This document shows, piece after piece, positions 1 through 64,000 of a stretch of DNA of 64,000 nt. Every line of letters begins with the position of its first letter. Positions within the stretch are counted from its first letter, which is position 1. The stretch covers positions 304,110,001 through 304,174,000 of the forward strand of contig OZ024742.1 in assembly GCA_964016885.1 (NCBI GenBank), in the 5' to 3' direction. The notes under the pieces were generated by a model. That model saw only the letters and a program-made list of their open reading frames with translations, did not search any database and was not told the origin of the DNA. The position numbers and the translations under genes are program-made. The DNA is from Eledone cirrhosa (Eukaryota).

Positions 1-648
1 CCCCAAGGATAAGATGCAAATCTAATACAGCAAACCTTTCCTATGGATGGAATGTAATAAGGCATTCATTGATATTACACTTACATCACGTTTTTAAAGG
101 GTTGTAATATACTACGATATTATACTGACTTGAAATTAGTTTAACTAGTTCATTTCAGATCGAGTGGGAATGGCTCTCGTATATATCTCAAAATGGTTTG
201 TATACTGTGCACTATGTGGGTATTGTATACAAAAGTACAATATTTTATGAAAGTGCAAATTAAACATGTAGATAATATAAAAAAAAACATACCTTATGTA
301 CGTATTAATCTGTAGATTTTGAAGAATGTGAAATGCATCTGCGTATGATTATAAATACGAACCAAATCCACGTCAGTCCCTACCAGACATCACTCAGAAG
401 GCAATAATCAACCCAGGACCTTAGTAATATGCTCAAACAAATTACCAAAAGATGTTTATGATAACGTAAAGAGAAAGCAAGTTCGTTAAACACCAATTTT
501 TTTGTACATGTTATAAAGTCTCCTCTTTTTAATATATATATACAATATATATATATATATATTCAAGGTGCGCTTTCTTTTATCATATTTCTCCTTATAT
601 AACATGATCTGTATAGAATGTTTTCTAACGTCCAAACTGTTTTTCCTA

Positions 649-704
<56 letters not shown>

Positions 705-759
705 TGTGTGTGTGTGTGTGTGTGTTTGCACACGCATGTGAGTATGTGTGCGTGTGTAT

Positions 760-1000
760 CCGTTATACTTTGGGTCATACTCTCAATATAAACACACGCC
801 CCAATCGGTGTTGACTTTTGATTTAACATTATCGGTGCATTGACTAATGTATTTAGCTTTTGGCGTATCAACTGGATATTTATTTGTTAAAGCACTTTCA
901 TCGCAGAACTGAGACATTTTCAATGACCAACATTGCCCGATGCGTCTCCATTTAGTTTTAGTTTTGTTCCAGTTACTCCCGCTGTATCGGTGCAGATACT
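760..1000 (-). mobile_element. Degenerate 3' end/pLTR of a Naiad-like PLE family
   Basis: Minus strand carries the terminal motif ATGACCCAAAGTATAAC (762-778), shared with the Naiad ends at 29474-29498 and 43594-43620. A degenerate minimal HHR, GTCA-TTGAAAA-T-GTCTCAGTTCTGCGAT-GAAAG-TG-CTT-TAAC, lies at 886-927. The upstream boundary is uncertain. Confidence 0.45.
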
Positions 1001-1289
1001 ATGGGTATGGTAGTTATTATATAATTGGTTCAGAGTGTGAAGAGGCTAGGAAACGAAAGTAAATTTAGAGGCACATTAGTCCCGACAGAGAATTATTAAG
1101 AAAGTGCGACATTAACGTATAATTGGCTGGTATGGTCTAATACTAATCATGCAACATAAAGGAAAGGACATGGACGGGCTCATGTGGGCAGCTTAGCAGT
1201 GAATTTTTAAAAGCAAATATGGTCCAAAGTTCTCAAAATTTCAATTGAAATAGCATTATTAATGATTTGACCTGGTGCCAAAAGTAGAA

Positions 1290-1472
1290 ATAATTGTTTC
1301 TACATTAGGCACAAGGCCAGCAATTACCCAGTGCATTACTGGTACTTTATTTTATCAACCCCGTAAGGATGAAAGGCAAAGTCAACCTCGGCGGGATTTG
1401 AACTCAGATCGTAAAGGGATGTAACTATGCTGGAAAGTATGGCGTCCGACCCTCTACCGATACTGCCAATCC
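1290..1472 (-). mobile_element. tRNA-derived octopus-type SINE (family S1), full length
   Basis: Reverse complement reads GGATTGGCAGTATCGGTAGAG (A box)...GAGTTCAAATCCC (B box)...CTTTGCCTTTCATCCTTACGGGG...AAAGTACCAG...GTAGAAACAATTA. About 15 copies in this window. Confidence 0.85.
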
Positions 1473-1496
1473 ACAGAAATAATCAGTAATGATTTG

Positions 1497-1612
1497 TGTT
1501 CAAATCCCACCGAGGTTAACTTTGCCTTTCATCCTTACGGAGTTGATAAAATAAAGTACCATTAATGCACTGGGATAATATCTGACCTTGTGCCAAATGT
1601 AGAAACAATTAC
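1497..1612 (+). mobile_element. SINE S1, 5'-truncated
   Basis: Runs from GTTCAAATCCCACCGAGG to GTAGAAACAATTA and matches the other copies. Confidence 0.8.
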
Positions 1613-2066
1613 TAATGCCTAGTATCGGGTTACTGGGACATGTAAGACAGAAAGATAATGTTATTGTTGATCTGGGTGTAGTAGTTTAGGGTGAGGTTTT
1701 TTTGTTGTATTTAAAACAGTGCCTTATTAATCACAGCAGTTCAAAAGATGCATTAAAGACATTATATACTGAGATGTTCTATTTTAAAGACATTAATGTG
1801 TAATGTGAGGGAAGTTTCGCAATTTTTTTTATTGAGGATCAGTTGACAGTAGACGGGCTTACGTGTTGGCTCCTGGAATATCCAGGTGATATAAGATGTA
1901 TTGATTGTCAGTTAGTGTGTTTGGGTGTATGTATGGTGGGTAGAAGGATCAAAACCATATTAATAAAATAGAATAGGACATATTGATATGTAAACAAAAG
2001 GACAGATTCGCAGATAATTACATAGATAGATAGATAGATAGATAGGTAGATAGTTACATAGACATT

Positions 2067-2188
<122 letters not shown>

Positions 2189-2317
2189 AAAGAATAGAGG
2201 TGTAACACACAAGTTATTATATATTGGTAAACGGAATAGAAAATACTGACAAATTGTTCACAGTTGAAAAATGGTTTAATTAGGAATAAAAGAGTATCAG
2301 TGATTGTATGGGTTAGT

Positions 2318-2517
2318 NNNNNNNNNNNNNNNNNNNNNNNNNNNNNNNNNNNNNNNNNNNNNNNNNNNNNNNNNNNNNNNNNNNNNNNNNNNNNNNNNNN
2401 NNNNNNNNNNNNNNNNNNNNNNNNNNNNNNNNNNNNNNNNNNNNNNNNNNNNNNNNNNNNNNNNNNNNNNNNNNNNNNNNNNNNNNNNNNNNNNNNNNNN
2501 NNNNNNNNNNNNNNNNN
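2318..2517. other. Assembly gap (200 N)
   Basis: Run of N. Confidence 0.99.
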
Positions 2518-3634
2518 GAATTATTCCTGCTATTTAAATTCACCGAAATATTCCTGCATTCGGCGGTGGATTGTACCGGGATGATGGGCTCCTCACACTC
2601 AAAGGGTACAACCCCAGTAGTACAGACCGGGCCCGTAAACAATTAATCAACTTCTTCTGGGGACTGGGGATTTAAAATCACCATACTCGAGTCAATTTCT
2701 GGAAGTTACCCTTAACCTCGAAAATGATCTGTACTACCCATACAGAAAACAAAACGACAACCTGCACTACATCCACCGCCGCTCTAACCATCCTAGAAAC
2801 ATCACCAATAACCTGGTTAAAAACATCTCCCTCCGCATATCTCGTTTGCCCGCTAATGTGCAGATATTCGACGAACACTCGCCTCATTACAACCAGGCCC
2901 TCAAGCGGAGTGGCTTCCGGGAGGAAATATCCTTTTATCCAGCTTCCCTTAGCGGAACCAGCAGGCGGCACCGCCCCTCACGCAACGTAACGTGGTTCAA
3001 TCCTCCCCATAATAATGCCGAGGTGGCAACACCTATCGGGAAAATCTTCTTTAGACTCCTCGAAAAACACTTCCTACTACAACACCGCTACCACAACATA
3101 ATCAACACAAACACCATCAAACTCTCCTACAGCACCACACCTAACTTCGCACAAAACATCGTCTCCCCGAACAACAAAAAACTCAACTCCTATGGAAGAA
3201 ATAACCTAGACATCAGTGGAAAGCCGACCAGGAGGTGTAACTTCCCTGATAGATCTACGTGCCCCCTCAACAACAAATGCTGAGAACGTAACGTGATCTA
3301 CCAGTGTAACGCGAGGACGGACACCTCCAACAAAGCTTATATAGGATTAACCGCGTGTGACTTCAAGACCCCGCTCTACCAACACCGACTTACTTTCCGA
3401 AACTCGGTCCGGCGACCTGCCACTACACTTTCGGGCCACATCTGGGACCTCCAAAATAATAATATAACCTACAATCTCACTTGGAGCTTACTGTCCAGAG
3501 CTAACTCTTACACGGGAGGACGCCGTCCGTGTAACTTATGCTCGGAGGAAACATTACAAATGCTGTTTTCGAAGAACCAACTCCTAAACAAGAAAGACGA
3601 ACTGGTAACCGCATGCAAACACAGAAAAACGTAG
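2518..3634 (+). pseudogene. Penelope-like element ORF remnant: RT C-terminal half (GLYRDDGL) plus GIY-YIG endonuclease, frameshifted and with a stop
   Basis: Conceptual translation gives GGLYRDDGLL (YRDD at 2574-2585), VNFLEVTLNL, YIHRRSNHP, TWFNPPHN, NTIKLSYS, CPLNNKC*ERNVIYQC...AYIGLT, HIWDL and CNLCSEE. ORFs 2846-3283 and 3293-3634 share one frame, separated by a TGA. Confidence 0.85.
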
Positions 3635-4575
3635 GTCTTACCTCGCCCTCAAACCCCATAACGACCCGGGTGGGTAGACAAGGGCTGATACCCCCCCCCA
3701 CAAACACACACTTGCCGAATAAGTTAGGGGAAACCCCAGCTTACATAGGCAGATGTATCTATTTTCTTTTCTTTTCCTCATTGTCTTCTTCTTCCCCCTG
3801 TCTCATCCTATCACTTCCTTCCACCCCCTATTTTCTCCCTAGACTGCTTTTCGCCTTTCGCCTACCCCGATGCAGCCCATCGGGCCGCTGTAGCATCAGT
3901 TCCCTCACCCCTGTAATTTTAAGATAGAATTGGCCGAATACGTTTTACTAACTACTTATAGTAGACGTGTTAAACCCCTTTAATTTTGTATCAGTTTTGG
4001 TACTACTCAATTTCTACAAGTTTTTTCTATTCTCAACTTATTAACCTGTAATTGTAAGATAGTATTGTGATTTTTTATTCATTTCTCACTATCTAATTTT
4101 ATATATTTTTTCTTTCTTTTTTTCTTTCTTTCTATTATCTTTTATTGTCTCCTACTGTTATTCGGTTCACCTATTCTATAACCCCCTCTTCCACTTCATA
4201 CACTATCCTTAAATCTGCTGTATACATATCACTTTCAACGCTTGACCGCTCCTGTCACTCCCCTATTGTTTTACAGGCAAGTTCAGCCACCCCTACATCC
4301 CACCAAATGCCATGATAGACTTATTTGTGTTTACAACAAATTTTAACCAATCCTCTTGACAACTACAATCTTCCCATATAAGGAAGTACCACCTTGACAA
4401 GTTCGGCTATTTATTCACCAGGCTAAACATTCTAATTTAGTCCAGAAATAGCCGTCGAAACGGCTTCAGCTCTGCCGTCGGGGTCATACTTTTTCCTATT
4501 TCCCACTCTACTACACTAAGTATTGAGTACTCTGGTGCGTTAGGGTCCGCATGGTTCCTTACCACAATTCCTTTG
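3635..4575 (+). mobile_element. 3' UTR/pLTR of the same PLE, with a degenerate HHR-like motif
   Basis: Pyrimidine-rich UTR directly after the ORF, ending at a (TA)n tract. TTGACAA (4394-4400) + CGGCTATTT...AAATAGCCG stem + GAAAC (4457-4461). The segment at 4449-4510 recurs diverged at 43769-43832. Confidence 0.5.
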
Positions 4576-4649
4576 TTATATATATATATAATAATAGGAC
4601 ACTGGTGGGTTATATCCGTAGTAGTAGAGCACCCAGTCCATGGACAAGT

Positions 4650-4756
4650 TTGGTAGATGTAGTTCCACAACAGTTAGTTCACCATACTGAGAACAATTGT
4701 TTCACCTTATTCGGATCACCCACTCAGTTATAACCAGCTGATGATCCGAATAATGT
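4650..4756. repeat. Fold-back fragment of a PLE-pLTR-like family (homologous to 60285-60428)
   Basis: Inverted pair TTATTCGGATCA...TGATCCGAATAA. Shares CACAACAGTTAGTTCACCATAC.GAGAACAATT with 60294-60326. HHR-like halves CTGATGATCC and GTGAAACAATTGTTC are present. Confidence 0.5.
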
Positions 4757-4943
4757 TTAGTAGTAATAAATTGGTAGAATTATCCAACGCATAGAGCAAC
4801 TAAAGACCGTAGGCTGAGTTGTAATATATCAATTTTCAACATTACGTCCATAACTACATACACACACACGCACACAGAGACGTAAGCGCGCACGCACATA
4901 CACACAGACACACACTTATATTATATATATACATATATATATA

Positions 4944-5118
<175 letters not shown>

Positions 5119-5425
5119 CGAGCGAGAGCAAGGCGGACATGGATAGAGTGATATATATTTATTTATATTCATTTTATTTAGACGAAATAGTGAGTTTTGT
5201 TACTTTGGAATTTCAACTAAAACTCCATATATATATATATATATATACTCATATATCTCCGACAAATAACCGACAAATAACCGAAAGTGGCTTCTTCGCG
5301 GTGGCCCCAATAGAGTATTTATCCAACATTTCGACAGCATGTAGAAACTGACTAAATATACCACCAACCATACACAATTAGGTGTAAAATTAAACTGAGA
5401 AGAAATGTGTACATACCGTAATTAT

Positions 5426-5502
5426 ATCTCTACCATGGTTTCATCCGTATTTTTAGACATCCAATTAATAGGAATGTCTTGAGTTAGGATTCATCAGGAG
5501 AC
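5426..5502 (-). ncRNA. Type I hammerhead ribozyme (R656, copy 1)
   Basis: Minus strand reads TCTC-CTGATGA-ATCC...GGAT-GAAAC-CATG-GTA^GAGA: canonical core, stem I TCTC/GAGA, stem II ATCC/GGAT, palindromic stem III ACCATGGT. Predicted cleavage between 5431 and 5430. Confidence 0.85.
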
Positions 5503-6081
5503 AAACTCAAAATCAGACATTTAGTTTTCCAACTTGATCGCGCCAAAATTAGATTCAAAAATGGCTAAGAATCGCTATGTGGCTGTGATCAAGCTAGAAA
5601 GAATGTGATTGGTTGCTTACGGCGGGTAGGCTTGTTGCTAGAAAGCGCAGCCAAATATCGCCAAATTGAATCTCAACCTAACGGGAGATTATTAAATATA
5701 AAGGTTTACATATACATAAAGTTATAGATATATATGCTGCAACCGGTCAATTTTAGGCTCTATGAAGAATTAATAAATTAAATAATCAGAGCAATATATC
5801 ATAAATCATGTCCTTAGAATTATTAGATAAAATATATACCATTTCCTCTTCCAATTAGCATAATTAACTATATAAAAAATCAATTAGACCAAGCTATAAG
5901 AAGAAAGGCTCTTATGAAGAAATCTCCGACAAATAATCGAAAGTGGCCTCTTCGCGGTGGCCCCAATAGAGTATTTATCCAACATTTCGACAGCATGTAG
6001 AAACTGACTAAATATACCATCAACCGTACACAATTAGGTGTAAAATTAAACTTAGAAGAAATGTGTACATACCGTAATTAT

Positions 6082-6158
6082 ATCTCTACCATGGTTTCAT
6101 CCGTATTTTTAGACATCCAATTAATAGGAATGTCTTGAGTTAGGATTCATCAGGAGAC
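6082..6158 (-). ncRNA. Type I hammerhead ribozyme (R656, copy 2)
   Basis: Same motif as 5426-5502, shifted by 656 bp. Confidence 0.85.
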
Positions 6159-6268
6159 AAACTCAAAATCAGACATTTAGTTTTCCAACTTGATCGCGCC
6201 AAAATTAGATTAAAAAATGGCTAAGATATATATATATATATCAGTATGTATATATCTATCTATATATA

Positions 6269-6301
<33 letters not shown>

Positions 6302-6304
6302 CCG

Positions 6305-6352
<48 letters not shown>

Positions 6353-6360
6353 ATATATAT

Positions 6361-6776
6361 ATATTAGTAAAAGGAAAAGAAAATGCTGATAAATTTTCCC
6401 CAGTGAAAAATAGTTTCATTAGGAATAAGTATAAATTAGTAATAAGTATTGGTTACTATTCAGTTTTAGTTTTAAGCTTTTACTCGTTGCGCATTTCTAA
6501 TGCTTTTCAAAAATAATTTTGAGATAGAGCGCTCGTGTTGTTTGCTCTAACAGATTAGAGCAAACATCACGAGCGCTCTATCTCAAAATTATTTTTGAAA
6601 AGCATTAGAAATGCGCAACGAGTAAAAGCTTAAAACTAAAACTGAATAGTAACCAATACTTATTACTAATTTATACTTATTCCTAATTAAACTATTTTTC
6701 ACTGGGAAAACTTTGTCAGCATTTTCTTTTCCTTTTACTAATATATCACAACTCGTGTGTTACACCTCTATTCTTT

Positions 6777-6782
<6 letters not shown>
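6361..6782. repeat. Near-perfect palindrome with arms of about 190 bp between (TA)n tracts
   Basis: 6361-6550 is the reverse complement of about 6556-6745, centred on CTCTAA-CAGA-TTAGAG. A diverged copy of the family lies at 2184-2317. Confidence 0.85.
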
Positions 6783-6832
<50 letters not shown>

Positions 6833-6836
6833 CATA

Positions 6837-6890
<54 letters not shown>

Positions 6891-8489
6891 TAAGTGTGTG
6901 TGTGTAGGTGTGTGTAAGTGTGTGTCTTTATTGATATATACTATTAATAAAATGGTAGAATTGTTCAATACAAAGAGCAACTAAAGCCAGTAGGTTGAGT
7001 TGTAATATATTACTATCAAGTCCATAACTACAATGAAAATGTGACAAGAAAGCGCGTTTTGTTGGCTGAAACAAATTTTTAGCTTGTGCTGGGCCGCGAA
7101 AGCCTCGGATGTAACTTTTATAAAAGAGGAAAAAAAGGAGATCGGTTAATAGGGTGATAATATTTTAGGAAGGATGAAAATGAACATTGTAATTTTGAAA
7201 TCCCAGCATTGATATGGGGGGGGGGGGGGGGGGGGGGGGTAGAAATTGAAGTCAGGAAGATACTAAGAGCTAAATATTTGAAAAGTACGTATTAAAGTGG
7301 TAAACACTACACAGGCCAGAATAATGAATAAATTATAGAGTTAGTTGTTATAGAGTCCAGTTTATTAGAAGGTACAACATGGTGGGGGGACAGCAGGAAA
7401 GGAATACTGGGTGGGTGGTTAAAGATCTATTGTTACTCAAAAGATCATGAAGTATCCACCACCTCTCACGTTGGCATAACTGCAAAATTTGAACCGATTT
7501 ATATATGGTCAAGATTGTTCAAATATCTTCCATTTCATGTAGAAGCTTCTGTTCATACCATTGTTGTCCACTCCATATCTTTTTTCTTCTTCTTCTTCTT
7601 CTTCTTCTTCTTCTTCTTCTTCTCCTATTCGTCCGTTTAATTTCTCTCTCACTCTCTCTCTCTCTCTCTCTCTCACTCTCTCTCTCTCTCTTTATCTCAC
7701 ACTCTCCCTCTGTATATATGTGCGTGTTTGTGTGTAAGTGCGTTTATATATATATATATATGACATACACACAAAAGCACACCTATTCTTCATCATTTAC
7801 GCTTCTTCTTCTTCTTCTTCTTCTTCTTCTTCTTCTTCTTCTTCTTCTTCTTCTTCTTCTTCTTCTTCTTCTTCTTCTTCTTCTTCTTTATTTCATTTAA
7901 TTGTTTGTGCATCGCATGCATGCATATTTGTGGGTGTACTTATATGTGTATCCGCGTCTGGGTTATTCAGTGAGTTTCTTCGTGAGTGTGTGTGTAGGTT
8001 TGTGTCTGTGTCTTTGTATCAGTGTGTTTGTGTGTGTGTGTGTAACTTATTGACTGCGAGGAAGAAATAGAATGTTCCGGATAGAATTCACTTTAATAAG
8101 CAGAAGACCCACAAGTAGTCGGAACAACTGCTGTTCACTAGCGCCATTTTCTAGCAAGCATGTAATACAGAGATAACGTCGAAAGGAAACCGCCATCACC
8201 AGCAAGGTTTGTAAAGCATCAACCAGATATATCCGGCAGAGGGGCTTTAGTAACCATAGCAACACAAGATTAATACCGTATTCATCAGTATTCCTGCTCA
8301 ATCGTAATCCAATCAGTAAAGAAATACTCGAATATTTGCGTCAGTCATATTCCACAGAGTTTCATGGTTGTACCTTTTCAATCTCACTAGATAGAGAGTT
8401 ATAGTCTTTGCTTTGCTAGGTTAGTTGAGGGATTGGCACAAATAGCGGCATTGCCTTAGCAACAAATAGCCATGTCTCACTAGAAACAA

Positions 8490-9101
8490 ATAATTGTTTC
8501 TACTTTTGGCACAAGACCTGCAATTACCCCAGTGTATTACTGGTATTTTATTTTATCGACACCGTAAAATTCAAATTCAAATTAACCTCTGCGGGATATG
8601 AACTCAGATCATAAAGGGCCGTAACTCTCTGCTGCAAAGCATGCCGTCCGACTCTCTACCGATACTGCCAAACCATCACTCTAGCAACAAATAATGGTTT
8701 CTTATTTAGGCACAAGCCCAACAATTTTGGGTGAGGGGAAAGTCGATTAAATCAACCGCAGTTCATTACTGTGCTTTATGTTATCAACCTCGTAAGGATG
8801 AAAGGCAAAGCTAACCTCGGCGGGATTTGAACTCATATCATAAAGGGCCGTAACTCTATGCTGCAAAGCATGGCATCCGGCCCTCTACTGATACTGCCAA
8901 TCCGTCTAGCAACTAATAATTGTTTCTATTTTTGGCACAAGGCCAGCAATAACCCCAGTGCATTATTGGTACTTTATTTTATCGACCCCGTAAGGATGAA
9001 AGGCAAAGTTAACCTCGGCGGGATTTGAACTCAGTACGGCAAGGGCCGTAACTCTATGCGTCAAATCATGGCGTCCGACCCTCTACTGATACTGCCAATC
9101 C
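8490..9101 (-). mobile_element. Three head-to-tail SINE S1 copies (8490-8674, 8691-8903, 8915-9101)
   Basis: Each copy runs from ATAAT(T/G)GTTTCT to TACTGCCAA(T/A)CC. Copies are separated by CTAGCAAC(A/T)AATAA. Confidence 0.9.
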
Positions 9102-9402
9102 TCTTAGCAACAAACAACTATTTCACCCTAGCCACAACAGCAGCAATGTCACTCTAGCAACAATGTCACCCTAGCAACAATGAGCAACCTCACTCTAGAA
9201 ACTAACAGCAAAATCATCCAAGCAACCAACAGCGATGACACCCTAGCAACAAACAGTGACATCACCCAGACAAAGAACAGTAACCTCACTCTACCAATAG
9301 ATATTTCCTCCAGTCTAGCAACAACAAACATCATCATCACCCTAGCAAAAATCAAAGACGTTACTCTAGAAGCAAATAGCGACATCACTCTAGCAACAAA
9401 CA
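9102..9402 (+). repeat. Degenerate 24-bp minisatellite (consensus about ATCACTCTAGCAACAAACAGCGAC)
   Basis: About 12 units of TCAC(T/C)CTAGCAACAA-like sequence. Reads as a TLATNSDI-like 8-aa repeat in ORF 9180-9434. Confidence 0.75.
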
Positions 9403-9449
9403 TTTATAACTCATTTTATTTTTCAGTTAGTTAGCAACGGAAAATAGCA

Positions 9450-9512
9450 TTACTATTACTACGATTATCATTATGCTCCTCCTCATCATCATCATCATCA
9501 CCACCACCGTCC

Positions 9513-9572
<60 letters not shown>

Positions 9573-9770
9573 GCAGCAAGAGCATCTTCCTCACCAACAA
9601 CATCATCAGCATCTTCACCATCAATATTACCAACACCATAATTATCATCATTATCCTCATCATCTTAACTATCATAACCCTTACCCTCACAATCATCATT
9701 ATCACCATCCTTACAATCATCATCAGCATCGTCATCAACACCACCATCATCACCACCACCACTAAATCAT

Positions 9771-9806
<36 letters not shown>

Positions 9807-9965
9807 TTCAAATTCATCACCATCATCATTAACGTCTTCATTTTATCGTCATCCTCGTCCTAATTATCATCGTCCTCGACAGCACCACCAGCAACATCAT
9901 CAGCAACATACTCATCATCATCATCGTCATCACCATCATTAATATCATCATCATATAACTCATTA
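9450..9965. repeat. (ATC)n/(CAG)n/(ACC)n compound trinucleotide repeat
   Basis: Directly visible. Similar tracts at 12920-13145 and 13255-13465. Confidence 0.9.
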
Positions 9966-12599
9966 GCATCTGCAGTAGAGGTAGGTGTATTGCCATTAGC
10001 CTAGTGGTCGGGACATATGCAACACAAAAAAAAAACATCAATAACGACAGCAACAACAGCAACAGCAACAGAACAAAAAAATACACAAACAAGAATAACA
10101 AGGTAAATACAAATAGACTGCAACTATTTAACTGAGAAATGTCACCACAATATTAATTTGAACAAGAACAACAACTACAACAAGCATTATCGACAAAGAA
10201 ACGATGGCAAGACTGCGTTGTTGTTTCTCTCCAAGAGATTGCTTCCAAATTTCATTCAAATAATGCACTCGCATCTTAAGTTAGAAAGGACGAATTAGAT
10301 AAAGTAGTCCTACATATTTTTAAATAGATGACACGGTCGTGGTTTGGATACTGCTAAGATATAAGATCTGCTTAATCTGAGTTGATTCGGGGCTACTGCA
10401 ATGTCTCAGTATTGGTAAAATCAGTGGCATGTTAATAAATATAACATTAGTTACGATGAGATGAATAAGCCAAGAAGGAATCATGTATGAAGTAGCTTGA
10501 TCTAAAAGAAACAGCAGAAAATACTTCCTCAAATCACAGATGAAGATTAAATAATGCATCAAAACTGTATTTTCGTTAGACTGGACTTAAGGTGTATAGT
10601 CATGTCTGTTATTAATTTGATCAAAACTCAGCTCGGCCTGGGTTCATCTAGAAATAAACACCAAGGATGGGGTAATCATTGTCAGTTTTCGCGGTGAGTG
10701 TTTAGTTTTTAAGTATTTGAAATACCTGCGTCATTCCTTAGCAGAATTAGCGTCACAAGTCAGATACAGTCAACGCAAGTAGTGAGATAAAAAGGTCTGA
10801 ATATTTATTTGGTCATGGAAGTAAGCAATCGAGATAACTCATATAACATTGGCTGATTCAAGGCTTTTGGGACAATAGAAACGGAGTGGGTATTGTCTAT
10901 AAGCCAAGTTGGCGAATTGCTAAATCTCCTCAGCGAAGCATATACAATTTAAAAGTTGGCTTGACTAAGAATGGTCATCTATAGATATAGGAAAAAAGAA
11001 TTAAATATGTCGCTGGTTATACCTGTGAAGAAATTGTGAGGCAAACTGCCTGAGGTGAGTGCTCTGCATAAAATATATCGTCTTATTAAAAGAGTAAGAG
11101 TCTATGTTATGTATTCATTATGCAGAACACTCCCTTCAGGCACATTGTGTTCACATTGTTGACATAAACTTTCATACACGCACCCGTCAGCACACACAGA
11201 CACATACAAACACACATACACACACGTAGACACATGAATATATACATATATATATATATATATATTTATGCGTATGTGTGCGTGCGCGTGTGTGTTTATG
11301 AGTGCGGCCAGAATTCATTGTCGTCCACACGGCCTAAAAGCAACACGACCCGTCAAATCACAAGTGACCAGATCAACATTCGATAATAGACGGAAATAAT
11401 TGATTTCCTCAGAGTGGTTTTGTACTGGAGGCGTAGACATCATGGTAAAATCAGACTGTATAACAACAACCACACCCAGAGAAAAATGTGTGTATATCGT
11501 TTAGTGAAACAGTTTAGTGTAAACAGTTGCCGTTCTTAATATATAGTAATTAATTTTCTATTTAATACTAAACGTGATTGCTTGCTTGCTTGCTTATCTG
11601 TAATGTAATACAGTCAAAAGGGCACATAATGGGAAAACACATTGAAAGGAAGTTGCCCCTGAAATGGGAATACAAATGGAATAAAAGAAGTTTCGCGTAA
11701 ATCGGACCAAGTATAATCGAAGAAGTTGATAAAAGAGAAGCAAGCCGTTAAAATACATTTATAAAAAGCTCTTACGCCAATGGGGCTCTTCAGAGGCTTT
11801 TAAAGAAATAAAGAATTTAATAATGAACGCTGTACGGGTATGAGTAAATTGTTTACATCGAAATTCATACCTCAGTGTTACAGAGCTTAGTGTTTATGTT
11901 TATGAGCAAAGGGAGGTAATTCCAGGTGCTAGTTAGAGTTATCTGCTAAATTAAAATCCGCTATTACAAAATATCTTTTATTCCCCTACTTCTACTTACA
12001 ATGTGCTAATTTAATTATGCATTGTCAAGTCAATTTAAAGAGGCACTGTTAAGGCATGAATGTGAGTGTTAAATATGATTAGGGTCGGGTCATTAAAGAC
12101 TATACACCAGTTTTAGTTAGTATAAAGCTGCAATTTCAACGCAGGCTTAAGCGCCGAGAAAAGTAAAGGCATATACGATGGGCCCTGCATAATTACATGA
12201 TCATACATCCACGATGTTTGAAGGGTATAATCATCAATTCTGCAAAGTTACTCAAAGTTTAGTCTATTAATGTGGAAGAATACGACGAGGTAATCCTGTC
12301 TGAGCATATGTAGCAGGACGACGGGGCTGGGTAATAGTATAGTTCACAGATGTTTAATTTTTAGCCCACCGTTTTAAGTCTTGCTAATGTGCGGTGTAAG
12401 AGGTCCTGGTATTATGGTGTTTGAGTATTATCCGGGGTCCATCTATACAAGGACTGCCGTAGTCTATGGCCGCAATTGATAATGGTTTCGGCTCGACAGT
12501 TGATGAGATCAAGGGGTCCTTGCACACATATATATATATATACATAAACACATATATATATATATATATACATGTGTGCGTATGGGTTATATCAAAAAT

Positions 12600-12720
12600 T
12601 AATAATGGTTTCTTATATAGGCACAAGGCCAGCAATTTTGGGGGAGGGGGACAGTCGATTAATTCGACCCAGTGCGTGACTGGTACTTTATTTTATCGAC
12701 CGCATAAGGATGAAAGGCAA
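12600..12720 (-). mobile_element. SINE S1 3' half (variant with GGGGGAGGGGACAGTCGATT insert)
   Basis: GGCACAAGGCCAGCAATTTTGGGG...GGTACTTTATTTTATCGACC...GGATGAAAGGCAA. Confidence 0.8.
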
Positions 12721-13525
12721 TGTCTTATTCTTTTTTTTTCAAATATTGTTTTCTGACATTAGAAAAAAATAACAATAAAATAAGATGCAAGTTAGAAGTG
12801 ATACTAACACCAAAAACTGAACCGAGATTTCAACACAAAGAATAATATATGAAACAGCAGCAAAAAAACAATGAAAAATTCACTCTGGGAGCAATGAACA
12901 ACCTCGATTTTATTATTTTCATCATCACCGTTACTATTATTATTGTGATGATGATGATGATGATAATGATGATGGTGATGATGATGATGATGTTGTTTAT
13001 GAAGATGGTGGTGTGGAGGTTGGTGATGATGACGATGATGATGATGGTGGTGTGGAGGATGGTGATGATGATGATAATGACGATGATGATGATGATGATG
13101 ATGATGATGACGATGATGATGATGATGATGAGAATGATGGTGTTGACCACTATCAAAAACAAAAAAAATCAATTAGAAATATTAAAACCGCACACCAAAT
13201 CCATCAACCCCTCACCCCACCCAACCCCACAACCAAAAACAAAATTATCAAAATCGTCATCATCATCATCATTATCATCATCATCATCATCATCATCATC
13301 GTCGTTGTCGTCGTCGTAATCGGAAAAAACAATACAATAACAATTAGACACTTGTAACGCTGAATGCAAATGTATCGTCAATGTTAACTTGAATTCCGTT
13401 GTCAATATCTTTACCATGATTATCATAATCATCATCATCATCATAAACCACATCAACAACAACAATATCAATACCAAATCGTCGGATTCTTATCTTTATT
13501 CTAATCAGCATCACTTACAGCAAGA

Positions 13526-13683
13526 GCGCATGGCTTAGTGAAGGCACATGGCTTAGTGGTTAGAGCATTGGCCTTGCAATCGAAAGGTTGTGAGTTCAAT
13601 TCTCGGACCGGGTGATGTGTTGTTTCCTTGAGCAAGACACTTTATTTCACCTTGCTCCAGTTTACTCAGCTGTAGAAATGGGA
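13526..13683 (+). mobile_element. tRNA-derived CORE-type SINE (second family)
   Basis: TGGCTTAGTGG (A box), GAGTTCAATTC (B box), then TTCCTTGAGCAAGACACTT...CTCAGCTGTAGAAATGGG, which resembles the CORE-SINE domain. The 5' GC(G/A)CATGGCTTAGTG is duplicated. Confidence 0.7.
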
Positions 13684-13870
13684 TAGGACTGGGGTCTCTA
13701 TCATTAAATTACCCAAGATACCTCCAACGAGATATACCTTGGAGGAGGCCAGCTAAACTTGCATAGGTGTGAGCTGTCACACACACACAGCAAGAGCATC
13801 GTTTTCAAACGACGTAGGTAAATATTGGGTATTCTACTGTAATATATTTTTGAGACGAGGAATTATTTAC

Positions 13871-14088
13871 ATTATATACATTGGACGGATAGGTGTCCTC
13901 TTGTCCAACGTTTCGGCTGATGTACTCTCCAGCCTTCATCAGGTGGTGTCCTAGTGATTTTATTATTAAGGTTGTTCAGGTCACTTAATAATAACATCAC
14001 TATGACACTTGATGAAGGCTGGAGAGCCGAAACGTTGTGTTAACAACAAAACAAGATGAGGACACCTATCCGTCCAATGTATATAATT
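13871..14088. mobile_element. Head-to-head inverted PLE pLTR fragments, each with a minimal HHR
   Basis: ATTATATACATTGGACGGATAGGTGTCCTC and its reverse complement GAGGACACCTATCCGTCCAATGTATATAAT bound the element. Minus HHR CTGATGA-A-GGCTG..CAGCC-GAAAC-GTT at 13904-13948; plus HHR at 14004-14041. Confidence 0.75.
14004..14041 (+). ncRNA. Minimal type I HHR variant (C3U, extra A after the core)
   Basis: GACAC-TTGATGA-A-GGCT-GGAG-AGCC-GAAAC-GTT^GTGTT. Stem I ACAC/GTGT; palindromic ACGT stem III. Confidence 0.6.
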
Positions 14089-14357
14089 AGGTATTCTGTT
14101 TATAATATTTATCAACAGCAACATATTCAAAACAATCAACAACTTTTTCAAAACTTTTTCAAAACTAACATCACAGTCGTAGTTTTCTGAGTTTTACTTT
14201 TGTCTTTCTCTGTTTTCATCATCATAACAGTTTCACTACGATAATGTTATCCTGTAAAGACAGAAAACAGAAACCGATTCTAGAATTCTTATTAATTTAT
14301 TGTTCTCTTTACACATACTTGTGAACACATTTTATTAATCACAATTATCTTTCATTC

Positions 14358-14757
14358 GGATTGGCAGTATCGGTAGAGCGTCAGACAACATGCTTTGCAG
14401 CATAGAGTTACGGCTCTTTCCATTCTGAGTTCAAATACCTCCGAGGTTAACTTTGCCTTTCATCCTACGGGGTTTGATAAAATAAAGTACCAGTAATGCA
14501 CTGGGTAATTGCTGGCCTTGTGCCAAAAGTAGAAACTATTATTATTATCATTGTTATTGTTGTTGAGTGTCGATAGAGGGTCGGACGCCATGCTTTGACG
14601 TATAGAGTTACGGCCCTTGTCATTCTGAGTTCAAATCCCACCGAGGTTAACTTTGCCTTTTAACTTCATCATTACGGGGTCGATAAAATAAAGTACCAGT
14701 AATGCACTGGGTAATTGCTGGCCTTGTGCCAAAAGTAGAAACAATTATTATTATTAT
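14358..14757 (+). mobile_element. Two tandem SINE S1 copies (14358-14547, about 14567-14757)
   Basis: Match the S1 consensus and end in (TTA)n tails. Confidence 0.88.
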
Positions 14758-15757
14758 TGTTATCATCATCATCCTCAACATCATTATCATCATCATCATT
14801 ATTGCTGTTTGGATTTTGCTTTGTATATGTACGTGCTGACTCCAAGTCACACCCACAGACCTCAAGGGACAGAAAGTTATAAGTTCAATCAAGCATTATG
14901 ACTAGGATGGTTAATAACTGTCATGTTGTGTGTAGGATGTAGTTCAGTGATAGGAATTGGTATTTTAATTGAGTTCCTTTGGATTCTAAGAAGTAATGTT
15001 TTAGAAAATGTCTGTCAAAACATAAGAACATTATAAGTTTGTTTAAAAGTATTTATTTGTTTGGTGCTAAAATGATAATATGATAGTAAAATAACTATAA
15101 AAGATTATTTGCTAGTATGTACTTTTAATGGTACTTCTGATATGTGAAAAAAAAGCTTGTTTTGGAATTACATAGACATTATTTTGCATAGGATATGAAC
15201 AGTCACCATGACTACTAGTTTTCTGAATTTCTTCCATTTTGAGATTTCTTGGATTTGAGATAGGAAACAATCAGTTGCTTTTGTTATTATTCGTAAGTCA
15301 TCAACAACGATGGTTATTGTTCTACGCCCTGCGTTTCCATATTTTGCCAGTTTCTATTTAAAAACGTTTTATTTACTAAATTTTGATTGATCTTCACAGA
15401 TATATTTATATTGATTAGGACAGGCATACTGTTGGGGAGGCATGTCTCTATCTATAAAACAAACTTTGATTGTATCTGATGAAAGCGTACCAATGTTGTC
15501 TTGGTTACCCTTGAAATATATATAATAAAATAAATATGGTTTTATAAATATAGTTTCCATTTATTTAATATCATTGTATATATATATATATTCATTCAGG
15601 TTTGTTAGTTCACCAATAGATAGAACTGGTCATTCCGTATAGTCAAACGTGATGTAATATTAGGAAGAGCACTCGACGTAATGTAACTCACCCGTCTTCG
15701 TATGCGTTGTTGGTGGTGCGAGTACGGAGTTAATTATTAATAATTATTATTAATGAT

Positions 15758-15940
15758 GGATTGGCAGTATCGGTAGAGGGTCGGACGCCATGCTTTCCAG
15801 CATAGTTACGTCCCTTTACCATCTGAGTTCAAATCCCGCCGAGGTTGACTTTGCCTTTCATCCTTACGGGGTCGATAAAATAAAGTACCAGTAATGCACT
15901 GGTAATTGCTGGCCTTGTGCCTAAAGTAGAAACAATTATT
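15758..15940 (+). mobile_element. SINE S1, full length, with TSD ATTATTAATGATG
   Basis: A and B boxes present; flanking direct repeat. Confidence 0.9.
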
Positions 15941-16033
15941 AATGATGATGTCACCGGATTCATACTGAACCCGGTCATTGAAATGTTCATAGTATAACAA
16001 ACCTTTAAGGAATTATACCAGTCCAGCCTCCTG

Positions 16034-16067
<34 letters not shown>

Positions 16068-16177
16068 AGAGAGAGAGAGAGCGAGAGAGAGAGAGAGAGA
16101 GAAAAAAGGAAATTTCATTTCTTACTCTTAGTACGCCTGATACTTTATATATAAGTATGTATAGGTACATACATATA

Positions 16178-16821
16178 TGTATACAGACGTACAATAGTAT
16201 GTATATACATACTACATGCACTTTATGTATGTATAAACATGCATGTATAAACATGTATGTATAAACATGCACTTTATGTATATACATACTACTGTACGTC
16301 TGTATACATTTTTATACGTAATTTTAAACACACGATTTGCTGTGTTTATCACTACATATATTAATATAATGCTCAGTATTTATACTTTGAGCTTGTTAAT
16401 TACAGGGTATAGTTATGAGTTATTAACTCTGCCTTTTATTTGTATTTTGGCTCCCTAACTGCATGAGCTTATAAGTTGGGTGTATTCAGGCTATTGTTTC
16501 TAGCCAATCCACTCACACCACTTTTGACTTCTAGCACACGAGGTGAAATATTCATTCGTGTGGCTTTTAGTCTTTGGTGTTTGTTGCATTTAATCTAATT
16601 CTCTCGCTGATGATTCTCACGGATTACCTGTTGCAAACACAATTCTCAGGGCGAAACAGATTAAATCCCTAATCTGTCCGGGAGATGTAATAGTTATTGA
16701 AGCGGTCTGTATATATTTTATTTTATGTATTTTCCGTTTGCTTCTGGTTAAATTTTTCAAACAAATGTGGTATTTCAACCCTCGTAATTTTAAACACACG
16801 ATTTGCTGCGTTTATCACTAC
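16178..16821 (+). mobile_element. Retrozyme-like element family R466: 466-bp monomer, 39-bp terminal redundancy, 5' fold-back
   Basis: CGTAATTTTAAACACACGATTTGCTG.GTTTATCACTAC at 16317-16355 and 16783-16821 (offset 466). HHR at 16600-16685. Inverted pair TGTATACAGACGTACA / TGTACGTCTGTATACA within 16178-16308. Confidence 0.65.
16600..16685 (+). ncRNA. Type I hammerhead ribozyme (R466)
   Basis: TCTCTCG-CTGATGA-TTCT...AGGGC-GAAAC-AGATTA-AATCCC-TAATCT-GTC^CGGGAGA. Stem I is 7 bp and stem III 8 bp. The base of stem II is imperfect, possibly from a lost G. Confidence 0.7.
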
Positions 16822-16988
16822 TAATTTTAGACTTAGATATATATATATATATATATATATCTAAGTCCAAAATTAAGATAAATGAATTAAATGAATTTAA
16901 TCTAAATCGAAATCATGGGTGTCATGACATAATGCATGCGCCATATATCCTGAGAGTTTAAGCTCAAAGATAAATAAATCTGAGCATT

Positions 16989-17130
16989 TAATAACTAGAG
17001 ATTGATTAACATATACAAATACATGAATAATCACAGGAGATAATCTAAGCTTGCTATGCGTGGTTACACGCAAGCTTAGATTATCTCCTGTGATTATTCA
17101 TGTATTTTTATATGTTAATCAATCTCTAGT

Positions 17131-17193
<63 letters not shown>

Positions 17194-17537
17194 TTAGTTA
17201 AGCAAAACAAGACCACAAATTTCACAAGGAAGACATTAGTAAAAGATTGTCAACATAGTTTTAAAATCTATGTTGACAATCTTTTAGTAATGTATTCCTT
17301 GTGAAATTTGTGGTCTTGTTTTGCTTAACTAATGAATATTTCCAGCTCTGTGCACTTAACCTCTGCATGAACCCAGCCACCTAGCTGCCTTCCACTGCAT
17401 ATTGCACATTGAGCACATGCCTTTACGCTTTGGCTTCTAACTAATTCACCAATCTCTCTTCTCCTCTCCTATCTCCTCTCCTATCTCCATCTCTCTCTTT
17501 AAGATTGGTTACTCTTGAACTGTGTATACACACACAG

Positions 17538-17588
<51 letters not shown>

Positions 17589-17777
17589 AATATACACGGG
17601 TGTGTATGATTGTGTATAGAAGATTATATTAATAAAAGGAATTCCAACTTTGTCTGATTTACTCGTTTTATTTACACTTAACATTTAATACTCTACCATA
17701 TATTTCTATTATAATTTTAAAGGATTGTAAATAAAACGAGTAAATCAGACAAAGTTGGAATTCCTTTTATTAATATA
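16989..17777. repeat. Cluster of three short palindromes next to (TA)n (16989-17135, 17190-17337, 17625-17777)
   Basis: Inverted arms of 50-70 bp visible directly. An arm of 17190-17337 recurs diverged at about 30122-30190. Confidence 0.85.
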
Positions 17778-17797
17778 TATATATATATATATATACA

Positions 17798-17966
17798 CCG
17801 GAAGAGGGTCGGACGCCATGCTTTGGAGCATAGAGTTATGTCTCTTTACGTTCTGAGTTCAAATCCCTCCGAGGTTGACTTTACCTTACATCCTTACGGG
17901 TTCGATAAAATAAAGCAACAGTAATGCACTGGGTGTAATTGTTGGCCTTGTGACAAAAGTAGAAAC

Positions 17967-17971
<5 letters not shown>
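17798..17971 (+). mobile_element. SINE S1 (slightly 5'-truncated) inside (TA)n
   Basis: Matches the consensus. Confidence 0.85.
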
Positions 17972-18045
<74 letters not shown>

Positions 18046-18061
18046 TATATGTGGGGGGGGG

Positions 18062-18103
<42 letters not shown>

Positions 18104-20972
18104 AAGTGTGAGTGCGCGTGTCAGTTTGCGTTTGTGAGCTTGTTTGTCGTCTGTTTATGCATTGTATATGTTTATGTTTGTATTTCCATTCTATATTTCC
18201 CTTCTTTCCGCATTCAACCATATTCTTACTTTATTTTATTATTTTACTTTATTTCTTGTTCTCTGTCTCTCCCTCTCTCTCTATCAGTTGATTTATCTCT
18301 CCATATCACTTAATTTCTGTAATTTTGCTTTCTTTTCTCATTCTTGTTTTCATATTACCAATCAATTCCTTTCACACACATATATTCACTCTCTTTTATT
18401 TGTTCTAATTCATCCATTCTCGCTCTCTCTATCACGTTCTCCCTCTTTCTATATATCTCTCTCTATCTCTCTCTCTCTACCACACCTTCTCTATCTCCAT
18501 CCCTCTCTTAATTTCCACCCGACCTAATAATTAGAATCCTTTCAATACGCAGGTTATATCGAAGTAGAGGGAAGACCGTATGAAATATGAACGGTGTATT
18601 TTCTTTTCTCCACATGATCCATTCTATCAGTTATATGTGCAACCAAAATTTAATTAACTGTGTAATTAATTAATAGTTTCATTAATATGTTAACTAATAT
18701 GTTAATTAAAAATTGTTTTCCACGATATATGCATGATCATTTTTCATTTTCTATCCAGAAATCACTGGAAGAATCATTTTATATTCGAATAAATATTTGT
18801 GTAAAGAAACGAACGACGGTGTGATTGAAATACCAGGATATGAATTTCTTGGGTTGCGGTGACTTTCAATTTCTTGTTAGAGAAATACACCATTAGTAAT
18901 AAAATATTTGTGATGATCTCGAAAAGACAATCTGCAAGCAAATGTCCGACGTTTAATCTTTTCAAGAGCCATATGAACCATAAACAGAGGCAATAACTAT
19001 GGTGTTCTACTAGTTTCTAATTCTTAAGTTGAATTACGCACTTGGATATGCACAAAATACATTGTCTCTTATTACGTCTATATGACTTAGCTCCGATACA
19101 ATGCTCAATTCCAGTGTGTAGTTCATCTTCTTAATTTACGGCTCCCAAACAAACCGGGAAAATGATGTTTCATTTCTTATATTTAAGATCCTATAAGTAA
19201 TTTAGTGGTAGAAGAGAGGTGTCTGACGTGTGTTGAAATGTTTTATATACATTTAAAATCCCGTCACTTATAATATCCTGGAGTTATAGGAATATAAATG
19301 TTGCATTTTGTTCAAATTTAGAATTATGATTAAGTTGATGTTATATCATGTTAAGGAAGTTATGGGTTATGTAAAATTTGTTTTCAAAAAATTATAAATA
19401 TTAATGGTGTCCTAATGGATATTGCATAGAATTCATGATGGTAGAAGTGTTTGATTTATAATTTACAGGTCGGTCTGCTTTTGAGATAACTAAAGCTAAG
19501 TTATAATGATGTTTTTCTTTTACTGTTCCTATCAGTTACTTTACTGCATACATAAATGTAGGAACTATGTCAAATATTTTATTTACTTACTTGTGTATTA
19601 TTGTTGATTTATTTCCTTCTCTGTTCCTTCATTCGAATATTACAAATCCGTAATCAAACACATACATATCATGACCTATGTCAAATATAATATTCGATTG
19701 CAACTTAATACGGTTGCATGCACCAGTAATCAATTCAGTCGTATTCAATCGTATGCACCTTTTCGTCATTCATTAATGAGAGTTACGCAAAGGTTCTTCA
19801 ATCTACATACATGTCAAATAGACACGTATAAGACACCTAAACACTCCGTCATTTCTGCAATCATCTAACCCAGTCTGTGTGCGCAGCAGTTAGCGAAAAC
19901 TACAGAAAATGATCACAATGTGAAGCAAACAATACGATTATAGAAATTATGGTTTATGATCTTCACATAATAAACACTTGTTAACAATACAAATACACGC
20001 ATGCATGTTTGGATACGAATATTTGTCTGTGACTGTTCATGTTGTATTTACGGGCAGCGTGATGAAAATTTGAATACGTCATACTGAGCAGGTGTTGACA
20101 CATGCAATCAATAACCATACTTTAAGATCTAAATATACAGTAGCACGGTTTATACATACATACACAATCACAGACAAACGCGTGCACACACACACATACT
20201 CACGCATACTCTCACACACACAAACGTGAATACAATCACAGATACACACACACATACACACACACACAAACACACACACAAACATACATACTTACATACA
20301 CTTTTACAGGCACACGCAGATAAACATATGCAACAGAGGCTCAAACACACAAACAGTCACACACATGTATGCGTGGGAGAATGCACACACGGATATTCTA
20401 GACATAAAGTACTCATCTGTGGATTTGAAATTATATGCTTGGATATTCCTGTATATATTTATGCTTCCATGCGGGCCTATCTATCAATTTGTTTGCACGT
20501 ATGCATCTATTTATATATGTGCCTGTGATAATGTTATATGTGCTACTCTTTATGACATGAAATAAATATGCAAACAGAAGGCAACATAATAATCCACATT
20601 GTCACATATTAATACTTCTACTTTACACTTGGAAAGTCACACGAGTTTAAACATTTGCTCACACATATATACAGACATTGTATAGGAATTTTATACTGTC
20701 ACACATATCTCATATACATACAGACACATACTTGTCACATATACTGACACACACGATGTATGTGCAAATGCACACAAATCATATACAGACACACCTAAGA
20801 AATATACATGGACACACATAACATCACACACATATGCATGTATATCTATAGAATCATTGACATATGATATTTAACTTGCTCACTCTATCTATCTCACTTT
20901 CTTTCTCAATATATATATATCTTGCTACCTAGCTCCCTGTCTTTTTATCTATCTATCAGCTCAGCCTACCAA

Positions 20973-21019
<47 letters not shown>

Positions 21020-21229
21020 CTGTGAGTGTGATATAGTTAAATAAAACTTGATATGGGGTGAAGGCAGGTAGAAATATTTAATATTTAAGTTGTATCTCCC
21101 CATCATACACACAATTAGGATATTCTCTGCAAGGCACGTCACAGTTCCTCACTCAGGCGGCAATGCTTCCATCAGATTTCATTCTACAGCCTTGCTAAAA
21201 AGATAGAAAATTTTAGACGGTGTAATCAT

Positions 21230-23102
<1,873 letters not shown>

Positions 23103-24275
23103 AGAGAGAGATAGATAAAGTAAATCAAAGAACGCCTATATACTTATACAATTGTATTCGCTAATAGTGTTTCATCCATACCGTGGGGCAGGAAACATCA
23201 GAGCGTAAGAAACAAAAATATAGTGCTGAATATAAGCCCTACCAAGCTTAGTCACCAGAACAGTAGAGAAACAGTACAGCGTAGCAAGAGGGAGATTGGA
23301 GGTGAGAAGGATGGAGAGAATGCGTACTGGGTTTATTAACATCATAGCAAAACATGATAATACAAGAACTCAGGCAGATTTTCTCACAAGAGACTGAGGC
23401 ATGTGAAGGCACACAAAAGCAATCAAAAGCACTTAAAGATAATTTAAAAAAATAATAATAATAATTTAAAAAAATTAAAAATAATTAAAAATAATTAAAC
23501 ATAATTAAAAATAATTAAAAAAAATTAAAAGAATTAAAAGAAATTAACAAAAATAAAAATTAAAAATTAAAAAAATAATAATAATAAAATAATAATAAAA
23601 TAATAAAAAAATAATAATAAATTAATAAAATAATAAATAAAGATAATTAAAAATACTTAAGAAAATAATTTAAAAAATATATAATAATAATTAAACAAAA
23701 GGGAGAAGAAAAAAAGAAATTGAGGCATGTGAAGGCCCACAAAAGCAACAAAGGAGGGTATGCATTGATTACTATAGAAGACAGGTGATTTAGTTACCCA
23801 TGCTTTAGAGTCATAGAAATAATATGAGATCCTTAAGATATCTTCAGAAGGTCTAGAGGGGATTTTATCCCCCCCCCCCCATATTATGCGCAATCAGGGT
23901 ATAGCAGTAGGTTCTGGAATTATGTGGACAAGAGGTGTTAAACTTGCACATGGACAGGCACCACACCGATATAACCAAACACAGACAAACCGGGGTTAAT
24001 GCATAAACAAGCTGAAGCAATCAATACACAACAAACATGGTTTAGTCACTATATATATATATATATATAGATATATATATGAAAACAGGGAGACAGAGAC
24101 GATTATGAGGAAGAAAAATATATTTTTTTCCCTTTTTGTTTCTCTCTCTCTTTTTTCTGGGTTAGAAAATGATTAAAACGAAATGTTTTACTTTGTGTGA
24201 AGTGTTAAGGTATTAGTTGATTTATTTATTATTTAACAATGGCATTTATTTATCTATTTATATATTTAATTATTG

Positions 24276-24306
<31 letters not shown>

Positions 24307-24312
<6 letters not shown>

Positions 24313-24751
24313 ATAAATTAACGGAGCCACAGACACTCGCCATTCCCTGTAAATAATGGTTTTGGGCTGCCCTTTCTAGCAGCTCACCCTCAGAGGCCAC
24401 TGGTTCATTGCCCTTAAACACGCTGTGACTTCTCTCTCCCACGTGTAGCTGGACAGTCACTTTTAAAATACTCTTGGTGTTGTCTGAAATGTATGGCCTC
24501 GCACACGCTGAGGAGCAGGGGTTGTTCCATTTCTGTCAACAACTTACTGGCGAGACAGATCTCTTTGGATTTGTACGTGTGTTATATAGTTGTGGAGGTA
24601 TTTATTTACGCTTTAGTTTATATTTTTAATTATCGTGTCTGTAGTCTGCCTTTCATAGGTTATAGATTCCATACACTGGTGGTTTTTCCCTGTTTTATTG
24701 ATACCGCACTGAATTTCTCTCTCTCTAGTGTGTTGCCTTTTCAACATATTG

Positions 24752-24757
<6 letters not shown>
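24307..24757. mobile_element. Small non-coding element in (TA)n, homologous to 62462-62706, with a degenerate HHR-like motif
   Basis: ATCACGATAAATTAAC.GAGCCA.AGAC.CTCGC.ATTCCCTGT.AATAATG and ACTGGTGGTTTTTCCCTGTTTTATTGATA...CAACATATTGT are shared with 62462-62706. CTGAGGA-GC..GTTGTT...AACAAC..GC-GAGAC at about 24508-24556. Confidence 0.6.
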
Positions 24758-24817
<60 letters not shown>

Positions 24818-25389
24818 TTAGAAACACACAGATACATGCGGACACACACATATATACATGAATGCATCCGCACCCAACTGTGAGTTAAGGGTGCCAACTT
24901 CACCGATGATACATTTTATTACTAATTATATCTAAATGTTTCTTCTCTCTTCATAATGTATTTTTAACTCTGATACTGGTTCAGTCTGGTTCAAACTGAA
25001 TTGGTCTGTCCCAGTCATTCATTGAGCAACATCGGTGAAGTTGGCACCCTTAACTCACAGTTGGGTGCGGATGCATTCATGTATATATGTGTGTGTCCGC
25101 ATGTATCTGTGTGTTTCTAAATGTATTAATAACTCCCTCTGGTCGAGCAATCTTTGAAGTGTGGGGACAATTGGAAAGCTTCCATTACTCATACTTCTCG
25201 CCTTCTTCACTACCTCTTCTACGGCCTCGATATGAATACCCCCTCCGCCTCCGTGGTATTTTTTTCGTGGTTATAAGAGGCTTAGCTCTGTTTCTCGACC
25301 GTTATATCGCGTGACTATCTCCCCCTCCGCCTTTTGGGATTCTTTCTCACGTCGTGTAGACGCGTTCTTGAGACTAGTAAAATGAGGTA

Positions 25390-25477
25390 TCCTCTTGATA
25401 AGTCGGCAGACCTCGCAAGGACTCTATATTTTTGATATATTGTTTTTGTTTATGCCACGAAACTACGTAGTCGAGGA
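25390..25477 (+). ncRNA. Type I hammerhead ribozyme, U3-A8 core variant (R591, copy 1)
   Basis: TCCTC-TTGATAA-GT(C)GGCA...TGCCAC-GAAAC-TACGTA-GTC^GAGGA. Stem I TCCTC/GAGGA; palindromic stem III ACTACGTAGT; predicted cleavage after 25472. Confidence 0.75.
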
Positions 25478-25980
25478 ATTTAGGAACAGTTTAGGTATGA
25501 TACATTTTATTACTAATTATATCTAAATGTTTCTTCTCTCTTCATAATGTATTTTTAACTCTGATACTGGTTCAGTCTGGTTCAAACTGAATTGGTCTGT
25601 CCCAGTCATTCATTGAGCAACATCGGTGAAGTTGGCACCCTTAACTCACAGTTGGGTGCGGATGCATTCATGTATATATGTGTGTGTCCGCATGTATCTG
25701 TGTGTTTCTAAATGTATTAATAACTCCCTCTGGTCGAGCAATCTTTGAAGTGTGGGGACAATTGGAAAGCTTCCATTACTCATACTTCTCGCCTTCTTCA
25801 CTACCTCTTCTACGGCCTCGATATGAATACCCCCTCCGCCTCCGTGGTATTTTTTTCGTGGTTATAAGAGGCTTAGCTCTGTTTCTCGACCGTTATATCG
25901 CGTGACTATCTCCCCCTCCGCCTTTTGGGATTCTTTCTCACGTCGTGTAGACGCGTTCTTGAGACTAGTAAAATGAGGTA

Positions 25981-26068
25981 TCCTCTTGATAAGTCGGCAG
26001 ACCTCGCAAGGACTCTATATTTTTGATATATTGTTTTTGTTTATGCCACGAAACTACGTAGTCGAGGA
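25981..26068 (+). ncRNA. Type I hammerhead ribozyme, U3-A8 variant (R591, copy 2)
   Basis: Same as copy 1, shifted by 591. Predicted cleavage after 26063. Confidence 0.75.
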
Positions 26069-26596
26069 ATTTAGGAACAGTTTAGGTATGATACATTTTA
26101 TTACTAATTATATCTAAATGTTTCTTCTCTCTTCATAATGTATATATATATATATATATTTACAAGCTGAAGCAATCAATACACAACAAACATGGTTTAG
26201 TCACTATATATATATATATATATATATAATAGAAACGTTAACCACAGACACAGCAACAGTGACCACAGTAGTAATAACGGTAACAATACGAACAACAACA
26301 ACAATAACCACAGTGGTAATAATGGAAATAGTACATGTAGCAACATCAACAAAAACAAGAAACATAATAATAGTAACAACCACAATGGTAGAAATAGCAG
26401 TAACAACAACAACAATAACGGTGAAGTAAACAACAATACATCTAGCAATCATAATAAAAATAATAATAATGCTAATGATAGAAACAACAACAACCACCAT
26501 GATAACAATAATAGCAACACACACAACTATGACGATAGAAATAACGACAACCCCTTAGAGAAACTATTTTTCAACCCAGCTGACAAAACATATAAG

Positions 26597-28729
26597 ATGG
26601 GTAATATCTATCCTACGAGGTTACCCTTTAACAAAAGAGTTTGCATAGCACAGCAAATAGATGACGAGACGGAGGCACAGTTCACCATAGCTAGAAATAA
26701 GATTAGACAGGTAGTAGACAGGTACACTATGAGACAGAGCAGACCAGAGGCCCAACAACTTGGGAGAAAACCTGTAGAAGGCTTGGTTAGCCTCAAGCAG
26801 CGCACAAGGGAGGGTGAGGTAGTGTGTCTACCCACAGATAAGTCTGGTAGGATGTCAATAGATAGCATGCCGAACTACATCGAGGCAATGCAACCCCACA
26901 TCACCAACACGAGCGAAGTTGCACAACTAACACACGATGGGAGAGAAAAAATCATCAACGCTCACATGATGATGTGGACTGACATCCTAAAGCCAAGCAG
27001 ACGCACTGCCAACAACTTCCAGGCGCCTAACAATGGCATACCACCCTTGTATGGGCTCCGCAAAGACCACAAGACAGCCGACGACCCGACAACAGGAGCA
27101 CCAACAAGACCCGTATGCGGAGCTAATATAGCTAGCAACTACAGGATCTCCTACTTCCTCTCAATGGTTATACGCCCCATAATCAAGATGTCCCCAGATG
27201 TATGTGAAAGTACAGAGGACCTCCTCAGCAGAATCAGTGAGTGCAACAAAAACAGGAGCCTATCCAACTGCATAATAGGTAGCATGGATGTAGTGTCACT
27301 GTACCCATCCATCAACATTGATTTTGCTGTGAAAAGATGTGTGGAGATGATCATTGAGAGTGAGGTGGAGTTCTGCGACGTCGACACAGACGAACTGGGC
27401 CTCCTACTTAGACTTACCTACGACACTGACTACCTAGACAGCCATGACCTTAGATGTTTCTGCCCTAGTAGACCTATAAGAGGTAGACCCCCCACCATAA
27501 CCCCAATGGCTAAAAAGACTCCCATAGGAAGGTGGATTGGGTGGACCAAAGCCATACGGACCCCCCAAAACACTGATCAGGTAAGAAAAATGGTCGCACA
27601 TGCAATAGGGGCTAGTATCAAAACTACCCTAAAGGGCCACATATTTAAGTTCAATGAGAAAATCTACACCCAAAATGAGGGAGCAGCCATCGGCGTCAGC
27701 ATAGCTGGTGATGTTGCCAACCTTTTCATGGTATGGTGGGAAAGGAGACTTAAAGATCTCCTTAATGAAAGCTCCATAGACCTCATCATGTACTCTCGTT
27801 ATGTAGACGATATCAATATAGTTATAAGAACACCCCCACTAGAGAGCACTAACAAGTTTGATTTAGAACGTAGCACGATGGAAAGCATCCAGCAGATAGC
27901 TAATTCCATACACCAGAGTATAACTGTAACTATCGACTTCCCTTCCAAACACCCTAACAATAGACTACCTGTATTAGACACAGAACTCTGGATTAACACT
28001 ATAGACGAGAGAGCCCAAATTCTCCACTCACACTATGCTAAACCCATGGCCTCCAAATACCTGATACTCAAAAACTCAGCAATGTCCAGTAGTGCTAAGT
28101 TTAATATTCTGATCGCAGATTTGGTACGAGTGATGAAGAATGTGTCCAGCATGTGCGACCCAACAGAAATGGAAGGACACATCCAACGCTTCATCAACCG
28201 CATGCAGTTCTCTGGCTACAACCAAAGAGACAGAGTCAGAGTATACGAAGGAGCCATGGAAAAGTATAAGACCCTCATAGAACTGGACATGAAAGGAATC
28301 TGCCCACTATACAGGAGCAAATCATGGAATAGCTTAGATAGGGCTAGACATAAGATAGGGAAGGCCACATCATGGTACGACAACCAGAGATATCAGAGTG
28401 TCATGTTTGTGGACGCCACCCCTGGAGGGAAATTAGCTAACCAGTGTAGAAAGGCCCTGAGAAAGACCCACTTAAAAATAAAGGTGGTAGAAAAGCCAGG
28501 AACCACCATAAAATCCCTGATCAGCAAAACCTACCCTTTTAAGAAAACCCACTGTACCAATAGGAAGTGTATCATATGTAAGGTGAACCCCCGGATAAAC
28601 TGTAAAACTAGAAACGTAGTCTATAGCATAAGATGTACACAGGGTACTTGCAGAAACATGATAACAACATACATAGGTGAGACAGCTCGTAGCATAGGTG
28701 AAAGGATAGACCAACACTGGGGAAACTAA
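26597..28729 (+). CDS. PLE reverse transcriptase + GIY-YIG endonuclease polyprotein; frame is open from about 26228 and the C-terminus is frameshifted, ending at 28956
   Basis: Motifs TDKSGR, LYGLRKDHK..TRPVC, SMDVVSLYPSI, QNEGAAIG, YSRYVDD, LPVLD, HYAKPM, SGY, PLYR, IKVVEKPG, CxxxxCxxC, VVYSIRC and YIGETARS..R..QH. A 1-nt deletion near 28720 shifts the frame away from ...VLYEHARQQH...RQIREASEI...LNRKNEW, judged against ORF 61298-61561. Confidence 0.92.
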   Translation: MGNIYPTRLPFNKRVCIAQQIDDETEAQFTIARNKIRQVVDRYTMRQSRPEAQQLGRKPVEGLVSLKQRTREGEVVCLPTDKSGRMSIDSMPNYIEAMQPHITNTSEVAQLTHDGREKIINAHMMMWTDILKPSRRTANNFQAPNNGIPPLYGLRKDHKTADDPTTGAPTRPVCGANIASNYRISYFLSMVIRPIIKMSPDVCESTEDLLSRISECNKNRSLSNCIIGSMDVVSLYPSINIDFAVKRCVEMIIESEVEFCDVDTDELGLLLRLTYDTDYLDSHDLRCFCPSRPIRGRPPTITPMAKKTPIGRWIGWTKAIRTPQNTDQVRKMVAHAIGASIKTTLKGHIFKFNEKIYTQNEGAAIGVSIAGDVANLFMVWWERRLKDLLNESSIDLIMYSRYVDDINIVIRTPPLESTNKFDLERSTMESIQQIANSIHQSITVTIDFPSKHPNNRLPVLDTELWINTIDERAQILHSHYAKPMASKYLILKNSAMSSSAKFNILIADLVRVMKNVSSMCDPTEMEGHIQRFINRMQFSGYNQRDRVRVYEGAMEKYKTLIELDMKGICPLYRSKSWNSLDRARHKIGKATSWYDNQRYQSVMFVDATPGGKLANQCRKALRKTHLKIKVVEKPGTTIKSLISKTYPFKKTHCTNRKCIICKVNPRINCKTRNVVYSIRCTQGTCRNMITTYIGETARSIGERIDQHWGN

Positions 28730-29241
28730 AAGGACGAAAAAACGGGTCAGTACTATACGAACATGCTAGACAACAACATGACGGTAACATAGACAACATA
28801 GAAATTAGAATAATATCTAAACATAGGAATGACCCAGCAGATAGGCAAATCAGAGAGGCCAGTGAAATAGAAATTAGAAGACCAAAGCTAAACAGAAAGA
28901 ATGAGTGGAACAACAACAACACCCAAACAAACAACACTGACCTAAGAGAAGTATAAATAAATAAGTAAATAAAATAAAATAAAATAAGATAAATAAATAC
29001 ATACACAAGCACAATAACAACAAGCACATAAACACACACTAGTCACCCAGCAGGCACAACACTATACACACTAGTCACACATCACACATAACACTATACA
29101 CACACGCAAACGCATGCGCAAAGAAGACAAAATAAAATAAGATAAACAAACAAGCAAATAAATAAATAAATATATAGACAGACTGAATAAAAAATGGCGT
29201 AGACATACAACACAACAGGAGGAACAATGAATATAACACCA

Positions 29242-29272
29242 CTGACGATGTTGCAGATGTGCAACGAAAGAT
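29242..29272 (+). ncRNA. Minimal HHR-like motif in the Naiad pLTR (stems I and III degenerate)
   Basis: CTGACGA-T-GTTGCA-GATG-TGCAAC-GAAAG, at the same relative position as the HHR of the sister family (43441-43483). Confidence 0.55.
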
Positions 29273-29492
29273 TTATGTAAATTATGTAAACTATATATAT
29301 ATATATGTGTTTGTGTCTATATTGTATCTGTATTATTTTTGACCGCCGGTCAGTCAATGGCAACATTGAGGACCGAGTAAGTTAGATCGCAGATATAATA
29401 AAAGACAGCGAGAAGCGAAAACCAACCAAACAGTGAGTGTGTTCTGTTATTAATTCTGGCAATATTACGCAAATATGACCCTCCCCAAGTAT

Positions 29493-29540
<48 letters not shown>

Positions 29541-29878
29541 GGATACTATTTATGGTTATGTATATACTAAAATTTTTATAGTTATATATATTTTAATCTT
29601 GTATTTTAATTTTGTTTTAATTTTGTTTTAATTTTAATCTTGATTTTGATTTTGAATTTGAATTGCTATTCAGAAATAATATAGTATAATATATGTCACT
29701 CCACTGTACATCAACATATACATATGTATCTGTATGTCTCTTGCGTTGGAAAGGAGGTCAATTATGTGTACAAACATTGAAAAATGCTCCGAAGACCACA
29801 AGCCTAGGTTTGGATGAAACAATTGTAAGTGAATAAATGCTTTGAACATAGCTTTGATTCTTGTGAATTCTCTCTCTC

Positions 29879-29931
<53 letters not shown>

Positions 29932-30187
29932 ATATATATATATATATATACATACCGCTCTGTCTTTTAAGTATGTTAATTATTTTCAACTGAACGAGAT
30001 CAATTATGATATATAATCATCTGATACAGAAATATTATATGGAGTAGCGAAACAATTGTAAACGGAAATTATTATTATTAATATTATTATTATTATTCTC
30101 TACATTCCTTACATCAAACTAAAATATGTTAACAATCTTTTAATAATGTCTTCTTTGTGAACTTTGTGGTCTTGTTTTGATTAACTA

Positions 30188-30246
<59 letters not shown>

Positions 30247-31102
30247 TATATGTAAGTTTATATATAGAAACTGAAAGATTGATATATATATATATATATA
30301 TAAAGAGAGAGAAAGAGAGAGAGGGACCGAGCGTCAGGGGTATTACTGAAATGTCTATAAGGTAAGACCAGCAACATAAGATGTTAATCTGAAAAAAGGA
30401 AGAACGTGTCAAAACATGCTAGATTTGCAATAAATAATTAACGGATTGTACATCAGGATAACGGTTCGCCATAAACATACTATGTTGTTTCGACTCGTGA
30501 AATATTCCAAAGTTGAGATTGATATGATTCAGATGTACTTTAAACTTTGGAAAATTCAAGGAAATACCACGCATACTCACATACACACCCACTCCCCCAC
30601 ACACACGCACACACATGCAGAAACACACTCACACACTCCCACACACACAAATACACAAACAGTCAAATATAAGACTCTAGATAAATAAAAATTAACTTAT
30701 ATACACGTAAATAAATATATCTGCGTATTCTATATTTTCTCCGGACACGGAATAAATCTTTCTTTTATTCAGTCTTTCATAAAATATGAGACATAAGAGA
30801 ATTTTGATGAAACCGGTAATATAAGAAACGAAACGAAATGTCAAAAATAGAGATAGGCTGAATTTCTTTACGAAATACTTGAAAATATAGCTTGAATTTT
30901 CTAATTCAACGTTAGAAATATCTTGTCATATCATATACCGCTGCTTACTATACAGCGATGACGGTATTGTTATATTATGAACGAATTAGAGAAACAAACA
31001 CACACACACATACACACACACACTCACACATATATATATATTAAGAAAATAAAAAACAGTAGAAAAAGCTAATATAATTTTAACATTCTAAATATATATA
31101 TT

Positions 31103-31133
<31 letters not shown>

Positions 31134-31134
31134 C

Positions 31135-31447
31135 TAGGGCGGGTAAAATTCCCGAGATCCATGGACGAGTTCTCTTCAGCGGTCTGTCCCTCATTATCGC
31201 TGCCATGTCCTGCGTCTCCAACAGACCTTAGGGCATCAAGATACGTTAACCTTGGTCTTCCTCTTCCAGTGTATCCATGCAGGGGCTCCCACATGAGCAC
31301 TGAGTGTAGTGTCAGCTCTGGATGTCGGTCAGCATGTCCAGCTAACCTCAGTCTCCTCTTTGTCACTTTTGAGCTGACTTTTGTGAGGATCCCATATAGC
31401 TCTGAGTTTTCCATCCTCAGTGTATACTGATTAATGGTCAGAACCAT
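31135..31447 (-). mobile_element. 3' fragment of an RTE-group LINE within (TA)n
   Basis: NSELYG..KVSSKVTKRRLRLAGH..R..E....VLMWEP.HG..GRGRPRLTYLDAL is a typical RTE-group ORF C-terminus. Confidence 0.75.
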
Positions 31448-32786
31448 ATATATATATATATAATTATATTAGGTATAAATCGAACTTGTAGCTGCCATAT
31501 ATCAGATACTAATCGAGTTGTTTGAGGCACTCGATAGAGCGGTATCTTAATACATTACCTTCTAGAATAAACACAACAGCAAAAAAAGTGACACCAAGAA
31601 AATCGACCAAAGGCAGTGGTTATACATATACCACAACAACGATAAATACAGAGGGGGAGAGAGAGAGAGTAACAATTCCATAACAAATTAGGTAAATATA
31701 CCCAAGGACGCGCGTTTCACCAATGTGTGTGGTCAAACAAAGCAATTGGACTACGCATGACAATACTTCTCCGTAGTGATGCTTCTGCTATGCTTCAGAA
31801 AAGTGAAGTGGATTAATTCAGCTGCGAACTACGAAGCAGTTATCATGATATACTTTTCTTGTAACTTTCGTTTTAGGAGTTTCATCTCGGTACAAACCTT
31901 GAGATAAACGTCCGCAGTTGTTTTATGATATTAAAAAATTGAGAGGTTTTGCGGGGATTAAGGACGTCAAAAGAATCGACCGTTATGGGTTTAACGAGAG
32001 AGGTATCGAATGGCGGTCTATACTTCCAACAAATTCCGAACTTCAGCTTGTCGGGGAACAAAACCTATGTCTCTCGCCCAATTCACTATATTGTTGTTAG
32101 AGAAGGTGACGTTACTGCCGAAGAAAGTGTCGTTACACCGTCTATTATAACGTTATTCTGACAAATTGGTGACTTTATTCGTCACGTATTTGTAAAGCTT
32201 CGAAATCAAAACCAGTAAGACTGAAAGACAAAATTAACTTAACATGCACTGTTACTATAAAACATAGAATCAACAACCTCTGGCATGCCTTTCCTCGGAT
32301 ATATTAAATCATATAATCATTTGAAAACATCTACTTAAGCCAGTCATAGCACAATATAAAACATCGATGGGAGTCGAATTCGAAGTAAGCGGTCAGGAAG
32401 TGATTAGACTACAAATTGCAGCAATACCATGGCGTAGTAAACAGCTTTCTCATTCATATCAAACAGCCTTATCATGGAAAGACAGTTAGACAACAATATT
32501 CTCATAATAGAATATAGTGAATATTCACAATACAAACGAGACGTTGAGTCTGGTAGAATTCCTATTTACATTCACATGTATTATTAACCATGAATAAAAA
32601 GAACCTATTTCTCATAGGTGTTTACGTGCTGATATATCCATCTCCCAGAAAATATTATCCCTTATAATAGCTGTATAGCTCAGTTATCCACCCAATGAAC
32701 TGAAACTGAGTTCACATACTCGTGGTTCTGTAGCTTTTGGAGAAGAGAGAAAGAGAGAGAGAGAAAGAGAGAGCAAGGGAGAGAGT

Positions 32787-32860
<74 letters not shown>

Positions 32861-33807
32861 CAGAGAGTGAGAGAGAGGGAGAGAGGGGTGGTGAGAGAGA
32901 AAGTTTTAGTAATTTGATTCATGGAAGTTGATAGAAAGAGTATAAAAGAGATTTTATTACTTAGATTATATTAAAGGATTGGAGCAAATATTTTACCGGG
33001 TGAACTCTTGATGATTCATCGAAGAAATGAAGATTAGAAGCAAATTGGATGTTCATATGAAAAGTACTGAAGGCAAAACGTACATCAAATGCAATATCCC
33101 GTATTAAACAATCTTGCAGCCCTTAACATTAATTTTAATTTAGAATAAATGGTAGAATAATTTACCGAAATTAGAAATGATACCCATGTGACGAAAGCAA
33201 AATGCACGGAGAGAAGTCATCTTGTAGGCTAAATTTTTACAGCTGCACCTATAGCGATATTCTTTTGTTTGAATGCAGATTTCTGGCAGGATTATATAAC
33301 AAAAAACATACTTCGGTTTTTTGAGTGCTGAAATCATTGTTTAAAGCAAACCTGAATAACCGGAGGAACATTTCTTACTAACATGTAACTCGCACGCAAA
33401 TTGGAGAATTTCTAATTAAAATATCAACACAATGGAAACGGTAAACTCTAGAAAACATATTTTATTATAGACGTTTGCAATATATAGATTTGAAGATTAA
33501 AATTATGCTTGCTTTCAATAACTCCACGCATTCTTCTCTGAGAAGGATGGCTAATAAGCTGTTACGTTTAGAAAGCTGATAAACTAACTGTATTTACTAC
33601 AGACATTTTAAAACTGCAATAATATCTACAACACGTGTTTCCACAACTTTAAAAATCTTGCACACAGCATAAGAACAGGTAGCCATACAAAATTTCAAGA
33701 CAATAATAAACTGATCACAGGGATTTAAAAGTGTCAGAAAGACTGAAAGCAGCAGAAAAGAATAATTTTGAATGTTGTATTGTTATCTCTTTATCTTAAT
33801 TTCGACT

Positions 33808-35063
33808 ATATTTTTTTGACCGGCCACCTTCCTGGTGGCAAGGTTGTAAAAGAAAAGAAATTGTCATCCCTTGAATCGCAAGAATGTTTTGCAAATTTTG
33901 AAGGTGCCAGCTATCGCAGCCATTTGTAGACTATGAATTAGGGAGCTGCGCTTTTTGTCCGCAAATCCAAGTTCAGTCATACTTTGGTCCAAGCGGGTTG
34001 GTATATAACCCGTAGCTCCTATAATGATGGGTATGAAGCTAAAGGTGTATCTTGGATACGGGATTTGTCAACTCCTCATCAATGGTCCGTAGATGTCCTC
34101 CTTCTCCTGTCTTTTTCTGACAACGTTTACATCAAGTGGGCAGCTGATCTCCACAACAGAACACGTTTTCAATGTGTGGTCCCAAACAACAATATCAGGC
34201 CGGTTGTGCTTTAATTTGGTGGCAGTTTTTATTTTCAGGTTCCACCAGTATTCCTTAGTGCCATCTGTCTCAATATATTCTTCCTCGTTTCTTGTTAATT
34301 TTGTTTTCCGAAGTGCGTTCCAGATGGTTCTAGCTATCCCATCGTGTCTCATGGGGATGACATTCTTTCGCAGCTGGCAACAATGTGGCTTACATCCTCG
34401 ATCTTTGTTTTACATAGCCTACATTTATTGTCAGCTGCTGGCCCTCCTCTTTTGTGCAGCATATATTTGGTAGGGAATTCTTGTTCCTGTATTGCATAGA
34501 GATATCTCTCAAGGTGTGATGTCATAAACTTGTCGGAACTCCATGCCAGGCTTTTTGAGTGGTTTATCCCCTCTATGGTCTGTGTTTTACGCCTCAAGTA
34601 TCCATGCACAACTTTTTCTGTAAATTGGTCAATTTTTTTAATCTTGAACATTGAATAGGATCTTCCGATTTCTCTGGGTGAGAGATTTATATCAGGCTTT
34701 ATTCCATATCTCTCCTCCAGATCAGTCGCTATTCTAATGATATTTTTTTTTTCATGCTCATAAACCTGAGCAAGATGGTTGCCAACCTTTTTCCTCTCTT
34801 GAAGGTGTTGCTTCAGTGTTACTATCCGGGTCTCATATGTTGTTAATATTGATTTTAGACCCCGGCCACCTTCCTTGCGTGAGAAGTATAGCCTATTCAC
34901 ATCACCATTTATGTTAGAAGTTCCCAGTAACACTGAGAAGTTTTCGAGTTCTAACATCCATATCACTTAGTTCTTGCAATGACCAGTTCAGCAGGCCAAA
35001 TGTTGGCGTTAGAATTGGCACAGCATAAGTATTGTGGGAAATGTATTTGTTGTATGCTGACAG
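33808..35063 (-). mobile_element. 5'-truncated R4/Dong-like non-LTR retrotransposon (RT thumb, CCHC knuckle, restriction-like endonuclease), frameshifted
   Basis: NTYAVPILTPTFGLLNW, DVNRLYFSRKEGGRGL, AIQEQ, CRLC..KIEDVSHIVASC, RHDGIA, HNRPDIVVWD..VEISCPLD and QEKEDIY across ORFs 34914-35159, 34349-34966 and 34068-34352. Confidence 0.85.
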
Positions 35064-35111
35064 TATGTATGTATGTATGTATGTATGTATGTATGTATGT
35101 ATGTATGTATG

Positions 35112-35142
<31 letters not shown>

Positions 35143-35155
35143 GTATGTATGTATG

Positions 35156-35477
35156 TCAACGACCCTGATGGTATCCAATGATGTTGACTTGTTCTTCTTT
35201 TTGGTAAATATCATCTTCGTTAAGAAAGTGGGACTGGCTTTGTGCAATGCCTTTGCTCACTATAAAAGCTTCACGGCACAGGCATTGCTTTATATCTGGA
35301 GATCTCTCTGCACTTGTCGTCACATGGTACCAAGGGCCCAGCATAATGTGTCAATAATTGTCACAAGTGTAGTGTTTGTACCAGAGTTTTCAAGTCGCTG
35401 GCTGGACTAAAAAGTCACATTCTTCTACATGGATATAAAGTAGTGGCCGTACTCGAAAACGAGTTGGCAGCCACCAT
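35156..35477 (+). mobile_element. Short non-autonomous retroposon (family T) embedded in (TATG)n
   Basis: Near-identical to 35762-36098 and 63755-64000. 3' stem-loop ACTCG-AAAA-CGAGT followed by (ATGT)n. Confidence 0.75.
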
Positions 35478-35552
35478 GTATGTATGTATGTATGTATGTA
35501 TGTATGTATGTATGTATGTATGTATGTATGTATGTATGTATGTATGTATGTA

Positions 35553-36098
35553 TGCAGGATGTCCAAAGTCACCCTCCTCACCAAGGTTTCTTGGTGAGGA
35601 GGGTGACATTGGACATCCTGCAGGAGTAAAAACAAAACTTGTCAAAGGGCAAAGGAGCTCTTAAGAGTCAATGGCCATCCAAAATCACCGGGAGAGATGA
35701 CACCTTAGCCTTTGTCAAGGCAGAATTCTAGGAGAAGGAAAACTCTGATATAACACCTGAATCCCTGATGGTATCCAATGATGTTGACTTGTTCTTCTTT
35801 TTGGTAAATATCATCTTCGTTAAGAGAGAGGGACTGGCTTTGTGCAGCGCCTTTGCTCACTATAAAAGCTTCACGGCACAGGCATTGCTTTATATCTGGA
35901 GATCTCTCTGCACTTGTCGTCACATGGTACCATGGGCCCAGCACTATGCGTCAATAATTGTCACAAGTGTAGTGTTTGTACCAGAGTTTTCAAGTCGCTG
36001 GCTGGACTAAAAAGTCACACTCGTTCAGCGCATCGGTAGGGGTTCTACATGGATATAAAGTAGTGGCCGTACTCGAAAACGAGTTGGCAGCCACCATG
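35553..36098 (+). mobile_element. Longer family-T copy with a 5' hairpin and an RTE-5'UTR-like motif
   Basis: Near-perfect hairpin at 35553-35622; GGCAGAATTCTAGGAGAAGGAAAACTCTGA at 35719-35748; same 3' end as 35156-35477. Confidence 0.7.
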
Positions 36099-36924
36099 TA
36101 AGTATATATGTATGTATGTATATATGTGTGTATATGTCTGTATGCATGTATGTATGTATGCATGTATATATGTGTGCATGTATATATCTATGTATTATGT
36201 ACGTACGTATAAATGTATGTATGTTTGTGTGTATGTATGTATGTTTGTATGTATGAATGTATAAATGTATAAATATATGTATGTATTATATATGTATGAA
36301 TGTATGTACGTATTATATATGTATGAATGTATGCATGTAAGTATTTATGTAATATGTATGTGTGTAAAAAGGCATATGTATCTATGTATCTATGCATGAA
36401 TGTATGTGCACATTCAATCAGATATGATTATATATGTGCTAAAGAAAGGAAAAGAGGAGGGGAAATACAAAAATAGAAAGTAGGAGGAGAGTCTAAGATT
36501 AAGAATGAGGCTGTAGAAAGTTCACAATATTGTAAGTGAATGAAGGTGAGTGAGGCTACGGAAGAATGTGAGTGTATGGAAGAATGCTGCTGAGAGAAGG
36601 TAGGGTGTGTTGTTGAGAGAAAATAGGGTGTATGGGTGAGAGAAGGTGGGAATGTTGGTGGATGAACATAAGAAAGAAGACATAGAACATATGAGTGGTG
36701 AATGAAAAAATGTACCTGGGAGAACGGAAAAGTGTGACAGGTAAGAATCATTAAAATGCAGGTGAGAGAAAAAGTAATGGTAGCTCGAGAATACGTAAAC
36801 GTGTTGGTGAAGGATCGAAAAGTTTTGGGTAAATACACATTCGAGTAAGCGTGTGCGTGAAGAGACGTATGAGTGTGAGTAAGGGATCGTATGAGTCTAT
36901 TTTGAGGGAACGTATGAGTTGAGG

Positions 36925-37048
36925 TGAATCGACGTAAGAGTGCGGGTGTTATCGTAAGAGTGCGGCTGAGTGATCGTAAGAGTGCGGGTGAGATCGTAAG
37001 AGTGCAGGTATTATCGTAAGAGTGCGGGTGAGAGATCGTAAGAGTATG
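36925..37048. repeat. 20-22-bp minisatellite (ATCGTAAGAGTGCGGGTGAG), about 6 units, inside a purine-rich tract at 36430-37340
   Basis: Directly visible. Confidence 0.8.
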
Positions 37049-39278
37049 AAGGAGGGAAGGTATCAGTGTAGATGAACGATGGGAAGAATGAGGTTGATGG
37101 AACGTAAGAGAGTGGGTGATGGAATGTAAGAATGTGGGTGAGGGATCGTTAGAATGTAAGTGAGGGATGGTAAATGTGGTAAAAGTGAGGAATCGTAAGA
37201 ATGTGTGTGGAGGAGTAAATGTGAAGAGAGAGAATATTTGATTTTTGAATGAGAATATTTGATTTTATATAGTGTGACGAGTGTATATAGTGTAGAGAAT
37301 TTTATAGAAGGGAAGCGAAAAGTAGCAGCTTGAGATAGCATGAGTGTATGATTTCGAGTGAAATGTTATGCGTGCTTTAGAAAAAGGATGTGCGAGTGAA
37401 TTGGTGCAACTGGCTGTACGGAGGAAAGCCCGAGAGGCTCAGTTATGAAAGACATAGGTAATAGGACAGAGTAGGGAATGAGTACGACAAAGAAAGGATG
37501 TTAGTAAAGAGAAGGAAAGATTAAGTGCTGACGTGTGAAAGACTGCTGCAGAGAAATACACATTTCTGTATATATGTGTATGTATATTATTTGACAGTTT
37601 TTATATAGTTTTTATTTTCTTTATTCAGTAGAAAAAGAAGATATATGTGTAAATGTGAATGAGAAATGATGTGTTAAAAGAAGTGTGTCAAAGAAAAAGA
37701 GAAATACTGAGATTTCAAGAGTGAAAGAGGTGGAGTGAGTGGGGTAGAAGGAACAAACCGTGTTTTAAAGAATTAATGTTTGAGAAAAAAATAAGAATAT
37801 ATGTAAAAGTGTGAGATTATATATATGTATATATGTGTTTAAAAAAAAAAAATTAGAATAAGGGAGTTAAAAACAGAATTTTATCAGCTTTTTGTTGTCT
37901 TTTTCTTTTACACCTTAAGAACTTCCTTGCAGGTAAATTTTAATTTATGAAGTCGATATATAATCCAATATAAATATATTATTAGTTATTATCAATATTT
38001 CGCAGGAGAGACTTTTTCTATTTTATCGTTATTATTATTATTGTTATTATTTTTTCTAATTTCAGTAATATGTTCAGAAATTCCATGGGTCCTTATCAGA
38101 AATTTTCGTTTTTTGTTTTCGATCAAAAAGACGGAGCACAACTAAAATATACGTATTCGGGCGCAGAATCACACACTCACAGACACACAGAAAAACACAA
38201 ACACACCAATACTGCACACACACACACACACACACGAATGAACACTGACATACAAATATGGATATGTTATGTCAAATGTATAGAAGTGCAAATATCAAAA
38301 TATATAAATATACATTAATGTGTGATTTTAAAAATTAAAGAATGAGTCCTCTTATATATATGCCCATGTATACATATATATATATATATGTGCGTGTATG
38401 GATGTTTGTGTGCGTATATATGTGTGCATATGTGTGCGTTTGGTGTTTGAATTTATGAATCGTACATACAAATGTGGGAAAACTCGATTTGATATGATTG
38501 AATATAATCTTTTAGAATTTCTTTTTAATTCCATTTCTCCACTTTCCAATAAGATTGCTTTAAGCCAAATGGTAGTTTTGAGAGTGAAACCTTTCATGTG
38601 TTAACCAAATTCATTACGCTTTAGAACAAACGTCGAAGGAAATATTGGAATATTTTATAATCCAATTGCTGTTTTCTACAAATTATTAGAAGACTTATCA
38701 AGGCAGTGTGATATACAAGTATTATAAACTGCTAATATATACAGACGCACTGGAGAGCACTTCAATGATGAGGTATGCTTCCGGTAAACAGAGATTATCA
38801 CCAGGTTTCTCTACCACGTGGCAGCTACTTTACAGCCTTTATATCGTAGATGTTCTTAAAACCAGGTATACACATTCCTCATTAATTTTAATGTTTTGAA
38901 TCAACGATGGAGTACGAAAATATATGCAATTGTTTGACCTACGAGAAATAAGAGCTTAATCACAGCTTACTGTCTTATGAAAGATCCCAAGAAACATTGG
39001 AAAATAGTACCCTTGAAACACTTGTTAGCTACGGCTAGGAGGTTTTATTTGTGGGAGCGATGAAGGCAGTCGTGGACTAAATAATTAAATCAACAACCAA
39101 TACATATTTCTTCAGTGAGATAGCGTCCATATAAAATCAATTATAAGAAACAAGCATAGACGTACTAGTAATATTCCGGGTCCGACAAGATGACATGCAC
39201 ATATTATGTGAATGTCTGTAAGTCTATGCATTCGTATATGTTTGCGTATGTTTTGTGTATGTCTGTGTGTATGTGTAT

Positions 39279-39437
<159 letters not shown>

Positions 39438-40393
39438 TTTGTGTAAATGATTGTACTATTGTGTCTAAATGCATCGAAACAAGTCGTTACCCAGCGTTAC
39501 ATCTCAATGTTCTGTTCACTCACCAGCCATTCTCTTTCATCACAAATATTGCAAGATTTTCTTCTCCATCACATCTTTAATATGTTCATTAAATGGTTGT
39601 TTGTTATTACTATTTCTGCCCTGCAGCTCCACTAATATCCTACATTAAACGATAGCTTTCCGGTTAGAGGTCAAATTGAGTTATTGACCGACAGTTTAAC
39701 TGATTATGTTCAGGCTGGTTTTGATAATAAATAGGTAGGTTGAAGGAATCTTTGAACACGGAATGGATTCTGCACTAAGTTATTTAATTCCTCCTTTCTC
39801 TCTCCCCCGCCTTGAACATATTTATTTGCATGTGTGTATGTGTGTGTCTTTGGTATATGTGTGTGACTCTGTGTGTCTGAATGTGGGAGAGTGTTTATGC
39901 TTGCTGTGTGTGACTTACAAAATAAATGATATGAACAAAAATATACCAAGAAATTGAGTAAGTAATTGCTTCTGGCATGTCTCCTTTTGTGCATAGCTAA
40001 CTAAACTTGGATAAATAAGGGAAAACATTTGAATCCACAACATACATACGTAGATTCAAATAGGCCTTAAATTCTGTAATATATAGAATGCCATTTTATA
40101 AAAGAATTTATAAGTCGATATGCTATTGCCTCGTAGAAGAATTACAAATAATTCTTGCTGTAATTTTGCACTAGTCTCTATAGCAGGGGCACGTACATCC
40201 TGTTGGCTTTGATCCTCATATTTATATATAGTTACTATGTTATACTACAGTTCGATCCATTTGGTAAATTATTGGACAAATGACCAGAGGCAGCACCAGT
40301 TAGTATATTTACATACCAGTTCTTTTTTTGTGTGTGGGATCAATCATGTGACATTTGTTATTTGGCGTTTTTCTTTGTCAGTATGGCTAATAA

Positions 40394-40588
40394 GGATTTC
40401 TAATATAGGATTAAGGCCAACAATTTTGATGGAGGGGAAAACCGATTAGATCGACCCCAGTGCATTACTGGCGCTTTATTTTATCGACCCCATAAGGATG
40501 AAAGAAAACGCTAACGCCGGCGGGATTTGAACGTAAAGGTCCTTACCTCTATGCTGCAAAGCACGGGGATTGATGCTCTAACGATACT
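40394..40588 (-). mobile_element. SINE S1 variant with TSD GTATGGCTAATAA
   Basis: Consensus match; flanking direct repeats at 40381-40393 and 40589-40601. Confidence 0.8.
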
Positions 40589-41333
40589 GTATGGCTAATA
40601 ATAGATATAAAACTGTGTAGAGATGAGGGTAGGCATCGCCTCTATACTTTGTGTACATAACTATTATTACCTTCTAACCTCACATATTAAAGATATTAAA
40701 GGAGTGCGCTGTGAGAAGACAGTTGTTGGTGGCGTTTTTTCTTTCGTACTATTTGCTTAGTTTCAGCGACTATTGATGTTACTGTATTCATTGAGTTTTG
40801 CAAAGATTACTAAGAAAACAAAGATAATTTATTAATTTATTTTTATGAAAGCTTCATTAAAAAAATATAGAAACTTTTCTAAACATACTATTTTAAAATT
40901 AAAATAAGTATCTTTGAAGCAGTGATCATTTATCATGATCGTTTAGTACCGCAAGATATATTGGTCACACATGCAGATATGAAACATTAATTGTAAATTC
41001 TTTGACTTAACTGATGAATTAATCCTTCCATGGGATAGAGAAATTGTGTGTAACGGTAAACTAAAATAGAAACAGATGTTGCTGTGTAGGATTTACATAA
41101 CATATATATCAATCTTTTTCGTTAATAAATAACACTTATTCTGACTTTATTCCGTTTTGTACAGCATATTACTATTTTAGAAACCACATTATAGAATTCC
41201 CTGCATACAGGCTGACAAGATTGTATAGAATTGCCACTAACAAAGACTCTGAAAGTCCATTACATCCTGAAGGAGAGGCATAGGTAGCCAAAAGTGAAAT
41301 GAGGGTTAGGATCACCGTAATTTCTACTAATTA

Positions 41334-41519
41334 TAATTGTTTCTACTATTTGGCACAAGGTCAGCAATTATACCAGTGCATTGCTGGTGCGTTATTTTAT
41401 CGACCTCGTAAGGAAAGAAGGCAAAGTTAAACTCGGCAGGATTTGAACTCAGACAGTAAATGGCCGTAACTCTATGCTGCAAAGTATAGCATCCGAACTG
41501 CTACCGATACTGCCAATCC
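41334..41519 (-). mobile_element. SINE S1 with TSD of about TAATTTCTACTAATTA
   Basis: Consensus match. Confidence 0.85.
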
Positions 41520-42010
41520 ACCACTCTATAATTTCTACTAATTATTTCTACTAATTACACTAATTAATTCTACTAATTATAATGCTAATGTACAATAACG
41601 CTGATATTTTATTTTCATCAAAATGAAAATGTAACTGATAGTAAGTTAGTATAAAATATAGAAAGACAAGTTTCCGGTTTCAAATGTTTTGCTACGAGAC
41701 AGAAAAGTAGATTGCGGGCAGCGTATTTCAAAACCCTTCTATTAATAATATTTATGAAGTTATCATTGCTGCTATTTCCCACAGCTAAAGAATCTATCAA
41801 GAAGATGGCGACAGAGCTGGACAGAGCTTGCTTCTAAAACCAATCATATTAAGGGTTAAAGGGAAATAATATGATTAATTATACAGGGGATTCATATTTT
41901 ATTGATTTTCCTAGCCTCCCGTTCCGACAAGCACCCACATCCTAAGAAACACACACATATATATATATATATATGTGTGAATGCATGTAGGTTTATATAT
42001 ATCCAGATTC

Positions 42011-42078
<68 letters not shown>

Positions 42079-42306
42079 CAGTAAGGAGCTGATATATGTG
42101 TAACATATACAAGTATATGTATAACATTATTATGTGTCTTCGTGTTTGCGTATGACGCGTGTTTCGCAATGGATCAGCTGAAGGTACAGTCGGTATAGAT
42201 CGGGCCAGACTTTGAAAAGGATAGCTCTTCAACCTTGTGAGTGGTGAATCTTATATTCATGAATCTTATATTCATTCATTATCCATAAACATATCTTGTA
42301 TTTCAT

Positions 42307-42350
<44 letters not shown>

Positions 42351-42355
<5 letters not shown>

Positions 42356-43679
42356 ATACTTTGGGAGGGTCATGTTGCCAATAAGAAACACACGCACCTG
42401 TGCTTTCACTCCAATTTATTATAAATTAAATTTATAGACTTAAGAATTTATAAATTTCCTGTTGGTTGGTTCCACAACTGGATGGTTGTTCATATATTGT
42501 CAAAGTTCTTTCGTCACACATTATGTGACCTCTTCAGTGACTGGGGATTATTTTCTTTGTTTTGTTCCTCTCCTTTGTTCTGTCCTACGCCATCTTGTTT
42601 GTGTGTGCGTTGTGTGCTTAGTTTGCGTATGTGTTACATCCGGGTGTCTGTGTGTGTTTTTATTTGTTTATTTGTTTATTTAAATGTTACTGGTTGGTTG
42701 TTTGTTCTATGTGTGTGTGTGTGTTTTCATTTTGTCCTTAAATGTAAGTTGTGATGTTGCTATTCCATTCATGTTTTCTATTTAATTTTGGTTGGAGTTC
42801 ATTTATGTTTATTGCCTCTGTGATTTGTCTAAACATTGCGTCTTTTCTGTGTGTAGATTTTATTTTTATTTCTATGTTCTCTAATTTGCCCTTATGTTCT
42901 ATTTTAGCATGTTGGTGGAGTATTGATGATTCTTTTTTATCTTGAAGCTCTCGCCAGTGGTCATTTAACCGTTCATTTAACCGTTCATTTAACCGTTCGA
43001 ACGGTTAAATCAACACCGGCGAGAGCTTCAAGATAAAAAAGAATCATTAATACTCCACCATTATGCTAAAATAGAACATAAGGGCAAATTAGAGAACATA
43101 GAAATAAAAATAAAATCTACACACAGAAAAGACGCAATGTTTAGACAAATCACAGAGGCAATAAACATAAATGAACTCCAACCAAATTTAAATAGAAAAC
43201 ATGAATGGAATAGCAACATCACAACTTACAATTAAGGACAAAATGAAAATACACACACACACATAGAACAAACAACCAACCAGTAACATGTAAATAAACA
43301 AATAAATAAACAAATAAAAATACACACAGACACCCGGATGTAACACATGCGCAAGCTAATCACACAACACAACACATACAAAAACAAGATGGCGTAGGAG
43401 AGAAGAAAGGAGAGGCACAAAACAAAGAAAATAATCCCCAGTCACTGAAGAGGTCACAGAATGTGTGACGAAAGAACTTTGACAATATATGGACAACCGT
43501 CCGGTTGTGGAATCAACCAACCGGAAATTTATAAATTCTTAAATTCATAATAAATTGGAGTGAAACACTGGTGCGTGTGTTTCTTATTGGCAACATGACC
43601 CTCCCAAAGTATAACAATATCGGTTTCAACGCACGTTTTCAGATAAAGAATCTTGTTAAACAAATTCAAAAGCGATATT

Positions 43680-43680
<1 letters not shown>
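42351..43680. mobile_element. About 1.3-kb palindrome made of two head-to-head 3' ends of Naiad family B
   Basis: 42351-42970 (minus) and about 42999-43620 (plus) both encode the endonuclease tail ELQDKKES..LHQHAKIEHKGKLENIEIKIKSTHRKDAMFRQITEAININELQPKLNRKHEW, followed by a pLTR with an HHR. Confidence 0.88.
43441..43483 (+). ncRNA. Minimal type I HHR in the Naiad-B pLTR (other copies: 42499-42541 minus, 61057-61099 minus, 62271-62313 plus)
   Basis: GTCA-CTGAAGA-G-GTCAC-AGAATGT-GTGAC-GAAAG-AA-CTT^TGAC. Stem I GTCA/TGAC; stem II GTCAC/GTGAC. Confidence 0.7.
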
Positions 43681-43730
<50 letters not shown>

Positions 43731-43849
43731 TTCATGTATAGCTGTATATATAAATATCGTTCGTATCTAGCTGTCGAAAAGGCCGGAGCTCAGCTGTCGG
43801 GGTCCTGACTCTTTTCATATTACCCACTCTACTATATATATATATATAT

Positions 43850-44638
43850 ATCATAAAACATGTCTATAGAATCACCAGATAAAATATATACCGTTTCCTC
43901 TCCCAATTAGCATAACACCTCTCCCAATTAGCAAAACAAATATATATCTATGACTTTATATATATATATATATATATGTAAACCTTTATATGTAATAATC
44001 TCCCGTTAGGTTGAGATACAATTTTGGCTGTATTGGGCTGCGCTTTCTAGCAAAAAAGCCTACCAGTAGTAAGCAACTAATCACATCCTTTCTAACTTGA
44101 TTCTTAGCCATTTTTGAATGTATTCTTGGCGCGATCACTTTGGAAAATTAATTGTCTAAATTTGAGCTAACTCCTGAAGAGTCCGGGGCCCTAGATTTCC
44201 AATGTTATCGGATATCTTAAAATGCGGACGAAACCATGGTAGAGGTCACTAAATATGTTCATTTTCTTCTAGTTAATTTACACCTAATTCTGTTTAGTTA
44301 ACTGTATATCTGTTCGATTTATACACGCTGTCGAAATACTCGATAAATACTCCGCCGCAACCGCCGCGAAGGGCTGCTTTCTGAGATTTGTCGGGGATTT
44401 CTTCATAGGAGCCTTTATTCTTAATGCTTGGTCTAATTGATTTTTTTATATGGTTGATTATGCTAATTGGGAGAGGAAACGGTATATATTGTATCTGGTG
44501 ATTCTATAGACATGTTTTATGATATATAGCTCTGATTATTTAATTTATTAACTCCTCACTGAGCCACAAAGTGACCCGTTGCAAAACACATATATATCTA
44601 TGACTTTATCTATATATATATGTAAACCTTTATATGTA
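43850..44638 (+). mobile_element. Diverged R656-family retrozyme-like copy: 5' inversion, one full monomer and about 55 bp terminal redundancy
   Basis: Homologous throughout to the reverse complement of 5253-6226. 43933-43994 is repeated at 44583-44638. 43850-43915 is the reverse complement of about 44459-44525. HHR at 44171-44244. Confidence 0.8.
44171..44244 (+). ncRNA. Type I hammerhead ribozyme (R656 diverged copy)
   Basis: CTC-CTGAAGA-GTCCG...CGGAC-GAAAC-CATG-GTA^GAG. The base of stem II covaries with ATCC/GGAT in the 5.4/6.1-kb copies. Confidence 0.85.
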
Positions 44639-44692
44639 TATCCGACCCTCTACCGATACTGCCAATCAACCGCCCAAATGTATAAGAAATAA

Positions 44693-45290
<598 letters not shown>

Positions 45291-45300
45291 ATATATATAT

Positions 45301-45442
45301 ATAGAGTTACGGCCCTTTATGGTCTGAGTTCAAATCCCGCCGAGGTTAATTTGCCTTTCATCCTTACGGGGTCGATAAAATAAAGTACCAGTAATACACT
45401 GTGATAATTGCTGGCCTTGTGCCAAAAGTAGGAATAATTATT
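45301..45442 (+). mobile_element. SINE S1, 5'-truncated (an inverted head fragment lies at 44641-44667)
   Basis: Consensus match. Confidence 0.8.
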
Positions 45443-46138
45443 TCTTATAAATTTTACCGAAGTAACGAGGAGTACCCATTAACTTAAAAGGTCTTCCGAA
45501 TTTCAAATGTCCATATCACTTTCTTTAACTGAAATAATCCCTTGCTTAATGAGAAAAGTTAAGAATTAACCTGTAGTTTTAGCAAGGTTATGTATGTAGA
45601 TTAGGCAGAAAAAAAAACAATCAAACTTTTGCAAATTTAACAGTTGTAACACATTAGGGAGAATATATTTCGTTTTTCAATGCCAGATAAAACGAGATGC
45701 GAATCTATTACTTTATTGTGAAAAAGGATAATCATTTTGTGATCCTAAAATAGAATTGTTCGTAATGCTCATAAAGATAGGTGTATTCTATGTATCTGAT
45801 CGTAGATGCCGTACAGGTTTTGTGAGTAATATCCAGTCTACTTTTAAATAGCAATATCTTTGAAATAGAAACAAATAGTATCATCTAGTTAGAGGCAAGC
45901 ATTGTTTGAAACGTCGACTATGAGGCTACCAATGTACATATGGAAGATTATGGGGAGATTTCCCGAGCCTTGCAACATACCTGTATTGGTATATTTCTTG
46001 GGCGCATTCTTCGTTAGCAATTAATCGAATTGTTATTGAGAGAAAAAATTCTAAAATGTCCACGGCTAGAATTTTGTTTTGACATTAGCTTCAATCAATT
46101 TACTTATAAAATGTACGTTATTTCGTTTCCGAACATTA

Positions 46139-46268
<130 letters not shown>

Positions 46269-46606
46269 AAATTCCACATAATTGGTTGGGCACGGTAATT
46301 TATCTATGAAAGTCACAAATATTACCATGTCTCTGGATTAAATTAGTATCGAATCTGACTTCTCATTTGAGTATTTGACATCCTCCCTTTCAATCTTTAC
46401 TACATTTCATTTGTATCTCACCCACATCGTGGATTGACTTTCCGTCGACCAATGGCCGCTGGTCTCTGCCTTTGAGGCATTTTTGCCCATCGCTGTCATT
46501 GACAGCATTTGGGTGATTTAATGACTGTTCTAGCGATGAATTTTATCATTTTTATCTCAATTCAAATACATTCTCTCTATGTCTCGATCAAAGACAACAA
46601 TATTTG

Positions 46607-46712
<106 letters not shown>

Positions 46713-46816
46713 ACCCGTAGTAAACAGCTGACGAAGGGAAACTGTCCATCTCTTGTTTCTGTCCCTTACTTTCTAACACTCATTATCATTAACCACACAG
46801 CCTCACCTTCCTCAAT

Positions 46817-46898
<82 letters not shown>

Positions 46899-46899
<1 letters not shown>

Positions 46900-47480
46900 C
46901 CGTACCACAGCCTCCCCTCCCGCGATTATCCACTAATACTTGCCTTACTTTCTCTATCACCTACAATCACTCTACACATCTCCTGCAGCGCAGCATCCTT
47001 CTTTACTTCTGAACCCACGTTTCTGACAACGTTACCTCTCGTTTCCTTCCTAACCCACCCACCACCGCCTTTAAACGCGCCCGTTATCTCCGTGACCTTT
47101 TGTACATAGTTCTTGCTCTTCTTCTCCTACGAGTCCATCTAGCTCCAGTCCTGGTTCTCACCTACCCTACAATACTTGTCCCTACATAAACAATATCCCC
47201 ACCATCACAGTTTGCACTATTTTATATCCACCGCTAACAAAGTTGTCTATGCCCTTTGGTTTTCTATTTGCACGTCCGATTCGCAGATCTCCCGAGGGAC
47301 ATAATACCGCCTAAAGATACACCTGACGCCTGTCACTTCCGTTCCACCAACCACTCAACTCAACACCTCTCTGTTTTAGACATAATTTAACTTCACCGGT
47401 CTCCAAACACTCACACCGAGACCGAGAAGAACTGAATGTTTCGTACAGAATTTCTTTCCCGAATTGATTCAAACCCCACC
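46899..47480 (+). pseudogene. Highly degenerate Neptune-like PLE C-terminal region
   Basis: Conceptual translation includes FLPNPPTTAFKRARYLRDLL, NTCPYIN, KVVYAL and RLKIHL. A long C/A-rich 3' UTR follows. Confidence 0.55.
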
Positions 47481-49319
47481 CTACGACAAGCAGTTTATTT
47501 AATCTCACTCTATGTTTGCTCTCACACAAAATTAGGTGCACGTACTCACACATCATTCTTGCCACCACACAGTACACGCATTCAAAATACCTGAGAGTAC
47601 CACCCAACTCACATATAAACCTCTGCAAATACATAATCCTCGAATTCCTATGCTCACACATGTATATGCCCCAATCTGATCCATCGGACCAAACACACTC
47701 AAGTGCAGCTTTCCATGCACACATATGGGCATATGTCTGCATCAATGATCATTATAGCATCACCTCCACTCCCCTACACATTCTGATGCATGCACGCTTA
47801 TAGGCGCTCCTATACGCGCACACATATACACACAACCGACACACCTATCCCATCCCATAGCTAATGCCTGAAGGGTTATGTGTGTTTGCACCGCTTGGGC
47901 ACCTGTGTTCGCGTGGAACCAAGTACCGGAGCTATGGCGCCATCGGTCTTGATTGTTTCTTAATGTTTACACGATCCCTATCACTTCCTGACACTATCCA
48001 CCTCCCCACATGTAGTACCTCCACACTTCATAGTCCAGCTGTTTACGGCTATACCACCATATCATTGTTCCCGAAGCCAAGCAGTTTTTCCTAAGGCGAA
48101 ACCACGAAATTAAATATATAAGGAGATGATCTGATTCGCTACCGCCACCCTTTCTCAAAAAACTACTTGCGACTGCTTCTGAGTCTGTGTGTATGTATGT
48201 GTTCACAGAATTTCATATTCATATATGTACATCTCCCGACGATGGGCAGGTCACCCATGCACGCTCACACACACCTCTACATTCTCACGGCAACCAGCTT
48301 CGTTAGAGTCCAATGCCCCTCCTTAACCGCTTTGCACATTTAAACAAAAGAAAACTACACACACATAGACACACACATACACACACACAATCAGACACAC
48401 ACATATATATGTATATATTCTGTCATCATATACATATATAGATTCTGTTATTACCATAACTGATCTCCGACGAACCTTTGATTCCAGAGCCGGGCCAGAT
48501 CAATACAGATCGAACCCTCAGCTGATCAATCGCGAAACGCGCGTCACATCTCAATAAACGATATGAAGATCTAACACTTCGTCCTTTTATTATTAGTAGT
48601 AATACACTCTGCTTGGTACAACTCCAATATACCTACTGGAAAATACACATCGAGTGCTCACTCTGGCGAACCTACAGTAACTGAACGTTACAATCCCTGA
48701 ATACATATATTTCCGTAGAAAAGGTAAAGAAAAGAAGATTGCTCTATGTATTGTAGAGAGCTACTTAATAAACAACACAATATAGGTTTCGAGAAACTAG
48801 ATGATTCTTGCAGAAACGTCTAGCTCGTTCTTTTTATGTTTGTTAATTTCCTTATGACGGTAGAATGCTCAACTTATTGGGCTGGAAGATGCCAATGTTC
48901 ATCATATATATTCATCAAAATGAATTACGAAAGGATACATACATTCCCCATGATAGTGGATATAGAAATGTTGGACGGCCATGACTCAGGTACAAAGAAG
49001 AACTGAAAAAAATGTTTCATCAATCAATATACCTAAAACAATTTATAAGCAAATGGTCTTGGAAAGGAAAGACTACAGGCCAGTGTGCCATAATGGGATC
49101 AGATATTTCGGAACCCGCTGTATCCATCGGCTACAAAGACAAGGGGGCGGGGACTTCACCAAACATGCCAGCAACATAGTCCACTAATCCTCATAGTTGC
49201 ATGATCTATGGACTTGTTTTCTAAATCCTTGGCGGGATTAAAACTTTGGATCTATATATGTCTGTCGAAATCGATGGGAGAGCCCATTATACACACACAC
49301 ACACACTCACACAACACAC

Positions 49320-49364
<45 letters not shown>

Positions 49365-49437
49365 CATACATATATATATATGTATATATATATATGAGTG
49401 TGTGTGTGTGCTTGGCACACATACACCCCCCCCCCCC

Positions 49438-49487
<50 letters not shown>

Positions 49488-49891
49488 GCATATATATATA
49501 AATATATAGATAAATATATATATACAGATAGATAGATAAATAGATAGATATCCTTAGTCAACGCACACGTATATACGCAATAAACACGTTTTTGCTACAT
49601 GTATATATTGACATATGTATGTACGATTGATATATAAGTAGCTATAGTAAATACAAAGGAAAAGGAAGAAAAACAGAATTATGTATGGAGAAAGGGAAGG
49701 AGAGACAAAGAAAGAAGGAAAGAGATTTATTCATATAAAACGTGAAGAAGTAACAATGAAATATAAATAAGGCTTAATAAATTTAAAGACGTTATGAAAG
49801 TTAATGATGTTGATGTGTGTATTTATCTTGATGTGAAATGGTTTACAAGAACACGTGCCTATACACACACACATATATATATATATATATG

Positions 49892-49987
<96 letters not shown>

Positions 49988-49990
49988 TAT

Positions 49991-50031
<41 letters not shown>

Positions 50032-50109
50032 TAGATATATAGATATAGATATGTATTTCTATTTATATCCATAATCACAAACGCTTATATACATACGCAC
50101 CCACACACA

Positions 50110-50174
<65 letters not shown>

Positions 50175-50932
50175 ATGTATATATGTGTGAGTGTGTCTGT
50201 GCGTATTGGAAAGAGCGAAACAGATATGAAAAGAGAGAGAAAGCAATGCGGCAAGCGATGAGCGTGATAGAAAGAATAACAGAAATAATACAAAATAAAA
50301 CAAACAAAAAAACCCAAGCTAAGAACAAACAAACAAAACAAAAACAAAACAAAAACAAACAATACAATAATTCCAAAAGAAAAACAATGTTCATAAGGTG
50401 CGTTTTAAATATTCTGACAAAATATTACTGTTCTGAGAAAAGGAGAGTAGTAGAGGGAAATGGCTGGTGGTTGTTGGTGATTAGTCCTGACAGAAACCAT
50501 TAGCAGCAAGTGGGCTCTCAAGCAGTCAGCTTGTCCGAATACTGCCAATCAGATCTGACAGAAACCGATTGTCTTCACCGTGTTTTCGAGCTTTTCCTAA
50601 CCGGGATGTTGTTGTTGCCGGGATGGGTGATAGAGTGGGTAGATATTAAAATAGATAGATTGATAGATAGATAGATAGAAAGATAGATAGATAGAAAGAT
50701 AGATAGAAAGATAGATATGTGGATATGTAGGTAGGTAGGTAGATAGATAGATAGACAGACAGATAGATCAGAATAGGGAGAGACCGATTATTGCTATGTG
50801 GCTGTGTATCTGCTCATCTAAATACACGCAAACAAACACACACATACACACACACACATATTTATATATATATATATATATAGATATATATAGATAGATA
50901 GATATATACATACATATATACATGCAAATATA

Positions 50933-51091
<159 letters not shown>

Positions 51092-52408
51092 ATATTTATA
51101 TATTTATATATTCAACGTGAGTGTTAATTTGTGTGTGTGTTTAAATTCTGTATCTGGTTCTGTATATATGAGGAGGGAAATGCATGAGAGATAATGAGGG
51201 ATGGGGGGAAGAAAGAAAACAACGATCGAAAGAGTTAGATAAAAGCATAGATATGTACACATTTTATGAATGCTCTACTGAAATTTCATCTTGAGGTTCT
51301 CTAGTTGCAAGTTGTTAAGGGATAAATTAATCCCTTATGCCTGCTAAATGCACACCTACATATGCATTTAGTTATATAGAATTGCAGTCAGACACATAAG
51401 ATCTATTCTACAACACATTTATACATGCAATTTGTGGCAAACCTGCTACAACAGATTCTTATAGCATTATTATCATATCTATAGTTAAGTTATTGTTAAC
51501 GTTTATAATAAAGATAATATTAACATGTTATTTAAATATAATTGTCCGGTTTCAGCAATAGGCTTTTCCCAATGTTATGTTCACAGCTTTTGGAATTAAT
51601 AGAAACAACTCTATGGCGTTTTAGTATTATGCAATAAATTCGTCATACTTATCGAAGTATATATGCTGAGGGATTCGAAGCTACAAACGTTCCACCTATA
51701 CAATCACCAGCATTCGAGGTAAATGGAACAGGAACAGACCGAGGAACGCCTGGTAGGAGATTTTGAAGCAGATCTGAAGACCTTCATCATTGTCTTATAT
51801 GGATGCAACAAAGCAGAAGTGGATTATGTACGTTATACATAGATTGTCACCCAATGCTCCGAGCAGCTAAGAGTATATATGACTTATACTATTATTGGCA
51901 GGCCAAATGAATATATAAGTTTGTCTGTGGGTCAAATGTTCGTAAAACTATATAGAAATGGTCAAAACACTTCTGCTGAAGTCATATGACCTAGCAAACA
52001 TATTTGCGAGCTGGCGGCTAAGACTTTAATATTAACGTCAATTTCAGTTAAAATTGTCAGAGGAAATCTTTACTGTTGACTTGAGATGAAATAGTCATGA
52101 TTCAATATGGCAAACGTTATTCTATGATATTGTATATGTTCATCTATCGACGAAATCAACCAAGTAGAAAAAGCAAACTAAAAGAAGGAACAAAATGTAG
52201 TGAGAATATTCAGAAAAGAAGTGTTAGTGTCACGATAAAGTCTCTATCACTGTTCTCATATATCTTCCCTCACCGTCTATGAATGTATGTGTGTATGTAT
52301 GTATGTATGTATGTATGTATGTATGTATGTATGTATGTATGCATGTATGTATGTGTGTGTGTATGTTTGTATGAATGCATGTGTGCGAGCGCATGCCTCT
52401 GTGTGTGC

Positions 52409-52519
<111 letters not shown>

Positions 52520-52626
52520 CATATATATATACATATATATATATATATACATACATAAAACGATGAATTTATAAAGAAAGATATTGAGCAAGTTTGACAA
52601 TTTATAATTCATTATTTCTTTTGCGG

Positions 52627-52933
52627 TCAAATCCCGCCGAGGTTGACTTTGCCTTTCATCCTTACGGGGTCGATAAAATAAAGTACCAGTAATGCACTGG
52701 ATAATTGCTGGCCTTGTGCCTAAAGTAGAAACAATTATTTCTTTTGCGGTGGATTGGCAGCATCGGTAGAGGGTCAGACGCCATGCTTTGATGCATAGAA
52801 TTACGGCCCTTTCCATTCTGAGTTCAAATCCCGCCGAGGTAAACTTTGCCTTTCATCCTTACGGGGTCGATAAAATAAAGTACCAGTAATGTACTGGACA
52901 TTGTTGCCTTGTGACAAAAGTAGAAACAATTAT
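52627..52933 (+). mobile_element. Partial (52627-52739) and full (52751-52933) tandem SINE S1
   Basis: Consensus match. ATTATTTCTTTT(GCGGT) occurs before, between and after the copies. Confidence 0.88.
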
Positions 52934-54039
52934 TTCTTTTTATTATGAAAAGTTGCCACAATATGTATGATGTCTATAAAATAGTCAATAAGTATTAGTC
53001 GTGTAATTTAACTAATTAAACTTTGACAAGAACTGAAGGTGGCGGATAACAATACGGTCACCAGATATAATGGTTAGTTGCGATATACGCGGGCTGCCGC
53101 CGAATGTTTAAATAATCCCATAACAACACCGATAAAATACTAGGTGACAATGTTTGTTCCCCCAAAACTCTCACAAACCAATGATGTAGCTACGACGAAG
53201 CGCGTATAGGCCGAAGCGTGTAAAAGAAGGCCTAACCTTTTATGGGTGTGAGAAAAGTAACATATTGGTGACTGGTGCGAATGAGACCCCATAAATTGCA
53301 ATATGGCTACACACAATAAAGGCAGTCATACTACACGCCATCGTTTTAAAACCAGCGCTGCAAAAACTAGCGATAAGCATGCGACTTGTCCTGGTAGGCG
53401 TGTGATGGAAGTTCACATTTTACGTACACTTAATCTTTGTCATCAGCCCCTCCCACCATAACGCACTATCTACTACGTCAGCAACACCCCCTACACTCAC
53501 CAACACAACTAATTTATCAGTTACACCCACATTTAACCACTCCAATGGTACTAAACTACTAATGGACCACATCACCAATAATTATCACACTACTAACAAA
53601 CTAAGGCCCCACGCTACATTCACATTCTGCCCTGCTACCAGCATCACACACACACACATACACAATGGACCACATCACTAACAACCAACACACTACTAAG
53701 CTTAACTACACCAACTTATCCGTGGATACGTTGAGGCCCAAATCTTTGCCTAATACAAAGTCACTATTCCCATGTTGTACGGCCGTTATATTGACTACTG
53801 AATCGGCGTGTTCTCACTCACCCGAAAACAGCTCGACTCCTTTCTTTCTTTCATATGCTTTTTCAAACCCACAGTCGACCTCACCGCTTGTATCCTCACC
53901 ACTTCTTGAACATCTCCGTCTCCATTGCCACATCTCATCGTTCCCTCATAGCTCCGCCTTCTTCAAACCTACCTACTCCTACTTTTACCTCGATTTCACC
54001 TCATCTCTCCCGACTCATACCTAATACTCCATCCCCTTC

Positions 54040-54710
54040 TCTCAACTGGAACGTTACAACACTTATAGACAAGGAACAGGCACAAGCGGAGGAAGCTAGA
54101 TGCAACAGAGTAGATATTGTCGGGGTTTTCTCAGCTAAGTTCCGTGAATCTGATGCAGTCGATTTAGATATGCTTTGGGTATCTAACGGAATATTTATGC
54201 TGTGTGAACCGGGATTTGCAATTGGTAGTCGGTCGTCCTACCTATGTATGCTTTTCTCTGCATGCTGGAGGTGAACTCGCGCTTGTATACTAAATTGGTA
54301 GTTAGGCATTTAAAGTCAGGAGGGCACTTCTCTCGGTGGTGGTAATTGCAGTATTGTTCTATGGTCGGACTGGATAGAGACTGCGATCTGTTTCTGTTAG
54401 ATGTAGCGATACGCTGTGCTATACTTGATACTGTTGAGTAGGATAGCTCCACGGTATTATTATTGAAAATTCTGTGGTGCTGGTGCTGTGGTGGGAAGTG
54501 CCCCCGGATCACCCCGAAGTAGATCTGAGCCAGGGGTGATGCCACTTCCGCATTGTGGGATGAGTTGTAGCACGTAACCCAACACACCCTGTTCCTCGGC
54601 ACTCGTCTTGGTTAAATCCGCTGCGTCGGAGGGCGTCGTTGTAATAGGCCGTATGCTCATGGAAGATCTACTCGGTTGAGGACAGCCGGGAGATACTTCT
54701 CCCCATTGCT
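54040..54710 (-). pseudogene. Degenerate PLE linker + GIY-YIG region, same clade as 2518-3634
   Basis: HNAEVASPLAQIYF..HFPPQHQHHRIFNNNTVELSYST...CPPDFKCLTTNLVYK...AYIGRT aligns by eye to ORFs 2846-3634. Confidence 0.8.
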
Positions 54711-55433
54711 TTCATTAAAGCAATAATTGTTTCATTTCTATGTAAAATGTTCTAAAACTCCCAAGTATGCTTGTGTCTGCTTATGTGTATGCAGTTTGCA
54801 TACACATAGTACATATACTTTGTCACTGATTACCTACCCATATTCCCTATTTTAATCCTTTATATTTTATCAGATCTTATTTGATCCTATTTATTAATTT
54901 ATATAAACACTTGCTCATTGAAGTAAAGAATACAATTAACAATAAAACTTGTTATTGTTAATTGTTTTCTATACTTAAAAATACTCACTCAGGTTCTAAA
55001 CCCTGTCTATATATAGCTTTACCCCTCACCACTCCACCCCTATTGCTATGGTCTATTTGCCCCCTTTCCTCCTACTCCACTCATAGTCACTAACCACCCC
55101 TGCTACACCCACAATACTTCCTTATCCTGACCCCTTGCCTGTCCAGATACACATTCCATTGACTGGTCCACCACTTCCTCGATCAGACCAGTTTATTGCT
55201 TTGATAAATTCAACGGAAGCACTACCAAAACTGGCCAACTATTTTCTCATACACTACAAATATTATTACACCCTTGTTCAGGTTTGCTGAACACACAAGC
55301 CGAAACTACTTGGCGCCGGGTTCTACAAACCACTATTCGCACTGTGCATATCCCCATGCATTGAGTGCTCCATTGGTTAGGGGTATCCCTGTTTCCGCCC
55401 CACGAATATCCCCTCTCACTCTCTATCTATCTA

Positions 55434-55469
<36 letters not shown>

Positions 55470-55477
55470 TATATATA

Positions 55478-56272
55478 TACAATGAAAGAGAAAACACAGG
55501 TAAGCATTAGAAAAAGGATTTTATCCAGGTATTTACGACCGTTTCATTTTGAGTTCGAAGAATAAGTTACTCAACAATAATATCGAAAGATCAATTTATT
55601 GCAACCATAGACTTACAGAAAAATGTTCGCACTACAAGCGCAAATCGAATCCTTAACCTCCTACTACCACCTGACAAACTGCATATACTTAGACTTTCTA
55701 CCCACTTATTGAATCTAACCCCTTTAATTACCCACAGTAACCAATACTTATGTCCCTCTCTCCTCCTTCATTCCTTTTTTTCTTTTTTCGTTTTCTTCTT
55801 TTCTTCTCTCTCTTTTTTGTTCTCTTTTCTTTTCTTCTTTTTTCTCTTCCCCCTTTTTATATATATATTTATTTCTCTATCTCTCTCCCTCCCACTATAA
55901 ACAATTTAATTCTCTTTAACTCCCTACACTGTAAATTGACGACATCAAGTCTACGAATCAAAACTGATCGAGGAATACTTCCATCTTTACCCCTCCCTCC
56001 ATCTCCGTTTGTTCCTCTACTTCCTAACTCTTCTCCCCCTTCCTCTCTCTCTATACTAGTAAATACGATTCCCCAAAAATGTTTTTTTATATATTAAGAA
56101 CCTTTTACAAGTATTTCATTATTTTGAAAATTTGGAGGTGAATAACAGTTATTATCGATTGGCTGCTATTTGCAGTATAGCGATATAAGTTGCGCTTACC
56201 AATAAAACGGTCGTAAATACCTGGATGAAATCCTTTTTTTTAATGGTTACCTGTGTTTTCTCTTTTATTGTT
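55478..56272. mobile_element. PLE 3' UTR/pLTR-like element with a 5' inverted copy of its end
   Basis: About 55480-55545 is the reverse complement of about 56205-56271. Degenerate HHR-like halves TATT-TTGAAAA...CCAAT-AAAAC-GGTC-GTA-AATA at 56120-56218; the inverted copy keeps GAAAC. Confidence 0.55.
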
Positions 56273-56389
56273 TATACTCCAAGATTGAACGGGATTTACT
56301 AACCAGATTCTTGCAAACTTGTGGAGTTACCCCTAACCGTACGTTGGAAACCGGCCAAGAAGCTGGCAATCTTAACCACGAACTGTATT

Positions 56390-56431
56390 GTCCCCTTTTC
56401 TTGTGCGCTCTTGTGGCAAATAAAGAGATAT
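56390..56431 (+). mobile_element. 42-bp retroposon 3'-end insertion with a 21-bp target-site duplication
   Basis: ATCTTAACCACGAACTGTATT at 56369-56389 and 56432-56452 flanks GTCCCCTTTTCTTGTGCGCTCTTGTGGCAAATAAAGAGATAT, which contains AATAAA. Confidence 0.65.
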
Positions 56432-57239
56432 ATCTTAACCACGAACTGTATTACAATAAGCAATGTCATACAGTGAAAAATGAATATTATTCAATATACC
56501 ATTGAGATTATAAATAAGAATCTCTTTGAGTTATTAATTAGTTCGCAGGTCAATGTCTTGAGTTTATCATAGATGACACTTAAATGAAGAGATTTGATTT
56601 GCCATATGTGTTAAATTTTGCGGAACTAATTACATCTTATCTTCTTAAGATTCATTTGTGTCGCTACAGATCACATGGGTATTGAGCGGATGAAATTAAA
56701 CCCATTTAAAAAAGTTTTGTCCTCTTTTTAAATTTATACAAGATGCTTATGAAAATTTCATTAGCTGTAATTTTTGTCACGTCGAAAGAAATTGTCTAAA
56801 CAAGAACAGAAGAATCAGAAAGCTTCGAAGAATAATGCAAAAAGAAAGAGAGAAAACAAATGTCGGAGTAATTGCATACACACATATACACACACACACG
56901 CGCACACACGCACACACACACATATACACACACAGATATATATATATACACAATACACACACTCACACACATACATATATGTGTGTTTTTCTGTTGATGA
57001 ATACGTGTCTGTGTGTTGTGTACTGCGCGATCATTGCAATTGGATTTTCTGCAGATAAAACTGCTTTTCAAGAATAAAATCTAAACCAACTGGGAATAGA
57101 ATAAGTGTTAAAAAGTGTCTTCATTGGTTAGTCAACATGTGGATTACTGATCAAAATCAATGCCAATACTAGTCTTGGAAGAACTTTTTGAACAACAATG
57201 ATTAAATAATGATATTTTCTGTTCGTCATTGCAGTCATA

Positions 57240-57353
57240 TAATAATTGTTTCTACTTTCGGCACAAGGCCAGCAATTACCCAGTACATTACTGGTACTTT
57301 ATTTTATCGACCTCGTAAAGATGAAAGGCAAAGTTAACCTTGGCGGGATTTGA
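57240..57353 (-). mobile_element. SINE S1, 5'-truncated
   Basis: Consensus match. Confidence 0.82.
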
Positions 57354-58542
57354 GTCATATTGCAATCATATAATAATGTTTGAGAATTGGATTGATGTCA
57401 TCCTAACGTAAATGATTATAATATTAGTCGATCACGATGAAAATTGGGGAATATTTGACAGAGGAGTGTGTTCAAATTTTCTGCATCCAAGTTAACTTTC
57501 CAGGATGTTCGCTGATATTATGTTCATTTGCGTTGGAGCCAACATAGTTAAAATTTCAGAATTTCTCAATTTTTCTTAAGTCAGCCGATTTAATATGTAT
57601 TAGTGTTTGTTTGAAGAGAGAAGAGATAAAAGTATTGCCTTATATTTTTCACTAGTTTGCATTCTATTTTCTCATCCGTGAGAACATTTGTGATATTCAT
57701 ATCCATCCCACAACACCGGCTGCCTATTCCCAGTGACATGGCTTCAAACAGAATTGTATAGGACTTCCCTATATATGTAAATAGTGAAAGGACTACTTAA
57801 TATACGTAAATTGTAATTGAAGTACTTAATAAAGGTTGTAGGTTCTTTTTTTCTTAATTTTAGATTTAAACTTAATATTTTAATCTTTACATGAGTTTCT
57901 CGGAATTGAGTTCTTCAAATGTGATCTATCACGAAACACTATATAAATACTATTGCATAGCACGAGAAAAGACAATATAACTATAAGTATTTAGTTATAC
58001 AACAATGTATATGTTTTAAATGACTATTACGTTTCAGTCACAAACACAAAACAAAATCATTTCGGTTTTATTATACGCTCACAAATCACTTCGCTTACCA
58101 AATACGTGTTTTCTGGAGATGGGTTAAATAAACAGGAAATAATATTTTATCACATGTAGACAGACAGCTTAGGACTAGCATATTGTAGAAAACAATATTG
58201 TCGACATCACCCATGTATTATGTAAACTATATAGTGACAATAACATTTCTAAGCAACTGTTTCAGATTAAAGAAAGAAATGACCCTGTGCCATGTTAAAT
58301 GTTAGAAAACTGAGGAATATGTAGGTAATTAGCGATATCTTCTAGATGTTGCGTCACCACTAATATATAATAGATATCATGTGTTTACGGATCTGATGTA
58401 GGATTGATTGTTTTATCTGGGTTTGTTTTATGAATAAACCTGATGTGTGTAGAGATTGTGTTAAATGTTACACAAATCGAAGATGTCTTGTATCTGTTAG
58501 AATGTGTTATATAGTTATATGTTCCTGAAAGCCTGCGTCTTT

Positions 58543-58714
58543 TTAATTATTCCTCAGGTTGAACCCCAACCATTGTGCTTTGAGTAAATTTAGTAGTTTT
58601 TGCTCAGATTTAAGCACTGGGGTAGGTCTCCGGTTTGATGATATATTCCGCCGTTCTTTCCACCTATCCTGGATATGTTGCAAAGTGTCCTTTACAATGC
58701 CTTTCCCGTACAAA
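58543..58714 (-). CDS. Candidate last coding exon of an unidentified host gene (xLYGKGIVKDTLQHIQDRWKERRNISSNRRPTPVLKSEQKLLNLLKAQWLGFNLRNN*)
   Basis: Minus-strand acceptor CTTTTATTCTGTTTAG immediately upstream (58715-58730). 56 sense codons of non-repetitive, GC-richer sequence, then TAA and AT-rich unique sequence resembling a 3' UTR. No homology recognised. Confidence 0.35.
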
Positions 58715-59220
58715 CTAAACAGAATAAAAGTTTCCTACAAAGAATTAACTAATCGAAAGAAATGCAGTAGTTCAGGTGCATAACAGACCATTCTCAAAAG
58801 TATGTTATAGATTTCATATCGCCATTCTTAACGTTTTTCTTAGGACGTTAAGGAAGAATAGCAAGAAAAGAAGCAAGTAAAAGAAAAAGGCTGGAAAAGC
58901 GAATGAAGATTAAAGAAAATAATTGAATAATAGCCGATGGAGAGAAAGATACAAATATGAAATGAATCGAGAAAGAAAACAACTATATTAAAAATATAAA
59001 ATCTTGAACTACAGAAGCTGATAAACATTTCGGCATAAAGAACGAAAATGAGTCCGGCTGGAGGAGAAGAATAAACAACAGAAGACAGGAAAGGGAAAAA
59101 AATGGGAATAAATAATAAAAGAATGGAAAAAATATCTAAAAGGGGAAAGAAAAAAGAGAAATGAATAGAAAATGCATCTCTTACTTTTCCTTCTTTCACT
59201 CTCACCTTCTCTCTCTGTAT

Positions 59221-59330
<110 letters not shown>

Positions 59331-59348
59331 CATATATATGTACATGTA

Positions 59349-59411
<63 letters not shown>

Positions 59412-59430
59412 GTGTATCTTTGTGTATATC

Positions 59431-59511
<81 letters not shown>

Positions 59512-60284
59512 ACATATATATACAACGAAGGTGAAAATGAAATGGTAGAACAAAAATATAGCGTCGTAAGAAATACTGAAGGAATAGAAACCGCTTTGAG
59601 CGAAACGGATGAAGAAAACTCTCTTGAAGTAAAGACATAATACTGTATAAGGTGTGGGTGAGGTGGGGTTTTTTTCTGTTACTCTATTAATGACACGTAT
59701 CCAATTCTTTCTCTACATTTCTCTCTCTTTATCCCGCTTATCTCTTTCTAGTTAAAATTGAATGATATTTATCTGCGTCAATTTCGACGACCTGTTATAG
59801 TCGTTCGTCCAATGTACTACTAAGTGATGAAACCACAATATGAGTGGCTTAGCATTGATCAGACCCGTGTACTCTTATCCCAATACCCAGTGAGATTCAT
59901 CGTGACATATTTTGTGACAAGTTTGGGTCTTTCAATTATAACTAGAGACAATCCAATGGGTTTCTAAAGAGTTCCTTCTAGACAGTATAAACACAAGTCT
60001 TTTGTCGACCTGACGTTATGGTAAATGACACTTGCCAAAATGCCGTGCAGTTGGATGCAACGCTGTATCCCGATTACGTACAGTCATATCTTGTGCAGAG
60101 GTTAAGTCGTCACATTCTTACACAAGATTTCTACGGCTTTATGCTATTCTTTTCACCATCAAGGATACAGCCAGTACTGGGTGCTTTTATCGTGTAGATC
60201 CCTAGCACTAGATACGTTGTTGTGTCTCAGACAATTAAAGCGCCATCGCAACCCATTAGTTATATATATATATATATATATGTA

Positions 60285-60428
60285 TAGTGGTTACACAACA
60301 GTTAGTTCACCATACCGAGAACAATTTTTTCACTTTATCAGATCCTCACCTCGTAATGGACAGCTGAGGATCCGCTAACGTGAAACAATTGTTCTCACTA
60401 TAGTGAACAAACTGTTGTGTAACCACTT
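60285..60428. repeat. Fold-back pLTR-like fragment (family of 4650-4756)
   Basis: Arms AGTGGTTACACAACAGTT...AACTGTTGTGTAACCACT; HHR-like motif CTGAGGA-TCC...GTGAAACAATTGTTC. Confidence 0.6.
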
Positions 60429-60475
60429 CTACCTAACCTCGTCCCATGGACTGAGTGCTCTACCACTACCGATAT

Positions 60476-60604
<129 letters not shown>

Positions 60605-60639
60605 CATATATATATATATTTGTTTGCGAGGTTTTTGAT

Positions 60640-60858
60640 ATGAAATCGTGTGTGAAACAGATATTGTTATACTTGGGGAGTGTCATATTGTAGTAATAAT
60701 ATTGCCAGAAATAATAACAGAATACACTCACTGTTTGGTTGGTTTTCGCTTCTGTATCTTATATAAAAACTACAGAAGCGAAAACCAACCAAACAGTGAG
60801 TGTGTTCTGTTATTATTTCTGGCAATATTATTACAATATGACACTCCCCAAGTATAAC
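60640..60858. mobile_element. Palindrome of the extreme 3' end of the Naiad family at 26228-29498
   Basis: 60774-60857 matches 29411-29495; 60666-60752 is its reverse complement. Confidence 0.8.
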
Positions 60859-60874
60859 TATATATATTTATATT

Positions 60875-62438
60875 TCGTTTCTGAATTTGTTTAGTAAGAT
60901 TCTTTATCTGAAAACGTGTGTTGAAACCGATATTGTTGTACATTGGGAGGGTCATGTTGCGAATAGGAAACACATGCACTAGTTGCTTTCACTTCAATTT
61001 ATTATAAATTTCCGGTTGGTTGGTTGATTCCACAACTGGATGGTTGTTCATATATTGTCAAAGTTCTTTCGTCACACATACTATGACCTCTTCAATGACT
61101 GGGGGTTCTTTTCTTTGTTTTGTGCCTCTCCTTTGTTCTGTCCTACGCCATCTTGTTTTTGTGTGTGTTGTGTGCTTAGTTTGCGCATGCGTTACATTCG
61201 TGTGTCTGTGTGTGTTTTTATTTGTCTATTTATTTGTTTATTTACATGTTACTAGTTAGTTGTTTGTTTTATGTGTGTGTTTTTTTAATTTTTGTCCTTA
61301 ATTGTAAGTTGTGATGTTGCTATTCCATTCATGTTTTCTATTTAATTTTGGTTGGCGTTCATTTATGTGTATTGCCTCTATGATTTGTCTAAACATTGCG
61401 TCTTTTCTGTGTGTAGACTTTATTTCTATGTCTATGTTCTCTAATTTACCCTTATGTTCTATTTTAGCATGTTGGTAGAGTACTGGTGAGTCTTTTATAT
61501 CTTGAAGTTCTCGCCAGTGTTCATTTAATCGTTCTCCTATGCTACGAGCTGTCTCACCCATGTATATTATATTCTTATCTTTACATTGTCCCTCAGTACA
61601 TCTTGTGCTAAATATTATGTTTCTAGTTTTATAGTTAATATAGGGGCTTAGTTTACAGATTATGCATTTCTTATCTATACAGGGAGGTCTTTGAAAAGGG
61701 TATTATTACTAATAAGTGTTTTTATGGAGGTACCTGGTCTTTCCACTATCTTAATATATAGTTTAAGTTTATCTAGGGCCCTTCTAAATTTGTAAGCTAG
61801 TTCACCTCTAGGGGATGTATTGATGAACATTACACTCTGGTATTTATTGCTATCATACCATGAGTTTATTTTATTAACCTTATTCCTAGTTCTTTCTATT
61901 CTAAATCTGCAATCAGTATGTTGATTTTGGTGTGATCCGAAATAAAAATAAAATCTACACACAGAAAAGACGTAATGCTTAAACAAATCACAGAGGCAAT
62001 AAACATAAATGAACTCCAACCAAAATTAAATAGAAAACATGAATGGAATAGCAACACCACAACTTACAATTAAGGGCAAAAATGAAAACTCACACACATA
62101 GAACAAACAACTAACTAGTAACATGTAAATAAAAAAATAAATAAACAAATAAAAACACACACAGACACTCGAATGTAACGCAAGCGCAAACTAAGCTCAC
62201 AACACAAACAAAAACAAGATGGCGTAAGATAGAACAAAGGAGAGGCACAGAACAAAGAAAAGAAAACCCAGTCACTGAAGAAGTCACATAATGTGTGACG
62301 AAAGAACTTTGACAATATATGCACAACCATCCGGTTGTGGAATCAATCAACTAACCGGAAATTTATAATAAATTGAAGTGAAACAACTGGTGCATGTGTT
62401 TCTTATTGGCAACATGACCCTCCCAAAGTATAACAATA
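60875..62438. mobile_element. Naiad family B: long minus-strand 3' fragment (60875-61905) joined head-to-head to a shorter plus-strand 3' fragment (61939-62438)
   Basis: ORFs 61675-62019 (SWYDSNKYQSVMFINTSPRGELA...IKIVERPGTSIKTLIS) and 61298-61561 (MGETARSIGERLNEHW...LNRKHEW) are homologous to the 710-aa ORF. Both arms carry the pLTR HHR. Confidence 0.88.
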
Positions 62439-62461
62439 TATATATATATATATATATACAT

Positions 62462-62702
62462 ATCACGATAAATTAACAGAGCCATAGACTCTCGCTATTC
62501 CCTGTCAATAATGTGGTCAAACGAGAAGAAATCCTGAGCTCTTTAAAATACAATATGTTGAAAAGGTAACACACTAGAGAGAGATACAGTGCGCTATCAA
62601 TAAAACAGGGAAAAACCACCAGTGTATAACCACTGGTGGTTTTTCCCTGTTTTATTGATAGCGTACTGTATCTCTCTCTAGTGTGTTACCTTTTCAACAT
62701 AT

Positions 62703-62706
<4 letters not shown>
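62462..62706. mobile_element. Rearranged copy of the 24307-24757 element with an internal palindrome
   Basis: 62550-62624 is the reverse complement of 62632-62705. Termini match 24307 and 24757. Confidence 0.65.
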
Positions 62707-62761
<55 letters not shown>

Positions 62762-63754
62762 GCATCTCAACGTACACCCACTTACATCTCTCTCTCCACC
62801 AGCGGATCTTGTTACCCGGAGATTTACCCATTTGCATTGTCGAGGCTTCCAAACGACTTAAAGATATTTACGTATTATTCCACAATGCTTCAAGCAAACT
62901 TCAATACTCTCTTATATATATATATATAACTAAAGGGGGTGAGGATCCTTTAGTATTTTTTAAAGACATTTATGAGAGAGAAAAGGAGAGTGGTGGATGA
63001 ACATAGACAAAGAGATAAAGGGAGAAAGAGTTATTGGTGGATAGATTACTATGCTATTACATTTGTGAAATTAAGTTTGTGTAGGTGTTTATAATAACGT
63101 CAAAACGAATGTATGATCCTTTTTTTGAATATGTATATGTGCGCTATGTGAAACTTTGTTGCACATATTACTTTTTTTTCTCTTTTTGGTTTTCTCTGTT
63201 TTGAAAAATATCACAGGTGTTCTAGTAAAATATTATTGGTTTGTCTTGTTATAATTCAGAAAACTTAGAATAAAGCGGGCTGCTGTGTTATTGCCTTGGG
63301 GTGTTGGGTGAAATAAACGTTTCACAATGTGTCTCGTTATTGTCGCCTAACTCAATAACTTCTATTTTATTTGGATCAGATGTGATTGTGATATATGTAC
63401 CGAACAGTAACAGTTACACTACTTATACAAACACAAACACATCTAATGGAGATGAAATATACATTAAAGACAAATTACTCAGATAAACTATGCTTGGCGA
63501 CTAATAAATGTGGATAGATGGAGTAGCTAGTTAGTATGAAGATTCCCTACTGTGCCTCCCATCTCCAAGATTGGTGGAAAATGTTACATTTCAATCACTA
63601 GTAGATAGAGTGATTTGATAAGACTAGTAGATAGAGGGAATTGATAATACCGTGTATGTATGTATGTATGTATGTATGTATGTATGTATGTATGTATGTA
63701 TGTATGTATGTATGTATGTATGTATGTATGTATGTATGTATGTATGTATGTATG

Positions 63755-64000
63755 TCAACGACCCTGGTGGTATCCAATGATGTTAACTTGTTCTTCTTTT
63801 TGGTAAATATCATCTTGGTTAAGAAAGTGGGACTGGCTTTGTGCAGTGCCTTTGCTCACTATAAAAGCTTCACGGCACAGGCATTGCTTTATATCTGAAG
63901 ATCTCTCTGCACTTGTCGTCACATGGTACCAAGGGCCCAGCACTATTTGTCAATAATTGTCACAAGTGTAGTGTTTGTACCAGAGTTTTCAAGTCGCTGG
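63755..64000 (+). mobile_element. Family-T retroposon after (TATG)n, cut by the window edge
   Basis: Starts TCAACGACCCTG, exactly like the copy at 35156. Confidence 0.78.

Follow-up and report, generated by a model that had tools for sequence, protein, structure and literature searches.

A non-coding tandem hammerhead element of Eledone cirrhosa with PLE-like insertion ends

The focal copy and its hammerhead

The stretch of Eledone cirrhosa DNA analysed here (64,000 nucleotides on contig C3, referred to as the window) contains a non-coding insertion built of tandem units, each carrying a type I hammerhead. In agreement with a preliminary description of this DNA, which had reported about 1.5 units between (TA)n tracts and two minus-strand hammerhead cores 656 nt apart, the insertion comprises ∼1.48 units with TA runs on both sides, and the cores start at 6153 and 5497 (CUGAUGA...GAAAC-CAUG-GUA). 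The unit is numbered on the hammerhead-sense strand as the reverse complement of window positions 5270-5925, with position 1 at 5925; the hammerhead core then starts at unit position 429 and the predicted cut falls after position 495. Predicted cuts are placed by the established hammerhead numbering. The features of the focal copy are as follows.

5255..6226, minus strand: focal insertion of ∼1.48 units, delimited by self-BLAST and the match at a 656-nt offset
6083..6164, minus strand: upstream type I hammerhead, with pseudoknot strand 6164-6161, core from 6153 and predicted cut 6087/6086
5427..5508, minus strand: downstream type I hammerhead, with core from 5497 and predicted cut 5431/5430
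5431..6086, minus strand: predicted cut-to-cut monomer of 656 nt, 34% G+C, folding better than shuffles
5794..5800, minus strand: site A (unit position 132), a UA run matching the (TA)n target and the commonest 3′ end in the family
5693..5793, minus strand: 101-nt 'tail' from site A to site B, the latter (unit position 233, window 5693) being the other frequent 3′ end
5605..5612, minus strand: CCAAT-like motif at unit position 314
5539-5546 and 6195-6202, minus strand: TTGGCGCG motif
5259..5280, minus strand: tandem duplication of 11 nt where the focal copy has its atypical 3′ end
5227..5254, no strand: (TA)n flank on the 3′ side
6227..6240, no strand: (TA)n flank on the 5′ side, within a longer mixed microsatellite that reaches 6364

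Read from 6226 to about 5255, the insertion begins at unit position 356, passes once round the unit through both site A and site B and stops at about position 4; the segment 5264-5570 recurs at 5920-6226 with 97.4% identity in the self-BLAST. This 3′ end corresponds to neither A nor B and is atypical; odd priming or later loss may account for it. Its continuation lies outside the twelve commonest continuations of the same motif among the fetched loci, and the missing 3′ remainder of the unit is found neither in the window nor in the 20 kb before its start. Three hammerhead matches are obtained when the window is scanned, compared with none in 99 of 100 block shuffles and one in the remaining shuffle. 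The whole-window repeat search is dominated by microsatellites.

The longest stop-to-stop frame, searched on both strands of a tripled unit, is 65 codons. Folding of the linear monomer is better than that of shuffles (z = -3.84, 20 shuffles); for the circular form z is -3.36 on the hammerhead strand and -1.86 on the antisense strand (30 shuffles each), and ranges from -0.85 to -4.88 across seven units. Upstream of the hammerhead, the CCAAT-like and TTGGCGCG motifs, which resemble a 'CCAAT box' and an 'E2F-like' site, are a possible internal promoter as judged from their sequence; C[TC]AATCAC is present in 64 of 99 full units and TTGGCGC[GA] in 76 of 99. The strings TTGGCGC and CCAATC also occur 3′ of the ORF in two autonomous PLEs (loci L041 and L052) and may reflect a shared internal promoter design.

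The hammerhead had been described as canonical. This is correct for the core (CUGANGA / GAAA / UH with stems I-III), which is intact in 86 of 99 full units, but not for the A-U pair at the base of stem II, for an insertion of ∼40 nt in stem II or for a pseudoknot that replaces the usual loop 1-loop 2 contact. In the available text of PMC4209133 a G-C pair is given as typical for the first position of stem II. The pseudoknot pairs GAGY, just 5′ of stem I, with RCUC in the internal loop of stem II. The focal hammerhead has a palindromic stem III, and short stems of this kind with activity as dimers are established according to the available texts of PMC7229834, PMC4209133 and the review PMC6765202. 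The Rfam hammerhead family accounts for none of the four matches of one scan and for none among 150 of the 162 matches listed in another.

Covariation was scored for 29 stretches chosen for diversity from 115 (114 distinct hammerheads and the relative in the window), all selected on the stem III motif. The scheme covers stem I (4 bp), stem II (5 bp), the outer stem II extension (6 bp), stem III (2 bp plus CAUG) and the pseudoknot (4 bp). Pairing is seen in 89.8% of 596 cells and a change on both sides in 44 cells, neither value being reached in 500 shuffles, statistics that involve non-independent relatives and a structure read from the same sequences; slid partners pair in 30-51%. The inner pseudoknot pair is CG in 13 stretches, UA in 13 and UG in two, and the outer pair of stem I is CG in 15 and UA in ten. 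Two further scores are weaker: the number of pairs with two-sided change (eight) is matched by 17 of 500 shuffles and that of pair types by 139 of 500. Covariation supports the hammerhead fold; cleavage is a prediction.

The base of stem II is more variable (GC in 12 of the 29 stretches, AU in eight and unpaired in eight). The compensatory change proposed there is real in the second copy of the window, where A-U has become G-C (GUCC/GGAC), but it is loosely kept in the family: the 114 distinct hammerheads include 41 with AUCC/GGAU, 15 with GUCC/GGAC and 25 with the mismatched AUCC/GGAC. The focal hammerhead lacks the fifth stem II pair and, when folded alone, has a minimum-energy fold that is not hammerhead-shaped (z = -1.04). 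Its preferred alternative pairs a conserved upstream UGUCU with the stem II extension, and according to these folding calculations may represent an off state or poor activity. The corresponding UGUCY element (unit positions 406-412, window 5514-5520), which lies 5′ to the strand forming the pseudoknot, is retained in the different subfamilies (1,781 matches to the pattern). In the folding models it can take the place of the 3′ strand of the stem II extension, and a conformational switch is possible. Unrelated hammerhead-like motifs are present in flanking repeats at loci L249, L251, L252, L257, L057 and L058, and the genome has many hammerhead families.

The family, its insertion ends and the PLE link

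Exact searches of the genome (3.0 Gb in 1,796 contigs) with three patterns returned 1,957, 2,526 and 1,781 matches, while each reversed control returned none. A DNA search with the unit gave 3,927 candidates, 40 of which were scored. The family comprises at least five subfamilies that are 77-98% like the window unit, with a median length of 658 for 110 full units, and two intact cores one unit apart are present in the focal copy and in nine of 127 regions surveyed. The assignment to the retrozymes, as a dispersed element of tandem non-coding units with a type I hammerhead, is supported: the element has every retrozyme feature that can be tested on DNA. It is not an autonomous PLE, as it has no ORF for RT and GIY-YIG between pLTRs. 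More diverged relatives (L061:1620-2997 and L070:511-1060) show 69-80% identity and a changed stem II, and the one at L061 is also arranged head to head.

The second copy in the window consists of two arms.

43931..44638, plus strand: main arm, ∼1.09 units of another subfamily, with core at 44174 and predicted cut after 44241, ending at site B
43846..43915, minus strand: inverted arm made of unit positions 63-132, its end at site A adjoining (TA)n

This relative had been noted as a single full monomer with terminal redundancy. The copy is indeed present (75-78% identity) with a terminal repeat of 58-64 nt, mostly TA-rich, but it lies on the plus strand, its core reads CUGAAGA and its period is ∼650 nt. 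The 70-nt inverted arm at 43846-43915 had been overlooked and makes the copy a head-to-head insertion with one A and one B end. Directly after it, at 44708-45303, a pair of 298-nt inverted arms surrounds a 220-nt TA tract.

Insertion ends were surveyed in the regions around the first 100 matches listed for each of two patterns (the hammerhead and a segment near the 3′ end), which are all located on C1, from 4 to 127 Mb, and merge into 127 regions. They hold 223 arms, 221 of which have their 3′ end inside the region. Site A is the end of 113 arms (107 exactly at 132) and site B that of 78 (60 exactly at 233); as the UA runs at A and B pass without a border into the target, the position of an end is defined to within a few bases. 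The remaining 30 end elsewhere, several of them inside complex rearrangements or beside other insertions. TA-rich DNA adjoins 172 of the 191 A or B ends, and the 30 best matches of the genome DNA search have the same ends. The 5′ ends, on the other hand, are truncated anywhere along the unit; the nearest-relative alignment was used for these alone, as it over-ran the 3′ ends into TA tracts. A target-site duplication cannot be distinguished because the flanks are (TA)n, and comparison of flank with flank returned mostly short inverted arms of the element itself.

Arms are frequently joined head to head. Out of 72 such pairs, two touch the edge of a region and 18 contain at least one end of the third class, leaving 52 that are fully classed: 49 combine an A with a B end, one has two A ends and two have two B ends (P = 5e-12 against 0.5, the ceiling for A-B pairing under independent choice of ends). 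At 45 junctions the two 5′ ends, whose positions in the unit bear no relation to each other, are joined with a small overlap or gap. The preliminary description had taken copies in different registers as the sign of copying round a circle. This argument fails because one end is fixed: 191 of 221 3′ ends lie at two sites, and what varies is ordinary 5′ truncation. The signature of PLE insertion, namely two start sites, an inverted arm and a TA target, had not been recognized there.

The fixed A and B ends, the truncated 5′ ends and the A-B pairing together constitute the footprint of a PLE 'tail' and therefore identify the family as a PLE-mobilized non-LTR retrozyme. We put the probability that it is a non-autonomous hammerhead element mobilized by PLEs at about 0.93. 

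An array of 44 units on C1 (92985617-93016034, loci L231-L234) is of a different nature. It extends over 30 kb, with a B end on the left and an A end on the right, keeps the core in 33 units and shows a 6-unit periodicity with networked variants. This is a satellite that arose from one retro-insertion and later grew by DNA duplication; its original length cannot be inferred because the variants are networked. It was considered as a master locus and rejected: the nearest dispersed copies are closer to the majority sequence of the array (0.023) than to any of its units (0.031), so the array is not their evident source. Its growth by duplication speaks for a reading of the whole family as a satellite or a DNA-level rolling-circle repeat with a relic hammerhead-like motif. 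That explanation is hardly credible in view of the fixed 3′ and random 5′ ends, the head-to-head arms and the TA targeting, together with two-sided covariation across subfamilies that are 75-99% alike and a strand-specific fold.

A driver was looked for among 53 PLE loci, made up of 40 GIY-YIG loci, L101 and 12 loci from the PLE family present in the window; 150 of 10,596 GIY-YIG candidates were scored. In the matches listed for these loci, terminal sequence shared with the unit comes from copies of the unit nearby, and no PLE has the unit as its terminal repeat. The ORF-bearing family represented by L061 has a tail of ∼40 nt, and A plus B ends are found in all four head-to-head loci among its 25; the window's own family has a 60-nt tail and many intact frames of 1,217 codons. 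Because these ORF-bearing PLEs of the same genome share the design and include many intact frames, active enzymes of the right kind are present. The end of the L061 family is faintly similar to the unit (16 of 500 shuffles score as well), and its tail is different.

The element might instead represent truncated pieces of an autonomous PLE, its pLTR or its 3′ end and nothing else, the case that had been named as refuting a retrozyme. Its ends, inversion and target are PLE-like, a PLE protein match lies nearby in 19 of the 127 regions, and at L101 and L091 a PLE 3′ end abuts the 5′ end of an arm. We regard this as very improbable. An arm that exceeds one unit continues with another unit and not with an ORF (18 of 79 arms, with as many as 44 units), and among the matches listed none of the 53 PLE loci carries the unit terminally. 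L101 and L091 were also considered as PLE-retrozyme fusions and set aside as separate insertions, as a TA tract lies between the two partners at L091 and the join at L101 falls in the unit's own TA run.

Several PLE remnants occur in the window. A young 5′-truncated PLE at 25700-29500 is 98% like many intact 1,217-codon copies; its frame at 26201-28729 (842 codons) contains RT and, C-terminally, GIY-YIG preceded by a CX4CXXC motif, by which it would be of the Neptune/Nematis type. It has a minimal hammerhead-like motif at ∼29240-29275 and a 3′ end at ∼29497, with the 60-nt tail in sister copies. Fragments related to this family form large inverted repeats at 42432-43680 and 60987-62383, one of which shows the end and tail (∼43595-43680). 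Beside the focal copy, at 6359-6776, a fold-back with 192-nt arms corresponds to the head-to-head 3′ ends of another PLE family. It has a tail of ∼35 nt on the right arm only, the same tail is present in reverse near 2187-2220, and related ends follow the ORF in L041 and L101.

The template and a model of copying

Copying from a circle, which the preliminary description had derived from the registers, remains the best reading, but its support now comes from read-through and shared variants. Of 79 arms picked by their 3′ motif, 47 extend as far as the first cut site and 18 are longer than one unit, while only three have 5′ ends at unit positions 486-506, where our arithmetic gives ∼2.5 for a uniform distribution. 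At polymorphic sites the passes within a locus agree in 176 of 218 comparisons (81%) and disagree in 42, compared with 12% agreement between loci; pairs from three-pass loci are not independent here. About half of the non-majority alleles are shared within a locus, compared with 12% between loci (112 loci). Comparison of nearest-neighbour distances within and between loci was uninformative.

Variants private to one locus were collected from 129 of 165 passes (77 of 157 loci), those of the young subfamilies that align better. In tandem passes 19 of them occur in both and 156 in one only, while by our arithmetic ∼0.2 would coincide by chance; in inverted arms 15 occur in both and 87 in one. Recurrent variants are found in both passes 77 times, in the upstream pass only 13 times and in the downstream pass only ten times. 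Their single-pass carriers fall on the same side in 11 cases and on opposite sides in 12, and thus show no side preference. Ordered differences between unit 1 and unit 2 that did recur are located in diverged subfamilies beside alignment gaps.

We lean towards circular RNA as the template, because a circle explains the read-through, the shared variants and the lack of ordered unit-1/unit-2 inheritance together. All three results can also be explained if the enzyme jumps back onto its own template molecule, and with more difficulty by linear transcripts of very young tandem parents or by gene conversion. Such a jump would occur if the template were the cut linear monomer and the reverse transcriptase passed from its 5′ end to the 3′ end of that molecule or of a sister molecule without a covalent circle. 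Clusters of disagreeing sites at a few loci (L020 and L195) are as expected for a jump to another molecule. The 5′ ends do not, however, pile up at the cut site (three of 79) and 81 of 99 full units, a set partly selected on the junction motif, have that motif intact, making this route improbable.

The same PLE enzymes could also copy an uncut linear multimer transcribed from tandem loci, with the hammerhead serving RNA stability or limiting read-through and circles arising as a side product. Uncut RNA is the main substrate used in vitro for the anole PLE, and hammerhead mutants of the PLE tested insert normally in vitro, as described in the available text of PMC11167929. Long templates such as the 30-kb, 44-unit array on C1 exist, internal starts at A and B are equally workable on a linear multimer, and identical units in a young parent would mimic shared variants. 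This remains a serious but somewhat doubtful option. In the youngest subfamily, ordered unit-1/unit-2 differences are seen at no more than four of 36 loci for any site, with the 11 to 12 division of sides noted above, and the copies nearest the large array resemble its majority rather than any unit (0.023 compared with 0.031). Locus-private variants in both passes would require that the tandem was rebuilt from one unit shortly before insertion. Linear copying alone, with 5′ truncation in each round, would moreover erode tandems.

The strand bias of the variants was also inspected. A polarized test for A-to-I editing gave no significant result (A>G 16 compared with T>C 10, P = 0.07; G>A 18 compared with C>T 10, P = 0.26). 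Among variants in both tandem passes of young subfamilies, read on the hammerhead strand, G>A occurs 45 times and C>T three times, with A>G 31 and T>C 22. Private single-pass changes include 20 G>A and 15 C>T, and a few sites recur many times. The excess of G>A among shared variants may reflect selection on RNA pairing. Sequence depth, which is highest just 5′ of site A, was given no weight, depth being no measure of copy number.

With a circular template, the cycle could run as follows. A locus with more than one unit would be transcribed, as its promoter-like motifs suggest. The hammerheads would cut after GUA and release the monomer, in the modelled structure with the aid of the 4-bp pseudoknot and probably also of pairing between two palindromic stems III. 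By analogy with the coral, mussel and axolotl retrozymes in the available text of PMC7229834, a host ligase would close the monomer. A PLE protein, by its reverse transcriptase and GIY-YIG nuclease, would then nick (TA)n and start cDNA at site A or, 101 nt on, at site B. Copying would proceed toward the 5′ side, cross the ligated cut site and continue for a further round until a random stop, which is the footprint seen. Where both target strands are primed, one would use A and the other B on the same sequence, presumably a single molecule, and the two cDNAs would join head to head.

In its most specific form, which we offer as a tentative proposal, one PLE complex acts on one circular 656-nt RNA and assigns A and B to the two nicked strands of a palindromic (TA)n target, after which each enzyme rolls along that circle. 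The paired A and B ends would then be an asymmetric two-enzyme footprint, and the pseudoknotted hammerhead with its long stem II a fast-cutting form that supplies the circle.

Known systems and the meaning of the family

The closest known elements are the non-LTR retrozymes of coral, mussel and axolotl, which cut themselves, build up in circular form and can be ligated in vitro by RtcB, and for which PLEs have been proposed as drivers (PMC7229834, available text). Shared with the metazoan elements of that study are non-coding tandem units with one type I hammerhead each, thousands of copies, a G+C content below 50% (34% here) and a self-paired monomer; HHR_Amex2 of axolotl also has a two-pair stem III with a tetraloop. 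The unit of 656 nt compares with 170-400 nt for the coral, mussel and axolotl RNAs, and the present hammerhead differs in its extended stem II with a pseudoknot. Expression and circles have been demonstrated for those retrozymes, whereas the present element is known from DNA. Their target-site duplications, when present, exceed 4 bp, and fixed 3′ ends, a tail, head-to-head arms and TA targeting are not described in the available text of that paper.

The length had been considered unusual. It is not: vertebrate non-LTR retrozymes range over 51-972 bp, with a mean of 650 bp in ray-finned fish (10.64898/2026.07.22.740005), and 150 to >1000 nt is given in the accessible part of PMC7229834. Li, Clavereau and Pollet (2026; 10.64898/2026.07.22.740005) link vertebrate non-LTR retrozymes to PLE pLTRs and find monomers, dimers, rare long arrays and PLE co-occurrence, as in E. 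cirrhosa. One of nine Xenopus retrozyme dimers cleaved in vitro. In Xenopus 24 of 57 families match annotated elements, nearly all of them PLEs, while no matching pLTR was found here in the matches listed for the 53 PLE loci. That study covers 35 genomes, with no mollusc among the classes listed, and contains no junction-level evidence. In the literature searched we found neither a junction-level study of retrozyme insertions nor a cephalopod retrozyme, although the supplements of PMC7229834 and of the 2026 preprint may name more species; the available text of an octopus repeat annotation (PMC13282606) does not mention ribozymes or retrozymes.

The likeness to EN+ PLEs is equally close. Craig et al. 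(2021; 10.1101/2021.04.23.441226, available text) describe 5′ truncation, partial tandems, an adjacent inverted copy and a (TA)n bias, with a tail of 30-40 bp, usually at one end. Frangieh et al. (2024; PMC11167929) report in the accessible text that in vitro both strands of the target are cut and extended by a PLE protein, with two start sites internal to the RNA that delimit the tail. As far as these two sources, PMC4209133 and PMC3846280 are available, the shared features are 5′ truncation, partial tandems, an inverted 5′-truncated copy, a one-end tail, two internal start sites, a microsatellite target and a hammerhead with palindromic stem III. The element studied here differs in having no ORF and a tail of 101 nt instead of 30-40 nt (10.1101/2021.04.23.441226, available text). 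Both of its start sites are UA runs matching the target, unlike the start site of the anole element, which lacks homology to the cut DNA, and the two ends here differ in 49 of 52 pairs, whereas in vitro the strands are alike in start site (PMC11167929, as accessible). Plant LTR retrozymes, with a type III hammerhead in LTRs, a primer-binding site, a polypurine tract and a 4-bp duplication, are not matched; the topology here is type I and the start sites are internal.

Pseudoknotted hammerheads were described by Perreault et al. (2011; PMC3088659), in whose available text they make up ∼40% of representatives, belong to all three types and cleave faster owing to the contact. Common to both is that the regions of stems I and II touch through base pairs and not through the usual loop-loop contact. 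In the predicted structure presented here, it is the strand 5′ of stem I that contacts the internal loop of a long stem II.

How PLEs make tandem, inverted and tailed insertions is a standing question on which this family bears. Production of more-than-unit cDNA from a circle was proposed for PLEs in 2014 (PMC4209133, available text), and copying of animal retrozymes from circles by PLEs was proposed between 2014 and 2020 but is not shown in the literature compared. The class, the length and the PLE link are already in print; what is added is a tight, testable footprint of how copying runs. As the class is known and the length ordinary, the gain is in mechanistic detail and not in a new system. 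The family ties a retrozyme to the PLE mechanism with evidence at the level of junctions, and imposes a quantitative constraint, namely that an insertion with two arms has an A end and a B end derived from the same sequence. It also offers a substrate of small size for which the cut and start sites are predicted exactly. If one complex does act on one circle, this would be a minimal, protein-free substrate for reconstituting the tandem-and-inversion cycle of PLEs.
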